DNA of 64,000 bases, from contig JAVHVH010000129.1 in NCBI GenBank assembly GCA_032160665.1, positions 6,621-70,620 of the forward strand, in the 5' to 3' direction. This document shows positions 1 to 64,000 of this stretch, piece after piece. Below the pieces are notes generated by a model. The model was not told the DNA's origin, made no database searches, and saw nothing but the letters and a program-made list of their open reading frames with translations. The position numbers and the translations under genes were made by a program. This DNA is from Pseudonocardiales bacterium (GTDB lineage: Bacteria > Actinomycetota > Actinomycetes > Mycobacteriales > Jatrophihabitantaceae). The stretch's first letter is position 1; each line of letters starts with the position of its first letter.

Positions 1-1
1 C

Positions 2-1750
2 TGCATGCCCCTCGAAGAACGCGCTCTGGCGAAGCACCGGGTGCTTCCGCCGGAGGTCGAGCAGCCGGCGGACCAGCGCGAGCATGTCGTCGCCCTCGTC
101 GGTGGGCGTCCAGTCGACCCACGACACCTCGTTGTCCTGGACGTAGGCGTTGTTGTTGCCGGCCTGGGTGCGCCACATCTCGTCGCCGGCCACGAGCATC
201 GGCGCGCCGGTGGAGAGCAGCAGGGTCGAGAGCAGGTTGCGGACCTGCCGCAGTCGCAGTTCCCGCACCTCCGGCGGGGCCGGCTCGCCTTCGAATCCGC
301 AGTTGTACGACCGGTTGTCGTCGGTGCCGTCGCGGTTGTCCTCGCCGTTGGCCTCGTTGTGCTTGCGCTCGTAGGAGACGAGGTCGCGCATCGTGAATCC
401 GTCGTGGGCGGTGACGAAGTTGATGGACGCGATCGGCAGCCGCCCGTCGTCGCCGTAGAGGTCCGACGATCCCGACAGCCGGTAGGCGAGATCACGCACG
501 CCGTCGCCGCCGTGCGCCCAGAACGAGCGAACCGTGTCGCGGTACATGCCGTTCCACTCGGTCCACAGCGGCGGGAACTCACCGACCTGGTAGCCGCCGT
601 CGCCGATGTCCCAGGGCTCGGCGATCAGCTTGACCTGCGAGATGATCGGATCCTGGTGGATCGTGTCGAAGAAGGACGAAAGCTTGTCGACGTCATGCAG
701 GGAGCGGGCCAGTGCAGACGCAAGGTCGAACCGGAACCCGTCGACGTGCATGTCGGTGATCCAGTAGCGCAGCGAGTCCGTGATCAGCTGCAGCGGGAAC
801 GGCCGGCGCGCGTCGAAGGTGTTGCCGCAGCCGGTGTAGTCGACGTACTGGGAGCGGTCCTCGGCCGACAGCCGGTAGTAGGAGCCGTTGTCGATGCCGC
901 GGAATTCGAGCATCGGGCCGCCGGGCCCGCCTTCGGCGGTGTGGTTGTAGACGACGTCGAGGATCACCTCGATGCCGGCCTTGTGCAGCGCGCGCACCAT
1001 TGCCTTGAACTCGCGCACCTGGTCGCCTCGGCGCGCGGCGTAGGCGGCGTGCGGGGCGAAGAAGCCGACCGAGTTGTAGCCCCAGTAGTTCCGCGCACCA
1101 CGGCGCTGCAGGTGCGGCTCGGAGACGAAGTGATGTATCGGCATCAGCTCGACGGCGGTGACCCCGAGCGACTGCAGGTGCTCGATCGCCGCCGGGTGCG
1201 CCAGGCCGGCGTACGTGCCGCGCAGTTCCGCCGGGATGTCCGGGTGCCGCTTGGTGAAGCCGCGGACGTGCAGTTCGTAGATGACCGTGTCGTCCCACGC
1301 GACGTTCGGGCGGTGGTCGTCGCCCCACGGGAACGCGTCGTGCACGATCACCGACCGGGGTACGCACGGCGCGGAGTCCGCACCGCTGCCCGGATAGGCC
1401 GACGGGTCTTCGGTGAAGTCGCCCTCGATCGCGCGCGCGTACGGATCCAGCAGCAGCTTGTTCCGGTTGTGGAACAGGCCCTGCGCCGGGTCGAACGCGC
1501 CGTCCACCCGGAACCCGTACCGCTGACCCGGCCCCACACCGGGCACGTAGCCGTGCCACACGTGATAGGTGCGGTCGCCCAGCGGAATGCGGGTCTCGAG
1601 GCCGGCGTCGTCGAACAGGCACACCGTGACGGCCGTGGCGGTCGTCGACCACAGCGTGAAGTTCGTACCCTCGCCGTCCCAGTGGGCACCCAGTGGAAAC
1701 GGCGCCCCGGGCCAGGCATGATCCAGCCGCGCGGCGACCGCGGCAGTCAT
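2..1750 (-). CDS. glgX: Glycogen debranching enzyme GlgX (GH13), runs off the left edge of the window
   Basis: Manual translation of the minus frame from ATG 1750 (alternative GTG 1765) gives [45 protein letters not shown] and GFRFDLAS. The + ORF 5..1825 is its antisense shadow. Confidence 0.93.
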
Positions 1751-1865
1751 CTCCTCGGGCAGCACCGGTCGGACTGTAGTGGATCGTGCTTGCGGCCCGC
1801 CGACTCCCAGGTTCCTCATGGGTAACGCTCAGCGCGCATTTCACTGCGGCGGCTTTCCTGAATGC

Positions 1866-3107
1866 ATGACCACGAGCTATCCGTACTCCGACCCCCAGTT
1901 CTACGGCCCTCCGGCGGCACCCCCGCTCCCGCCGGCCGCCCCGACTCCGCCGACCCGGCGGCACCGCAGGCGAGTACTGACGGCTGGCATCGCCGCTCTG
2001 GCCGCAGCCGGGCTCATCGGCGGCGTCGCGGTCGCCGAGAGCGGTTCGTCCACGGTGGCCGGATCGGGATCGCTCGCCCAGCTGGTCCCGTCGACCCAGG
2101 GCGGCAACGGAACCGTGCCGGGCGGCAACGGCGGGATCTTCCCCGGCGGCAACGGCACCGTCCCGGGCGGCTCGACCAACGGCGGCACCTCGACGAGCGC
2201 GGCGCTCGCCACCACCGCGCAGCAGACCGGGGTCGTCACCATCGTCTCGGTGCTCAAGTACCAGAACGCCGAGAGCGCAGGCACCGGGATGATCCTGACC
2301 TCGAACGGCGAAATCCTGACCAACAACCACGTTGTCGAAGGTGCCACCAGCATCACCGTCACGGTCGAGTCGACCGGAAAGTCCTACACCGCGAGCGTGG
2401 TCGGCACCGACCCGACCGCCGACGTCGCCGTCCTGCAATTGAACAACGCCTCCGGACTGACGACAGCCAAGGTCGGCAACTCGTCCGGTCTCGCCGTTGG
2501 CGACTCGATCGTCGGCGTCGGCAACGCAGGCGGCACCGGGACGCTGCGCGCGTCGAAGGGCACCGTCACCGCACTGAACCAGTCGATCACCGCCACTGAC
2601 GAGACCGGCCAGAACGGTGAGCAACTGACCGGCCTGATCGAGGTCAACGCGCCGATCATCTCCGGCGACTCCGGCGGCCCGCTGTACAACGCCGCGGGCC
2701 AGATCGTGGGCATGGACACCGCCGCCTCGACCACGCAGGCCACCGAGACGGCCTACGCGATCCCGATCAACAACGCGGTCACGTTGGCCGCTCAGATCGA
2801 GTCGGGCATCGAGACGTCGACGATCCACATCGGCCTGCCCGCCTTCATCGGCGTGGGCGTGGCCGACACCGCCGGCGGCGGTGCCGGGATCACCTCCGTG
2901 CTCCAGGGCGGCCCGGCCGCCAACGCAGGCATCACCGCCGGATCGACGATCACCGCGGTCGGCGGCAAGAAGGTGACTTCGGCGGCCGGGCTCAAGAACG
3001 TCCTGGGCACGCTATCCCCGGGCACCTCAACGTCGGTCTCGTGGACCGCGGCTAATGGCTCGTCGCACACCGCGAAGGTCACGCTCGTGGCCGGTCCCGC
3101 CGACTGA
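1866..3107 (+). CDS. HtrA/DegP-like membrane-anchored trypsin-like serine protease with C-terminal PDZ domain
   Basis: Triad motifs TNNHVV, DVAVL and GDSGGPL; N-terminal Pro-rich segment plus TM helix; PDZ-like C-terminus. Start set at ATG 1866 (MTTS). Confidence 0.92.
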   Translation: MTTSYPYSDPQFYGPPAAPPLPPAAPTPPTRRHRRRVLTAGIAALAAAGLIGGVAVAESGSSTVAGSGSLAQLVPSTQGGNGTVPGGNGGIFPGGNGTVPGGSTNGGTSTSAALATTAQQTGVVTIVSVLKYQNAESAGTGMILTSNGEILTNNHVVEGATSITVTVESTGKSYTASVVGTDPTADVAVLQLNNASGLTTAKVGNSSGLAVGDSIVGVGNAGGTGTLRASKGTVTALNQSITATDETGQNGEQLTGLIEVNAPIISGDSGGPLYNAAGQIVGMDTAASTTQATETAYAIPINNAVTLAAQIESGIETSTIHIGLPAFIGVGVADTAGGGAGITSVLQGGPAANAGITAGSTITAVGGKKVTSAAGLKNVLGTLSPGTSTSVSWTAANGSSHTAKVTLVAGPAD

Positions 3108-3136
3108 GCCGGTCCCGGCACTGCTTTGATGGGCAG

Positions 3137-3934
3137 GTGGCAGAGCTCAACCCGGATGCGGTGATCCAATTCGTCGAGGTCACCGTCCGCCGGGGGGCCA
3201 AGACCCTGCTCGATCGCATCAACTGGACAGTGGAAGAGGACGAGCGGTGGGCGGTTCTGGGGCCCAACGGGGCCGGCAAGACCACGTTGCTCCAGATCGC
3301 TGCCGCGACGATGCACCCGAGTTCCGGGGAGGCCTTCGTCCTCGGCGAACGGCTCGGCCGGGTGGACGTCTTCGAGTTGCGGCCCCGGATCGGACTGGCC
3401 AGTGCCGCGCTGGCCGAGCGCATCCCCGGCCGGGAGTTGGTCAGCGACGTGGTCGTGAGCGCCGGATACTCGGTGCTCGGCCGGTGGCGTGAGGCCTACG
3501 GACGGTGGGACGTGCGCCGGGCGACGGCACTGCTCGAGCGGCTCGGCGTCGGCGCCTTTGCGACCCGGACCTACGGCACCCTCAGCCAGGGCGAGAAGGC
3601 GCGGGTACAGATCGCCCGGGCGCTGATGACCGATCCCGAGCTGCTGCTGCTGGATGAGCCGGCAGCCGGGCTCGATCTGGGCGGTCGGGAGGACCTACTG
3701 CGCCGGCTGACCCGCTTCGCCGCCGACCCGGGCGCACCCGCGTCGGTTCTGGTCACGCATCACGTCGAGGAGCTGCCCCCCGGGATCACGCACGTGATGT
3801 TGCTGCGCGACGGCGCAGTGGTCGCCTCCGGGCTCGCTCGGGACGTCCTCGCCGATGGACCGCTGTCAGAGACGTTCGGGCTGGCGCTGACGGTCGAGCG
3901 GCGCGACGGTCGCTGGTACGCGCGAGCGGGCTGA
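3137..3934 (+). CDS. ABC transporter ATP-binding protein (Rv3041c-like)
   Basis: Walker A GPNGAGKT, signature LSQGE, Walker B LLLLDEP, H-loop VTHH. Confidence 0.9.
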   Translation: MAELNPDAVIQFVEVTVRRGAKTLLDRINWTVEEDERWAVLGPNGAGKTTLLQIAAATMHPSSGEAFVLGERLGRVDVFELRPRIGLASAALAERIPGRELVSDVVVSAGYSVLGRWREAYGRWDVRRATALLERLGVGAFATRTYGTLSQGEKARVQIARALMTDPELLLLDEPAAGLDLGGREDLLRRLTRFAADPGAPASVLVTHHVEELPPGITHVMLLRDGAVVASGLARDVLADGPLSETFGLALTVERRDGRWYARAG

Positions 3935-3964
3935 GTCGCACGCGGACGGGTGCGGCGAAGCAGG

Positions 3965-4423
3965 TCAGCGGGGAGCGAGCACGACGACCGGGATCGGCCG
4001 GCTCGTCGCGCGCTGGTAGGCGGTGTATCGGCCGGCGTTGTTGGTGTCTGCGAGCTCCCACAGACGCTCGCGGTCCGGGTCACCGGGCAAGACGGTCCGC
4101 GCAGTGACAGGCAGCCGCTTCGTCCCCACCTGGATCTCGACCTGCGGATCCGCCTTCAGGTTGTGGTACCAGCCGGGCGACCGCGGCGCCCCGCCCATCG
4201 ACGCGACGACGACGTAGTCCCGCCCGTCCCGTACGTAGACGAGCGCGCTGGTGCGCTGCTGGCCGGTCTTCGCCCCGACCGTGCGCAGCAGCAGGTTGTG
4301 GGTGCCGAAGAACCAGTGCCCCACGCGCCCACCGCTGCGTTCGTACACCGCCTGGTGCACCTTCAGGACCCGCACGCCGACCGCCTGGACGACCGGCAGC
4401 GACTCGATGCGCGAAAGATTCAT
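3965..4423 (-). CDS. Deazaflavin (F420)-dependent nitroreductase family protein (Ddn-like)
   Basis: LLLRTVGAKTGQQR, VVVASMGGAPRSPGWYHNL and RPIPVVVL motifs. Confidence 0.88.
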   Translation of the reverse strand: MNLSRIESLPVVQAVGVRVLKVHQAVYERSGGRVGHWFFGTHNLLLRTVGAKTGQQRTSALVYVRDGRDYVVVASMGGAPRSPGWYHNLKADPQVEIQVGTKRLPVTARTVLPGDPDRERLWELADTNNAGRYTAYQRATSRPIPVVVLAPR

Positions 4424-4514
4424 GCGACCTCCTGCCTCTGGGTCCGGACCCTAGCCCGCGGCGGGCACGCCGTAGGCTTCCGTGGACGAGCGTCACAGGT
4501 ACTGAGGGGGGTAG

Positions 4515-5312
4515 ATGTCCGACGAGCTGGTGACCGTCGAGATCGGTGACGGGTCCGCAGGCTCCCCGGTCGGGGTGGCCACGATCCGGTTGAACCGCCC
4601 GCCGATGAACGCGATCAACACCGCGCTGCAGGAACAACTCCGCGCCGCCGCCGACCGGATCAGCTCCGATCCCACCGTGCGCGCCGCCGTCATCTACGGC
4701 GGCGAGAAGGTGTTCGCGGCCGGCGCTGACGTCAAGGAGTTCGCTGGCCAGGACCACGCCTACATGTTCCGCGACGCGGGCCGGCTCAGCTCGGCCCTGG
4801 ACGCGATCGCGCGCATCCCCAAGCCGGTGATCGCGGCCGTCACTGGCTACGCGCTCGGCGGTGGGTGCGAGCTCGCGCTCACGGCGGACTTCCGGGTCAG
4901 CGCCGACAACGCCAGGTGGGGCCAGCCGGAGATCCTGCTGGGGATCATCCCGGGCGCAGGTGGGACCCAACGCCTGCCCCGGCTGATCGGCCCGGCGAAG
5001 GCCAAGGACCTCATCTTCACCGGGCGGTTCGTCGACGCCGCCGAGGCGCTCGAGATCGGCCTCGTCGACGTCGTCGTCCCCAAGGAGGACGTCTACCCGA
5101 CAGCGGTGGCAATGGCGGCGAAGTTCGCCAAGGGTCCGGCGCTCGCTCTGGCCGCCGCGAAGGCCGCGATCGACGGTGGCCTCGACGCGGACCTGGCCAG
5201 CGGTCTGCGCCTCGAGTCCCACCTGTTCGCGTCGTTGTTCGCGTCCGAGGACCGCGCGATCGGGATGGCCTCGTTCATCGAGAGCGGACCGGGCAAGGCC
5301 GCGTTCACGTGA
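4515..5312 (+). CDS. Enoyl-CoA hydratase/isomerase (EchA17-like)
   Basis: LNRPPMNA, FAAGADVKE, ALGGGCELAL and QPEILLGIIPGAGGTQRL crotonase motifs. Confidence 0.92.
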   Translation: MSDELVTVEIGDGSAGSPVGVATIRLNRPPMNAINTALQEQLRAAADRISSDPTVRAAVIYGGEKVFAAGADVKEFAGQDHAYMFRDAGRLSSALDAIARIPKPVIAAVTGYALGGGCELALTADFRVSADNARWGQPEILLGIIPGAGGTQRLPRLIGPAKAKDLIFTGRFVDAAEALEIGLVDVVVPKEDVYPTAVAMAAKFAKGPALALAAAKAAIDGGLDADLASGLRLESHLFASLFASEDRAIGMASFIESGPGKAAFT

Positions 5313-6280
5313 GTGCGCCCGCCCCGCACCCCAACGCGACGGCCGACGAGGTTGCCGCTGCGTGGCACGACAAGAAGCTGGCCAACATCCTGTACCACGA
5401 CTGGGAGGCCGGCACCTACGACGAGAAGTGGTCGATCTCGTTCGACGAGCGCTGCATCGACTATGCGCGCGGGCGGTTCGTGCATGTCGCCGGGACCGAA
5501 GGCTGGCCGTACGCCAAGTCGCTGGAGCTCGGTTGCGGGACGGGTTTCTTCACGCTGAATCTCAAGCTCGCCGGAGTCATCGACGAGGGACACGTCACCG
5601 ACCTGAGCCCCGGCATGGTCGAGGTCGCGCAGCGCAATGCCCGCGGGCTCGGCTTCGAGGTCGAGGGCCGGGTCGCCGACGCGGAGCGGCTGCCCTACGA
5701 CGACGACTCGTTCGACATCGTCATCGGCCATGCCGTGCTGCACCACATTCCCGACCTCGATCTGGCGTTCGCCGAGATCATCCGGGTGCTCAAGCCCGGC
5801 GGGCGGTTCGTCTTCGCCGGTGAGCCGACCAAGCACGGGGACGTCGTTGCCCGCCGGCTGTCCCGCTTCACCTGGTGGGCGGCGACGCGGGCCACCCGGC
5901 TGCCGCAGTTGGCCGACTGGCGCCGACCGCAGGCCGAGCTGGACGAGTCGTCACGCGCGGCCGCTCTCGAGGCTGTGGTCGACGTCCACACCTTCGATCC
6001 GCGCGGTCTCGAGGCGACGGCCGGCGCGGCCGGAGCGGTCCACGTCCGCGTGGCGACGTCGGAACTGCTCGCCTCCTGGTTCGGCTGGCCGGTGCGCACG
6101 TTCGAGTGCGCGGTGCCCAAGGAGAAGTTGGGCATGCGGTGGGCCAACTTCGCACTGAGGAACTGGCAGCGGTTGTCGGCGGTGGACGCCCGGCTCGAAG
6201 GAATCGTGCCTAGAGGCCTGTTCTACAACGCCGAGATCACTGGACTGAAACCCGCCGCTGTGCGGCGCTCAGACCCCTGA
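5309..6280 (+). CDS. Class I SAM-dependent methyltransferase (Rv3038c-like)
   Basis: GTG 5309 overlaps the upstream stop; LYHDWEAGTYDEKWSISFD, LELGCGTG, HAVLHHIPD. Confidence 0.9.
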   Translation: MSAPAPHPNATADEVAAAWHDKKLANILYHDWEAGTYDEKWSISFDERCIDYARGRFVHVAGTEGWPYAKSLELGCGTGFFTLNLKLAGVIDEGHVTDLSPGMVEVAQRNARGLGFEVEGRVADAERLPYDDDSFDIVIGHAVLHHIPDLDLAFAEIIRVLKPGGRFVFAGEPTKHGDVVARRLSRFTWWAATRATRLPQLADWRRPQAELDESSRAAALEAVVDVHTFDPRGLEATAGAAGAVHVRVATSELLASWFGWPVRTFECAVPKEKLGMRWANFALRNWQRLSAVDARLEGIVPRGLFYNAEITGLKPAAVRRSDP

Positions 6281-7180
6281 CAGCGACTTGACCAGGGTGA
6301 GCACGCCCGGCCCCATCACCACGATGAACAGAGCGGGCAACAGGCAGAAGATCAATGGGAAAAGAATCTTGACGGTGACCTTCTGAGCCTTCTCCTCGGC
6401 TCGTTGCCGCCGCTTCAACCGCATCTCCTTGCCCTGTTCGCGCAGGACCGCGGCGATCGGGATGCCGAGTTTGGCCGCCTGAATCAGTGCCAGCACCATG
6501 GCCCTCAGCTCGGACACGGTCGTCCGCTCGGACAGCGCCTGCAGCGCCTCGGTGCGCGACTTGCCGAACTGCATCTCCTGAAGGACACGAGCGAACTCTC
6601 TGGTCAGCGGACCTTCGGTGTTGCGCGCAACCTGAGTCAGAGCGGCGTCGAAGCCGAGTCCGGCTTCGACGCACACCGTCAACATGTCCATGGCGTCGGG
6701 CAGTGCCCTCTCGATGTCTTCCTGACGCTTGACCCCCGAGTTGTGGACGAGCAGGTCCGGCAACAGGAAGCCGGCCACCGCTCCGCCGATCACGAAGAGA
6801 ATGACCGCGGCCCCGCGGCCCATACCGACGAACAGGGCGAACGCACAGAGCCCGATCATCGCGATGGACTTGTAGGCGAGGACGCGGTCGAGGGTCCAGT
6901 TCGGGGGATTGCCGGCCCGGTCGAGGCTGCGCTGGATCTTGCCGGTGCTCCGGGCCGGAGCGATGACCACCGTCATCCGTCGGAACCGGTCGAGAACGGG
7001 GGACAGTGTCGCGGCGGCGTCGGGTTCGACCTTGGTGACCGGCGCGCCCGCCCGGTAGATCGCAGCTATATGGGCGACGCCGGAGCTGGCCGCACTTTGC
7101 GGTTTGCGCAGAGCTGATGCGCCGGCCAATCCGGCCAGGGCGAGGGATCCCAGGCCGAAGAGCAGCGGTAGTTGCGACAT
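6269..7180 (-). CDS. tadC: Tad pilus inner-membrane platform protein TadC (T2SS F family)
   Basis: LPDAMDMLTVCVEAGLGFDAAL, RRQRAEEKAQK, KILFPLIFCLLP; last gene of the tad operon. Confidence 0.9.
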   Translation of the reverse strand: MSQLPLLFGLGSLALAGLAGASALRKPQSAASSGVAHIAAIYRAGAPVTKVEPDAAATLSPVLDRFRRMTVVIAPARSTGKIQRSLDRAGNPPNWTLDRVLAYKSIAMIGLCAFALFVGMGRGAAVILFVIGGAVAGFLLPDLLVHNSGVKRQEDIERALPDAMDMLTVCVEAGLGFDAALTQVARNTEGPLTREFARVLQEMQFGKSRTEALQALSERTTVSELRAMVLALIQAAKLGIPIAAVLREQGKEMRLKRRQRAEEKAQKVTVKILFPLIFCLLPALFIVVMGPGVLTLVKSLSGV

Positions 7181-7181
7181 G

Positions 7182-8147
7182 TCATACCTCGATCTTGACG
7201 ACGCGGCTCAGCCACCACGCCCCGATCAGGATCCCGAGGAGCGCGGCGATGAGCATGCCGATGCCGGGCACGGTGGTCCAGAGCGGTCGCAGATACTCGC
7301 GTCGCACGGCGAACAGCCACGCACTGACCCCGATCGGCATCGCCACGAGCACGTACGCGGACAGCCGCCCTTCGGCACTGAGCGAGCGCACCTGCCGGCG
7401 CAGTTGAGCGCGTTCACGCATGGTGTGCACTGTGGTGACCAGGACTTCGGACAGGTTTCCGCCCACCTGGCGAGAGATCCGCACCGCCATGACGACCCAG
7501 GAGAGGTCGCGACACCGCATCCGGTCGGCCGCCTTGTCCAGAGCATCCTCGATATCGACGCCGAGCCGGGCCTCGGCCAGCGCGCGTCCGATCTCGGGAG
7601 CGCAGGGTTCCTCGCCCTGATGCACGACCGCGTCAAGTGCCTGGTTCAACGAGAACCCCGAACGCAATGACGCGGCCACGAGTTGTAGAACGTCCGGCAG
7701 TTGGTCGGCGAAGGCAGCACACCGCTTCGACAACTTGATCTTCAAGTACATCCGGAACGACACGAACGTCAGGAGCAAGCCGATCGGCACCGCCATGATG
7801 AAGCTGCCGGACGCGAACAACACCACGGCGACGCAGACCACGCCGGCCGAGAGCCGTACCACCATCCATTCCTGAGCCCCGAGGCCGATGCCCGCCCGGC
7901 TCAACTCCTCGGCCAGCTCCGGTCCTTTTCGCCGGCCCTGCAGCACCCGGTCGGCGAGGCGCAGCACAATCCGGGTGATTCCGCGGTTCTCAGAGGGCGC
8001 CGTCTCTTCGGGTCGCTGCACGCGGTACATCGCGGCCTCGCGGAGGCGACGTCGCCGGTCGATCGCCGGCGTATACGTGGCGGCCAGCACGCCGAAGACG
8101 ATGCCCGCGAAGACCAGTACGACGATGAGTTGCATCCCGATCACCAC
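7182..8147 (-). CDS. tadB: Tad pilus platform protein TadB
   Basis: FADQLPDVLQLVAASLRSG, QVGGNLSEVL, LSAEGRLSA. Confidence 0.9.
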   Translation of the reverse strand: MVIGMQLIVVLVFAGIVFGVLAATYTPAIDRRRRLREAAMYRVQRPEETAPSENRGITRIVLRLADRVLQGRRKGPELAEELSRAGIGLGAQEWMVVRLSAGVVCVAVVLFASGSFIMAVPIGLLLTFVSFRMYLKIKLSKRCAAFADQLPDVLQLVAASLRSGFSLNQALDAVVHQGEEPCAPEIGRALAEARLGVDIEDALDKAADRMRCRDLSWVVMAVRISRQVGGNLSEVLVTTVHTMRERAQLRRQVRSLSAEGRLSAYVLVAMPIGVSAWLFAVRREYLRPLWTTVPGIGMLIAALLGILIGAWWLSRVVKIEV

Positions 8148-9511
8148 CGTTCCGCAGGTGCGTCCGGCAGGGGCAACGCGACACCTCGGTCGAGGATCGT
8201 CTGGGTGAACTGCGGGCGGAGCCCGGTGGGCTTGAGCACTCCGATGTGCTGGCCGCTCGCGTCGAGTCCCGCCGAGAAGTCGAACAGGTAGATGTCCTGG
8301 AGGGTGATGATGTCGCCCTCCATGCCGGAAACCTCGGTGATGTGCGTGATGCGGCGACTGCCGTCGCGCAGCCGGGACTGGTGCACGATCAGATCGATCG
8401 CCGATGCGGCCTGCTCACGGATGGCCCGCTGCGGCAACTCGATGCCGGCCATCAACACCATCGTCTCCAGCCGCGAGAGGGAATCACGCGGTGAGTTCGA
8501 GTGCAGCGTGGTGATCGAACCGTCGTGACCGGTGTTCATCGCCTGGAGCATGTCGAGCGCCGCGCCGTCGCGAACCTCGCCGACGATGATTCGGTCGGGC
8601 CGCATCCGCAAGGCGTTGCGGACCAGGTCGCGGACCGTGACCTCGCCACGGCCCTCGGTGTTCGCCGGGCGCGCCTCCATGCGGACGACGTGGTCCTGGA
8701 CCAGCTGGAGTTCCGCCGCGTCCTCGATCGTGACGATCCGCTCGTCCGGCCCGATGTAGCTCGACAGCACGTTCAGGGTTGTGGTCTTGCCCGAGCCGGT
8801 CCCGCCGGAGATCAGCACGTTCAGCCGGCCCCGGATGCAGGCGGAGAGGAACTTTGCGACCTGCGGGGTCATCGTGCCGAATCCGATCAGGTCCGCGTCC
8901 GTCAGCGGGTCGGCGGAAAACTTTCGGATCGTCAGCGATGAACCGTCGAGGCTGATCGGCGGAACGATCGCGTTCACTCGGCTGCCATCAGGGAGCCGGG
9001 CATCCACCATCGGACTGGCCTCGTCCACGTGTCGGCCGACGCGGGCGACGATCTTGTCGATCGTCCGCCGCAGGTGGGCTTCATCGGTGAAGGTGACCGG
9101 CGCGACAACGAGCTTTCCGGAGCGCTCGAGGTAGATCTGCTTCGGTCCGTTGACCATGATCTCGGACACCGCCGGGTCGCGCAGGAACACCTCGAGCGGT
9201 CCGTTACCCAGGATCTCGTCCGAGACCTCGTCGATGATTCGGGCGCGCTCGGAACCGGAAAGCAGCGACTCCTCCGCCTCCACGGCCGTCTGCAGCGCGA
9301 TCCGCACCCGGTTCGCCAGTTCGGCCTCGGACATGTTCGCGTCGTAGAGCGTTGGCCCGAGCGCCTCGAGAAGCGCGGCATGGACCCTGAGTTTTATCGA
9401 CACGAACCGGTCCACCGGATGCGGGGTGCGGACGGTTGAGGGGATCGGCCGCTGTTCGTTCGCCGACTGCGGCACCGGCGCGCCGCGAGCGATCCGGTCG
9501 GTGAGGCTCAT
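8141..9511 (-). CDS. tadA: Tad pilus assembly ATPase CpaF/TadA
   Basis: Walker [40 protein letters not shown]. Confidence 0.95.
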
Positions 9512-10686
9512 GACGACCTTCGGTTCAGGAGCTTCGGGATCCGCCGCGCGCGGTGCTTTCCGTGAACGGTCAGCTCCGGTGCGAAGCTCTCCGCCGCCAG
9601 CCGGCGAATTGCCAGCGTGATCGGATGATCGGGGTGATCCGCGGCGAGCGGGGTTCCCCGGTTGATCGACGTCGGCACGTCCGGGCTGGACGGGATCCGA
9701 ATCGCCAGCGGGCTACCCGCCACTTGCACCACATCGGCGAGGCTGAGGCCGACGTTCTCATCCGCCCGGTTCAGCGCGAGCAGTCGCGACTTCTTGTCGT
9801 AACCGAGCAGATCGAACATGTCCTGGGTCAGTCGCAGGTTCTTGAGCGAGGGCAGCTCCGGCGTCGTGATCAGCACGTGGAATGCGGAGGCATCGAGAGC
9901 GGCGAGCACATGGTCGCTGAACTGCGACGGGGTGTCCACGACGACGTAGTCGTAACGCTGCGCCAGTGCACCGAGCAAGGTCGTCGTCAGGGTCGCCGGG
10001 ATCTTCTCGGCGTCGCCGGGCGCGACCGGGGCGAGCAGGCAGTCGTGATTGGGTCGGTAGTTCGTCAGGATCGACGCGACGTCGTCCGGTTGGAGTTCGG
10101 TCATGGCCAGCGCGTCGATGATGGTGACGCGCGGTTCCAGACGCAGCGTGATCGCGACGTCCCCGAAGGCGAGGTCCAGATCGACCAGACAGACCCGGGC
10201 GTTGCCGCCGTCGTTCAGGACCACCGAGAGGTTCGTCGAGATCGTGGTCTTGCCGGCGCCGCCCTTGGCCGAGAAGACGGTGATGATCTTTCCCTCGGTC
10301 GACCGGTCGAGGTCCGTCCGAGGCTCCGTCCGCACCTGCGACGAGTGCTGGAGCGACCTCGCGCACGCCGCGGACAGTCCGGCGATGTCGGCGATGTCGA
10401 GGACGTCGCGGGCCCCGGCTCGCATCGCCAGCTGGATCTCGCCGACGTCCAGGCTCGGTCGGATGATGATGACCCCGACCGACGGGTGCCGAGCAGCGGT
10501 GTGGGTTGTGAAGGCGAGCGCGTCGGCGAGCGGAACATCGTTGTCGATGACCACCAGGCGTTCGCCGGCCGCGCTGTCCAAGATTGCCATCGCGAAGGTC
10601 AGGCTGGACACCACGGTCACCGGCGCCGGGAGAGCGGCCTCGCTGGCCTGCGGCCTGGGCGTGCCGGTCCGGCAGAAGATCGTCAT
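9508..10686 (-). CDS. cpaE: CpaE/TadZ-like pilus localisation ATPase (degenerate receiver domain plus MinD/ParA-type ATPase)
   Basis: FSAKGGAGKTT, LVDLDLAFGD, YVVVDTP; coupled stop/start with its neighbours. Confidence 0.88.
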   Translation of the reverse strand: MTIFCRTGTPRPQASEAALPAPVTVVSSLTFAMAILDSAAGERLVVIDNDVPLADALAFTTHTAARHPSVGVIIIRPSLDVGEIQLAMRAGARDVLDIADIAGLSAACARSLQHSSQVRTEPRTDLDRSTEGKIITVFSAKGGAGKTTISTNLSVVLNDGGNARVCLVDLDLAFGDVAITLRLEPRVTIIDALAMTELQPDDVASILTNYRPNHDCLLAPVAPGDAEKIPATLTTTLLGALAQRYDYVVVDTPSQFSDHVLAALDASAFHVLITTPELPSLKNLRLTQDMFDLLGYDKKSRLLALNRADENVGLSLADVVQVAGSPLAIRIPSSPDVPTSINRGTPLAADHPDHPITLAIRRLAAESFAPELTVHGKHRARRIPKLLNRRSS

Positions 10687-11474
10687 TGCGCGCCGGCCTG
10701 GCTGGCGCCACCGAAGAGGGTTCCGAGCCGGCCCTGGTTGTCGACCCCGGGGCTGGGCTTCGTCATCGAATGATCGGAGAGCAGAGCGAGGTACAGACTT
10801 CCGGTGTGGGCGACGTGGATCACCCGTTCGGCGTCGCGTTGGTTGACGGCGATCGTCACGAGCAGGGATTCGGCGGCAACGCCTACCTGCGTCCCGGTGG
10901 GCGCGGCCTGCGACACCGCCAGCACCGGGACACGGGAGAGCAGCAGCTTCGTGGCCCAGTTGTCCGTCCGGTTGGGTTGATCCTTGGTGCCGGCCGGCGT
11001 TCCCTTCGCGTCGAGCGTGACGAACGTGTCGAACACGGCGACTTCCGATCCTGGTTGGACGTAGCCCGCGACGTCGGCGCTGGAGCTCACCGAGATCGAG
11101 ACGGCGACCATCCCGTCCGGGATCGTCAACCCGCTGGTGGCCGGCGGGCGGCGGCCGAACATTTCCCGCACCACGACCCCGCCGGTCTGGACATCGGCGA
11201 GGGCGACGTCGGTGACCTTGACGTCAGAGAGCCGGGCGAGCGCATCGGCGGGCTTGGCGGAGGCGGGCACCTTGTCCGCCTTCACGTACCCGCCGGCGAT
11301 CACCGACTTCATCGTGGTGCCGGCCGGGATCCGCTTGGCGACGACCAGCACCGTCGCCGGCTGCTTTCCCGCCACCGCGCGGTTGTCGGTGTTCTTGAGA
11401 TAGGCGAAGATCGTGCCGGCGCCGACCAGGCCGAGGGTCACGGCCAGGATGACCATCAGGACTCGTCGTTTCAT
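10683..11474 (-). CDS. cpaB: Flp pilus assembly protein CpaB/RcpC (SAF domain)
   Basis: N-terminal TM helix, SAF-like VLVVAKRIPAGT, VAGYVQPGSEVAVF; start set at ATG 11474 (MKRR). Confidence 0.88.
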   Translation of the reverse strand: MKRRVLMVILAVTLGLVGAGTIFAYLKNTDNRAVAGKQPATVLVVAKRIPAGTTMKSVIAGGYVKADKVPASAKPADALARLSDVKVTDVALADVQTGGVVVREMFGRRPPATSGLTIPDGMVAVSISVSSSADVAGYVQPGSEVAVFDTFVTLDAKGTPAGTKDQPNRTDNWATKLLLSRVPVLAVSQAAPTGTQVGVAAESLLVTIAVNQRDAERVIHVAHTGSLYLALLSDHSMTKPSPGVDNQGRLGTLFGGASQAGAQ

Positions 11475-11493
11475 GGTGTCCAGCTCCTGGTGA

Positions 11494-12651
11494 TCAGTTC
11501 GTGATTCGAAGGACAGAGGCCCCAGCGCCGCTGCCGGCGATGATGTTTTGGCCGGGCGAAACTCCGGTCGTGAAGTAGCCGGAGATGCAGCGCGCATTGC
11601 CCTTGCAGGGCTGGGTCTGGGTCAGCCAGGAGTTGGCGCTCCATGAGGGCCAGTAGTAGCCGGTGATCACGAAGGCGGCCATTCTCCACAGCGTGTAGGT
11701 GCCGTTGCCGCCGGTGCCGGTGACCGCGTCGTAGATGGGCAGGAACACGATTCGGTGGGATAGCTGGGCGGAGAGAAGCGCAGCCTGGCACGGCGCGGAC
11801 AGCGAGCTTCCCGGCAGCGCGACATAGGTCGTCGAGCCACCGGCCGGGTCGAAGTTGAACTTCGTGTTGCAGTTGGTGTCGGTGGTCTGGGTCGACCCGA
11901 AGTCACCCGGCACGTCGAACCCGGACGGTCCGGCGATGCAGTGGCTGGGGGTGGGCGCCGTGTCGTGGAAGTAGATGACGATCTCGGAAGTGGTCGGCGG
12001 GACGGCCGGCGGCGGTGATGCGTACTTCGGGTTCAACTCCGTGCCACCGGTGGCCGTGATCGCGGCCTTCCATTCGCAGTACGAAGCAGTCAGGGCCAGC
12101 CCGGACGAACCGGCCGGCGTGCCGAAGGCGACACGGGCGCACGCGGTGACGCCGATGCCGTTGAAGGAGGCCCCCAACAGCGCGCGGCCGAACACCGGCG
12201 GTAGCAGTGCCTGGCCGGTCGACGTGCGGGTCGCCGTGTGCACCTCGACGTACTGCGAGTTCGCAGTCGGGGCGTCGCCGCAGTTGATCCGCTTAGCGGG
12301 ATTCGGTGCCGGGCAGGGAAGCAGCTTGCCGAAGGAGTCGTGCCCGCACACCAGGGCCACGGTCGATGTGGTGTCGTTCGAGTTCTTGTTCGCATACGTG
12401 CCGGCGATGCTCGAGGCCGACGTGCCGGTGTCGCAAGTTGCCGCGCCTAACGCGCACCGAGCGGCGACGGCCAGCGCAGCGGCGTCGGCGCCGTTCTGCA
12501 GTTGCGCCCGCTCGGAGTACGCCTGGCCGGCATCGATGACAATCGAGCCCAGGCCCACCATGACGCCCGACCCGAGGACGACCGCCACGAGCACGGCGAC
12601 CGCGCCCCGTTCGGAGCCGGCGCCGCGCACCCGCCGCATCAGCCGAGACAT
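11494..12651 (-). CDS. TadG-like pseudopilin/tip protein, Cys-rich
   Basis: Prepilin-type ERG|AVAVLVA, D.GQAYSERAQLQNGADAAALA, about 14 Cys. Confidence 0.82.
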   Translation of the reverse strand: MSRLMRRVRGAGSERGAVAVLVAVVLGSGVMVGLGSIVIDAGQAYSERAQLQNGADAAALAVAARCALGAATCDTGTSASSIAGTYANKNSNDTTSTVALVCGHDSFGKLLPCPAPNPAKRINCGDAPTANSQYVEVHTATRTSTGQALLPPVFGRALLGASFNGIGVTACARVAFGTPAGSSGLALTASYCEWKAAITATGGTELNPKYASPPPAVPPTTSEIVIYFHDTAPTPSHCIAGPSGFDVPGDFGSTQTTDTNCNTKFNFDPAGGSTTYVALPGSSLSAPCQAALLSAQLSHRIVFLPIYDAVTGTGGNGTYTLWRMAAFVITGYYWPSWSANSWLTQTQPCKGNARCISGYFTTGVSPGQNIIAGSGAGASVLRITN

Positions 12652-13031
12652 GGCATCGTCGCCTTCCCGGTGAGGGTGAGCGTGGTTCCCACCGGGAGCG
12701 TGAAGCTGAACTGCCTCGTGACCGTCACCGTGACGTCGGTGCTCGCGGTTGAGTTGACGGTGCAGAGAGCGCTGCCGCCGATGGTGACCTTTCCGGCCCA
12801 CGACGCGGGCACGGCGAGCATCATCCGGGCCTTGTAGTCGACGATGTTGAGCGAGGCCAGCCGCGCGCCCTCGCGGGCAATCTGGGTCAGCGTGATCTGC
12901 TCGTTGTAGGCGCGGCCGAAGTCGATGAATCCGAAGACGAGCGCAACGAGGATCGGCACGATGAGCGCGAATTCGACCGCCACCGCACCGCGATCTCGCG
13001 CTGCGGCATTATCGAATCCACGGAGCTTCAC
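12639..13031 (-). CDS. tadE: TadE-like pseudopilin
   Basis: DRG|AVAVEFAL, AREGARLAS. Confidence 0.88.
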   Translation of the reverse strand: MKLRGFDNAAARDRGAVAVEFALIVPILVALVFGFIDFGRAYNEQITLTQIAREGARLASLNIVDYKARMMLAVPASWAGKVTIGGSALCTVNSTASTDVTVTVTRQFSFTLPVGTTLTLTGKATMPCLG

Positions 13032-13053
13032 GGCGGTCCTCCCACATATCGAT

Positions 13054-13088
13054 CTGGAATGCAGCCGTCGATGACGGCTGCATTCCAG
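13054..13088. terminator. Perfect 16-bp stem-loop between flp and tadE (mRNA stabiliser or partial terminator)
   Basis: ctggaatgcagccgtc-gat-gacggctgcattccag. Confidence 0.7.
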
Positions 13089-13154
13089 GATCCGAATTTC
13101 TCTTGGCCGGTGCGGCCGGCAATGTCGTCGGACGTGGTACGTGCTCCGCAGCCG

Positions 13155-13367
13155 TCAGAGCTTGCCGGTGATGTCGGTGAAGATGGCCCCGATCTTGGCG
13201 CCGAGCAGGGTGACGATGGCGATGATGACGCCGGCGATGAGGGCAACGAGCAGGCCGTATTCGACCGCGGTCGCGCCGCGCTCGTTGTCGTGCTGGCGGG
13301 CGCGGTCGCCGAGGTCGCTGAGCGCGATCTGCGCCATCAGGAACATGCGGACGAGGATCGTTGTCAT
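13155..13367 (-). CDS. flp: Flp family type IVb major pilin
   Basis: ERG|ATAVEYGLLVALIA Flp motif, 70 aa, AAAGGAG SD upstream of ATG 13367. Confidence 0.93.
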   Translation of the reverse strand: MTTILVRMFLMAQIALSDLGDRARQHDNERGATAVEYGLLVALIAGVIIAIVTLLGAKIGAIFTDITGKL

Positions 13368-13618
13368 GACTGACTCCTTTGTGCTCCGGATGGAGTACTG
13401 ACTGGGGGTGAACGACGCCTTGCCGTCCTGCAATGAGAGTGCGCTGCGGCAGCGTTCTTAACACGGGCCTTACGGTGCGCGCCGAAGTGCCGGACGTCCT
13501 GACGGCGAGCATGCGAATGCACCGGGCGGGGGTGCAAAGTGACCGGTGCGCGGACCGAGCGCCACCCGCCAGAGGTGGTCGGCGCCGGGCGCTGGGAGAC
13601 TATGGCGGTCCGAGTTCG

Positions 13619-14332
13619 ATGACGAAGGGTGCTGGTGTGGCCGTGCCGCGACGCGTGGACAGGTCCGCCTCCGTCCTCTTGTTCGACCTCGACGGCACAC
13701 TGTCGGACTCTGCGCCAGGCATCCTCGCCGCATTGCGACACGCATTCGCGGTGAACGGACTGCCGCAACTCGACCCGCTCACCGAGCGCGCACTACTGGG
13801 CCCGCCGTTCTACGACTCGCTGCCGCCGCTGATCGGCGCGCACATGCTGGCGCCGGTCATCGCCGCCTACCGAGAGCAGTACGGTGCCGGCGGCATGTTC
13901 GATACGACCGCGTACGCAGGCATCCCCGAGGTGCTCGGCGCCGCTCGCGACGCGGGCCTGCGCCTCGCGGTCGCCACCAGCAAACCGGAGCACTACGCGG
14001 TGCCCATCGTCGAACACCTCGGACTCACGGCGTTCTTCGACACCGTCGGCGGTGACGAGTTGGACGGATCGCTGCGGACGAAGGCACTGGTCATCGGGAA
14101 GGTCCTGCAGCGCCTGGGCCAGCCGGATCCCGATGACGTTCTGATGGTCGGCGATCGTGAGCACGACGTCGCGGGCGCGCGCACGCACGGCATCCGTTGC
14201 ATCGGGGCCGGATGGGGCTACGGCCGGCCCGGTGAGCTGGCCCGCGCGGGTGCGGACCCGATCTGCGCGACTGCCCGCGAACTGATCGACGCGCTGGGAC
14301 TGGGTGGGACGTCCGGTGCTGCAGCGTCCTGA
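13619..14332 (+). CDS. HAD-superfamily hydrolase (phosphoglycolate phosphatase/5'-nucleotidase-like)
   Basis: FDLDGTLSDS, VATSKP, MVGDREHDV; start uncertain (13619 or 13637). Confidence 0.88.
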   Translation: MTKGAGVAVPRRVDRSASVLLFDLDGTLSDSAPGILAALRHAFAVNGLPQLDPLTERALLGPPFYDSLPPLIGAHMLAPVIAAYREQYGAGGMFDTTAYAGIPEVLGAARDAGLRLAVATSKPEHYAVPIVEHLGLTAFFDTVGGDELDGSLRTKALVIGKVLQRLGQPDPDDVLMVGDREHDVAGARTHGIRCIGAGWGYGRPGELARAGADPICATARELIDALGLGGTSGAAAS

Positions 14333-14945
14333 TCCGCACCTGCACAGCGTGCGGTTCCTGACCCTGACGTCGCTGCGCTGGGTGTTCCGGCACCGCGCGT
14401 ACACACCCTGGTACCTCGTGCGCTATTGGCGGTTCCTTCGGTTCAAGATCGCCAATCCGCACGTGATCACCCGCGGGTTCGTGTTCATGGATCGCGGGGT
14501 GGAGCTGTACGCCCGTCGCGGTTACGGTCGCCTGATCCTCGGGCGTTGGCTGCACCTCGGCGTCAACACCGCCCTACGCTGCCACGAGGGAACGCTCAGC
14601 GTGGGTGACAAGAGCGTGCTGGGCCGCGACGTCTCCATCAACTGCTATCTGGACGTCGAGGTCGGGGCGGCGGCCCTGTTTGCCGACAGCGTCTATGTCT
14701 CCGACTTCGACCACAAGTTCGCCGATCTGACGACGCCGATCAAGGACCAGGGCATCGCCAAGTCGCGGGTGCGCATCGAGCCGGACGTGTGGCTCGGCAC
14801 GAAGGTCACCGTGTCTCGGGGGGTCCTGATCGGCGAGGGATCGGTGGTCGGCGCGAACGCCGTGGTCACCCGCGACCTTCCGGCGTACTGCGTCGCGGTC
14901 GGCGTGCCGGCCCGCGTGGTCAAGGATCGCCGCACGCTCGACTGA
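14316..14945 (+). CDS. Hexapeptide-repeat acyltransferase (Rv3034c-like)
   Basis: RAYTPWYLVRYWRFLRFKIANPH, DFDHKF, PIKDQGI, left-handed beta-helix repeats. Confidence 0.88.
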   Translation: MLQRPDPHLHSVRFLTLTSLRWVFRHRAYTPWYLVRYWRFLRFKIANPHVITRGFVFMDRGVELYARRGYGRLILGRWLHLGVNTALRCHEGTLSVGDKSVLGRDVSINCYLDVEVGAAALFADSVYVSDFDHKFADLTTPIKDQGIAKSRVRIEPDVWLGTKVTVSRGVLIGEGSVVGANAVVTRDLPAYCVAVGVPARVVKDRRTLD

Positions 14946-14948
14946 GGC

Positions 14949-15689
14949 TCAGCGTGGCGAAGGAACGCTCGGCTCGTCGACGGCGCGGGTGATTCCCTGG
15001 CGCGACCGCAGTTCGCGTCGGGTCGAGGGCAGCGTGAGGCCGACCGCGATCATCCAGACCAGACCGCCGAAGCGACCGACCGCGAGCAGCAGGTCCATCC
15101 CGTCGAAGGCCGCGGACAGGGACGCCACCTCGCAGACGACGGCGATGACGAGCCCGAACCAGGCAACGGCACGCGGCAAGACTCGGCCGATGAGCCCGCT
15201 CACCGAAACGCCGGCGAGCAGCAAACCACTGAAAACGACGTACGCGGGCCCGCCCGCGGCGAAGGTGAGCCCGTAGAGCAGCCGGACCGAGGCGGCGGAG
15301 TCGGCGACGCGGGGCTGGGTGGCGGCGAGCGTCGCGACCCCGGCCAGGGCGAGCATCGCGGCGGCGGCGGTCCCGCCGATCTGGGCGATGATCCGGCCCG
15401 GGACGTCCAGGCCGAGCGTGCGCAGGCGGCTCGTCGAGACCGCAACGAAGACCGCAAGCGGAATCGCGGCGCCCAGAGTGAAGAACGCGCTCGCATGCGC
15501 CGAGCCGTTGTGGTGCTGGAAGAAGTCGAGCAGCGCCGCGTCGGAGGTCCACGGCCGAACGCCGGCGGCGACCGACGGCACCGCTACGCCCAGGACGGTG
15601 AGCACCGCGTAGGCGATGGTCGGCGGCAGGAGCGGCGCTCCGGCGCTGTGCATCCGCCGCCTTTTGGTCGCGAGAGTCGAACTGGTCAT
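14949..15689 (-). CDS. Multi-pass membrane protein (DUF4386-like)
   Basis: About 6 hydrophobic segments; divergent from the MarR gene. Confidence 0.7.
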   Translation of the reverse strand: MTSSTLATKRRRMHSAGAPLLPPTIAYAVLTVLGVAVPSVAAGVRPWTSDAALLDFFQHHNGSAHASAFFTLGAAIPLAVFVAVSTSRLRTLGLDVPGRIIAQIGGTAAAAMLALAGVATLAATQPRVADSAASVRLLYGLTFAAGGPAYVVFSGLLLAGVSVSGLIGRVLPRAVAWFGLVIAVVCEVASLSAAFDGMDLLLAVGRFGGLVWMIAVGLTLPSTRRELRSRQGITRAVDEPSVPSPR

Positions 15690-15713
15690 GAGTGCTCCTT
15701 AGTTCGTCAGATA

Positions 15714-15736
15714 AATCATTCATAGCACGAATGATT
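15714..15736. promoter_or_regulatory. Probable MarR operator
   Basis: AT-rich inverted repeat AATCATTC-N7-GAATGATT between the divergent genes; TACAGT -10 lies 7 nt before the MarR ATG. Confidence 0.7.
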
Positions 15737-15758
15737 ATCGGACGCTACAGTTTTGCCC

Positions 15759-16247
15759 ATGAGCCACTTTCCGGCCGGGCCACCGCGGGGCGCGGCCTTC
15801 CTGCTCACCCAGCTGGGTACGCATGCCGCGATGCGCTTCGCCGAACGGGTCGCCGAGCACGAGCTGACCCCGCCGCAGTGCGGAGTGCTCGGCCTGCTGA
15901 GCGGCCGACCGGGCATCAGCCAGCAGGAACTCGCCGCGGTGCTCGGGATGCTGCCGAGCCGGGTCGTGGCCCTCGTCGACGAGCTCGAGCAGGCAGGACA
16001 CGTGCAGCGCGTGCGCGACGACGCCGATCGACGGCGCAACGCCCTGCAGCTCACCGAGGCTGGACGGCGCACGCTCGCGCTGGTCGGGCGAATCGGCCGC
16101 GCTCACGAGCAGGACATCTGCGCCGCGCTGACCGACGAGGAACACGAGACGCTCGTCGCGCTGCTCGGGCGGATGGCCGACCAGCAGGGGCTGACGCCGG
16201 GCGTGCACCCGGGTTATCGGACGTTACGCCCGGCCGCGCGTTCGTAG
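15759..16247 (+). CDS. MarR family transcriptional regulator
   Basis: ISQQELA, LVDELEQAGHVQR, DRRRNALQLT winged HTH. Confidence 0.92.
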   Translation: MSHFPAGPPRGAAFLLTQLGTHAAMRFAERVAEHELTPPQCGVLGLLSGRPGISQQELAAVLGMLPSRVVALVDELEQAGHVQRVRDDADRRRNALQLTEAGRRTLALVGRIGRAHEQDICAALTDEEHETLVALLGRMADQQGLTPGVHPGYRTLRPAARS

Positions 16248-17404
16248 ATCTCGACGGTGCGCGCAGCGACCGTCGGCCAGATGTAGTCCCGGCGCACGAT
16301 CCGGGCCGCGCGGGCGACGGCGCGGCGGGCGGCCGGCGGGTCAGCGAGCAACTTCTCGATCGCGGTGGCGAGCGCTTCGGCGTCGCCGGCCGGGAACGCG
16401 GCGGTGGCGACGCCGCACGTCGCCAGATCGCGCAGCCCGCCGGTCTCGGCCACCACCAACGGTGCCCCGGCGATCACCGCCTCGAGCGCGACAATCCCGA
16501 ACGGTTCGTACAACGACGGCACGACCACGACGTCGGCCGCTCCGAGCAGGGCCGGCAACCGCTCCTCGGGGACGAAGCCCGGCCAGTCGACGCGGCGGGC
16601 GATCCGCAGCGCTCGGGCCCGGGCGTGCAGCCTTTCGGCGTGCGGTCCCGTCCCCGCGACCACCAACCGCAGCTCCGGGTGGGCGGGGCGCAACAGGCGA
16701 ACCGCAGTGAGCAAGGTCTGGACGCCTTTTTCGTGCGCCAGCCGACCCGCGAAGACGACCAGGGGACCGGGGACGGCGTGCCGGTCGCGCGCCGCCGTCG
16801 TGTCCGCAGCGGACGCCTTCCAGCGCGCTGCGTCGATGGCGTTCGGGACGACGGTCAGTCGGTCGGGCGCGAGCTCGAACAGCGCGGCGGCCTCGTCCCG
16901 CATCGTCCTCGAGCAGGTGATCACCTCATCGGCCCGCCGCGCCAACCATCTCTCGACCGAGTGGATCGCCAGGTTGAGCGGCCGCGGCAGCCAGCCCTGG
17001 TGCCGGCCGGCTTCGGTCGCATGCAGCGTCGCGACGAGTGGCGCCCCCGTCGACTCGGTGAGCGTGATCGCGGTCTGGGTGACGAGCCAGTCGTGCGCGT
17101 GAATGACGTCCGGGCGCCAGCGCCGCACGACCGGCAGCGCCGCCCGGAGCATCGCGTGCTCGGCGGCCTGCGACCACGAGAGCAATGACTCGGTCGTGAA
17201 GTCGATGGCCAACGGGTCGACGGCGGCCCGGACGACCCTGACGCCGTCGCGGACCTCGTCGATCCGCGCGGCGGACTGGCCGCGGGTCACGACACATACG
17301 TCGTGGCCGCTGGCGGAAAGTTCCCGCGCCAGGGCCTCGACGTGGCGACCCAGGCCGCCCACGACGAGCGGCGGGTACTCCCACGACAGCATCAGGACGC
17401 GCAC
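16214..17404 (-). CDS. GT4 glycosyltransferase (Rv3032-like alpha-1,4-glucosyltransferase)
   Basis: MRVLMLSWEYPP...GGLGRHV, HAHDWLV, HATEAGRH, EKG, EPFGIVALEA. Confidence 0.92.
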   Translation of the reverse strand: MRVLMLSWEYPPLVVGGLGRHVEALARELSASGHDVCVVTRGQSAARIDEVRDGVRVVRAAVDPLAIDFTTESLLSWSQAAEHAMLRAALPVVRRWRPDVIHAHDWLVTQTAITLTESTGAPLVATLHATEAGRHQGWLPRPLNLAIHSVERWLARRADEVITCSRTMRDEAAALFELAPDRLTVVPNAIDAARWKASAADTTAARDRHAVPGPLVVFAGRLAHEKGVQTLLTAVRLLRPAHPELRLVVAGTGPHAERLHARARALRIARRVDWPGFVPEERLPALLGAADVVVVPSLYEPFGIVALEAVIAGAPLVVAETGGLRDLATCGVATAAFPAGDAEALATAIEKLLADPPAARRAVARAARIVRRDYIWPTVAARTVEIYERAAGRNVR

Positions 17405-17452
17405 GGCGTCGCACACTAGTCTGCTGTCGTGGCCGACTCCCGAGCACCGAGC

Positions 17453-18022
17453 ATGCGCACCGCAACTGCGGGCCTGTTGCTCATCGTCCTCGGGGCCGCG
17501 TTCTGGATCCTCTCCCGCTACCAGTCGGGACGCGAGCAGCACTCCTACTCCAGCGGCGGTGCTCCGCCGGCCACCGTCCACCTCACCCAGGGCCACACCT
17601 ACTGGCTCTCCATCGCCGGCGGCGTCCAGCGGGAGGTCACGCTCGGGCTGGATCCCGCCGCCCTGCAGTGCACGCAGACCGGTGCGGGCTCCGCCCCGCG
17701 GGTCCTGGTGGTCAGTCCGGAAGCCGCCGACACGAAATTGACGCACCAGATCGCCTCGTTCGTCGCGCCGCTGACGGGCGACGTCCACGTCGGGTGCGAC
17801 GGCCTCGGCACGGTGTACATCGATGACGCCGACAACTCCTACGACTACGCCGGTCTGTGGCTGGTGCTCGCCGCGATCACGTTAACGATCGGCATCCCAC
17901 TCTCGCTGGCGCCGGTGGTCGTGGGAACGCGGCGCTCCGCGACGACCGAGCCTGAGGACCCCGAGTTCGATCCGGCCGATGCGGATGACTCCGAGCCGCT
18001 CGATCCGGCGGCTCAGGCCTGA
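17453..18022 (+). CDS. Hypothetical membrane protein: two TM helices flanking an extracytoplasmic beta-rich domain
   Basis: GC3-biased ORF, N- and C-terminal hydrophobic helices, 2 Cys, acidic tail. Confidence 0.65.
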   Translation: MRTATAGLLLIVLGAAFWILSRYQSGREQHSYSSGGAPPATVHLTQGHTYWLSIAGGVQREVTLGLDPAALQCTQTGAGSAPRVLVVSPEAADTKLTHQIASFVAPLTGDVHVGCDGLGTVYIDDADNSYDYAGLWLVLAAITLTIGIPLSLAPVVVGTRRSATTEPEDPEFDPADADDSEPLDPAAQA

Positions 18023-19449
18023 CGCTGCGCCGGATCGACCCAGCCGCCGCAGGCGCGCTCCAGCTCCAGGGCCACGGCGATGCTGACGTGGTCGTTGCCC
18101 GGTGCGGCCACGACCTGCACGCCGAGGGGTAGCCCCGAGTCACCGAGTCCGAGCGGGACCTGCGTCGCCGGCAAGCCGTACAGGTTGAAGACGGCGGTGT
18201 TGGTCGCGAGCCACGGCTGGCCCAGCGTGTGCCGGTGCCGCGGCGCCAGCCGCGGGAACGGCGGGTAGAGCAGCACGCCGTCTCCGATCGTCTCGACGAG
18301 GCTGTCCTCTGCGCGCTGGGCGGAGTCGATCAAGCGGCGCGCCGCGCGGGTCCGCAACGCCCGAACCGGCGCCGCGTCGACCACCTTGAGGACGGCCGCC
18401 GGCCCGCGCACCGCAAATGGGGCGCGCTGGCGCTGCGTGCCAGTGGGCGCGGTGACGTCCACCCATGATCGCAACAGGTCGATCTCGGTGACGGCCGTCG
18501 CGCCGAACTGGGCGAGGGCCCAGCGCAGTTGCTTCAACGATGCTTCGCTCACCTCGGCGCCGCTGCTCTGCAGGCTCTGCGCGGCATTGTCGATCGCGCG
18601 CCGCAGGACCGGGCGCAGCGGCACCGTCGATGAGTGGGTCGCCACCACCACCGGCATTCCGGCAAGTTTGACCTCGTCCGGATCGCCCAGCACGCCCTCG
18701 GTGGTGTGCGGGTCGGCACCGTCCGGCCCGGCGATAATTCGCAGGACGGGCATGAGGTCCTCGGCGCGACGGGTGAGCGGGCCGGGCGAGAGCCGGCGGC
18801 GGACGTCGCCGACCGGCATCGGGAAGTGTCCGGTGAGCGGGACGAGGCCCGGCGAGGGCAGGTGCCCGAAGACCCCGTTGAAGAAGGCCGGGATGCGCAC
18901 CGACCCGCCGAGGTCCGAGCCGAGCGCGATCGGGGCGCCGCCCGAGCCGACGATCACCGCGTCCCCGCCCGACGAACCGCCCGCCGTGCGAGCGCGGTCG
19001 TAGGCGTTGGACACCCGACCGTAGACCGGGTTGTTCGACTCGATCCAGATGTACGCGCCGCAGGTGTTGCCGACGCCCAGGACGATGGCGCCGGCGCCGC
19101 GCAGCCGGGCCACCACGGGCGCGTCGGAGTCCTCGCGGTACTTGCGCCGGTGTGGGTACCCGCCGGTGTGAGGCATTCCCTCGACGGCCAGCATCTCCTT
19201 GACCGTCGCGGGAACGCCGAGCAACGGCGGCAGGTCGGTGTCGCCCGCGCGGACGCGGGCGTCGGCCGCGGCCGCCTCGTCGCGGGCCTGGTCGAAGCGG
19301 TCCGCGGCCAGCGCGTTGGTGTCGGCGATGCGCTGCAACACCGCGATGTGGGCCTCGACCACCTCCGTCGAGGTCGTCGCGCCCGAGCGAATCGCGGCGG
19401 CAAGTTGGACGGCGGACCGGTGCGTGAGTGGCGTCGTGTCGGCCTTCAT
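18013..19449 (-). CDS. Amidase-signature family enzyme
   Basis: GVPATVKE, GGSSGGD, LGSDLGGSVRIPA. Confidence 0.92.
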   Translation of the reverse strand: MKADTTPLTHRSAVQLAAAIRSGATTSTEVVEAHIAVLQRIADTNALAADRFDQARDEAAAADARVRAGDTDLPPLLGVPATVKEMLAVEGMPHTGGYPHRRKYREDSDAPVVARLRGAGAIVLGVGNTCGAYIWIESNNPVYGRVSNAYDRARTAGGSSGGDAVIVGSGGAPIALGSDLGGSVRIPAFFNGVFGHLPSPGLVPLTGHFPMPVGDVRRRLSPGPLTRRAEDLMPVLRIIAGPDGADPHTTEGVLGDPDEVKLAGMPVVVATHSSTVPLRPVLRRAIDNAAQSLQSSGAEVSEASLKQLRWALAQFGATAVTEIDLLRSWVDVTAPTGTQRQRAPFAVRGPAAVLKVVDAAPVRALRTRAARRLIDSAQRAEDSLVETIGDGVLLYPPFPRLAPRHRHTLGQPWLATNTAVFNLYGLPATQVPLGLGDSGLPLGVQVVAAPGNDHVSIAVALELERACGGWVDPAQRQA

Positions 19450-19474
19450 GCCCGCATCCTTCCCGGCGGCGCCT

Positions 19475-20284
19475 TCATGCCTGCGTTCGCGTCGCCAGGA
19501 TCACGAGGTCGAGTGACGTGTCGACGTCGCGCTCGCTGGCGGGCAGCACCTCGAAATCGGCGGCCGTGATCGATGTGACGTCGGCCCGGAGTCCCGCGCT
19601 CCACTCGTCCGGCGGCGCCGCGAGCTGCGCGTCGACGAACGACCGGTCGTAGGCGGCGTCCAGGGCGGCAAGTCTCGGCCCGGCGTGCAGCCCGTGGACG
19701 GCCGTCGACTCGAAGCCGCACGTCTCGAGTAGCGCGACCAGCTCCGCGGCGGTGAACTCCCTGGTGTGAAAGGGGTTCACCGGCTCGTCGAGTCCAGGCG
19801 AGAACGTCAGCCGGTTGGGCGTCGTCACGAACAGCAGCCCGCCCGGGCGCAGGACACGGAGGCATTCCGCGACGAACTCGGGGTGGTTCCACACATGCTC
19901 GATCACCTGCAGCGTCGCGAGCACATCCACCGATTCGGTCGCGACCGGTAGGGCGGCGAGGTTGCCGCGGACGAACTGGGCCCCTGGGTAGGTGGCCGCG
20001 GCGTGGGCGATCGTGGCGGCGTCGTAGTCGACGCCCAGGATCCGATCGGCTCCCGATGCCAGCCGGGCCGTCCCGTAGCCCTCGCCACAACCCACCTCGA
20101 GCACCTGTCCGCGCACGTGGGCGAGTGCGTACTCGTAGGCGATTTCGTGTCGGCGGAACCAGTAGTTCTCCTCCGGGATGCCCGGCACGGTGCGCTCGCC
20201 CGTCAGGGGCAAAACTCCCGTATTTCCTGACTTCAATGCGCCGATGACGTCGTCTCCCGCCGCGTGTCGGTCCCGATGACTCAT
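19475..20284 (-). CDS. Class I SAM-dependent methyltransferase (Rv3030-like, MGLP-type)
   Basis: LPLTGERTVPGIPEENYWFRRH, LEVGCGEGYG, QVIEHVW, TPNRLTFSPG, NPFHTRE; start uncertain (ATG 20284 or TTG 20212). Confidence 0.9.
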   Translation of the reverse strand: MSHRDRHAAGDDVIGALKSGNTGVLPLTGERTVPGIPEENYWFRRHEIAYEYALAHVRGQVLEVGCGEGYGTARLASGADRILGVDYDAATIAHAAATYPGAQFVRGNLAALPVATESVDVLATLQVIEHVWNHPEFVAECLRVLRPGGLLFVTTPNRLTFSPGLDEPVNPFHTREFTAAELVALLETCGFESTAVHGLHAGPRLAALDAAYDRSFVDAQLAAPPDEWSAGLRADVTSITAADFEVLPASERDVDTSLDLVILATRTQA

Positions 20285-20479
20285 GTCAAGATGCCCGCTG
20301 GGTTGAGTCGCTGACTTATCTGGTTTTTCTCGCTCAACGACGGGCTGCCCTCGAGGTTTTTGATCTTGGTGCCGGACAGGCGGGCGCGGACCCTCCGCGG
20401 AGTTCCTTTCGGCGTCGGCGATGGAACGGGAAGCGTAATGCTGAAGATACAAACACACCGCGCTACAGCAGGTAGTCGT

Positions 20480-20720
20480 CGAGCCCTCGGACACGGACAG
20501 CGGGACATCACGCCGGCGCGAACCTGGCGGCGAGGTGCTGGTGGGGGCGCCCACCTCCTCGCTCGACATCGAGTCGGCGCCGGTGGTGATCTTCTCGACC
20601 GCCTTCACGGGCCACAGCACGTCGATGCCGGCCGTGGTGAACGAGCCACCGACCCGCTGCGAGCGCGGCGCGGACCAGCTCGACGCCCCCGTAGCCGAAA
20701 GTTCGACCTGTACTTGAGGG
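20480..20720 (-). pseudogene. Probable coding remnant with no recognisable family
   Basis: Nearly all third positions are G/C in the minus frame over about 80 codons (VQVELSATG...GIDVLWPVKAVEKITTG); flanks lack codon bias; no clear start. Confidence 0.35.
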
Positions 20721-21086
20721 TGGTTCAGCTGAACCGCCCCCGATTGAACCGCGCTGGATGGGCGACCACATTGCCGGCCTGGTCTTGGTGACCGGTCACC
20801 GAGGGCGTATCCCTTGCCGCGCGGGCGTTGCCGGGCCGTGCCGACGCATCCAGCCGAGGTGGTTCGTCGGCAGGCAGGCGTGTCGCCCGACCCCGTCGGA
20901 GCGCGGGACGTTCGACAGGGTGTGATTCACGTAAAGAGGGGGCTACGCTACGTGCGGGTCCGATTACGGTCAGCATGAGACCGGGTCGCGTCCCATCATT
21001 GTCGGAGGGCGGACCGTGCCCGTCGCCGTCCCCGCTCGCGCTCGGCGCGGGTGGTGGTCAGATGCGCGGGTTAGGGCGGTAGAGAG

Positions 21087-22985
21087 TTGTTGGCGTCGAC
21101 TGCGTCCGATGCGGTGGTGCAAGGGCTCCTCGCCGCGGCCCCGCTCGCACTGCTTGCGGTCGATGACGACGGCACGATCCTCTTCGCCAACGATTACACC
21201 GAACAACTCTTCGGCTGGCCGCGAGCCGAGCTGGTGGGTCAGCCGGTCGAGTGCCTCGTTCCGGATGGAGTGGTGGGGCGGCACATCGAATTGCGCCGCG
21301 GCCACGAGCCCGCCGCGGCCGCCCGATCGTCTGAGGCGGGGCCGGGGCTCTGCGGCCGCCGCCGCGACGGGTCGCTGTTCCCAGCCGAGATCAGCTTGAA
21401 CACCTTCCAGACCGCCGAGGGCATGGTCGTCGCGGTCGCGGTCGGGGACGCCACCGTCTCGCGTCGCCGGGAGTCCCGGTTCCGCGCGCTGCTGGCATCC
21501 GCGCCGGACGCGACGATCGGCGTCGATGCGTCGGGGCGGATCGAGCTGGTCAACGCGCAGGCGGAACGGCTGTTCGGCTGGGCGGCGGCCGAGTTGGTCG
21601 GCGAACCGGTCGAGGTACTCGTCCCGAGCGGAATCCGCGATCGGCTCGTTGAGTACGGCACCAGTTATCGGGCCGACCCGCCGGGGCGCCCAACTGCGTC
21701 GAGCTTGCAGCTGTCGGCGCTGGGCAAGGACGGTGAGATGTTCCCGGCCGAGATCATGTTGAGCGCGGTCCCCGACGAGGGCGGCAAACTCCTGGTGCTC
21801 GCCGCGGTCCGCGACATCCGCGAGCGGATCGAGGTCGATGCCGAACGCCAGCGTCATGCTCTCGAGGCCCAGCGCGGGCAGTCCGATCGACTCGAGAGTC
21901 TCGGTGAACTCGCGGGAGGAGTGGCGCACGACTTCAACAACCTGCTCGGCGTCATCCTGAACTACGTGGTGCTGACCGCCCGCCGGGTCGAGGACCCCGT
22001 CGCGGTGGCCGACCTGGGTGAGATCCGGGCCGCGGCGCAGCGCGGTGCCGCGCTGACGCGCCAACTCCTGACCTTCGCCCGTCGTGATCCAGTGAACCGA
22101 GAGCCCCTCAACGTGGGCACCATCGTGCGCGGCGTGGGCTCCATGCTGGGACGCACGCTGGGCGAGGACATCGACCTGCAGTTGGAGCTCGGCGATACGC
22201 CAGTGATCGCGACGTGTGATCGCAGCCAGCTCGAGCAGATCCTGATGAACCTGGCGATCAACGCTCGGGACGCCATGCCGGCCGGGGGCCGGCTCACCAT
22301 CGCCGCCGGCTACGTCACCGAAGAGGACGGGTTGCACCGGCGCATGGTCCAGGTCAGCGTGAGCGATACCGGCACTGGTATGGCCGCGGACGTCATCGCC
22401 CGGGCCTTCGAACCGTTCTTCTCGACCAAGGCGCGTGGGCGGGGCACCGGTCTGGGTCTCGCGACCGTGTACGGGATCGTGCGCCAGAACGAGGGAGACG
22501 TGCACATCCGTTCTGTCGTGGACGAGGGGACCACCGTCCGGGTGCGGTTGCCCGGTGCCGGTGTGGTCACTGATGCCGCCCGCGATGAGCTGGCCAAGGC
22601 CGTGGAGTTCCCGGCCCCGCACGTGCACGCCCGGGGCCACGAGCGGATCTTGTTGGTGGAGGACGAGGCCGCATTGCGCGTGGGCACGTCGCGTCTGCTC
22701 GCGGAGTCGGGCTACGACGTGGTCGTCGCGGTGGACGGCGTCGAGGCCCTCGAGGTCTTCGACCTCGACCCGGGCTCGTTCGATCTGGTCCTGACCGACG
22801 TGGCCATGCCGCGCATGCCCGGTGATGAGCTCGCTCGGCAACTGAAGGCCCGTTCCTCCGGTGTGCCCGTCATCATGATGACGGGGTACGACACCGGCAC
22901 CGCGCCGCGCAGCGGGCAAGTGCTGGCCAAGCCCGTGGGCGAGAAGAAGCTCCTGGAAACCATTCGGGACGTTCTCGATGACTGA
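21087..22985 (+). CDS. Hybrid sensor histidine kinase: PAS-PAS-HisKA-HATPase-REC (CckA-like)
   Basis: Two PAS repeats, H-box GGVAHDFNNLL, NLAINARDAM, DTGTGM, GTGLGL, C-terminal receiver (LVEDE, LTDVAMP, KP). Confidence 0.93.
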   Translation: MLASTASDAVVQGLLAAAPLALLAVDDDGTILFANDYTEQLFGWPRAELVGQPVECLVPDGVVGRHIELRRGHEPAAAARSSEAGPGLCGRRRDGSLFPAEISLNTFQTAEGMVVAVAVGDATVSRRRESRFRALLASAPDATIGVDASGRIELVNAQAERLFGWAAAELVGEPVEVLVPSGIRDRLVEYGTSYRADPPGRPTASSLQLSALGKDGEMFPAEIMLSAVPDEGGKLLVLAAVRDIRERIEVDAERQRHALEAQRGQSDRLESLGELAGGVAHDFNNLLGVILNYVVLTARRVEDPVAVADLGEIRAAAQRGAALTRQLLTFARRDPVNREPLNVGTIVRGVGSMLGRTLGEDIDLQLELGDTPVIATCDRSQLEQILMNLAINARDAMPAGGRLTIAAGYVTEEDGLHRRMVQVSVSDTGTGMAADVIARAFEPFFSTKARGRGTGLGLATVYGIVRQNEGDVHIRSVVDEGTTVRVRLPGAGVVTDAARDELAKAVEFPAPHVHARGHERILLVEDEAALRVGTSRLLAESGYDVVVAVDGVEALEVFDLDPGSFDLVLTDVAMPRMPGDELARQLKARSSGVPVIMMTGYDTGTAPRSGQVLAKPVGEKKLLETIRDVLDD

Positions 22986-23649
22986 GCAGGTCCGGGATCG
23001 GATCGGCGTCCTGATCATCGACGACCACCGGATGTTCGCGGACAGCCTGGCGCGGCTGCTCGCCGACGAGGACGACATGGCGGTGCTCGGGATCGCGTCC
23101 GACGGCGACGAGGGCGTCCGGCTGGCCGTCGCGCTCGATCCGCAGGTCGTACTCGTCGACTACCGCATGCCGCTCCAGGACGGCATCGCCGTAGCGACCA
23201 ATATCAAGTCACGCGTACCGGACGCCATGATCGTGATGCTGACCGGCATGGCGGATGACAAGGTGCTGCTCGCGGCACTGGAAGCCGGCTGCTCGGGCTA
23301 CCTCACGAAGGACCGAGCCGCGAGCGAGGTCGCCAACGCCGTGCGCGTGGCGGCGGCGGGGGAGGCGCTCGTGTCGTCGCGCGACCTGGCCATCCTGCTG
23401 TCGAGGTTCACCCGCAACCACCACTCGGTCGGCAACGATTTGACCGACCGGGAACGCCAGATCCTGGTGCTCCTCTCGCGCGGGATGGCCAACCGGGCGA
23501 TCGCCGAAGATCTGCATTTGAGCATCAACACCGTCCGCAATTACGTGCAGGCCATCCTGATCAAGCTCGACGCCCATTCCAAACTCGAAGCCGTGGCGAC
23601 CGGGGTTCGGGAAGGCGTCATCGAATATCCGTCCGGGCTGGACGGCTGA
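22978..23649 (+). CDS. NarL/LuxR family response regulator
   Basis: LIIDDH, LVDYRMP, LTK, then LTDRERQIL...NRAIAEDLHLSINTV HTH; overlaps the kinase stop. Confidence 0.93.
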   Translation: MTEQVRDRIGVLIIDDHRMFADSLARLLADEDDMAVLGIASDGDEGVRLAVALDPQVVLVDYRMPLQDGIAVATNIKSRVPDAMIVMLTGMADDKVLLAALEAGCSGYLTKDRAASEVANAVRVAAAGEALVSSRDLAILLSRFTRNHHSVGNDLTDRERQILVLLSRGMANRAIAEDLHLSINTVRNYVQAILIKLDAHSKLEAVATGVREGVIEYPSGLDG

Positions 23650-23764
23650 CGTATTAGCGTCGTCCACTAATGCAGATGCACTATGCCGGACGATGCAGAT
23701 GATGGGGCCAATTATGGTGTCGACTGCTCTGCGCGGAGGTGCCCGCGCCACCTAGTGTCTTACT

Positions 23765-23911
23765 CAAGGCGCTACCTTCCACAGCCCCCGCGAAGGGCGC
23801 GCCGAGCAGTTTCTCGTTAGTGCAAGCCGGTAACACCCCCGCCGCCGGCCGACCACCTACCGAGAGACAACGGAATTAGCCCCTCTTGCGATCTGCAAGT
23901 GGGGCTTTTCC
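23765..23911 (+). ncRNA. Candidate small RNA: two hairpins with CCCCCGC loops plus an intrinsic terminator
   Basis: CCTTC/GAAGG stem (loop CACAGCCCCCGC), GCCGG/CCGGC stem (loop TAACACCCCCGCCG), terminator at 23878-23911, TAGTGT -10-like hexamer at 23753. Confidence 0.5.
23878..23911 (+). terminator. Intrinsic terminator
   Basis: AGCCCC-t-CTTGC-gatct-GCAAG-t-GGGGCT followed by TTTCC. Confidence 0.7.
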
Positions 23912-23927
23912 TTGTGCCGGCCCAACT

Positions 23928-23992
23928 GCCCGGGCCCACCCGACTAAATGCCCGGGTCGGCCCGACCAAATACCCGGGCCCTTTGCCCGGAT
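23928..23992. repeat. Imperfect direct repeats with 22-bp period
   Basis: gcccgggcccacccgactaaat / gcccgggtcggcccgaccaaat / acccgggccc... Confidence 0.65.
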
Positions 23993-24134
23993 GCGCCTAG
24001 CTCAGTATCCGGAGGGCCATTTACCCCAGCTAACACGATGCGCATTGCTCATGTACTCAGCGTCCTTTCCGGGGAGTATTTCCATTGGCTAGATAAGCCG
24101 ATACAAATACGCGTCGAGAGGCCGGTGTTACGTC

Positions 24135-24731
24135 ATGTCGACACCTTTCAATTCCCAGATTCTCCCGTCCCGCCCGGTCCGCCTGCGTCCCTGGCTGCTT
24201 CCCGGCCGCCGGCTGCTGTCCGCCCTCACCGCGCTGGCCGCGGCAGCGGCCCTGCTGGTCGCTCCGCAGTTGACCACGCCGGCTTCGGCGATCACCTACG
24301 ACAGCGTCACCGCGCAGACGTTCGCCAAGCGGATGCTGACCCTCATGAACACCGAGCGGCACAACAACGGCCGCCCCTACCTGCAGATGAACTACAAGCT
24401 CGTCCTCTCCGCCCACCGGCACAACCTGACCATGGCCGGGGCCAACGTCATGTCGCACCAGTTGGCCGGCGAGGCCTTCTTCGCCACCCGCATCAGCCGG
24501 GCTGGATACGCCTGGCGCATGGCCGGCGAGAACGTCGGCTGGAACTCGGAGATGACCACGACCGGCCTGCTCTCCTTGCAGAAGGAGATGTTCAACGAGC
24601 GGCTCCCGGGCGAGATCGGGCACCGGCAGAACATCCTCAATCGCAACTTCAAGAACGTCGGGATCGACGTCTACTTCGACCTGCGACACCACAAAGTCTG
24701 GTTCACCCAGGACTTCGGCCAGCCTGCATGA
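24135..24731 (+). CDS. Secreted CAP (SCP/CRISP/PR-1) domain protein
   Basis: Signal peptide ending TPASA, MLTLMNTERH, AHRHNLTM, GENVG, GHRQNIL, WFTQDFG. Confidence 0.9.
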   Translation: MSTPFNSQILPSRPVRLRPWLLPGRRLLSALTALAAAAALLVAPQLTTPASAITYDSVTAQTFAKRMLTLMNTERHNNGRPYLQMNYKLVLSAHRHNLTMAGANVMSHQLAGEAFFATRISRAGYAWRMAGENVGWNSEMTTTGLLSLQKEMFNERLPGEIGHRQNILNRNFKNVGIDVYFDLRHHKVWFTQDFGQPA

Positions 24732-24751
24732 GAGACGCGCTCATCCAGGCA

Positions 24752-24796
24752 AGCCCGTCCGCCGCTCCGGAACCGAAGCGGCGGACGGGTTTTTTT
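24752..24796 (+). terminator. Rho-independent terminator of the CAP gene
   Basis: gcccgtccgccgct...agcggcggacgggt followed by a T run. Confidence 0.88.
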
Positions 24797-24824
24797 GGCG
24801 TCTTTTCGGGACCCGATTCCGTGG

Positions 24825-25604
24825 TCAGGAGAAGTGGGTGATCGGCCGCGGCAGGCGCTCGCCATCGAGGATCACGTCCACCTTCTCGTTGTAGAAGGCG
24901 ACGAGCCCGGCGATCGGGAGCACTTCGCGGGTCGGGAAGTCGTACGTCCAGGCGACGTCCTCGTACGTCGTGTCGCCGATGCGGGCGGACCAGTAGCCAC
25001 TCGTCGTCCCCTTGTACGGACAGGCGGTCACCGTGTCGGTCGCTTCGAGATGCTCGAAGTGCAGCTCGGTCCGATTGAGGTAGTACCGCGTCGGCAAACC
25101 GGTCTCGAACACGAGCACCGGAGAGCTTGATTCGGCCAGGACCACGCCGTCCAGTTCGATGCGTACCCGCCGGTTCGAACGCACCGCGTCGACACGGCTG
25201 TAGGGGTTGCGCGGATGCACGAAGATCTGTTCGTCCTCCTCGTACCACGCGTCGAGGGCCGCCCAGTCGAGCCGGGCCATCCCGGCCAGGCCGGGGATAG
25301 CGTCCTCGCCGTAGACGCGTACGGACTCCGGCCGCGAGGTCGCGCCGACCCGCAGGCCGTACCGGCGGGCGGTACCCCGTTTGAGTCGCTGGGCGTGGTC
25401 CTCGTCGACCAACGCCTCGGGATCGATGTCTGCGACCGGGATGTAGAGCTGCGGATACGGCGGCCACTCCCACACGTAGAGCGCGCGAGTCGTGTCGAGC
25501 ACCACCCGGTCGTTGAGCATCGCTCGGATCCGGCGGGGGACCGGCTCGATGTGGTCGACCGGGATGATCGCCTGCGGGTAGTCGGGCACGGGCTCCTCCG
25601 TCAT
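24825..25604 (-). CDS. DUF427 domain protein (two tandem domains)
   Basis: HPRNPYSRVD, LVFETGLPTRYY, CPYKG...YWS, FYNEKVD. Confidence 0.88.
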   Translation of the reverse strand: MTEEPVPDYPQAIIPVDHIEPVPRRIRAMLNDRVVLDTTRALYVWEWPPYPQLYIPVADIDPEALVDEDHAQRLKRGTARRYGLRVGATSRPESVRVYGEDAIPGLAGMARLDWAALDAWYEEDEQIFVHPRNPYSRVDAVRSNRRVRIELDGVVLAESSSPVLVFETGLPTRYYLNRTELHFEHLEATDTVTACPYKGTTSGYWSARIGDTTYEDVAWTYDFPTREVLPIAGLVAFYNEKVDVILDGERLPRPITHFS

Positions 25605-26341
25605 CGGGCAAGCAACGCCTCGAAGCGCTGCGCAAACAAGTAGCTGTCACCGGGCCAGCGCGCCGAGACATAGTTGCCGTCCTCGACGACGAAGGCGTTG
25701 CGGTGATCGGTCCGGGTGCCGCGGCGAGTGGTGAGTGGGCCCCGCTCGAACTGGGCCGGGTCGGCGAGGGTGGCCACCACCTCATCCTGCACGTAGGCCG
25801 GATACGTGCGGTAGTAGCGGCCGAGCCGCCAGGCCGTTGCGAAGTAGCCGCTGCGCTCCATGTACTTCGGCAGGCACGTCGTGCGCCGGTCGGCCAGCAC
25901 GCTCGCCCCGGTGCTGGAGTCGGTGCTGCGGGCGAGGACGAGCACGCCGTGACAGATCGCCCCGACCGGCCGGTCGGTGGCCCAGAAATTCGCGATCACG
26001 CGCTGCAGTTCGGCCGAGCCGAGGTACTGGCGCATGCCCGGCGCGTGGCCGCCGGGCAACAGCAGCCCGTCGATCTCGGCGATTTCCAGTCCACCCCAGC
26101 TCATCGGGGATGTGAACCCGGCGGCGTTGCTCAACTCGCGATAGAACTCGATCGGCTCCGGGTCGGCGCCGAGTCGTCCGAACAGCACGCCGTCGAGCAG
26201 GCGGTGATCGCAGTGCGGAGGTGCGCCGCCGCGCTCGGTCGCAAACACGACGTCGTGACCGGCGTCGGTGAGCAACCGCCACGGGACCGCGACCTCGGTA
26301 GTGTCGAAGTCGGCGTCCGGGAGCGGGATCAGCACCCTCAT
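25601..26341 (-). CDS. DJ-1/PfpI (class I GATase-like) protein
   Basis: DFDTTEVAVPW, LLLPGGH, GAICHGVLVL, SARWPGD. Confidence 0.87.
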   Translation of the reverse strand: MRVLIPLPDADFDTTEVAVPWRLLTDAGHDVVFATERGGAPPHCDHRLLDGVLFGRLGADPEPIEFYRELSNAAGFTSPMSWGGLEIAEIDGLLLPGGHAPGMRQYLGSAELQRVIANFWATDRPVGAICHGVLVLARSTDSSTGASVLADRRTTCLPKYMERSGYFATAWRLGRYYRTYPAYVQDEVVATLADPAQFERGPLTTRRGTRTDHRNAFVVEDGNYVSARWPGDSYLFAQRFEALLAR

Positions 26342-26370
26342 GAACACGATCCTCGCGCATACTCCCTGGC

Positions 26371-27015
26371 ATGTTGCTGGTCGCGCACCGGACGCCGCCG
26401 ACCGCTGCTGGCTGCGCACAACTCGTCGCGGCCGGCGCCGGAGCGTTCGAGCTCGACGTCCAGCTGGCGGGCGCAGAAGTCGTGGTGTCGCATTACCTAC
26501 CGTTCCTCCGCGTGCGCGGGTGGCTGCAGCACGACAGCTGGCGCTTCCGCTGGCGTGCTGGCCCGCCGCACGACGCGTTGTTGCTCGACGCCGTCGACCG
26601 CCTTCCCGCCGACTGCCTCGTCCTGCTCGACCCGAAGGACACCGACTCGCTCAGGCGGGCGGCATTGGTCGATGCGCTCGCCCGCACGCTTGGCCCGGCG
26701 GACCGCTTCCGGGTCAGTACCGACCGCTGCGATGATCTTGCCCGTTATCGGGACGCCGGGTTTCGCACGTGGCGCACGATCAAGGACGGCCGCGATCTGC
26801 ACGGCGTCGTTACCGGCGCGGAGTTGCCCGACGACGGCGTGTCGGTGCGGCACACCCTGCTCACGGCGGCGTCCGTGGACGGGCTGCGCCAGGTGACAGG
26901 CCGGGTCGTGGCGTGGACGGTCAACGACGTCGTCCGGGCCGAACAGCTGGCCGCCCTTGGCGTCGACGGCATCACAACCGATCGCCTCGACGTGATGCGA
27001 GCGGTCGTCGGTTGA
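26371..27015 (+). CDS. Glycerophosphodiester phosphodiesterase family protein
   Basis: VAHR, FELDVQL, VAWTVND, GVDGITTD. Confidence 0.8.
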   Translation: MLLVAHRTPPTAAGCAQLVAAGAGAFELDVQLAGAEVVVSHYLPFLRVRGWLQHDSWRFRWRAGPPHDALLLDAVDRLPADCLVLLDPKDTDSLRRAALVDALARTLGPADRFRVSTDRCDDLARYRDAGFRTWRTIKDGRDLHGVVTGAELPDDGVSVRHTLLTAASVDGLRQVTGRVVAWTVNDVVRAEQLAALGVDGITTDRLDVMRAVVG

Positions 27016-27057
27016 CACCGGCCGCCCTGCGGTGCGGTTATCGCGGCTCTTACCTAG

Positions 27058-27074
27058 TTGCCACTCAGTTGCAA
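27058..27074. promoter_or_regulatory. Nur box (nickel uptake regulator site)
   Basis: TTGCCA-CTCAG-TTGCAA matches tTGCaa-N5-ttGCAA, 30 nt upstream of the NiCoT start. Confidence 0.72.
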
Positions 27075-27104
27075 TAGGCGACGCGTCCCGTCTACGGTCG
27101 GGAT

Positions 27105-28241
27105 ATGCCAGACGGACGCCGGTCAGGGCTGGGCACGTTCCGCGACTCCCTGACCCGGCGGGACTGGACCTCGCTCGCCGGGATGATCGGCTTCATCGTT
27201 TTCCTGCATGTCCTGGGTTTTGTGATCCTGTTTGCCTTCGTCGTGCCCGGGCATTACAACCTCGGCACGAGCGGCGTGTACGGGGTCGGCGTCGGAGTGC
27301 TGGCCTACACGTTCGGCTTGCGGCACGCCTTCGACGCCGACCACATTGCTGCGGTCGACAACACGACCCGCAAGCTGATGGCCGACGCCGATCGGACGGG
27401 CGAGGATCGCAAGCCGTTGTCGGTCGGGTTCTGGTTCTCGCTGGGCCACTCGACCATCGTGTTCGTTCTCGCGTTCCTGCTGTCGATCGGTGTCAAGGCG
27501 ATCGCCGGGCCGGTAGCTGACAGCGGCTCTGGCCTGCATTCGGTCACTGGCATCATCGGCGCGTCAGTGTCCGGCACGTTCCTCTGGGTGCTCGGGTTGC
27601 TCAACCTCGTGGTGCTAGTCGGCATCGTCAAGATCTTCCGCGAGATGCGCGAGGGGCGCTACGACGAGCGACAACTGGAGGAGCAGCTCAACAAGCGCGG
27701 TTTCATGAACCGCTTTCTCAACGGCTTGACGAGGTCGGTGCGCAAGCCGTGGCACATCTACCCGGTGGGCGTCCTGTTCGGCCTCGGCTTCGACACCGCG
27801 ACCGAGGTCGGCCTGCTCGTGCTGGCCGGTGGCGCCGCGGCGTTCAATCTGCCGTTCTACTCGATTCTGGTGCTCCCGATCCTGTTCGCCGCCGGCATGT
27901 GCCTGGCCGACACCGTGGACGGCGTCTTCATGAATGCCGCCTATGGCTGGGCGTTCGCGAAACCGGTCCGGAAGGTGTTCTACAACATCACGATCACCGC
28001 GATCTCGGTCGCTGTCGCCCTCATCATCGGCACGATCGAGCTGAGCACCGTGCTGGCTGACCAGGCCGGAATCCAGTCGGGCCCGCTCGCCGCGATCGCG
28101 AAGGTTCCGCTCGACTACGCCGGCTACGGCATCGTCGCGTTGTTCGTCGCGTTCTGGTGTGCCGCGTTGCTGGTATGGCGCTTCGGCCGGATCGAGGAGA
28201 AATGGTCGGCGCACCTGGCCCAACCGGTGCATCCCGACTGA
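27105..28241 (+). CDS. High-affinity nickel/cobalt transporter (HoxN/HupN/NixA, NiCoT)
   Basis: GLRHAFDADHIAAVDN signature, FSLGHSTIV, GLGFDTATE. Confidence 0.95.
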   Translation: MPDGRRSGLGTFRDSLTRRDWTSLAGMIGFIVFLHVLGFVILFAFVVPGHYNLGTSGVYGVGVGVLAYTFGLRHAFDADHIAAVDNTTRKLMADADRTGEDRKPLSVGFWFSLGHSTIVFVLAFLLSIGVKAIAGPVADSGSGLHSVTGIIGASVSGTFLWVLGLLNLVVLVGIVKIFREMREGRYDERQLEEQLNKRGFMNRFLNGLTRSVRKPWHIYPVGVLFGLGFDTATEVGLLVLAGGAAAFNLPFYSILVLPILFAAGMCLADTVDGVFMNAAYGWAFAKPVRKVFYNITITAISVAVALIIGTIELSTVLADQAGIQSGPLAAIAKVPLDYAGYGIVALFVAFWCAALLVWRFGRIEEKWSAHLAQPVHPD

Positions 28242-28250
28242 CGCCCGGGC

Positions 28251-30371
28251 TCAGAACTGCTTGTGCAGCACGAGTGGGTACACCGCCGCGGCGCCCGCTT
28301 CGCGCAACAGGGCGGCCGCGACCGTCAGCGTGAAGCCGCTGCGCGTCGAGTCGTCCACGAGCAGGACCGGACCGGGCGGGACGTCCCCGCCGATCCGCAG
28401 CCGCCGCAGGGCAAGTGCGGCCGAGTCGGCATTGGTCTCGGCATCGCCCTGCCGCCCGGGTCCGTCGGCCACCAGCGGGGTCACCACCGACATCCGGCCC
28501 AGCGTCCCGATCCGCTCGGCGAGGTCCCGGAGCAAAGTGTCGCAGCGCCGCGACGGCACCCAGCACACCCACGTCGGGCGGCCGGCCGGCCAGCCCCACG
28601 AGGCGAGCACGTCGACCATTGCGTCGAAGATCTCGGCCGGGACGGGCGCGTCGCGGGCCAGCGCGGCGCGCACCGGCTCGAACCAGATCGCGTCCTCTCC
28701 GCGGGACAGGGCACGCCCGGGTTCGGCGCGCTGCACGTCGGGGATCCGGCCGCGTCGCGGGGCGCCGGACGGCCACATCTTGCGGGGTTCGATGACCACG
28801 CGCTGCGAGCGCAGGTGAGTCAGGGCGGCCTGGACGGTGCCAGGCCCGGCGGCGATGCCGGGTGCGGGTAGGCGGCCGGTACAGACCGAACAGCGCCCGC
28901 AGTCGGTCTCAGTGCGGTCGTCGAGTTCGGCGCGCAACGTGCGCATCAGGCAGGCCGCGCTCGTCTGGTAACCGCGCATGACGTCCTGCTCGCGGCGCCG
29001 CGCCGCCGCGATGCCCTCGTGCCGCGCACGGTCATAGGTCCACGGCGCGCCGGTGACGGCCCACCCGCCGTCCACCCGCTCGACCGCGCCGTCGACATCC
29101 AGGACCTTCAGCAACGACTCGAGCCGTCCCCGTCGCAGGCCGCTCTCGATCTCCAGCCTGGGCAGGCTCAGCGGGCCGCCCGCGAGCGCGTCGAGCACCG
29201 CTCGCACCTTGGCCTCCGGCGGGAACGCGGTCGAGTCGAAGTAGGCCCAGATCCGTTCCTGGGCGTGGGTGGGGAGCAGTACGGCATTCGCGTGGTCGAG
29301 CGCGCGGCCGGCCCGGCCGACCTGCTGGTAATAGGCGATCGGAGAGGCCGGCGCGCCGAGGTGGACGACGAAGCCGAGGTCGGGCATGTCGAGTCCCATC
29401 CCGAGCGACGACGTCGCCACGAGCGCGCGCAACTCGTGCGCGAGCAGCGCGCGTTCGAGCCCGACCCGTTCCTCGGGTGGGGTGGCCGAGGAGTAGGCCG
29501 CCACCGCGAGGCCTTGCGCGCGCAGGAACTCGGCCAGTTGGGTGGTCTCGTCGACGGTGAGCATGTAGACGATGCCGCTGCCGTCGAGGTGGTCGCCGTT
29601 GAGCGCGTCGGCGATCCAGGCGTAGGCGTGCGGCAGGTCAGGCGTCGAGATGACGGACAGCGCCAGACTCTCGCGGTCGAGGGACCCGCGCAGCGTCAGC
29701 GTGTCGGTGCCGAGCTGGTCGGCGACGTCGCGGCTGACGCGGTCGTTCGCGGTCGCGGTCGTGGCGAGGACGGGCGTGCCCGTCGGCAGTCGTTCCAGGA
29801 CGCTGCGCAGGCGTCGGTAGTCGGGACGGAAGTCGTGACCCCAGTCGGAGAGGCAATGCGCTTCGTCCACGACGAGCATTCCGACGCGCGGGCCCAGCGC
29901 CGGCAGCACCCGAGTGCGGAAGCCGGCCGAGTTGAGCCGTTCGGGGGAGATCAGCAACACGTCGACGTCGTCGGCGGCGATCCGGGCCTCGATGGATGAC
30001 CAATCTTCGATGTTCGCACTGTTCAGGGTGACGGCGTGCAGGCCGGACCGCTCGGCGGCGGCGACCTGGTCGCGCATCAGGGCGAGCAGCGGCGAGATCA
30101 CCAGGGTCGGGCCTCGGCCGCGGGCCCGTTGCAGACCCGTGGCGATCCAGTAGACCGCCGACTTGCCCCAGCCGGTGCGCTGCACGACCTCGACCGTGCG
30201 CCCGGCCAGCAGCGCCGCGATCGCTTCCCATTGGTCCTCGCGCAGGACGGCGTGCGGGCCGGCGAGCCGGGTGAGCTGACGCTGTGCCTCTGCGCGCGCG
30301 TCCGGCCGCTGTGCGGTGGAACGCCCGCTGGCACGCTGCGTCGCGGCGGGCAACTCGGTCGGGTCCGTCAC
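28251..30371 (-). CDS. RecQ-like helicase with C-terminal PRTase-like domain (RqlH type)
   Basis: QRTGWGKS, VVDEAHCLSDWGHDFRPDY, YYQQVGRAGR, Zn-binding C...CGRCSVC, PRPP-loop-like LLVDDSTRSGFT. Confidence 0.88.
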   Translation of the reverse strand: MTDPTELPAATQRASGRSTAQRPDARAEAQRQLTRLAGPHAVLREDQWEAIAALLAGRTVEVVQRTGWGKSAVYWIATGLQRARGRGPTLVISPLLALMRDQVAAAERSGLHAVTLNSANIEDWSSIEARIAADDVDVLLISPERLNSAGFRTRVLPALGPRVGMLVVDEAHCLSDWGHDFRPDYRRLRSVLERLPTGTPVLATTATANDRVSRDVADQLGTDTLTLRGSLDRESLALSVISTPDLPHAYAWIADALNGDHLDGSGIVYMLTVDETTQLAEFLRAQGLAVAAYSSATPPEERVGLERALLAHELRALVATSSLGMGLDMPDLGFVVHLGAPASPIAYYQQVGRAGRALDHANAVLLPTHAQERIWAYFDSTAFPPEAKVRAVLDALAGGPLSLPRLEIESGLRRGRLESLLKVLDVDGAVERVDGGWAVTGAPWTYDRARHEGIAAARRREQDVMRGYQTSAACLMRTLRAELDDRTETDCGRCSVCTGRLPAPGIAAGPGTVQAALTHLRSQRVVIEPRKMWPSGAPRRGRIPDVQRAEPGRALSRGEDAIWFEPVRAALARDAPVPAEIFDAMVDVLASWGWPAGRPTWVCWVPSRRCDTLLRDLAERIGTLGRMSVVTPLVADGPGRQGDAETNADSAALALRRLRIGGDVPPGPVLLVDDSTRSGFTLTVAAALLREAGAAAVYPLVLHKQF

Positions 30372-30495
30372 TCGTCCATCGTGCCGGACGGCACCGACAG
30401 GCGGGCGCCGTCGTCCACAGCCGGCTGATCCTTCCTGGGCCGCGTGGCCACCCGGATCCCGCAGGTGAGCATGAAACCGACACGCCCGCATGGCA

Positions 30496-30525
30496 GTGGC
30501 CCGGGTCCTCGCGGACCCGGGCCAC
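30496..30525 (-). terminator. Perfect 13-bp hairpin with GCGA tetraloop (minus strand) downstream of the serine hydrolase
   Basis: gtggcccgggtcc-tcgc-ggacccgggccac; no U tract. Confidence 0.65.
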
Positions 30526-30584
30526 CATCCACCCGTATGCCGACCGACCGGTTGCCCGGCCGGCCGGCACCCCCTGGTTGCGGG

Positions 30585-32369
30585 TTACCAGGTCCCGAGC
30601 GCTGCGTCGACGTACGGACGCATGGCGGTGTTGAACGCCGTCGTCCGTGCCGTGGACAGCGCCGACTTGGCCGATGCGGTCGTGAACTGGACCTGGTCGA
30701 AGTAGTCGCCGTAGAAATAGGCCCGAGGCGTCACGGTCCCACTCACCTTGTACGGAATGGTGATCAGCGAACCGTTTGCCCACGAGATCGGGCTGGTGAC
30801 GTTATCGCCGCCGTACTGGTACGAGCCGCCCTTGGCGATCCAGGTGACCTTGTTGCAGAACGCCGTGGCCGTGGCTGACGACTTGCCGAGCTTCGTGGCC
30901 TCGGTCGAGACCAAGCTGCAGAAGTTGGTCTTGAACCCGGAGTAGTTCGCGTCGTTCAGCATCCGGGTGCGGAAGTTCGTCCACCAGGTTGCGTTCGTGA
31001 TGTCGGTCTTCGACTGGTAGGCCGAGTACAGCGCCGACAGGTCACCGAGCGACGTCGAGTTGTGCGTGGCCGCGGTCGGGCACCCGATGTTGTGGTTGAT
31101 CGCGGTGTGCGTCATGTTCAGGTGCGTGGCCTCGTTCAGCATCGCGGCCTTGCCGTACTTGAGCAGGATGCCCTTGGTCATCCGGTTGTCCGACTGCTGC
31201 ATCATCAGCGTGTCCGCGTCCTTCAGCGTCTTCGCGCCCACCGAGGAGTAGTCGTCCGGGCAGATGTCGCCGTTAGTTGAGTCCGCCGAGTTGTAGGTGT
31301 AGGCGACCGGGTCGGCGTCGTGCGTCCCGCCGGCCTGCTCGCTGGCGATCGCCGTGTAGTGGTAGAGCACCTTCAATGCCGACGCCGGCTCGAAGGCGAC
31401 GCTCGTCTGCAGGCCGGCCTGCTGCGAACCGCCGACCTGCTTGAGCAGGAACCCGTAGTGCCCGTTCGGCACCTTGGGTCCGAGGACCCCGGCCAGCTTC
31501 GTCGACAGCGCGTCGAGATCGTTGACCATGACGACCGCGTACAGCGTCGAACTGCCCGACGGGTAGGGCGTGACGTCGAAGATGCGCTGGCCGAGCTGTT
31601 GGGCCTTCGCGACGAGCGTGCTGAGGCTCGAGCCGTAGTAGGTGTACCACGGCGTGCCGGCCCGGTTGGAGTACATGATCGCGTTGTACGTGCCGCTCAG
31701 GTTGCGGTCGAGATCGACGATGCGCAGGTGGTTCGTGAGCGCGATGTTGTTCAGGTCGGCGACGGTCTTTCCGTAGTAGTACCGCCAGCCGATGTTGTCC
31801 GTACCGGTGTTGCTGCCGAGAACCGCGGACCACTGGTCGGTGCCGAGGATCCGGCCGAAGCTGACCAGCCGGTAGCTGCTGGTGATCTTCGACTTGATGA
31901 AGTCGATGCTGCCGTAGTAGAACTTCCAGGATTCGGCGTTGGCGCCGGTGTTGGCGATCATCACCGAGGCGCACCGGGTGACCCCGGAGACCACGTAGCA
32001 CTGCACCGACGAGGGCCGCTGGTTGTGGTCGCTCGCGTAGGTGGCCAGGCCCGTTGGGGTCTGGCCCCAGTGCCACGTCCACGACGTTGCGTAGGCGCCG
32101 GTGTTCTTGACCATCGCGACGGTGAACTTCGGCGTCCCGGCGGTATAGGTGACCTTGACGTCCGTCAGGCGCGCGTTGTTGGCGCTGACGAGGCTGTTGA
32201 CCTGGGCCTCGGTCACGTTGTTGTAGGCCCACCAGCTGGTGGGACTGACCAGTTCGCGATCCTCTCCCGGCCCCACCCCTGCGGAGGCCGGAAGGGGTGC
32301 GGCGACGACGGCAAATGCCGCGCCGACGAGCGCTCCGGTGGCTAGCAACGATCTGAGCTTCTTGCTCAT
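30585..32369 (-). CDS. Secreted serine hydrolase: five ~50-aa tandem repeats (BTRD1/polyglycine-hydrolase-like) plus class A beta-lactamase-fold domain
   Basis: Signal peptide ...LPASA; repeats WWAYNN/WTWHWG/WKFYYG/WRYYYG/WYTYYG; SxxK (ASALK), SDN, KGG. Confidence 0.82.
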   Translation of the reverse strand: MSKKLRSLLATGALVGAAFAVVAAPLPASAGVGPGEDRELVSPTSWWAYNNVTEAQVNSLVSANNARLTDVKVTYTAGTPKFTVAMVKNTGAYATSWTWHWGQTPTGLATYASDHNQRPSSVQCYVVSGVTRCASVMIANTGANAESWKFYYGSIDFIKSKITSSYRLVSFGRILGTDQWSAVLGSNTGTDNIGWRYYYGKTVADLNNIALTNHLRIVDLDRNLSGTYNAIMYSNRAGTPWYTYYGSSLSTLVAKAQQLGQRIFDVTPYPSGSSTLYAVVMVNDLDALSTKLAGVLGPKVPNGHYGFLLKQVGGSQQAGLQTSVAFEPASALKVLYHYTAIASEQAGGTHDADPVAYTYNSADSTNGDICPDDYSSVGAKTLKDADTLMMQQSDNRMTKGILLKYGKAAMLNEATHLNMTHTAINHNIGCPTAATHNSTSLGDLSALYSAYQSKTDITNATWWTNFRTRMLNDANYSGFKTNFCSLVSTEATKLGKSSATATAFCNKVTWIAKGGSYQYGGDNVTSPISWANGSLITIPYKVSGTVTPRAYFYGDYFDQVQFTTASAKSALSTARTTAFNTAMRPYVDAALGTW

Positions 32370-32479
32370 GGATTCTCCCCAGGTAGTCGACGCGACCCGC
32401 GCGCATCCGACGCCTGCCATGAGAAAGCTAGGGTCGCGGTGATACCCGAGGAATCGGCAGAAGTTCCCTCCAGGAACGA

Positions 32480-35242
32480 TCAACTGCCATGGGTGACCGG
32501 GATGTCCGGAACGCCCCCCGCGAGAACGGCCGTCAGCTCGGCGCGGTTGCGCACGCCCAGCTTGCGGTAGATGCGGGTGAGGTTGGACGAGACGGTCTTC
32601 ACGCTCAGAAAGAGGGTCTTGGCGATCTCGGCCGAGGTCATCCCGGTGGCCGTCAGGTTGGCGATCTGCCGCTCGGTCTCGGTGAGTTCCGTCGCCGCCG
32701 GGGGACGCAGTCCGACGCGGCCCAGCTCGGCCCGCGCCTTCGCCGCAAAACCTTCCGCGCCGAGTTCCTCGAAGGCTGCCAGTGCCGCCGTGAGCTCGCG
32801 CCGCGCGAGGGACTTCTGCTTGAAGCGGCGGTGGACCTGCCCCTTGGTCAGCAGCGCGCGCGCACGCTCCAACCGTCGCTCGATCCGGTCGTAGAGCTCC
32901 AGCGAGCGTTCCGCGGCGGCCAGCGCCGCGGCCAGGTCGCCCTGCTCGGCGCGCAGCAGAGCCTCGGCCCGCGCCGCAGCCGCGAGCATCGCTGTCCGGT
33001 CCAGCCTGGTGGCCGGTCCGAGCATCTCGGTCAGGGCCCGCTCCGCGTCGGCCATCCGGCCGGCGGCGACCAGCGCTTCGACGCGGTCGCCGGCGAGCTG
33101 GCGCAAAGCGGGTTCGGCCGCGTTGTTCGTGGTGAACAACTCGTGATAGCGGTCGAGGTCGGCGGTCGCAGCGCGGGCGTCGTCCCGCACGAGCGCGCAG
33201 AATCCACGCAGCCCACGGCCCCGCTGCTCGAGCACCCCGTTGCCCGCAGCCACGCCGCGCTCGATCTCCTCGTCAGCAATGACGGCCGCGGCGTCGAGAT
33301 CGCCGCGGTACGCGGCGAGCCACGCGCGCTGGGTCGACATCATCCGGACGTAGAAGGTGTTCTGCGATGTCTGGGCGAGGTCGATGCACTCCTGGATGAG
33401 CCGGTCGGCCTCGTCCCACCGTCCGGACCTCACCTCCAGCTGGGCTCGACAGGCGAGCACGTAGCACCGCGATGCCTCGTCGCTCTCGTCGAGGCACAGC
33501 CGGTAGACGTCGTCCATCTGCTGCCGCGCGCTGGCGAAGTCGTCGGTCCACAACTGCAGGTAGAACAGCACCGACACCGCTCGGTCGGACACCGGCGCGG
33601 ACAGGTCGCCGGCCTGCAGCTCGATCGCCCGACGGCAGGCCTCGAAGTCCGCACCGAGGCCGGCGTAGAACATCGGGCCGAGCTGGGCCGTCAGCGCCTC
33701 GGCGACCCGTCGTGGATCAGGGTCAGGCACCTGCTCCAGGAGCTCGCAGGCGGTACGCGCGTGCGCCAGCGCGACCGTCCAGTCGTCGGCGTTCGAGACC
33801 GCGAGACCCATATGGATGTCGGCCGTGAGATCGAGGTCGTCGCCGGCGAGGACGAGCGCCTGCAGTTCGAGCGGAGTGGCCTGGATGGGTCCCTCGGTGT
33901 CGTTGACCACCCGGGCGAGCGCGTGCAGAGCGCGGGCCCGCTCGAGGGGTTGGGCGGCGCACTCGGCGGCCGAGGTCAGCTCATGGCGGGCCCGATCGGT
34001 CTCGCCGGCTCGAAAGAGGAGGTTGCCGAGCAGGATGCGCCGTTCGGTGAGCTTCGGACTGCTGGCCGGTGTGGCCAGCAGCCCGAGCTGGCAGGCGTCC
34101 AGGGCGGCGTCCAGGGCGCCGCGGTGCAAGGCGCGGTCCCGGGCGACGTCCAAAGCGGTGGCCACCGACTCGTCGGCCGCGTCCGCGCCAAGGGCGAGGT
34201 GCCGGGCGCGCTCCTCCTCGCCCTGGACCACCTCGGCGAGTTGAGCGTGCAGGCGCATCCGCTCCTCCGCCGCCAGCCCGTCATACGCCGCGGCCGCGTA
34301 GAGCGGATGGGTGAACGCGACGTCATGCCCGTCGATGCGAATCAGGCCGGCGCGTTCGGCGGCGTCCAGGCTGTCGGCGACGCCCAGGGCCCGCAACTGG
34401 CGCACGCTCGGACGGGTCAGTGCCGACGCGGCGGCCAGGCACACCCGCGTCGGCGCGGGCAGATCAGTGACGTGCCGCCCGACCAGTTCGGCGAGCGAGT
34501 CCGGCATCGGGACGGAGTCGGGCCCGCTGTCCCGGTTGCGCTGCAGCATCGCGCGGGCGACTTCGATCGCGAACAGCGGGTTGCCTCCCGATGAGCCGAC
34601 CGCGCTGCGAACGACCCCGCTCGGGACGACACCGCCGAGTCGCGAGCGCAGCACCTGCTCGAGGTCGGTGGGCACCATCGGCGGAACGGTCCAGCGACTG
34701 AGGCGCACTGCTGCGGCCAGATCGGCGACCAGTTCCGGTGCCGGGGTGCCCGGCTCGGTGCGCATGGTCAGGAGCAGGCCGACGCCGGACGCGGGCAGCC
34801 GCCGCGCGGCGAAGGCGAGCACGCCTGCGGTCTGGGCGTCCAGCCACTGGATGTCGTCGACGCAGACGAACAGAGGTCCCGGTTCGGCCAGGCGGCGCAC
34901 CAGGGTCGTGAACGCGACGGCGACCGCCTGCGGGTTCGCCGCGGCGTCGGTACTGGTTCTCAGCAGCGCGGTCGACAGCGCCGCGGCCTGCACGTCGGGC
35001 AGTCGTGCGATCTCGTCGTCGGTCACCTCGTCGCACAGGTCGATCAACGCCGAACCGACCAGCCTGGTCTCGGCCTGGGCGGGCTGGGCGCGCAGCACCC
35101 GGTGTCCGCTGCTCGCCGAGGAACGGATCAGCTCGTGCCAGATATGGGTCTTGCCGATGCCGGCCGGCCCCTCGAGCAGGAGCGCCTGGGACCGCCCGAG
35201 GACGGCGTCGAGCCATGTGCTGAGCGTGGCTACGGTCGTCAC
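32480..35242 (-). CDS. Large ATP-binding LuxR-family regulator (LAL: AAA/STAND ATPase, TPR-like region, LuxR HTH)
   Basis: LLEGPAGIGKT, VCVDDIQWLD, GGNPLFAIE, C-terminal LTETERQIA...SVKTVSSNLTRIYRKLG; start set at GTG 35242. Confidence 0.92.
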   Translation of the reverse strand: MTTVATLSTWLDAVLGRSQALLLEGPAGIGKTHIWHELIRSSASSGHRVLRAQPAQAETRLVGSALIDLCDEVTDDEIARLPDVQAAALSTALLRTSTDAAANPQAVAVAFTTLVRRLAEPGPLFVCVDDIQWLDAQTAGVLAFAARRLPASGVGLLLTMRTEPGTPAPELVADLAAAVRLSRWTVPPMVPTDLEQVLRSRLGGVVPSGVVRSAVGSSGGNPLFAIEVARAMLQRNRDSGPDSVPMPDSLAELVGRHVTDLPAPTRVCLAAASALTRPSVRQLRALGVADSLDAAERAGLIRIDGHDVAFTHPLYAAAAYDGLAAEERMRLHAQLAEVVQGEEERARHLALGADAADESVATALDVARDRALHRGALDAALDACQLGLLATPASSPKLTERRILLGNLLFRAGETDRARHELTSAAECAAQPLERARALHALARVVNDTEGPIQATPLELQALVLAGDDLDLTADIHMGLAVSNADDWTVALAHARTACELLEQVPDPDPRRVAEALTAQLGPMFYAGLGADFEACRRAIELQAGDLSAPVSDRAVSVLFYLQLWTDDFASARQQMDDVYRLCLDESDEASRCYVLACRAQLEVRSGRWDEADRLIQECIDLAQTSQNTFYVRMMSTQRAWLAAYRGDLDAAAVIADEEIERGVAAGNGVLEQRGRGLRGFCALVRDDARAATADLDRYHELFTTNNAAEPALRQLAGDRVEALVAAGRMADAERALTEMLGPATRLDRTAMLAAAARAEALLRAEQGDLAAALAAAERSLELYDRIERRLERARALLTKGQVHRRFKQKSLARRELTAALAAFEELGAEGFAAKARAELGRVGLRPPAATELTETERQIANLTATGMTSAEIAKTLFLSVKTVSSNLTRIYRKLGVRNRAELTAVLAGGVPDIPVTHGS

Positions 35243-35336
35243 CCAACTCCCTGACCCCAGGCGGTCGACACCGGGACCCGAGTCTAGGGGAGGGGACCGT
35301 TGGTGACGCCGCGGTGGGGGAAGATGATCGCGATCG

Positions 35337-36203
35337 TCAGACCAGTCGGCGGCCGAAGCGGATCCGGAACCGAAGATCCCAGATGAACAGGTTGAACGGA
35401 ATGCGACGCAGGAAGCCCGGGGCGAACCGCTGCCAGGTGCCGATCCGGCGCAGCAGCCGATCGAAGCGTCGTTCGTCGGCATCGGTCCATTCGAGCTGCA
35501 TCTCGTCCCGGAACCGCGGCGGCAGGAACCCGGTGGTGGTGAACAGGTTGAACCGGGCGCTGCCGCGCAGCGCGCGCGGCATGTGGCGGCGACTGACGAG
35601 GTCATAGAGATAGCCGCGGATCGTCGGGTCGATCGAGACTCGGGCGAGGGTGTCCTGCCAATACCGGGCGAATGTGGCCCGGTCAGCGGGCCACATGTGG
35701 TCAGGCACCTGCAGGGTCGTCCCGAACCGGGCGGCGTACCGGTAGAACGCGTCGGCCTCGTCATCGGCCATCGGCCCGTGCATGCGGTTGTAGACGTCGA
35801 CCGATCCGTAGTACAGGCATGCGGCGACCCACAGCTGCAGGTCCCGGTCGAACGCGTTGTACTTCACCGGACTGGCCGCATCCGAGCGCACGAAGCGGTG
35901 GGCCCCGTTGACCGCGTCCCGATAGGCGGCTCGTTCGGCGTCACTGCCCAGCATCGCGACGGACAGATAGGTGAACGTGGTGCGGAACCGCTTGATCGGG
36001 TGCTTGGTGACCTTGCCGCTGTCGACCTTGCTCTCGAACACGCCGTAGCCGACAGGCGCGAGGGCCAGCTGCATGATCACGTTGGCCGGCCCGGCGAGCA
36101 GGGCGCCGATGCCGTCGAGATAGGGACGGGCGTCGAACTCGGCGGGCTCCCCGATGCGGGCGGGCTCCGCGACGGCGGCCGGGTCCACCGCTTCGCGCGT
36201 CAC
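35337..36203 (-). CDS. DUF2236/MpaB oxygenase-family protein
   Basis: LLAGPANVIMQL, KRFRTTFTY, VNGAH, LWVAACL. Confidence 0.85.
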   Translation of the reverse strand: MTREAVDPAAVAEPARIGEPAEFDARPYLDGIGALLAGPANVIMQLALAPVGYGVFESKVDSGKVTKHPIKRFRTTFTYLSVAMLGSDAERAAYRDAVNGAHRFVRSDAASPVKYNAFDRDLQLWVAACLYYGSVDVYNRMHGPMADDEADAFYRYAARFGTTLQVPDHMWPADRATFARYWQDTLARVSIDPTIRGYLYDLVSRRHMPRALRGSARFNLFTTTGFLPPRFRDEMQLEWTDADERRFDRLLRRIGTWQRFAPGFLRRIPFNLFIWDLRFRIRFGRRLV

Positions 36204-36250
36204 CCGGCCGACGCTAGCAGGCTGTTGGCAGGTTGCCAACGAGCGTCGCG

Positions 36251-37375
36251 TCAGATCCAGCCCCGGCGTTTGAACACGATGTAGAGGACGAGACTGATCA
36301 GGCCCATGAGCGCCACCGCGAGTGGATAGCCGAACACCCAGTCCAGCTCCGGCATGACCCGGAAATTCATCCCGTAGATCGTTCCGACGAGGGTGGGCGC
36401 GAACCCGATGGCGGCCCACGCCGAGATCTTCTTGACCTCGTCGTTCTGCAGGTTGCTCGTGCGGCTCAGCGCCGTCATCTCCTCGTTCTGCTTCTGCGCC
36501 ACGAGGATCGAGTTCACCTGCAGGATGTCGCGCAGCAGTACCCGGAAGCTGTCGATCCGCTCGTTCACCTGGGTGACGTGGTCGGCGACGTCGCGCAGGG
36601 CGCGGCGCAGCTCCTCGTCCACGTCGTACTTGTCGAAGCCGCCGGCCAGAGCATCGAGCATGCTCCCGAGTGGGTGGGCGGCCCGCTGGAAGTCCACGAC
36701 CTCCCGGGACAGTTCGTAGATGCGCCGCGACACCCGCGGGTCGCCGTCGAACACCTCGGTCTCGATCTCGTCGATGTCGTTCTCGAGGCCGCCGACCACG
36801 GGCCCGTAGCCGTCGACCACCGCGTCGAGGATCGCGTACAGGACGGCCTCCGTGCCTCGGGCCAGCAGTTCGGGCTCGTGCTCGAGGCGGCGCCGCACGA
36901 CGGCGAGGTCCGGCGATTCGGCGTGCCGGACCGTGATGACGAAGTCCCGGCCGATGAACATGTGCAGCTCGCCGAACTCCACCTGCTCGACGTCATCGAG
37001 GTAGCGGGCCGCTCGCAGCACCACGAACAGCGTGTCGCCGTAGCGCTCGAGTTTCGGACGCTGGTGCGCGGTGATCGCGTCCTCGACGGCCAGCTCGTGC
37101 AGGTTGAACTCGGCCGCGAGCTCGGCCAGTTCGGAGGCGTCCGGGCGGTACAGACCGATCCAGGCCATGCCGTCGGGTTGCTCCCGCAGGGCCTCGAACG
37201 TGTCGGCCAGCGTGGCCGGCGAGCACTGTCGCTTCCCGCCGCAGTAGACGGCGCTGTCGACGAGTCCGGAGCCGGTACGGGCCGCCGGCGTGTCCGGCAT
37301 CGGCGCGGGGCCGACCTTTCTGCGCGGGCGTCGCCGGATGAGGCTGACGCCGGGCAGGTGACGACGGTCGGACAT
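36251..37375 (-). CDS. corA: CorA family Mg/Co transporter
   Basis: WIGL, HQRPKLERY, PTLVGTIYGMNF..MPELDW. Confidence 0.93.
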   Translation of the reverse strand: MSDRRHLPGVSLIRRRPRRKVGPAPMPDTPAARTGSGLVDSAVYCGGKRQCSPATLADTFEALREQPDGMAWIGLYRPDASELAELAAEFNLHELAVEDAITAHQRPKLERYGDTLFVVLRAARYLDDVEQVEFGELHMFIGRDFVITVRHAESPDLAVVRRRLEHEPELLARGTEAVLYAILDAVVDGYGPVVGGLENDIDEIETEVFDGDPRVSRRIYELSREVVDFQRAAHPLGSMLDALAGGFDKYDVDEELRRALRDVADHVTQVNERIDSFRVLLRDILQVNSILVAQKQNEEMTALSRTSNLQNDEVKKISAWAAIGFAPTLVGTIYGMNFRVMPELDWVFGYPLAVALMGLISLVLYIVFKRRGWI

Positions 37376-37499
37376 GGATCGACGATAGCGGCGCCGGGGG
37401 TCCGGGGGCTGTTGGCACTCTGCGGCGTTGGCCGGCTTCCCGGAGTGGCACGCTGGAGATGTACACCCCGGCCGACGCAATTCAGCAAAAGGACGACCT

Positions 37500-37991
37500 T
37501 TGACCCTCTACGACATTCCCGTACAGACCCTTGCCGGCGAATACACCACGCTGCGCGAGTACGCGGGCGGACCGATGCTCATCGTCAACGTCGCCTCCAA
37601 GTGCGGCCTGACTCCGCAATACGAGACCTTGCAGGAGCTCCACGAGGAGTACGCACCGCGAGGCCTGACCGTGCTGGGCTTCCCGTGCAACCAGTTCATG
37701 GCGCAGGAGCCGGGCACGCCGAGCGAGATCATGCAGTTCTGCTCGGTGACCTACGGCGTGACGTTCCCGTTGTTCGCCAAGATCGACGTCAACGGGCCGG
37801 AGCGGCATCCGCTCTACGAGGTGCTGGTCCAGGCGGCGGATTCGGCGGGGGTGGCCGGTGACGTTCAGTGGAACTTCGAGAAGTTCCTGGTCGGCGCGGA
37901 CGGCGCGGTGCGCCGCCGCTTCCGCCCGCAGGTCAAGCCGCTGTCCGAGGAGATCGTCGGCGCCATCGACGCCGAGCTGGCCCGTGTCTGA
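37500..37991 (+). CDS. Glutathione/thioredoxin peroxidase (Gpx family)
   Basis: NVASKCGLTPQY, GFPCNQF, WNFEKFL; TTG start. Confidence 0.93.
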   Translation: MTLYDIPVQTLAGEYTTLREYAGGPMLIVNVASKCGLTPQYETLQELHEEYAPRGLTVLGFPCNQFMAQEPGTPSEIMQFCSVTYGVTFPLFAKIDVNGPERHPLYEVLVQAADSAGVAGDVQWNFEKFLVGADGAVRRRFRPQVKPLSEEIVGAIDAELARV

Positions 37992-38077
37992 CCCCGCCTG
38001 ACCCTGACCCTGTCGGGGCCGCTCGCGCGGTGGCCTGGCGACGCCGAGAGGGTCAAAGTCGGCGGAGGAGCGGCAGG

Positions 38078-39391
38078 ATGACGGGCATGCAGGATCGAGT
38101 CCCGCCGCCAGAGACCCTCGACCCGATCGAGCGCGCGTCCGTCGACGAGCTTCGGGCGCTCCAGCTCGAACGGCTGCAGTGGTCGGTCGGCCACGCGTAC
38201 GCCAACGTGCCGCATTACCGGGGCGCGTTCGACGCCGTCGGAGGCCACCCGTCCGACGTCCGCGAGCTCGCCGACCTCGCCCGGCTGCCGTTCACCACCA
38301 AGGCCGACCTTCGCAACAACTACCCGTTCGGCATGTTCGCGGTGCCCCAGTCCCAGGTGTCGCGGGTGCACGCGTCGAGCGGGACGACCGGCCGCCCGAC
38401 CGTCGTCGGCTACACCGCCGACGACATCCGCACCTGGTCCACGGTCATGGCGCGGTCGATCCGCGCGTCCGGCGGCCGCCCGGGCGACAAGGTGCACGTC
38501 GCGTACGGGTACGGGCTGTTCACCGGCGGTCTGGGCGCGCACTACGGCGCCGAGGCGCTCGGTTGCACGGTGATCCCGGTGTCGGGCGGGATGACCGAGC
38601 GCCAAGTGATGCTGATCCGCGACTTCGAGCCGGACGTCATCATGGTGACCCCGTCGTACATGCTCGCGATTGTCGACGAGATGGAGCGGCAAGGTGTCGA
38701 CCCGCGGGCCACGTCGCTGGCGGTCGGCATCTTCGGGGCCGAGCCGTGGACGAACGACATGCGGACCGAGATGGAACAACGGCTCGACATGCACGCCGTC
38801 GACATCTACGGGTTGTCAGAGGTGATGGGTCCTGGCGTTGCCAACGAGTGCGTCGAGACGAAGGACGGCCTGCACATCTGGGAGGACCACTTCTATCCCG
38901 AGATCATCGACCCGGTGACGGACGAGGTGCTGCCGGACGGGTCCGAGGGCGAACTCGTGTTCACCTCCCTGACCAAGCAGGCCATGCCGGTGATCCGCTA
39001 TCGCACCCGCGATCTGACCCGGCTGCTGCCCGGGACCGCCCGCGCGATGCGCCGGATGGAGAAGATCACGGGACGCTCGGATGACATGATCATCCTCCGC
39101 GGCGTGAACCTCTTCCCGTCCCAGATCGAGGAGCTGATCCTGCGAGTTCCGGCGCTGTCGCCGCACTTCCAGTGCGTGCTGTCGCGGTCGGGCCGGTTGG
39201 ACGAGATGACCGTGCGCGTGGAGCGGCGCAAGGACGCGTCGGTCGCGGATGCCGAAGCGGCCGGACGGGAGCTGCACACGCTCGTCAAGAACACGATCGG
39301 CGTGTCGGTAGCGGTCGAAGTCGTCGACCCGGAAGGCGTGGAGCGTTCGATGGGCAAGATGCGCCGCATCGTCGACGAGCGTCCGAAATGA
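38078..39391 (+). CDS. paaK: Phenylacetate-CoA ligase
   Basis: HASSGTTGRPT, YGLFTGGLGAHYG, DIYGLSE, RYRTRDL. Confidence 0.95.
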   Translation: MTGMQDRVPPPETLDPIERASVDELRALQLERLQWSVGHAYANVPHYRGAFDAVGGHPSDVRELADLARLPFTTKADLRNNYPFGMFAVPQSQVSRVHASSGTTGRPTVVGYTADDIRTWSTVMARSIRASGGRPGDKVHVAYGYGLFTGGLGAHYGAEALGCTVIPVSGGMTERQVMLIRDFEPDVIMVTPSYMLAIVDEMERQGVDPRATSLAVGIFGAEPWTNDMRTEMEQRLDMHAVDIYGLSEVMGPGVANECVETKDGLHIWEDHFYPEIIDPVTDEVLPDGSEGELVFTSLTKQAMPVIRYRTRDLTRLLPGTARAMRRMEKITGRSDDMIILRGVNLFPSQIEELILRVPALSPHFQCVLSRSGRLDEMTVRVERRKDASVADAEAAGRELHTLVKNTIGVSVAVEVVDPEGVERSMGKMRRIVDERPK

Positions 39392-39392
39392 A

Positions 39393-40019
39393 TCAGCGCC
39401 GGGCGCGCAGGCCGTCGAAGGCCGCGTTGCTCACCGCGTCGGCCAGCTCATCGATCCCGTGCCCGCTGCCCGGGTGCAGCCATTCGGTCAGCGAGTTGAC
39501 CATGCCGAAGAGCAGCCGAGCGGTCACCGCCGGGTCGACGTCGGGGCGCAGGTCGCCGTCGTCCACGGCCTGCTGAACCAGGCTGGCGGCCTGCTGGTCG
39601 AGGCGGCGGCGACGGGCGAGAGCCTGGCTCTCGATCACGCTGTTGCCGCGTACCCGCAGCAACAGGGTGACGTACGGCAGGCGCTCGACGAGCACCGCGA
39701 TGCTCTGCCGGACGAGCAGCTCCAACCGGTCGACGGCCGAGCCCGGCATCGTGCTCACCTGCCACGCGACGTCCTCGAGAGCGGACAGCGCGTGGTCCAG
39801 CGCCAGGCCGAGCAACGCGTCCTTGCCCGCGACGTGGTGGTAGATGGCCGACTTGCTGATGCCGAGCCGCCGCGCGAGATCCTCCATGCTCGTACCGTCG
39901 AAGCCGCGCTCGTTGAACACCTCGACGCTGCCGTCCAGCACGGCCGCGAGGTCGAGCCCGGGTCGGCCGCGACGGCGTGGCTCGACGGTCGGTTGGCTCG
40001 CGCCGGGTGCCGGACTCAT
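39393..40019 (-). CDS. paaR: TetR-family PaaR-type regulator
   Basis: FNERGFDGTSMEDLARRLGISKSAIYHH; position inside the paa cluster. Confidence 0.82.
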   Translation of the reverse strand: MSPAPGASQPTVEPRRRGRPGLDLAAVLDGSVEVFNERGFDGTSMEDLARRLGISKSAIYHHVAGKDALLGLALDHALSALEDVAWQVSTMPGSAVDRLELLVRQSIAVLVERLPYVTLLLRVRGNSVIESQALARRRRLDQQAASLVQQAVDDGDLRPDVDPAVTARLLFGMVNSLTEWLHPGSGHGIDELADAVSNAAFDGLRARR

Positions 40020-40417
40020 GCGCGCAGCTCCGTACTTCGCCCGCGGAATTCAGCAACGACCTCGTCCCCGCGGCGCACGGTGACGTCATAGATGCCGTGC
40101 CGTCCGTGCCGGGCGCGCACCTGAGCATGGGCCTCGAGTTCGTCCCCGAGCCGGCTGGGGCCGAGGAAGGAGATCTCGGCCCCGGCCGCGACGGTCGCCG
40201 GTCCCCAGCTGTTGCAGGCGCACGCGAATGCCGTGTCGGCGAGGCTGAAGATCAGCCCGCCGTGCGCGATGTCGTGGCCGTTCACCATGTCCGGGCCGAT
40301 TCTCATCCGGGTTCGCGCCCAGCCGGGTCCGTGCTCGACGAGGACGATGCCCAACGCCGCCGACGCGCGATCCGCGGCCATCATCGAACGCACCACGTCG
40401 GTCTGGTCATTCGGCAC
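40016..40417 (-). CDS. paaI: Phenylacetyl-CoA thioesterase PaaI
   Basis: DMVNGHDIAHGGLIFSLADTAFACACNS. Confidence 0.92.
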   Translation of the reverse strand: MPNDQTDVVRSMMAADRASAALGIVLVEHGPGWARTRMRIGPDMVNGHDIAHGGLIFSLADTAFACACNSWGPATVAAGAEISFLGPSRLGDELEAHAQVRARHGRHGIYDVTVRRGDEVVAEFRGRSTELRA

Positions 40418-40438
40418 ACCGAGACGCTAGCATGGATA

Positions 40439-40460
40439 ACTGACCGATCGGTCGGTAAAT
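40439..40460. promoter_or_regulatory. PaaR operator
   Basis: ACTGACCGATCGGTCGGTAAAT matches the actinobacterial PaaR box ACTNACCGNNCGNNCGGTNAGT with one mismatch, between divergent paaI and paaZ. Confidence 0.8.
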
Positions 40461-40480
40461 CGGGGCTTGGAGTGGATCAC

Positions 40481-42520
40481 ATGACGCTGCGCAGTTACGT
40501 CCAGGGTTCGTGGGTTGAGCCGAGCGGGGACGACGGCGTGGCGATGTTCGACGCCGTGACCGGCGAGCAGATCGACACCGTGTCCAGCGCGGGCGTCGAC
40601 ATGGCGGGTGCGCTCGCCTACGGGCGGACGGTCGGAGGATCGGCGCTGCGCGATCTGAACTTCCACCAGCGCGCGGCGATCCTGAAATCCCTGGCCCTGC
40701 ACCTGCGCGAGCAGCGCGAGGACCTCTACGCCGTCTCGGCCCGCACCGGCGCCACACTCGGCGATTCGAAATTCGACGTCGACGGCGGCATCGGCGTGCT
40801 GCTGGCGTACGCGAGCAAGGGCAAGCGAGAACTCCCGGCCGACACGGTGATCGTCGAGGGCCCGGCCGAGCCGCTGGGCCGCGGCGGGCAATTCCTCGGT
40901 CAGCACATCCTGACGCCGCTGCGCGGGGTGGCCGTGCAGGTGAATGCCTTCAACTTCCCGGTCTGGGGGCCACTGGAGAAGTTCGCGCCCGCGTTCCTCG
41001 CCGGGGTCCCGACCATCGTCAAGCCCGCCTCCGCGACGGCCTTCCTGACCTTCCGGCTCGTCGCGCTGGCCGTCGAGTCCGGGCTGCTGCCTGACGGGGC
41101 CTTGCAACTCGTGTGCGGCAGCGTCGGTGATCTCTTCGACCACCTGACCGACCAGGACCTCGTCTCGTTCACCGGCTCGGCGTCCACCGCCCAACGGCTG
41201 CGCACGCACCCCACGATCGTCGGACGGTCGGTGCGGTTCAACGCCGAGGCCGACTCGCTGAACTGCTCGATCCTCGGCCCGGATGCCGGTCCGGACACGC
41301 CGGAGTTCGATCTCTACGTCAAGCAGCTCGTCTCCGAGATGACCGTCAAAGCCGGGCAGAAGTGCACCGCGATCCGCCGCGCACTCGTGCCGGTTGACTT
41401 CGTCGACGCGGTCGCCGACGCGGCGGCAGCCCGGCTCGCCAAGGTGACGATCGGCAATCCGGCCGACGAGTCCGTCCGGATGGGCGCGCTCGCCAGTCGT
41501 GATCAGCGCGATGAGGTCCGCCGCTCGCTGAAGTCGTTGCTGTCGGTAGGCACTGCTGTGTTCGGTGACCCCGACCGGGTCGATGTCGTCGGGGCGGACG
41601 CCGAGCGGGGCGCGTTCATCTCACCCGTTCTCATCCGGTGCGAGGACTCCGGCCGCGCCGAGCCGCACGAGGTCGAGGCGTTCGGGCCGGTCAGCACCTT
41701 GATCGGGTATCGCGACGCCGAGCACGCCATCGAGCTGGCGGCGCGCGGGCAAGGCAGCCTGGCCGGGTCGATCGTCACCAACGATGCCGACTTCGCGCGG
41801 ACCGTCGTGCTCGGCGTTGCGCCGTGGCACGGCCGGCTCCTGGTGCTTGACCGCGATGACGCGCCGGAGTCGACGGGGCACGGGTCGCCGTTGCCGATGC
41901 TCGTGCACGGCGGTCCAGGACGCGCGGGTGGCGGCGAGGAGCTGGGCGGCCTTCGCGGGGTCACACACCACATGCAGCGCACCGCGATCCAGGCCAGCCC
42001 GCGAGTTCTGGGAGCGATCACTGGACGGTGGGTGCGGGGCGCCGCGCGTACCGACGACGGCGTGCACCCGTTCCGCAAGTCGCTCGCCGAGCTGACGGTG
42101 GGGGACTCGCTGACCGCAGGTCCGCGCCTGGTCACCGCCGAGGACGTCGCACATTTCGCGGACTTCACCGGCGACACCTTCTACGCGCACACCGACGCCG
42201 AGGCGGCCGCCGCGAACCCGTTCTTCGACGGCATCGTGGCGCACGGATATCTCGTCGTGTCCCTGGCGGCCGGGCTGTTCGTCGACCCGGATCCGGGCCC
42301 GGTACTGGCGAACTACGGCATCGACGACCTGCGCTTCCTCACCCCGGTCTATCCGGGTGACGAGCTGACGGTCACGCTCACCTGCAAGGCGATCACGCCC
42401 CGCGGCGACAGCGCGCACGGCGAGGTCCGATGGGACGCCGAGGTCACCAAGCAGGACGGTTCGGTGGCCGCACAGTACGACGTCCTCACCATGGTTGCTC
42501 GCGAATGGCCGCAGGCATGA
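40481..42520 (+). CDS. paaZ: Bifunctional oxepin-CoA hydrolase/aldehyde dehydrogenase PaaZ
   Basis: [27 protein letters not shown], then MaoC domain FTGDTFYAH. Confidence 0.95.
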
Positions 42521-43515
42521 CCGAGATCCTGGAACTCGAACAGCACTTCGCCGAGACGATCGCGCACGAGCGGCGCGTCGAGCCGCGGGACTGGATGCCC
42601 GACGCGTACCGGAACACCATGATCCGCCAGATCGCGCAGCACGCGCATTCGGAGATCATCGGCATGCAGCCCGAAGGCAACTGGATCACGCGGGCGCCGT
42701 CGTTGCGTCGCAAGGCGATCCTGATCGCGAAGGTGCAGGACGAGGCCGGCCACGGGATGTACCTGTATTCGGCCGCCGAGACGCTCGGGGCCGATCGCGC
42801 CGATCTGACCGACAAGCTGATCACCGGCCGGCAGAAGTACTCGTCGATCTTCAACTACCCGACGCTGTCCTATGCCGACGTCGGGGTGATCGGCTGGCTC
42901 GTCGACGGGGCGGCGATCTGCAACCAGGTGCCGTTGTGCCGGTCGTCGTACGGGGCGTACGCGCGGGCGATGGTGCGCATCTGCAAGGAGGAGTCCTTCC
43001 ACCAGCGGCAGGGCTATGAGCTGCTGATGACGATGATGCGTGGCACCGAAGCCCAGCGCGAGATGGTGCAGGACGCGACGAACCGGTTCTGGTGGCCGTC
43101 ACTGATGATGTTCGGGCCGCCCGACGACCAGTCGCCGAACACCGAACGGTCGATGGCGTGGGGCATCAAGCGGCATACCAACGACGAGCTGCGCCAGCGC
43201 TTCGTCGACATGACCGTTCCGCAAGCCGAGAAGCTCGGCGTCACGCTCCCCGACCCCGACCTGCGGTGGAACCCCGAGCGTGGTCGCTACGACTTCGGCG
43301 CCGTCGACTGGGACGAGCTGACCCAGGTGATCAAGGGCAACGGACCGTGCAACGCGCAGCGGGTGGCGCACCGCAAGGCCGCGCACGCCGAGGGAGCCTG
43401 GGTCCGCGAAGCCGCCACCGCCCACGCCACGAAACACTCCGGCTTTGCACCTTTCAGCTCCCCAAATCGACCCGATCCGGGGAGCTCAAAGGTGCAAAGC
43501 GAGGTACAGCGATGA
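42517..43515 (+). CDS. paaA: Phenylacetyl-CoA epoxidase subunit PaaA
   Basis: [32 protein letters not shown]. Confidence 0.96.
43442..43500. repeat. REP-like palindrome (22-bp arms, 1 mismatch) inside the paaA 3' end
   Basis: gctttgcacctttcagctcccc-N15-ggggagctcaaaggtgcaaagc. Confidence 0.75.
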
Positions 43516-43793
43516 GTGACTGGCCGCTCTACGAGGTGTTCTTGCGCGGGAAGCGGGGGCTCAACCACGTCCACGTCGGCTCGCTGCACGCAGCCGATCC
43601 GCAGATGGCGCTGCACCACGCGCGTGACCTCTACACGCGGCGCAACGAGGGCGTGAGCATCTGGGTCGTGGCCGCCGTAGACATCACCGCGTCCAGCCCG
43701 GACGAGAAGGACCCGTTCTTCGCTCCCGCCGGCGACAAGGTGTATCGGCACCCGACCTTCTACGACATCCCCGACGACGTCCCCCACATGTGA
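43512..43793 (+). CDS. paaB: PaaB
   Basis: [38 protein letters not shown]. Confidence 0.96.
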
Positions 43794-44668
43794 TCACCAT
43801 GAACCACGACACTCCCTACGACGGGCTGGCCGACGAGCACGGCGACGACCACCGCTGGGCTTTCGGCACCGGCTTCACCGATCCGCTCGAGGGCGTCGAC
43901 ACGAGCGTGCCGGACGGTGTGGACGCACCCGCGCTCGCCGCCTACTGCCTGATGCTGGGCGATGACGCGCTGATCTACTCGCACCGCCTGCAGCAGTGGA
44001 TGACGCGCCTGCCCGAACTCGAGGAAGAGACCGCGATCGCCAACGTCGCGCTCGACCTCCTGGGCCAGGCCCGCATGCTGCTCGCCCGCGCCGGCACGAT
44101 CGACGGGCGGACCGAGGACGAGCTCGCGTACTTCCGCGACGAACCGCAGTTCCGCAACGTCCGCCTCGTCGAGCCGATCGACCGCGACTTCGCCGAGCTC
44201 GTCGGACGCCTGCTGATCTTCTCCACCTGGCGTCTGGCCTTGTTCGAGCAGCTGGGCAATTCGCGCGACCCGGTGCTGGCCGCGATCGCCGGCAAGGGAG
44301 TCAAGGAACTGACCTATCACCGCGACTACGCCGCCCAGTGGGTCGTGCGCCTGGGCGATGGCACCGCGTTGTCCAAGCAGCGCATGCAGGCCGCGCTGCA
44401 CGCCATCTGGCCGCTCGTCGACGAGCTGTTCCGGACACACCCGGTCGAGACGGCGCTGCCGTCGGTCGCGGCCGCCGCGGACCGGCGCGACGTCGACGCC
44501 GTGCTGGACACAGTCCTGGCGACGGCCGGGCTCGACCGTCCCGACGCGGCTGCGCTGGCCGGCGTCGGCGGTCGCACCGGGCGCGACGGCGTCCATACCG
44601 AGGCGATGGGATACGTGCTGGCCGAATTGCAGAGCATCGCCCGCGCCCACCCGGACGCGACATGGTGA
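43790..44668 (+). CDS. paaC: PaaC
   Basis: LGDDALIYSHRL, ELEEETAIANVALDLLGQAR, KELTYH. Confidence 0.95.
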   Translation: MITMNHDTPYDGLADEHGDDHRWAFGTGFTDPLEGVDTSVPDGVDAPALAAYCLMLGDDALIYSHRLQQWMTRLPELEEETAIANVALDLLGQARMLLARAGTIDGRTEDELAYFRDEPQFRNVRLVEPIDRDFAELVGRLLIFSTWRLALFEQLGNSRDPVLAAIAGKGVKELTYHRDYAAQWVVRLGDGTALSKQRMQAALHAIWPLVDELFRTHPVETALPSVAAAADRRDVDAVLDTVLATAGLDRPDAAALAGVGGRTGRDGVHTEAMGYVLAELQSIARAHPDATW

Positions 44669-45216
44669 ACGAGCTCGCGAGTGGACCGGAGGTGTCGGGC
44701 TCGGCCGCCCGAACGGGCGCAGCGAGGCAGGGCGTGAGCGCGTGGACGGTCGCCGCCGAGACTCCCGACCCGGAACTGCCCACGCTGACGCTGGCCGATC
44801 TCGGCATCCTGCGCGACGTCAGCGAAGCTGGCGACACCGTCGTCGCGACCATCACGCCGACCTACTCGGGTTGCCCGGCGATGCGGGAGATGAGCCAGGA
44901 TCTGCGGCACCGGCTGCAGCGGGCGGGCTTCCGCGACGTCCAGGTCCGCACCCGGCTGGCCCCCGCCTGGAGCAGCGACTGGATCACCGCCGAAGGGCGG
45001 GCCAAGCTGAGCGCTGCGGGCATCGCCCCGCCAACCGGTGCCGCCCGAAGCGCGGGGCCGATCCCGCTCACTCTCGGCCGTCCGGCTGCGGTCACCTGCC
45101 CGCGCTGTGGTTCGGTGCGCACGACGCAGACCGCCGCATTCAGCGCTACGGCCTGCAAGGCACTGCACCGCTGTGCGGATTGTCGCGAGCCGTTCGAGGC
45201 AGTGAAACCGATATGA
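44662..45216 (+). CDS. paaD: PaaD (Fe-S assembly-like subunit)
   Basis: DPELPTLTLADLGILR, TPTYSGCPAM, CPRCGS, TACKAL..C..C.EPFE. Confidence 0.93.
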   Translation: MVNELASGPEVSGSAARTGAARQGVSAWTVAAETPDPELPTLTLADLGILRDVSEAGDTVVATITPTYSGCPAMREMSQDLRHRLQRAGFRDVQVRTRLAPAWSSDWITAEGRAKLSAAGIAPPTGAARSAGPIPLTLGRPAAVTCPRCGSVRTTQTAAFSATACKALHRCADCREPFEAVKPI

Positions 45217-46259
45217 GGACGGAATTCTTTCCGCTGCGGGTTGCGGCGGTCGAGCCGCTCACCGACGACTCCGCCGCCGTCACGTTCGACGTCCCCGACG
45301 AGTTGAGGACGACGTTCGCCTTCGCGCCCGGCCAGTCGATGACGGTCCGACGAGGCGGCGAGCGGCGGTCCTACTCGATCTGCGCACCCGTCGGCCGGGC
45401 GCCACGGATCGGCGTGCGCGAGGTCGTCGGCGGCGCGGTCTCGGGATGGCTCGTGCGCGAGCTGAGGGCGGGCGACGTGGTCGACGTCCAGGCTCCGACC
45501 GGGACGTTCACGCCCGACCTGACCACCGCCGGTCGGCACGTCCTCATCGCGGCCGGCTCGGGCATCACGCCGATGATCTCGATCGCGGCGTCCCTCCTGG
45601 CGGCCTCCGCAGACGCGACCGTCACGCTCATCTACGGCAACCGCCGCAGCGACTCGGTGATGTTCGCCGACGACGTCGCCGACCTCAAGGACGCCCATCC
45701 GGCGCGGATGCGGATCGTGCACGTGCTCTCCCGCGAAGCACAGGAGGTCGAGCTGTTCACTGGGCGCCTTGATGCCGGCCGGCTGAGTGCCCTGCTGCCG
45801 GCCACCGTCGAGGTCGCGGGCGTCGACCACTGGTGGCTGTGCGGGCCGTTCGGCATGGTCACCGACGCCATCGACGTCCTGACCGAATTCGGGGTCGACC
45901 GGGCGCGGATCCACCGGGAGCTGTTCTACGTCGAGGCCGCGCCGCCGGCCGAAGTGCAGCACGTCGATGCACCGGTGGGGCCCGGTGCCGAGGTGACGGT
46001 GGTTCTCGACGGTCGCACGAGCGTCGTCACGATCCCGCCCGATACTCCCGTGCTCGACGGTGCCCAGCGCTCTCGGCCCGATCTCCCGTTCGCGTGCAAG
46101 GGCGGCGTCTGCGGCACGTGCCGAGCACGGGTGACCAGCGGAGAGGTCCGGATGCGGCGCAACTACGCGCTGGAGCCGGCCGAGGTCGACGCCGGCTACG
46201 TGCTGACCTGCCAGTCGATACCGGTGTCGGATCGGGTGACGGTCGACTACGACGTATGA
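45213..46259 (+). CDS. paaE: PaaE reductase (FAD/NAD plus 2Fe-2S)
   Basis: RSYSIC, AAGSGITP, LCGP, ACKGGVCGTC, VLTCQ. Confidence 0.95.
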   Translation: MRTEFFPLRVAAVEPLTDDSAAVTFDVPDELRTTFAFAPGQSMTVRRGGERRSYSICAPVGRAPRIGVREVVGGAVSGWLVRELRAGDVVDVQAPTGTFTPDLTTAGRHVLIAAGSGITPMISIAASLLAASADATVTLIYGNRRSDSVMFADDVADLKDAHPARMRIVHVLSREAQEVELFTGRLDAGRLSALLPATVEVAGVDHWWLCGPFGMVTDAIDVLTEFGVDRARIHRELFYVEAAPPAEVQHVDAPVGPGAEVTVVLDGRTSVVTIPPDTPVLDGAQRSRPDLPFACKGGVCGTCRARVTSGEVRMRRNYALEPAEVDAGYVLTCQSIPVSDRVTVDYDV

Positions 46260-46303
46260 GGGCGTACTAACGTCGAAACCGGACATCGACGAAGGAGTAC
46301 GCG

Positions 46304-47176
46304 TTGGAACTCGGGCTGCATCTACCCAACCTCACCTACCCGAACGGCGCCGCCGCCCTGGCCAGCGACCTCGGCCGGATCGCCACCGCCGCCGAAGACG
46401 CAGGCTTCACGAAGCTCAGCGTCATGGACCATGTCTGGCAGATCCGCGTCGTCGGACCGCCCGAGATGGACATGCTCGAGGCGTACACCACCCTCGGCTT
46501 TCTCGCCGCCCGCACGAAGCGGATCGAGATCCTCGCCTGGGTGACCGCCGTGGTGTACCGGGAACCCGGGCTGCTGGCGAAGGCGGTCTCGACGCTCGAC
46601 GTCCTCTCCGAAGGACGGGCCTGGTTGGGGATCGGTGCCGCGTGGAACGAAGAAGAGTCCGTCGGACTCGGTCTGCCCTTCCCGTCCACGTCCGAGCGGT
46701 TCGAGCGGCTCGAGGAGGCGCTGCAGATCTTCATCCAGATGTGCTCGGACGATGACAGCCCGTACGAGGGCAACCATTACCGCCTGGGCCGCACGCTCAA
46801 CGTGCCGCAGCCGCTGCAGCGCCCGCATCCGCCGATCCTGATCGGCGGCTCCGGCGAGAAGAAGACGCTTCGCCTCGTGGCCAAGTACGCCCAGGCGTGC
46901 AACCTCTTCGCGTCGCCGGACGTCGAGCACAAGCTCGACGTGTTGCGCGGGCACTGTGCGGAGGTGGGGCGCGATTACGCCGAGATCGAGAAGACCGTCA
47001 TGATGCCTCTCGATCCAGGCCAGGACGGCGAGCACGTCGACGAGTTGCTCGAACGGCTGCAGGGTCTGGCGGCGCTCGGTATCCAGCACGTCCACGGGGC
47101 CCTGCCCGACGTCTCGTCCATCCGTCCGATCGAACTGATGGGCGAGCGGGTCATTCCGGCCGCGACCGGCTTCTGA
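46304..47176 (+). CDS. LLM-class F420-dependent oxidoreductase
   Basis: VMDHVWQI, LEAYTTLGFLAA, GIGAAW..EE, ILIGGSGEKKTL. Confidence 0.9.
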   Translation: MELGLHLPNLTYPNGAAALASDLGRIATAAEDAGFTKLSVMDHVWQIRVVGPPEMDMLEAYTTLGFLAARTKRIEILAWVTAVVYREPGLLAKAVSTLDVLSEGRAWLGIGAAWNEEESVGLGLPFPSTSERFERLEEALQIFIQMCSDDDSPYEGNHYRLGRTLNVPQPLQRPHPPILIGGSGEKKTLRLVAKYAQACNLFASPDVEHKLDVLRGHCAEVGRDYAEIEKTVMMPLDPGQDGEHVDELLERLQGLAALGIQHVHGALPDVSSIRPIELMGERVIPAATGF

Positions 47177-47180
47177 CCGA

Positions 47181-48158
47181 TCAGGGCAGCCGGACGACCT
47201 GCGCCGCGATCGTCAGCCCCGCGCCGAACCCCGCGAGCAGCGCCAGCTGACCTCGGGGTTGGGTGCCGGACTTGCGCAGCCGGGCGAGTGCCAGAGGTAT
47301 GGACGCGGCCGACGTGTTGCCTGACTCGATGACGTCGGTGGCTATCGTCGCTCGGACGAGGCCCAGCTTCTGCCGGATGGCCTCGACGATGCGCAGGTTG
47401 GCCTGGTGGGGTACGAAGACATCGATGTCGTCTGCGCTCACGCCCGCGCGCTCCATGGCCGTGGCCGCGACCTTGTGCACCTCGTCGACCGCCCAGCGAA
47501 AGACCTGCGACCCGAGCATCCGCAGCGCCGTCTCGCCCTCGCGGATCTCGAGGACGCCGGCCATCGCGCCGTCACTGCTCCACGCCGGTGCGGCGATCCC
47601 GGGCTCGCCCGTGGTAGTGGCAGTGACGACTGCGGCACCCGCTCCGTCCCCGAAGAGGATCGAGGTGCCGAGATCGTCCGGATCGATGAGCGTGCTCATC
47701 TGCTCGGCGCCGATCACAAGAACGGTCCGGGCCGAACCTGTGCCGACCAAGCCGCTGGCGACGCTGATCCCGTAACAGAACCCGGCGCAGGCCGCGTTGA
47801 TGTCCAGTGCCGCGGCGTGCGGGAACATCCGGGCGGCAACGCGCTGCGAGAGGGGACCCAGGTGCGCGGCGTCGGCACTGCAGGTCGCGACGAGCACGAG
47901 GTCGATGTCGTGGCGATTAAGGTGCGCGTCGGAGAGCGCACGGACGCTGGCGGTCAGCGCGAGGTCGAGCAGGGTCTCCTCGGCGCCGAGTCGGCGGACG
48001 TGAGTGATGCCGGTGCGAAGTCGGAGCCATTCGGCGGTCTTGCCGAAGCGTTCGGTGAGGACAGCCCCGGAGGTGGAGGTGGAGGGGCGAGCTTCGCCGA
48101 TTCCGACGATGCGGGCGCCCGTCACGGGGCGGGAGGAAACGCGCAAACCTACGGTCAC
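47181..48158 (-). CDS. fabH: Beta-ketoacyl-ACP synthase III family protein
   Basis: Cys-His-Asn triad: NAACAGF, PHQAN, GNTSAAS; FGDGAGA. Confidence 0.88.
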   Translation of the reverse strand: MTVGLRVSSRPVTGARIVGIGEARPSTSTSGAVLTERFGKTAEWLRLRTGITHVRRLGAEETLLDLALTASVRALSDAHLNRHDIDLVLVATCSADAAHLGPLSQRVAARMFPHAAALDINAACAGFCYGISVASGLVGTGSARTVLVIGAEQMSTLIDPDDLGTSILFGDGAGAAVVTATTTGEPGIAAPAWSSDGAMAGVLEIREGETALRMLGSQVFRWAVDEVHKVAATAMERAGVSADDIDVFVPHQANLRIVEAIRQKLGLVRATIATDVIESGNTSAASIPLALARLRKSGTQPRGQLALLAGFGAGLTIAAQVVRLP

Positions 48159-48164
48159 GTAACT

Positions 48165-48190
48165 ACTCTGACGTCCTACTAGTCAGTAAC
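48165..48190 (-). promoter_or_regulatory. Palindrome plus -10 element upstream of fabH
   Basis: Minus strand reads GTTACT-GACT-AGTAGG, 4 nt, CAGAGT, 6 nt, GTG start. Confidence 0.55.
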
Positions 48191-48241
48191 CTAATCGCGG
48201 GCGCGACTCGCCGAGGTCGGCCACGGTTTTCTGGGCGGAAC

Positions 48242-48435
48242 GTCGCGTGGCTCGAGCAGCAGGGCCCCTACCGCGCTCCGCGCAGCTGGACGACACCGCC
48301 AACGGCGGCAATGGCGACGGATGGGTGTGCGGGAAGCCCGTCAACCCAACGAGGGCGGCTCAACTATGCGGCGGCCCCTGTGACGTCCCAGTCATCTACC
48401 TGTTCGCCGACAACAACCTCACTCCCAAGCACTGA
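48242..48435 (+). pseudogene. Frameshifted, 5'-truncated remnant of a small Cys-containing (probably secreted) protein
   Basis: VAWLEQQGPYRAP in one frame continues after a -1 shift as AQLDDTANGGNGDGWVCGKP...IYLFADN; no signal peptide or start. Confidence 0.55.
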
Positions 48436-48497
48436 TACCCCGGTCCACCCACGACGACCCCACCGCCAGCTCGCTTGGCAACGGAGCTGTCGCGCAA

Positions 48498-49370
48498 TCA
48501 CTTCACGTGATCGGCCAGCACACCTTCGGTGCCGAACAGCTCGGCGCGCCAGCGATCCAGGAGCTCCGTGGCGTCGTTGTCGTCCGGGTGGAAGCCGACG
48601 CGGTTGTAGGCGCGGATCCGTTGAATGACCTCGCGCGCGAGAAACGGCGAGTCGCGCAGCGCCCACAGGCTGCGGGGTAGCCGCGTCGGGTGGTACGTCG
48701 CTCGATCGCCGAGCAACGAGAGGATGGTGTGCCCGACCACGGCGAGGAGGAACGCGAAGGTCGTGAACCGCATCGCCCGGATGCGGACCCTCTCGTCGCC
48801 GACGGCGTGCTGGAACACGTCGAAGGCCACCGCCTTGTGTTCGGACTCCTCCAACGCGTGCCAGAGCAGCAACGAACGCACCTCGGTCTCACCGAGCAGA
48901 GCCTGGGCCGCCGGATCCGTCAACAGCGTCTCGGCCAGAGCGGCCGTGTAGTGCTCGAGCGCTGCGGTCATCCCGAGCTGGAACCGATGCGAGAAGAACT
49001 TCTCGTTGCGCCGCAATCCGGCTTTGACCATCCGGTCGACGCGACGGGTGGGATACCCCATCTCCTGCAGGCGCTCGTTCAGTGACCGATGCTCCCGGCC
49101 GTGCGTGACCTCCTGCCCGATGAAGCCGGCCACCTGCTTCTTCAACTCCGGATCGGTGATCCGGTCGGCGTAGTGCCGCACCGACCGGACGAAGAAGTCC
49201 TCACCCTCGGGGAACATCGCCGACAGCACCGCCACGACATGGCTCATCACCAGATCACCCTGGACGTAGTGGCGGTCAAGCGAGGCAGGCGGGTAGCTGA
49301 ACTTGATCCGGCGGGTGCGCACGTCGCGCGACGGGACGGGGCGCTGGGCGTAGTCAGGCAGCGCGGTCAT
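48498..49370 (-). CDS. Predicted metal-dependent hydrolase family protein (ferritin-like ExxH motifs)
   Basis: LSAMFPEGEDFF, QEVTHGREH, ALEHYTA, WHALEESEHKAVAFDV. Confidence 0.88.
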   Translation of the reverse strand: MTALPDYAQRPVPSRDVRTRRIKFSYPPASLDRHYVQGDLVMSHVVAVLSAMFPEGEDFFVRSVRHYADRITDPELKKQVAGFIGQEVTHGREHRSLNERLQEMGYPTRRVDRMVKAGLRRNEKFFSHRFQLGMTAALEHYTAALAETLLTDPAAQALLGETEVRSLLLWHALEESEHKAVAFDVFQHAVGDERVRIRAMRFTTFAFLLAVVGHTILSLLGDRATYHPTRLPRSLWALRDSPFLAREVIQRIRAYNRVGFHPDDNDATELLDRWRAELFGTEGVLADHVK

Positions 49371-49401
49371 GCGGTTCTCCTCGAGGTCGGGAAGCGAGTG
49401 G

Positions 49402-50028
49402 TCATTCGGGCGCTCCGGCCGCGGCGATCGTCAACAAGCCCTTGAGCATGTGGCGGACCGCTGCATGCCGGCCGTCGGCGTCGGAGTCCACGGCCTGTTG
49501 CAGCGCCAAGCCGGTGTAGAGGGCGAGAATCGCCTGCAGCGTCTCGGCGATGAACGGCTGCTCGGCAAGTTCGGGAAACGCCTCGCCGAACACTTCGAGC
49601 GTCGTATCGGCGATCTGCTTCGACTCGGCGGCCATCACGGTCCGCAGCTCGGGGTCGCTGCGGGCGGCGATCGTGAGTTCGAGCAGGGCGTGGAAGGACG
49701 GGTCGTCGAAGAACGACCAGAGGACGTTGAGCGCCTTCGCCACCGTGCGGCGCGACGGCGGGATGTCCGCGAAGCGCTCCCGGAACTCCGCCGCCCGCAG
49801 GGCGATCAAGCGTTGGCCGGCGGCGGCGATCAGGTCGGCCTTCACCGGGAAGTGATGCGCGAGGGCGCCCCGCGAGACTCCGGCGCGGCGCACGACGTCG
49901 TTGGTCGAAAAACCGCTGTAGCCGGTTGTGGCCAAGCTCTCGATCGTGGCGTCGAGCAGCCGGTTGCGCATCGCTTCGACCCGCTCGGGCTGGGTGAGCC
50001 GGGCACGAGTCGTCGGGGCGGACGGCAT
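49402..50028 (-). CDS. TetR family regulator
   Basis: STNDVVRRAGVSRGALAHHFPVK. Confidence 0.9.
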   Translation of the reverse strand: MPSAPTTRARLTQPERVEAMRNRLLDATIESLATTGYSGFSTNDVVRRAGVSRGALAHHFPVKADLIAAAGQRLIALRAAEFRERFADIPPSRRTVAKALNVLWSFFDDPSFHALLELTIAARSDPELRTVMAAESKQIADTTLEVFGEAFPELAEQPFIAETLQAILALYTGLALQQAVDSDADGRHAAVRHMLKGLLTIAAAGAPE

Positions 50029-50051
50029 GCCTGGGACCGTAGGCCGAAATC

Positions 50052-50075
50052 TACCGGCAGGCAAGCCTGCCGGTA
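50052..50075. promoter_or_regulatory. Probable TetR operator
   Basis: Perfect inverted repeat TACCGGCAGGC-AA-GCCTGCCGGTA upstream of the TetR gene. Confidence 0.72.
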
Positions 50076-50244
50076 TGTGAGGGCCGTTCGCACGAGCGGG
50101 CGGCCGGCAGTGCCCGGAGGAGTGCATCGCTATCGATGCTCAGCTGTGACATCGCTGAGCATTGACGGGAGGGGCGCGTCCCGCCAAGATCGTGACGGTT
50201 CGTCCGCGCCGGGCGACGAGTGAGTGTTGCCCCGAGGAGTGCGA

Positions 50245-51621
50245 ATGTCTGAACGTCCCCGCCGCTCCGCCTCGAACCGTCGCCTGGCTGGTGCCGGCGT
50301 TGCTGGGCTCGCCGCCGTGTTCGCGGTGACGCCCTTTGCGCATGCGGCTCCGGCGCCGTCCGGCACGAGCACCGCGCCCGGTGGCGCCGCCCCGAACCAG
50401 GCCGACGCGAAGGTCACGCCCAAGGCCGCCGTCGACGTGAAGACCCCCGCGGTGCAGATCGGGCCGGACTTCGGCTTCCAGAAGGTCCGGGTCGGCGTGC
50501 AGATCAAGTCGGGCGCGTACGTCCCGCCGGGCACCACGACGGGCGACACCAAGATTTCGATTCTCGAAACCGGGCCGTTCGCGGCTTTGGCGGCACTCAT
50601 CAATGGCGATTCGTGCCGGACGGTCGTCGGATCGGAACCCGCCGGGTCGTCCGAGACGTTCTGTGACTTCGGACTCCAGGCGCAAAGCCTTGCCGCCGCG
50701 AAGAAGGCTCTCGGCGCGTCGGAGGCGCAGATGCGCAAGCTCGCGGCCGTTCCGGAGACCGACTACCTCGTCTTCCCCGGCGACACCGTCACGTTCGAGC
50801 AGACGACGGTGAACGACAACCTGCTCATTGACCCGGTGCCGCAAACCGTCGGGCCGTGCCTCAACCCGAGTGCCACCGCGGAGGCGGCGGCTGCGGCGGA
50901 CCCGCTGCCGACCTGCTCAAGCCCAAGCGACCCGCTCGACGTGACGTTCAACGACGCCGGCCTGCCGCCCACGGCGAAGAACGACACGTCCACGGTGACG
51001 GCCGATACCAAGAACAATCAAATCAGCGTTCTGGACAACGACGTCACCAACGGGGCACCCCCCAGCCTCAACCTCGCCAGCCAGCCGACCCACGGCACCG
51101 CCAAGGTCAGCAATTCGGCGGTCCTTTACACGCCGGACGCGGGATTCGTCGGCCACGACTCGTTCCGCTACACCCTCACGACCGCCAACGGCTCGTCCAC
51201 GGCGACGGTTTCGGTGACCGTCATCGCTCCGCCGCCCACCGCGAACAACGACTCGGCCAGCACCATCGGTGGCGATCCGGTCACCGTGAGCGTCACGGCC
51301 AACGACGACGCCAACGGTGGTGGCGCGCTCAGCCTGAAGTCGGTCGGTGACCCCGCGCACGGCAGCGTCACCGTTGACGGTCTCAGTGTCGTGTACACGC
51401 CGGACGCCAACTTCGTTGGCACGGACACCTTCATTTACACCGTGGCGACCGCGTTCGGAACGGACACCGCAACCGTGACGATCGACGTCAGCGCACCACT
51501 CGATCTCGCGGCCACCGGCGCGCCGGACAGCGGCCTGCTCGACATCTCGATCATGCTGCTGATCGCCGGTGGCGCGGCCACCGTCGTCGGACGTCGCCGC
51601 AACCACGGACGGCATGCCTGA
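50245..51621 (+). CDS. Cell-wall-anchored surface protein with two Ig-like (Big_9/tandem-95) domains and LAATG sortase signal
   Basis: Signal peptide; PPTA.ND...ND...HG...YTP..GFVG.D.F.YT twice; LAATG plus hydrophobic segment plus RRR tail. Confidence 0.87.
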   Translation: MSERPRRSASNRRLAGAGVAGLAAVFAVTPFAHAAPAPSGTSTAPGGAAPNQADAKVTPKAAVDVKTPAVQIGPDFGFQKVRVGVQIKSGAYVPPGTTTGDTKISILETGPFAALAALINGDSCRTVVGSEPAGSSETFCDFGLQAQSLAAAKKALGASEAQMRKLAAVPETDYLVFPGDTVTFEQTTVNDNLLIDPVPQTVGPCLNPSATAEAAAAADPLPTCSSPSDPLDVTFNDAGLPPTAKNDTSTVTADTKNNQISVLDNDVTNGAPPSLNLASQPTHGTAKVSNSAVLYTPDAGFVGHDSFRYTLTTANGSSTATVSVTVIAPPPTANNDSASTIGGDPVTVSVTANDDANGGGALSLKSVGDPAHGSVTVDGLSVVYTPDANFVGTDTFIYTVATAFGTDTATVTIDVSAPLDLAATGAPDSGLLDISIMLLIAGGAATVVGRRRNHGRHA

Positions 51622-52270
51622 CCCGAGCGAGGTCGCGAGGCAGGGCCGGTCCGGCTGGTGGCACTGCGTCGTCATCGGAACCGACGATCGCCCGTCCGAT
51701 TTCGCAGTGGTGTGGTCGGACCGGCACGCTGACGGCACGAGGCTCGAACTGGGAGCCGGCGACGCCCAACGCGAGATCGGTGAGGACGCCGTGTGTGTCG
51801 CGACCTATGGGGACGAAGGACGGGTGACCCGGCTGCAGGTGAAGCCGCGCGGTGCCCCGAAGGCGCCGCCGGTGTGGTTCGCCGAGATTCGCGAGTCGAC
51901 CGCCCAGCCGCCGGCGGTCAGCCTCATCGTGTTCAGCGGCTTCGGTGTTTTGGCCGGCGCGCTGGTGGACCAGGCCGATCTCGGCAACCTGCCGGTCAGC
52001 ACCGATGATCAGATGGGCGCGGTCCGGTGGTATCCGGCCACGGGTGAGGTCGACCAGATCTACGTACAGCCGGCGTGGCGGCGGCGGACCCTGGCCGGTG
52101 CGCTCATCGCCGCGGCGTCGACGCTGAGTCTGGCGCGCGGTTGGTCGCGGCTGTGGTCCGACGGGCAGCGCACCGATCTGGGCGAAGCGTTGCGCAACAA
52201 CAGCCCGTGGCGGCCGCGCGCAGCGGACCGTACGCACGTCGCCCCGCCGATGACGCCGGGCCCGGCCTGA
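51614..52270 (+). CDS. GNAT-like hypothetical protein
   Basis: VDQIYVQPAWRRRTLAGAL (acetyl-CoA-binding motif A), SDGQRTDLG. Confidence 0.65.
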   Translation: MPDPSEVARQGRSGWWHCVVIGTDDRPSDFAVVWSDRHADGTRLELGAGDAQREIGEDAVCVATYGDEGRVTRLQVKPRGAPKAPPVWFAEIRESTAQPPAVSLIVFSGFGVLAGALVDQADLGNLPVSTDDQMGAVRWYPATGEVDQIYVQPAWRRRTLAGALIAAASTLSLARGWSRLWSDGQRTDLGEALRNNSPWRPRAADRTHVAPPMTPGPA

Positions 52271-52288
52271 TCCGGCCCGACCGTCCGG

Positions 52289-53296
52289 TCAGTGCAGTTG
52301 GATGCGGCCGATCGTGCGCGCGGTGAGCGACCCGATCCACACGACACCGTCGAGCTCGCACACGCCGGTGATCATGTGCAGCCGCTCGTGCTGGGTCTGC
52401 AGGTCGTGGACCAGTACGCCGTCGGTGTCGTAGGCCTGCACCCAGACCGTCTTCTCCTCCTTGGGTTGGATTGCATCGGGGAGCGCCCAGGCGATCTTGC
52501 GCAGCACCGGCGCCCGTGGCGACAGCCGGTCCAGTACGGGATTGCGCGGGCTCGCCAGCGCCACCCAGATCAACCCGTCCGATCCGGTCGACATGTTGTC
52601 CGGAAACGCAGGAAGGTTCTCGACGAGCGGCTCGCGCTGGCCCGCCCGCGGCCCCGTCAGCCAGACCTTGCTGATGCGGTACCCGGCCGTCTCGGCGATC
52701 GCGAGCCAGGACTCGTCCGCCGCGAGCGCGAGGCCGTTCGCGAAGTCGAAGCCGTCTGCGATGAGATCGATCGAGCCGTCGGTTGCGAGGCGGGACAACC
52801 GGCCCGTGCCGGAGTGCGCGAGTAGGTCGGCTTTGAAATGCTCGAGGCCGTACTTCGTCGAGCTCTCGCTGAAGTACACCGTGCCGTCAGCGGTGCGCAC
52901 GACGTTGCTGCAGAAAACGATCCGCCGACCATCGACCCGGTCGACGATCGTTGCCACGCGACCGGTAGCGAGCTCCACCCGCAACAGTCCCCGGCGCGCG
53001 TCGCACACGAGCAGCTCGTCGTCGGCAACAAACTCGAGGCCGAGGGGCCGGCCGCCCGTGTCGGCGACCGTGTCGACCTGCTGCCCGTCGGGGGAGATGC
53101 GCACGATCCGGCCGTCGGCGAGCCCGGCCAGCACATTGCCGCCGGCGTCGATGACCACGTCTTCAGGACCGGCACCGGGCAGATCGAAAACGTCGAGGCG
53201 GACGTCCGCTTCGCTGCGCTTCTGCTTCGCGCGCGGCGGCGCTTTGGGCGGGTGCCAAACGACGGGGTCGATCGATGGCTTCGCCGTTCGCGCCAT
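52289..53296 (-). CDS. SMP-30/gluconolactonase/strictosidine-synthase-like beta-propeller
   Basis: GPEDV, GRPLGL, FANGLAL, FPDNM. Confidence 0.88.
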   Translation of the reverse strand: MARTAKPSIDPVVWHPPKAPPRAKQKRSEADVRLDVFDLPGAGPEDVVIDAGGNVLAGLADGRIVRISPDGQQVDTVADTGGRPLGLEFVADDELLVCDARRGLLRVELATGRVATIVDRVDGRRIVFCSNVVRTADGTVYFSESSTKYGLEHFKADLLAHSGTGRLSRLATDGSIDLIADGFDFANGLALAADESWLAIAETAGYRISKVWLTGPRAGQREPLVENLPAFPDNMSTGSDGLIWVALASPRNPVLDRLSPRAPVLRKIAWALPDAIQPKEEKTVWVQAYDTDGVLVHDLQTQHERLHMITGVCELDGVVWIGSLTARTIGRIQLH

Positions 53297-53326
53297 GCCC
53301 AGCCTCCGCAGATCAGGAACGTTTGG

Positions 53327-53914
53327 TCAGATGGGCGGCTGCGGGTCGTACTGGATCCCGCGCTTGGTCCTTCGCGCCGCTTCCTCGGAATCCAATCGCA
53401 CGACGAGATGTAACGCCATGTCGATGCCCGCTGAGACGCCGGCGGCGGTGACGACGTCGCCGTCGTCGACGAAGCGATCGTCCGGACGGACCTCGATCGT
53501 GGGGTCGAGCTCAGCGAGTAGGCCCAGCGCGTTCCAGTACGTCGTCGCCGGCCGGTTCCTCAACAGTCCGGCGGCGGCGTAGACGAGCGAGCCGGTGCAC
53601 ACGCTCGTCATCAGCGTGCCGCCCTCGTGCAGGGCCCGCAGAGCTACGTGCAGCGGCTCATCGGCGCCGAGCATGCGCCGGGTGCCCTTGCCGCCTGGCA
53701 TCAGGAAGACGTCGATCGGGCCGGCGTCGTGAAGAGTGTGGTCGGGCAGGACGCGGAGGCCCTTGGCGGCGCGGATCGCTTCGAGTGTGGGGGCGACGGT
53801 CATCACCTCGACCTCAGCCTGAGCCACCTCTTGCGCCCAGTGCGTCAGGACCTCCCACGGCCCGACGAAGTCGAGCTCTTCGGCATCCTCGAACAGGGCG
53901 ATCGCGATCCGCAT
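53327..53914 (-). CDS. DJ-1/PfpI family protein (isonitrile hydratase-like)
   Basis: EELDFVGPWEV, PGGKGTR, SVCTGS, TAAGVSAGID. Confidence 0.9.
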   Translation of the reverse strand: MRIAIALFEDAEELDFVGPWEVLTHWAQEVAQAEVEVMTVAPTLEAIRAAKGLRVLPDHTLHDAGPIDVFLMPGGKGTRRMLGADEPLHVALRALHEGGTLMTSVCTGSLVYAAAGLLRNRPATTYWNALGLLAELDPTIEVRPDDRFVDDGDVVTAAGVSAGIDMALHLVVRLDSEEAARRTKRGIQYDPQPPI

Positions 53915-54023
53915 GCACGGACCGTATCGGGCGTGGTGCTGGCATTTACCCGCCTGATCGGGCGATGGCTGGCCAGTAGCGTTCCCGTGGGATGCTCGTG
54001 TGTGACGAGAGCACCGTCATATT

Positions 54024-54050
54024 GCTACTCGCCAGTAACTTGGGCAGAGT
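54024..54050 (+). promoter_or_regulatory. Palindrome plus -10 element upstream of etfB
   Basis: GCTACT-CGCC-AGTAAC, 5 nt, CAGAGT; same layout as the fabH promoter. Confidence 0.55.
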
Positions 54051-54157
54051 GCTAACGAGAAGGTGTCGCGACGGCTGCGCTGCTGGTTCGTCCGATTGCC
54101 CGCGGTGTGTTGCCGGCGGGATCACTGAAAGACCTAGTCTGAGAGGTCAGCGAACGC

Positions 54158-54937
54158 ATGAACATCGTGGTCCTGGTCAAGCAGGTGCCCGACACCGAAG
54201 GTGACCGCAAGCTCGATCCGCAGGACAATACGGTCGATCGCGGTGCGGTGGACCCGGTCATCAACTACATCGACGAGTTCGCGATCGAAGAGGGTCTGCG
54301 CCTCAAGGAGCAGCACGGTGGAGAGGTCACCATCCTCACCGTCGGTCCGGAGCGCGCCACCGAATCGATCCGCAAGGCGCTGTCGATGGGCGCCGACAAG
54401 GCGGTGCACGTGTTGGACGACGCGATTCATGGATCGGACGCCATTGCCACCGCGAAGGTGATCGCGAAGGCGCTCGGCACCATCGAGTGGGACGTCGCCA
54501 TCGCCGGCTCGGAGGCCACTGACGCTCGCGGCGCGGTGGTCCCGGCCCTGCTCGCCGAGGTCCTCGGCGCGCCGCAGCTCACCCAGGCTCGCAAGGTCAC
54601 TATCGAGGGCTCGACCGTGACGATCGAACGGGTGACCGACGTCGGCTACGAGAAGGTCGAGGGATCGACGCCCGCGGTGATCAGCGTCGTCGAGAAGATC
54701 AACGACCCGCGGTACCCGTCCTTCAAGGGCATCATGGCCGCCAAGAGCAAGCCGATCGATGTCAAGTCGCTGGGAGACATCGGCCTCGACGCCGCCGAGG
54801 TCGGACTCGACAACTCGTGGACGCAGGTCGCGTCGTTCGAGAACGCCCCGCCGCGTGAGGCCGGCCAGACCGTCAAGGACGAAGGGGACGGTGGCGTGAA
54901 GATCGCCGACTTCCTCGCGTCCAAGAAGCTGATCTGA
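54158..54937 (+). CDS. etfB: Electron transfer flavoprotein beta subunit
   Basis: VKQVPDT, DEFAIEEGL, ALSMGADKA, PRYPSFKGIMAAK. Confidence 0.96.
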   Translation: MNIVVLVKQVPDTEGDRKLDPQDNTVDRGAVDPVINYIDEFAIEEGLRLKEQHGGEVTILTVGPERATESIRKALSMGADKAVHVLDDAIHGSDAIATAKVIAKALGTIEWDVAIAGSEATDARGAVVPALLAEVLGAPQLTQARKVTIEGSTVTIERVTDVGYEKVEGSTPAVISVVEKINDPRYPSFKGIMAAKSKPIDVKSLGDIGLDAAEVGLDNSWTQVASFENAPPREAGQTVKDEGDGGVKIADFLASKKLI

Positions 54938-54965
54938 CCGAGCCGAGACGAAGGAGACAACAGAT

Positions 54966-55925
54966 ATGGCAGAGGTCCTCGTTCTCGTCGACTCGGTCGA
55001 TGGCAACGTCAAGAAGCCCACGCTCGAACTTCTCACCGCCGCGCGCCAGCTCGGCGAGCCCGCCGCTGTGGTGGTCGGCGCGGCCGGTACCGCCGCCGCG
55101 TTGAACGATCGACTCGCCGAGTACGGCGCGGCCAAGGTGTACGTCGTCGAGAGCGACGACATCGGCGGCTACTCCGTCGCCCCGAAGGCCGAGGCGTTGG
55201 CCGCGATTGCCGAACAGGCATCGCCCGCCGCGATACTCGTCTCGTCCAACCCGGAGAACAAGGAGATCGCCGCCCGGCTCGCGGTGAAGCTCGGGTCCGG
55301 CGTCCTGTACGACGCGGTCGGCTTCGACAGCGACGGCAACGTCAGTCAGCAGATCTTCGGCGCCAGCGTCACGGTCACCGCCAAGGTCAGCAAGGGCACC
55401 CCGGTGATCACGGTCCGCCCGAACTCGTTCGCGCCGGAGCCGTCGTCCGGTGCGGCCGAGGAGGTCCCGGTATCGGTCACGATCTCCGACGCCGGCAAGG
55501 GCGCCAAGATCCTCGATTCGGTCGTCGAAGAGAAGGGCTCCCGTCCGCAGCTGTCCGACGCCTCGGTTGTCGTCTCGGGTGGGCGCGGCGTCGGCAACGC
55601 CGAGAACTTCGCTGTCATCGAGAAGCTGGCTGACTCGCTCGGGGCGGCTGTCGGCGCCTCGCGCGCCGTCGTCGATGCCGGCTGGGTCCCGCACACCATG
55701 CAGGTCGGGCAGACCGGTGTCACCGTGTCGCCGCAGCTCTACGTCGCCGTCGGCATCTCCGGCGCCATCCAGCACCGCGCCGGCATGCAGACGTCGAAGA
55801 CCATCGTGGCCATCAACAAGGACCCCGAGGCGCCGATCTTCGAGCTCGCCGACTTCGGTGTCGTGGGTGACCTCTTCCAGGTCGCGCCGCAGCTGACCGA
55901 CGAAATCACCAAGCGGAAGAGCTGA
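54966..55925 (+). CDS. etfA: Electron transfer flavoprotein alpha subunit
   Basis: [35 protein letters not shown]. Confidence 0.96.
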
Positions 55926-56035
55926 CTTAATCGGCCCGGACGGGCCGTCGACCGAAGGCGCGGCGCGGATCGAGGACCCACCCGAGCGAAGCAAGTGGTG
56001 GATGACGAGATTGGTCCTCGGCGGATGATGTACGC

Positions 56036-57418
56036 GTGACAGTCGAGGAGCGGACGGAGCCTGCTCCGCAGTCGATCTTCGGGAGTGTGCTGCGGCCGAC
56101 GAGCATCGGCCTGCTGATCCTGATCACGCTGATCGCCTTCGAGGCCATGGCGGTCTCGGCCGCGCTGCCGACGGCCGCCCGCGAGCTGCACGGCCTGGGC
56201 TCCTTCGGCTGGGCGTTCACCGGTTTCCTCGTCGCCAACGTCGTGGGAATGGTCGCCTCCGGCCAGCTCACCGACAGCCGTGGTCCGCGCCCGTCATTGA
56301 TCGCCGGCCTGGGGTGCTTTGTCGGCGGCCTCGTCCTGTCCGGCACGGCCACCACGATGGAACAGTTCGTCGCCGGGCGGGTCGTCCAGGGCCTGGGTAG
56401 CGGACTGATGATCACTGCGATCTACGTCGTGATCGGCGAGGCGTATCCGGAACGGCTGCGGCCGCGGTTGTTCGCGGCGACGTCCTCGGCGTGGGTGGTG
56501 CCGTCGCTGATCGGTCCGGCGGTCGCCGGCGTTCTCGCCGAGCACGCGAGCTGGCGTTGGGTGTTCCTGGGCTTGCTCCCCTTCGCCGCTGGTGGGGGAC
56601 TGTTGCTGATCCCGGTGCTCCGCTCGCTGCGCCCGGCCAGTGCCGCGAAACCGCTCGCCAACCCCTCTCGGTTGGTACGGGCGCTGGCCGTCGCGGCCGG
56701 GGTGGCCGGGCTCGAGCAGGCCGGCCAGCACCCGTCCGCCGGGTCAGCAGCGATTGGGATCGCTGGGCTCGTCGCGCTGGGTTGGGGATTGCGCACCCTG
56801 TTGCCGTCCGGAACCTTGCGCGTCCGTCCCGGCGTCTCGGCCCCGATCGCGATGCGCGGGCTGCTGGCCGGCGCGTTCTTCGGCATCGAGGCGACCGTGC
56901 CGTTGTCGCTGTCGGTCCAGCACGGGTTCAGCGCGACCGCAGCCGGCCTGCCGCTCACCTGCGCCGGATTCAGCTGGGCCGCGGGGTCCTGGTGGCAGGG
57001 CCGGGCGGACGACAGCGCCGGGCCCGGGGTCCGCATCCGGCTCATCCGCGTCGGGTTCGCGTTCCTGAGCGTCGCGGCCGTGGGGATGGCGCTGGCCGCC
57101 CGGCCCGAGTTGCCGGGGTGGCTCGCCTACCCGTCCTGGATGTTCGCCGGGCTGGGGGCTGGGCTCACGATGTCGAGTGTCAGCGTTCTTGTGCTCAAGT
57201 ACACGACCGACGCCGATCGAGGCGCCGATTCGGCAGCGCTGCAGCTGTCCGATGCCACCGCGAGCGCGCTGACGACCGGCATCGCCGGTGTACTCGTGGC
57301 GGCCGCAGCCCGTGGCTCCATCGGTGCGACGACCGGGTTCGTGGTGCTGGACGCCGCGATGTGCGCTCTGGCCCTGGTGGGGGTCTGCGTCGCGGGCCGG
57401 GCCCGTCCGGCGCGATAG
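56036..57418 (+). CDS. MFS transporter
   Basis: About 13-14 TM segments, LTDSRGPR motif A, GRVVQGLG. Confidence 0.88.
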
Positions 57419-57470
57419 GTAGCGGAGCGCCGCCGCAGCGGTTTCCCGCCTCGCCGTAAACTCGGCGACA

Positions 57471-58649
57471 ATGCCCTACTTGGACCACGCAGCCACGACA
57501 CCCATGCTGCCCGAGGCGATCGCGGCCGTCTCTGAGGCGCTGGGTGCAGTAGGCAACCCTTCGTCGCTGCACGGTTCGGGCCGCGACGCCCGCCGGCGCG
57601 TCGAGGAGTCCCGCGAGGAGCTCGCCGCGGCCCTGGGGGCCCGGCCGTCGGAGGTCATCCTCACCGCAGGTGGCACCGAGTCCGACAACCTCGCGGTCAA
57701 GGGCATCTACTGGGCCCGCCGCGCCGTCGATCCGCGGCGGCGCCGCATCATCGCCAGCTCGATCGAGCATCACGCCGTTATGGACGCGGTCGAGTGGCTC
57801 GTCACGCACGAAGCCGCCGAGGTCACCTGGTTGCCGGTCGACTCCTACGGCATGGTCGCCCCGTCCGCGCTGCGCGCCGCGATCGAGACCGACCCGCACG
57901 ACGTCGCCCTGGTGACGACCATGTATGCGAACAACGAGGTCGGCACGGTCCAGCCCATCATCGAGCTCGTACGCGTCGCGCACGAGTACCACCTGCCCAT
58001 CCACAGCGACGCCGTGCAGGCCGTCGGCGCCGTCGCCGTCGACTTCGGCACGTCCGGCCTCGACGCGCTCACCATGACCGGGCACAAGCTCGGCGGGCCG
58101 CCCGGCGCCGGCGCCTTGCTGCTGCGTCGAGACATCGAGTGTGTACCGCTCCAGCACGGCGGCGGGCAGGAGCGGGAGGTCCGCTCGGGCACGCTCGACG
58201 TTCCCGGCGCCGTCGGGCTCGCAGCGGCCACGACGCTCGCGGTACAGCGCCGCGACGAGGTCGCCGCACGGGTGTCGGCGCTGCGCGACGAGCTCGTCAC
58301 CGGCGTGCTCGCGGGCGTCCCCGACGCCCGGGTGAACGGCCACCCGACCCGGCGACTGCCGGGCATCGCCAACCTGACCTTCGCGGGATGCGAAGGCGAC
58401 GCCCTGCTGATGCTGCTCGACGCCCGCGGCATCGAGTGCTCAACCGGCTCGGCCTGCTCAGCCGGTGTGGCGCAGCCGTCACACGTGCTCACCGCGATGG
58501 GCGCCAGCGCGGCCGAGGCCAAGGGTTCGCTGCGCTTCTCGCTCGGTCACGACTCGACGCCGGCCGACGTCGCCGCTGCGGTCGAGGCCATCGTCCCGGC
58601 CGTGGAGCGGGCCCGCCGCGCCGGCCTCACCTCGGTGGTGTCGTCGTGA
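57471..58649 (+). CDS. iscS: Cysteine desulfurase (IscS-like, mnmA-associated)
   Basis: [33 protein letters not shown]. Confidence 0.92.
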
Positions 58650-59761
58650 CCGAGCCGCGGTCGAAGACCACGGGCCTGCGCGTTCTCGCCGCGATGAGCG
58701 GTGGGGTCGACTCCGCGGTGGCGGCGGCCCGTGCGGTGGACGCGGGGTACGACGTGACCGGCGTGCACCTCGCCCTGTCGGCCGCCCCGGCGACGCTGCG
58801 GCACGGGGCGCGCGGCTGCTGCACGATCGAGGACTCACACGACGCGCGACGCGCGGCCGACGTCCTCGGCATTCCGTTCTACATCTGGGACCTCGCCGAG
58901 CGCTTCCGCGCGGACGTCATCGACGACTTCGTCAGCGAGTACGCCGCCGGCCGCACCCCCAACCCCTGCCTGCGCTGCAATGAGAAGATCAAGTTCTCGG
59001 CGGTCCTCGACCGCGCGCTCGCCCTGGGCTTTGACGCAGTCGTCACCGGCCACCATGCCCGGCTCGTCGACGGGCGTCTCATGCGTTCGGTGGACGCGGC
59101 CAAGGACCAGTCGTACGTGCTGGCCGTCTGCACCCCGTACCAACTCGCGCACGCGATCTTCCCGCTCGGCGACTCGACGAAGGCCGAGGTGCGGGCCGAG
59201 GCGGCGGGGCTCGGACTCGGGGTTGCCGACAAGCCCGACTCGCACGACATCTGCTTCATCGCCGACGGTGACACGCGCGGCTTCCTCGCCCGCGCCCTCG
59301 GCGCCCAGCACGGCCCGATCGTCGATGCGCAGAGCGGGTCCGTCGTGGGCACCCACGCCGGCTCGTTCGGCTTCACCGTCGGTCAGCGGCGCGGTCTCAA
59401 CCTGCAGCGTTCGGGTCCAGACGGCGAGCCTCGCTACGTCCTGTCGATCCGGCCCGTCGACAACACCGTGGTGGTCGGACCCCGAGAGCTCCTCGATGCG
59501 GACGTCGTGACGGCTGAGCGGGTTGTCTGGACCTCCGGCGCCGCGCCCACGGCGTCGTTCCCATGCGCGGTGCAGCTGCGGGCACACGGCACGACGAGCC
59601 CGGCAACCGTGACGGTCGAGGGCGACACGGTGACCGCGGCGCTCGGGCGCCCGCAGACCGGCGTTGCCGCCGGGCAGGCGTTGGTGATGTACGACGGCGA
59701 CGAGGTCATCGGGTCGGCAACGATCACCGCGGCCCGTCGCCTGGCCGACATGCCGGCGTGA
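58646..59761 (+). CDS. mnmA: tRNA 2-thiouridine synthase MnmA
   Basis: [44 protein letters not shown]. Confidence 0.96.
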
Positions 59762-60744
59762 TCCGTCCCTGGCCGGCCGGTGCGGTCACCGGCGTCGGAT
59801 CGCTGCCGGGCACGGATCCGGTGGACGCCGCGGCCCTCGTCTTCGGCGAGCTGCCCGACCTGCCCCACCTGCCCGAGCTGCCCGACCGCGGACCGGGCGC
59901 GGACATGATCGGACGCGGCGCCGCCCTGCTCGTTGATCTGCCCGTCGAACTCGTTCCGTCCGGTTGGCGCATCGCGGCGCACCCCGGTCGCGACCTGCGA
60001 CGAGCGCAGGACTTCCTGGCCCGTGACCTCGATGCGGTCGAGGCGCAGGCGGCCGGCTTTACCGGCGCGCTCAAGCTGCAGGCCGTCGGCCAGTGGACCC
60101 TCGCGGCACATGTCGAGCTCGCCAACGGGCACAAGATCGTCACCGACCGCGGAGCGGTGCGCGACCTTGCCGCCTCGCTGGCCGAGGGCCTGCGCCTGCA
60201 CCTCGCCGATGTGTCGGGGCGCGTGCCGGGCGCCCGCCTGGTCGCGCAGCTGGACGAACCGTCCCTGCCCGCTGTCCTCGGCGGACGGGTACCCACTCCG
60301 TCGGGCTACGGAACGGTGCGCGCGGTCGATGCCTCGGTGGTGGAGCAGTCGTTGGGCGACGTGCTGTCGGTGGCGCCGGAGGGCGGACGGGTCGTCCACT
60401 GCTGCGCGGACGACGTGCCGATCGGTCTGCTGCGATCGGCCGGCGCCGACGCGCTGTCCCTCGACGCATCGCGGCTGCACCGGGGCCAGTACGACGCGCT
60501 GGGCGAGGCGGTCGACGCCGGCGTGAGCCTCTGGCTGGGCATCGCGGGGCCGGACGGCACGCTCGGCGCCGCGCGTCAGGCGATCCGGCGGTTGTGGTCC
60601 GACCTCGGTTTCGCACCGGGCGAACTCGCCGCCGGCGTCGTGCCAACGCCGGCCTGCGGGCTGGCCGGAGCGACACCCGATGAGGTGCGCCGGGTGCTGG
60701 CGCTCCTGCGCGACGTCGGCAAGAGCCTGCTCGACGAAGGATGA
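59758..60744 (+). CDS. Cobalamin-independent methionine synthase catalytic-domain-like protein (Rv3015c-like)
   Basis: [39 protein letters not shown]. Confidence 0.8.
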
Positions 60745-60760
60745 CAGTGGTGCTCGATAG

Positions 60761-62905
<2,145 letters not shown>

Positions 62906-62998
62906 GTGTTCTGGCGCACAGGAACGGTCCGAATCGGCCTTATTCGCGGGTATTTCACAGGTCGATATGGAAAGAAGGTAAGGGTGGGATTCCCGGTC

Positions 62999-63865
62999 AT
63001 GGCGCTGCGGGGCCGGAGGTCTGCGTTAACGTCCCTCCCCGCGGCGCCCCGCCGATTCTCCTGGCGAGCCATCGCCTTCTGGATTTTGTTCGCCGCCTTC
63101 GTCCTGGTCACTCTCGGCGTGATCTTCCGGTCGCCGATCCTCAGCCTCGACACCGACCTCGTGAAGCTCGACCTGCGGCACCGCTTTCCCGAGTGGAAGC
63201 GCCCGATCCTCGACTACGTCATGTTCGGCCAGCGCGGTCCGGCCACTTTTGCCTTCCTGCCCTACTTCGCGTGGGTTGCCTGGCGCCGGCGGTCCATCCA
63301 GCCGCTCGTGCTGCTCGGTACGGCGCTGGTGCTGTTGAACGTCGGCGTCGGAATCGTCAAGATCGCCACCGGGCGGATCGGGCCGCGGAGTACCCAGCAG
63401 GCACACGACGTCTTCGCCGGAGGCAACATCTACCCGTCCGGCCACGTCTCCAACACCGTGGTGCTGTACGGCCTCATCGCGTGGATCGCGATCAACCATC
63501 GCAAGCTCGCCATCACCGCCGCCGCGTTCCTGTCGGTCACGGTGGGGCTCGGCACCGTCTACCTCGATACACACTGGTTCAGCGACGTCCTCGGCGGGTG
63601 GATCGCGGGTGGGCTGATCTTGCTCGCGCTGCCCACCGTCATGCCGACGACGCAGCGCTGGGCCGACCGCGCAATTGAGTGGTGCCGCAAGCGGTGGGTG
63701 CGCGGCCGCGAGCAACGGCGCATACGGGCCGAAGCGGTGCCGCGGTCACGGGCGAAGGCGATCCCCGGTCAGGGGAAGGTGACGCCGGTCAGTTCGGTCG
63801 CCCGGTCCCACAACTTCGCCGCCACGCCGGTGTCCTTCGACGCCTTGGACGGGCCCGTCCGGTGA
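62999..63865 (+). CDS. PAP2 family phosphatase (membrane)
   Basis: KIATGR..P, YPSGH, YLDTHWFSDV. Confidence 0.88.
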   Translation: MALRGRRSALTSLPAAPRRFSWRAIAFWILFAAFVLVTLGVIFRSPILSLDTDLVKLDLRHRFPEWKRPILDYVMFGQRGPATFAFLPYFAWVAWRRRSIQPLVLLGTALVLLNVGVGIVKIATGRIGPRSTQQAHDVFAGGNIYPSGHVSNTVVLYGLIAWIAINHRKLAITAAAFLSVTVGLGTVYLDTHWFSDVLGGWIAGGLILLALPTVMPTTQRWADRAIEWCRKRWVRGREQRRIRAEAVPRSRAKAIPGQGKVTPVSSVARSHNFAATPVSFDALDGPVR

Positions 63866-63999
63866 GGGTATCCGCGCAGCTCTCCGATGCCGTCCGGGCC
63901 GTAATAGTCCCCGCCTGACACGTCGGGCATCGTGGCCGCGTACAGCGTCGGCAGCGCGCCCATGGCGGCGCTCTGGGCCACGACCCGGTTGCCGAGTGC
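63769..63999 (-). CDS. Short-chain oxidoreductase, C-terminal part (gene starts beyond the right edge)
   Basis: GALPTLYAAT, GDYYGPDG...RGYP, AKLWDRATELTGV. Confidence 0.8.
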   Translation of the reverse strand, partial: ALGNRVVAQSAAMGALPTLYAATMPDVSGGDYYGPDGIGELRGYPHRTGPSKASKDTGVAAKLWDRATELTGVTFP

Positions 64000-64000
64000 C

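What the first reader, a model, noticed from the sequence alone, without database searches (positions are those of the whole stretch)
23765..23911. Candidate sRNA with twin CCCCCGC loops inside a two-component/CAP island
Seen: hairpin 1 (CCTTC 23775-79 / GAAGG 23792-96) and hairpin 2 (GCCGG 23826-30 / CCGGC 23845-49, inside a longer TCTCG/CGAGA stem). Both expose the same CCCCCGC heptamer in their loops. An intrinsic terminator follows at 23878-23911, a TAGTGT -10-like hexamer precedes at 23753, and no convincing ORF spans the region. Known: actinobacterial 6C/B11 and F6 sRNAs use C-rich loops to pair with G-rich targets. Inference: a ~145-nt trans-acting sRNA. As I recall those RNAs this does not look like either, and it may be the output of the adjacent kinase/regulator pair.
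Basis: partly seen in the sequence, partly recalled or inferred. Interest (0 to 1): 0.7.

Follow-up and report, generated by a model that had tools for sequence, protein, structure and literature searches.

The report
Regulator-linked small RNA with C-rich loops
The stretch is very probably a real gene for a small regulatory RNA of about 150 bases, of a family not yet catalogued; it always sits just after one kind of signalling regulator gene in uncultured soil actinobacteria, and it most likely silences messenger RNAs by pairing its cytosine-rich loops with guanine-rich sites.

Summary
Window 23765-23911 (+) folds into three hairpins (MFE -65.6 kcal/mol, z -5.3). CCCCCGC sits in both apical loops and the last hairpin is an intrinsic terminator. 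No Rfam 15 family matches, 6C included.

The host is a Jatrophihabitans MAG (69% GC). Among 142 genomes of its family only one other holds the element. Metagenome contigs that encode orthologues of the upstream NarL-type response regulator (69-73% identical) gave six further lineages, one of them cut off by the end of its contig. The complete ones share the same design, directly 3' of that regulator gene:
- a GTGCA-N2-TGCAC palindrome, 83-84 nt before the -10 in five lineages;
- a TAnnnT -10;
- two or three hairpins with C-rich loops (CCCCCGC in most);
- a terminator.

The 22-nt top of hairpin 2 is identical across lineages whose flanking spacer is under 50% identical. The stems covary. Indels break every ORF.

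Best reading: a new sRNA family of the 6C/RsaE kind, with a C-rich seed, in a genome without Hfq or CsrA. It is probably transcribed under control of the adjacent regulator.

The genome also holds a second, family-wide RNA with three GGUGAAUCCCCCGCUCACC hairpins.

The parts
21087..22985 (+). Hybrid sensor kinase (two PAS domains, HisKA, HATPase_c, C-terminal receiver). It overlaps the regulator gene by 8 nt, so the two form an operon.
   Evidence: Pfam; NCBIfam gives only generic hybrid-kinase matches below their cut-offs. The same gene precedes the regulator in L195-198.
22978..23649 (+). NarL/FixJ-type response regulator (receiver domain plus GerE/LuxR helix-turn-helix). It is the candidate activator of the sRNA gene.
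   Evidence: Pfam; NCBIfam. Orthologues 69-73% identical are each followed by a homologous sRNA.
23670..23681 (.). ATGCAGATGCAC, one mismatch from the palindrome GTGCA-N2-TGCAC. It is the candidate upstream activating site and lies 83 nt before the -10.
   Evidence: The relatives have GTGCATATGCAC (L199), GTGCAAATGCAC (L200), GTGCGTTTGCAC (L258) and GTGCAGATGCAC (L201). The spacing to the -10 is 83-84 nt in five lineages and 58 nt in L201.
23693..23701 (.). Second copy of ATGCAGATG, 23 nt after the first. It is a degenerate second site, weakly conserved in relatives.
   Evidence: The 9-mer occurs only 26 times in the whole genome.
23753..23758 (+). TAGTGT, the -10 element (TAnnnT). The inferred transcription start is about 23764-23766.
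   Evidence: T, A and the final T are kept while the middle varies: TAGAGT (G030, L199, L258), TATCGT (L200), TAATGT (L256), TAGACT (L201), TAGCGT (L202). The distance to hairpin 1 is constant. No -35 consensus is present.
23765..23911 (+). The sRNA proper, about 147 nt, with three hairpins.
23768..23803 (+). Hairpin 1 (GGCGC/GCGCC and CCUUC/GAAGG), with loop CACAGCCCCCGC at 23780-91.
   Evidence: Fold. Four pairs change on both sides across the five aligned sequences. The loop keeps YCCC(C)GC in L199 and L200.
23809..23868 (+). Hairpin 2: a long interrupted stem topped by CCGG-UAACACCCCCGCCG-CCGG (23827-48), the candidate main seed.
   Evidence: Fold. The top is 22/22 identical in L199 and L200, while the lower stem is 5-11 of 17-20 identical and still pairs.
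23872..23911 (+). Intrinsic terminator, extended by a GGAA/UUCC clamp, with U-tract UUUUCCUU.
   Evidence: Two pairs change on both sides (CUUGC/GCAAG to CUCGCG/CGCGAG in L199 and to CCAGC/GCCGG in L200). It also ends the kinase-regulator operon, because no other terminator follows 23649.
23917..23990 (.). Four 17-nt direct repeats (CCCGAC.AAAT.CCCGG), starts spaced 22, 22 and 13 nt, lying after the terminator. Function unknown; possibly the operator region of the CAP gene.
   Evidence: Partly conserved in L199 (GCCCGAATGCCCGGG, twice) and L200.
24135..24731 (+). Secreted CAP/YkwD-domain protein. It is the downstream neighbour in three lineages, but not in L201 or L202.
   Evidence: Pfam; synteny.

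Best explanation
Window 23765-23911 (+) is the gene of a trans-acting small RNA of about 147 nt. It belongs to a family that is not in Rfam. The family is confined, as far as searched, to some Jatrophihabitans and related uncultured actinobacteria.

Shown: the unit is a conserved, strand-specific, non-coding structure. It has a TAnnnT -10 element, three hairpins and an intrinsic terminator, and it lies directly 3' of one clade of NarL-type response-regulator genes.

Inferred mechanism: the apical loops, above all the invariant UAACACCCCCGCCG of hairpin 2, serve as seeds. They pair with rare G-rich stretches (GCGGGGG-like) in or near the ribosome-binding sites of target mRNAs. This blocks translation or destabilises the mRNA without a chaperone, as shown for 6C in mycobacteria and for RsaE/RoxS in Firmicutes.

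Inferred regulation: the adjacent kinase/regulator pair activates the sRNA promoter through the GTGCA-N2-TGCAC palindrome 83-84 nt upstream of the -10. The sRNA would then be a direct post-transcriptional output of that signalling system. Read-through from the regulator operon may add a 3'-UTR-derived pool of the same RNA.
For: Structure: z -5.3. The homologues fold into hairpins of the same kind, three of them in L199, L200, L201 and L256 (z -2.5 to -6.6).

Homologues: covariance-model matches range from E 1e-41 to about 5e-4, each directly 3' of a regulator orthologue, the same place as in the window. They are L195-198, L199 (the same element recurs in L203, L205, L206 and L207), L200, L256, L201 and L202. 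L258 adds the palindrome, the -10 and the start of hairpin 1 before its contig ends.

Covariation on 5 sequences: 94% of cells are paired. Seven pairs change on both sides, against 2.4 +/- 1.2 in shuffles (0 of 500 reach 7) and 1-2 in slid controls.

Strand: there are 19 G-U cells, so 94.1% of cells pair on the + strand against 89.4% on the - strand, and the U-tract is on the + strand only. Within the species, the two substitutions inside the RNA in L195 both turn a Watson-Crick pair into G-U.

Selection on the loop: the top of hairpin 2 is 22/22 identical in L199 and L200, where the promoter spacer is 32-34 of 71. Apical loops carry CCCCCGC in the window, G030, L199, L200, L256, L201 and L202.

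Non-coding: frame-breaking indels.

Autonomous gene: the -10 is conserved. In L256 the whole unit of operator, promoter and sRNA is duplicated in tandem. In L201 the RNA faces a convergent csp gene, so it cannot be the leader of a downstream gene.

Link to the regulator: no element follows regulator homologues of 68% identity or less. The distance from palindrome to -10 is fixed at 83-84 nt in five lineages.

Mechanism by analogy: the 6C loops bind G-rich ribosome-binding sites without a chaperone (PMC6486639). No Hfq or CsrA was found in this 97%-complete genome. G5 runs are 7.6 times depleted, so a C-rich seed would be selective.
Against: There is no terminator between the regulator's stop codon (23649) and the element. 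Part or all of the RNA could therefore arise as the operon's 3' UTR.

There is no recognisable -35 element.

No target was identified. A crude genome scan for G-rich sites near start codons was noisy, and the 8-nt complementarity to the CAP ribosome-binding region is not kept in the closest relative.

The covariation rests on few sequences, three of them nearly identical, in an alignment fitted to the model's structure.

Binding of the regulator to the palindrome is pure inference. The palindrome has no second copy in the window at up to one mismatch.
Confidence: 0.6

Rival explanations
1. The element is only the structured 3' UTR and terminator region of the kinase-regulator operon. It stabilises or terminates that mRNA and has no promoter of its own and no trans function.
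For: There is no terminator between the regulator's stop codon at 23649 and the hairpin at 23878-23911, so operon transcripts must run through the element. The element always lies 3' of the regulator gene.
Against: A TAnnnT hexamer is kept at a fixed distance before hairpin 1 in every lineage, although its middle bases vary. A palindrome is kept 83-84 nt upstream of it. In L256 the unit, including its upstream region, is duplicated without the regulator gene. A 22-nt loop hairpin that never varies is not expected of a mere stabiliser.
Confidence: 0.15
2. The element is a decoy or sponge RNA. Its C-rich hairpins titrate an unknown RNA-binding protein or a G-rich RNA, as the Rsm/Csr sRNAs do under the NarL-type regulator GacA, rather than pairing with many mRNAs.
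For: The layout is the same as for GacA: a NarL-family regulator, a palindromic upstream site and an sRNA with a repeated loop motif (PMC2375449). The genome also holds a family-wide RNA with 3-4 nearly invariant hairpins GGUGAAUCCCCCGCUCACC, in which even the stems are fixed. That pattern is typical of protein-binding modules. The top of hairpin 2 of the window RNA resembles one such module.
Against: No CsrA homologue was found in the genome, and no candidate partner protein is known. The window RNA has only two C-rich loops, and their flanks differ. The documented precedent for C-rich loops in this phylum is direct pairing with mRNA (PMC6486639).
Confidence: 0.12
3. The element is a cis-acting leader or attenuator of the downstream CAP gene. 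Transcription starts at 23765, and the hairpin at 23878-23911 is a conditional terminator.
For: The CAP gene follows on the same strand in three lineages: the window and G030, L199, and L200.
Against: L201 has a convergent csp gene downstream, L202 has unrelated small ORFs, and L256 has a second copy of the sRNA unit. The terminator lies 224 nt before the start codon, and conserved promoter-like blocks lie between them (GATGCGCAT...TCATGT). No alternative antiterminator fold turned up in the MFE and centroid predictions, though none was specifically searched for.
Confidence: 0.06
4. The structure is a chance product of GC-rich intergenic DNA, or the repeats act at the DNA level as protein-binding sites.
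For: GC-rich sequence folds readily. The first comparison, with G030, was uninformative because the whole intergenic region is about 93% identical.
Against: z -5.3 against dinucleotide shuffles. Stems covary, and G-U pairs are specific to one strand. The loop is invariant against diverged flanks in lineages whose regulators are only 72% identical.
Confidence: 0.03

Closest known systems
6C / B11 sRNA of Actinobacteria (Rfam RF01066; PMC6486639)
   Same: It is a short sRNA of a high-GC Gram-positive with C-rich apical loops and its own terminator. The proposed mechanism is the same: chaperone-independent pairing of loops with G-rich ribosome-binding regions. G-runs are depleted in the genome, as was reported for M. 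smegmatis.
   Different: The 6C covariance model gives no match. The loops are (A/C)CCCCCGC(C), with five C and then G-C, whereas 6C loop L3 is UCCUCCCCCCCU. The RNA is about 147 nt with three hairpins, against a 75-position model. It occurs in only 2 of 142 genomes of its family rather than across the phylum. It is tied to a response-regulator gene.
RsaE/RoxS of Firmicutes (PMC4409812)
   Same: It is an sRNA with several C-rich regions that pair with G-rich Shine-Dalgarno sequences. Its transcription is activated by a two-component regulator (ResD/SrrA) through a conserved site around -65.
   Different: There is no sequence or Rfam relationship. ResD is an OmpR-type regulator, not a NarL-type one, and roxS is not adjacent to resDE. 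Here the regulator gene and the sRNA gene are physically linked.
GacS/GacA (UvrY) with RsmX/Y/Z or CsrB (PMC2375449)
   Same: A NarL/FixJ-family regulator has sRNA genes as its direct targets. Each is preceded by a palindromic upstream activating sequence, and the sRNAs carry a repeated motif in several hairpin loops.
   Different: The Rsm/Csr RNAs expose GGA and sequester CsrA/RsmA. Here the motif is CCCCCGC, and the genome has no CsrA. The regulator scores 116 bits against the UvrY/GacA model, whose cut-off is 280, so it is not an orthologue.
The family-wide C-rich RNA of Jatrophihabitantaceae found here (G000:C99:12649-12781, minus strand)
   Same: It has the same CCCCCGC core in its hairpin loops. 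Its module CCGGUGAAUCCCCCGCUCACCGG resembles the top of the window's hairpin 2 (CCGGUAACACCCCCGCCGCCGG) and the hairpins of L202. It has no Rfam match.
   Different: It has three or four nearly identical modules. It is present in 23 of 30 genomes of the genus and in 12 of 42 genera. It is not next to a regulator gene. Model R2 does not match it at E<=0.01.

Membership tests
6C RNA (Rfam RF01066) | A match to the family covariance model at or above the gathering score (47 bits) | tested here: not met
   There is no Rfam match at gathering score in the 64-kb window. No 6C match appears at E<=10 in 23550-24200 or at E<=1 in L199-L202.
6C RNA (Rfam RF01066) | Two hairpins whose loops each carry six conserved cytosines (PMC6486639; L3 = UCCUCCCCCCCU) | tested here: not met
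   Both window loops have five C followed by G-C. Only L256 has a run of six.
6C RNA (Rfam RF01066) | Conservation across high-GC Gram-positives | tested here: not met
   By BLAST and two covariance models it was found in 2 of 142 genomes of the family. The other members come only from metagenome contigs.
C-rich-loop base-pairing sRNAs (functional class: 6C, RsaE/RoxS) | Conserved C-rich stretches exposed in hairpin loops | tested here: met
   Folds of six lineages. The invariant 22-nt loop hairpin.
C-rich-loop base-pairing sRNAs (functional class: 6C, RsaE/RoxS) | A discrete transcript with its own start and terminator | tested here: inconclusive
   A conserved -10 and a covarying terminator are present. 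No RNA data could be consulted.
C-rich-loop base-pairing sRNAs (functional class: 6C, RsaE/RoxS) | Pairing with G-rich sites of target mRNAs | not testable with these tools
   The crude scan and the test of the CAP ribosome-binding region gave no conserved target. Complete genomes of several carriers, or experiments, are needed.
Intrinsic (Rho-independent) terminator | A GC-rich hairpin directly followed by a U-tract on the transcribed strand | tested here: met
   23878-23906 plus UUUUCCUU. Compensatory changes occur in L199 and L200. The simple scanner reports nothing; I take the reason to be the one-base internal loop in the stem.
Regulator-activated sRNA gene (Gac/Rsm-like or ResD/RoxS-like) | A conserved regulator-binding site upstream of the sRNA promoter | tested here: inconclusive
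   The palindrome GTGCA-N2-TGCAC is conserved at 83-84 nt (58 nt in L201) before the -10. Which protein binds it is unknown.
Regulator-activated sRNA gene (Gac/Rsm-like or ResD/RoxS-like) | For Gac/Rsm specifically: GGA loops and a CsrA/RsmA partner | tested here: not met
   The loops are C-rich, not GGA. No CsrA (PF02599) was found in the 97%-complete genome, while the control genomes were positive.

The most novel reading that the evidence does not exclude
The kinase/regulator pair and this RNA form an actinobacterial counterpart of Gac/Rsm. The NarL-type regulator's main direct output would be the sRNA. Its CCCCCGC hairpins, together with the family-wide RNA that carries three or four invariant GGUGAAUCCCCCGCUCACC modules, would not act mRNA by mRNA. 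Instead they would compete for, or titrate, one shared partner: an unknown C-rich-RNA-binding protein or a common G-rich RNA. That would amount to a global post-transcriptional switch in organisms that lack both Hfq and CsrA.
Probability: 0.12. Interest if true: 0.8.

Novelty: new member of a known kind. Interest (0 to 1): 0.5.

Why it matters
Very few sRNAs of Actinobacteria have a known trigger. 6C, the best-studied C-rich-loop RNA, still lacks a clear physiological signal. In this family the sRNA gene is physically tied to a PAS-domain sensor kinase and a NarL-type regulator, and a candidate operator sits at a fixed distance from its promoter. Signal, regulator and RNA output can therefore be tested as one compact module.

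The same CCCCCGC core appears in a second, family-wide multi-hairpin RNA. This suggests a shared target code in these soil bacteria, and a way in which accessory, signal-specific sRNAs could arise from a core one.

The organisms are uncultured, so for now the value lies in a testable model and a new covariance model, not in a proven mechanism.

Tried and rejected
1. Model R1 run with filters off hit about 15 loci next to CAP genes in other genera. These are ilvB leader-peptide attenuators: a leaderless short ORF M-x-K-L-V-L-(V)-I..., a terminator, then a TPP enzyme. They lie on the strand opposite to the CAP gene and are unrelated to the finding.

2. The metagenome scan for CAGCCCCCGCG-N30-60-CACCCCCGCCG gave 107 stretches. 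None resembles the element beyond the pattern itself. The pattern was too strict, because hairpin 1 varies between lineages.

3. The BLAST hit in G027 lies inside a coding region. The weak covariance-model hits in G063, G103, G002, G126 and G096 fall on a tRNA end, ordinary terminators or coding sequence.

4. No element lies downstream of the regulator paralogue in this genome (C86) or of the 65% homologue in G022, nor upstream of the CAP paralogue on C107.

5. The inverted repeat 23723-35 / 23798-810 would imply a start further upstream. By my own reading of the aligned sequences it is not kept in L200, and L199 shows one compensatory and one non-compensatory double change. I dropped it.

6. 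The 8-nt match between hairpin 2 (GUAACACC) and the CAP ribosome-binding region (GGUGUUAC) is lost in G030, and neither L199 nor L200 has it.

7. The genome-wide scan for G-rich sites before start codons is too noisy without gene calls and comparative filtering. I draw no target claim from it.

8. GTGCA-N2-TGCAC-like sites occur 20 times in the genome against about 10 expected. At up to one mismatch the window holds only one other match, at 45717, within the chance expectation of about 2.4. No regulon can be inferred.

9. RF01066 found nothing in the genome itself. The tool's own control matched only C. glutamicum, and below the cut-off, so this says little about whether a canonical 6C is absent.

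Full report
**Observation**

On the + strand, 23765-23911 folds into three hairpins at -65.6 kcal/mol. Shuffles that preserve dinucleotides give -45.6 +/- 3.8, so z is -5.3 and none of 200 shuffles folds as well. The minus strand is weaker, at z -3.4.

CCCCCGC lies in the apical loops of hairpin 1 (23785-91) and hairpin 2 (23836-42). The third hairpin (23878-23906) is followed by UUUUCCUU.

The genome is 69% G+C. Runs of five C or five G are nonetheless 7.6 times rarer than base composition predicts, and CCCCCGC occurs 1157 times on both strands.

The ORFs of 45-51 aa that cross the region are broken by a 2-nt indel in the nearest relative. More distant relatives carry further indels that are not multiples of three.

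**Context**

The flanking genes were identified with Pfam:
- Upstream lies an operon. It encodes a hybrid kinase with PAS, HisKA, HATPase and receiver domains (21087-22985) and a NarL/FixJ-type response regulator (22978-23649).
- Downstream lies a secreted CAP/YkwD-domain protein (24135-24731).

Record titles of related contigs name the closest relative, and so the genus, as Jatrophihabitans; all are MAGs. No terminator separates the regulator's stop codon from the element.

**Not a catalogued RNA**

- Rfam 15 gives nothing at gathering score in the whole window.
- It gives only two chance-level matches at E about 7.5 in 23550-24200. Neither overlaps 23765-23911.
- It gives no relevant match in four homologous loci at E<=1.

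The element is therefore not 6C, F6 or any other family curated in Rfam.

**Finding relatives**

BLAST, and a covariance model built from the window and its one close relative G030 (94% identical), found the element in only 2 of 142 genomes of the family. That pair is uninformative, because the whole intergenic region is about 93% identical.

A strict loop-pair pattern scanned over metagenome contigs returned only chance matches.

The productive route went through the neighbouring gene. I took protein homologues of the regulator and fetched the contigs that encode them. The regulator homologues whose DNA could be read fall into two groups.

Those 69-73% identical to the window's regulator are each followed, 100-180 nt after the stop codon, by a matching RNA:
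- L199: 75 bits, E 3e-16. The same element recurs in L203, L205, L206 and L207, upstream of a CAP orthologue.
- L200: 56 bits, E 7e-12.
- L256: 37 bits with the second model.
- L201: 28 bits.
- L202: 24 bits.
- L258 holds the start of one before its contig ends.

The readable homologues of 68% identity or less have none: L255, G022, the paralogue in this genome, L155, L156 and L158.

**What is conserved**

1. The 22-nt top of hairpin 2, CCGGUAACACCCCCGCCGCCGG, is identical in the window, G030, L199 and L200. In the same sequences the promoter spacer is only 32-34 of 71 identical, and the lower stem of hairpin 2 is 5-11 of 17-20 identical.

2. The stems covary. On the five-sequence alignment 94% of cells pair. 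Seven pairs change on both sides, against 2.4 +/- 1.2 in column shuffles (0 of 500 reach 7) and 1-2 when partners are slid. This alignment was fitted to the model and three of its rows are close, so the evidence is supportive but not decisive.

3. G-U pairs are specific to one strand. There are 19 such cells, so 94.1% of cells pair on the + strand against 89.4% on the other. The two within-species substitutions inside the RNA both turn a Watson-Crick pair into G-U.

4. Each more distant member folds on its own into hairpins of the same kind. L201 and L256 have three. L202 has two clear ones, and a third appears only in its MFE fold. Their loops are again C-rich, and most carry CCCCCGC:
   - L201: CCACAACCCCGG, AAACUCCCCCGCAC and ACACCCCCGU;
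   - L202: AAUUCCCCCGC and AAUCCCCCGC;
   - L256: UCCCCCGC and UCCCCCCGC.

5. A TAnnnT hexamer sits at a constant distance before hairpin 1 in all lineages, and only its middle bases vary: TAGTGT, TAGAGT, TATCGT, TAATGT, TAGACT, TAGCGT.

6. A palindrome GTGCA-N2-TGCAC begins 83-84 nt before that hexamer in the window, G030, L199, L200 and L258, and 58 nt before it in L201. In the window it reads ATGCAGATGCAC. The others read GTGCATATGCAC, GTGCAAATGCAC, GTGCGTTTGCAC and GTGCAGATGCAC.

7. In L256 the whole unit is duplicated in tandem with a period of about 280 nt, its upstream region included.

8. The downstream gene is not constant. It is CAP in three lineages, a convergent csp gene in L201, and other genes in L202.

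**Interpretation**

Points 1-4 show a functional RNA on the + strand whose apical loops are under the strongest constraint.

Points 5-7 argue for a gene with its own regulated promoter. Read-through from the regulator operon would also produce the same sequence as a 3' UTR, so the two sources may coexist.

Point 8, the 224-nt gap and the separate conserved blocks before the CAP start codon together argue against a leader of the CAP gene.

The mechanism I commit to is the one shown experimentally for 6C. There, C-rich loops pair directly with G-rich ribosome-binding regions without a chaperone (PMC6486639). RsaE/RoxS does the same in Firmicutes, and its transcription is driven by the two-component regulator ResD through a conserved upstream site (PMC4409812).

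Three observations fit this reading. Neither Hfq nor CsrA is detectable in the 97%-complete genome, although the controls were positive. G-runs are strongly depleted, so a C5 seed would be selective. The exclusive linkage to one regulator clade, together with the fixed-distance palindrome, makes the adjacent regulator the most economical candidate activator; NarL/GerE-type regulators typically bind inverted repeats as dimers.

None of the following has been shown: expression, the 5' end, any target, or regulator binding.

**Comparison and membership**

The element is not a member of 6C. It fails the covariance model. Its loops have five C followed by G-C rather than six or more C. Its distribution is narrow. 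It works like 6C or RsaE by inference only.

The layout also resembles GacA with the Rsm RNAs: a NarL-type regulator, a palindromic upstream site and a repeated loop motif (PMC2375449). Here, however, the loops are not GGA, there is no CsrA, and the regulator is not a GacA orthologue (116 bits against a cut-off of 280).

I did not test it. It suggests that the design may recur outside Actinobacteria.

**A second RNA with the same loop core**

I scanned this genome for pairs of hairpins with C5 loops. Besides the finding, this recovered G000:C99:12649-12781 on the minus strand. It has three hairpins, each CCGGUGAAUCCCCCGCUCACCGG, and the last one is a terminator.
- It has no Rfam match.
- It lies between an Exo_endo_phos gene and msrA.
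- BLAST finds it in 23 of 30 genomes of the genus and in 12 of 42 genera of the family. Each copy has three or four nearly invariant modules joined by variable linkers.
- In a sample of 401 genomes of the order, clustered copies with no or one mismatch occur only in this family.

The top of the window's hairpin 2 and the hairpins of L202 resemble one such module. The regulator-linked RNA may therefore derive from, or share targets with, this core RNA. Because even the stems of the modules are fixed, this observation also feeds the decoy hypothesis given as the novel case.

The tallies include genomes flagged as unpublished (G105; and G036, G105, G301, G452). No sequence from them is quoted, and no claim about the window element rests on them.

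**False leads**

- The covariance-model hits beside other CAP genes are ilvB leader-peptide attenuators.
- Several weak model hits fall on terminators, a tRNA end or coding sequence.
- One inverted repeat and one complementarity to the CAP ribosome-binding region are not conserved.

**Verdict**

This is a real and conserved sRNA gene that is not catalogued. It is a new member of the known kind of C-rich-loop sRNAs in high-GC Gram-positives. Its distinguishing feature is tight linkage to a PAS-kinase/NarL-regulator pair, with a candidate operator upstream. I put the confidence that it is a functional trans-acting sRNA working through its C-rich loops at about 0.6, and control by the adjacent regulator at about 0.4-0.5. 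Interest is 0.5.

Noticed in passing
L217:2150-2282 (-), that is G000:C99:12649-12781, outside the window: A second candidate sRNA. It has three hairpins, each CCGGUGAAUCCCCCGCUCACCGG, and the last one is a terminator. It has no Rfam match. BLAST finds it in 39 of 142 genomes of the family (23 of 30 in the genus), with 3-4 nearly invariant modules per copy. A GGTGCACAGTTTGCACC palindrome lies about 165 nt upstream.
   Followed up: partly
L134:1140-1242 (-), L131:1049-1133 (-), and 13 further loci in alignment A3: A conserved unit upstream of ilvB (a TPP enzyme), divergent from a CAP paralogue. It consists of a TTGAAC-N17-TAnnGT promoter, a leaderless short ORF of 12-17 codons (M-x-K-L-V-L-(V)-I-x-Q/E-R-V...) and a terminator. 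This is a branched-chain amino-acid leader-peptide attenuator. Rfam has no match for it.
   Followed up: partly
window 23917-23990: Four 17-nt direct repeats (CCGGCCCAACTGCCCGG, CCCGACTAAATGCCCGG, CCCGACCAAATACCCGG, CCGGGCCCTTTGCCCGG), starts spaced 22, 22 and 13 nt, right after the sRNA terminator. They are partly kept in L199 and L200. They may be an operator array or RNA hairpins formed on read-through.
   Followed up: partly
window 23990-24004 and 24037-24051: GATGCGCCTAGCTCA and GATGCGCATTGCTCA lie 47 nt apart. The second block (GATGCGCAT..N..TCATGT) is conserved upstream of the CAP gene in L199 and L200, so it is a candidate CAP promoter or operator.
   Followed up: no
L256:785-1194: The complete sRNA unit (upstream TGCA-rich region, TAATGT -10 and the start of the RNA) recurs about 280 nt downstream with a few substitutions. 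This is a tandem duplication of the sRNA gene, and the contig ends inside the second copy.
   Followed up: partly
L211:1425-1660 (G002:C15): A tRNA gene is followed by a terminator and then by three tandem copies of a unit of about 16 nt (GAGATGCAGACACGAC). This may be the remnant of an integration site.
   Followed up: no
L201:3025-3340 (-): The csp gene convergent with the L201 sRNA has a weak match to the cspA thermoregulator of Rfam (37.8 bits, gathering score 78).
   Followed up: no
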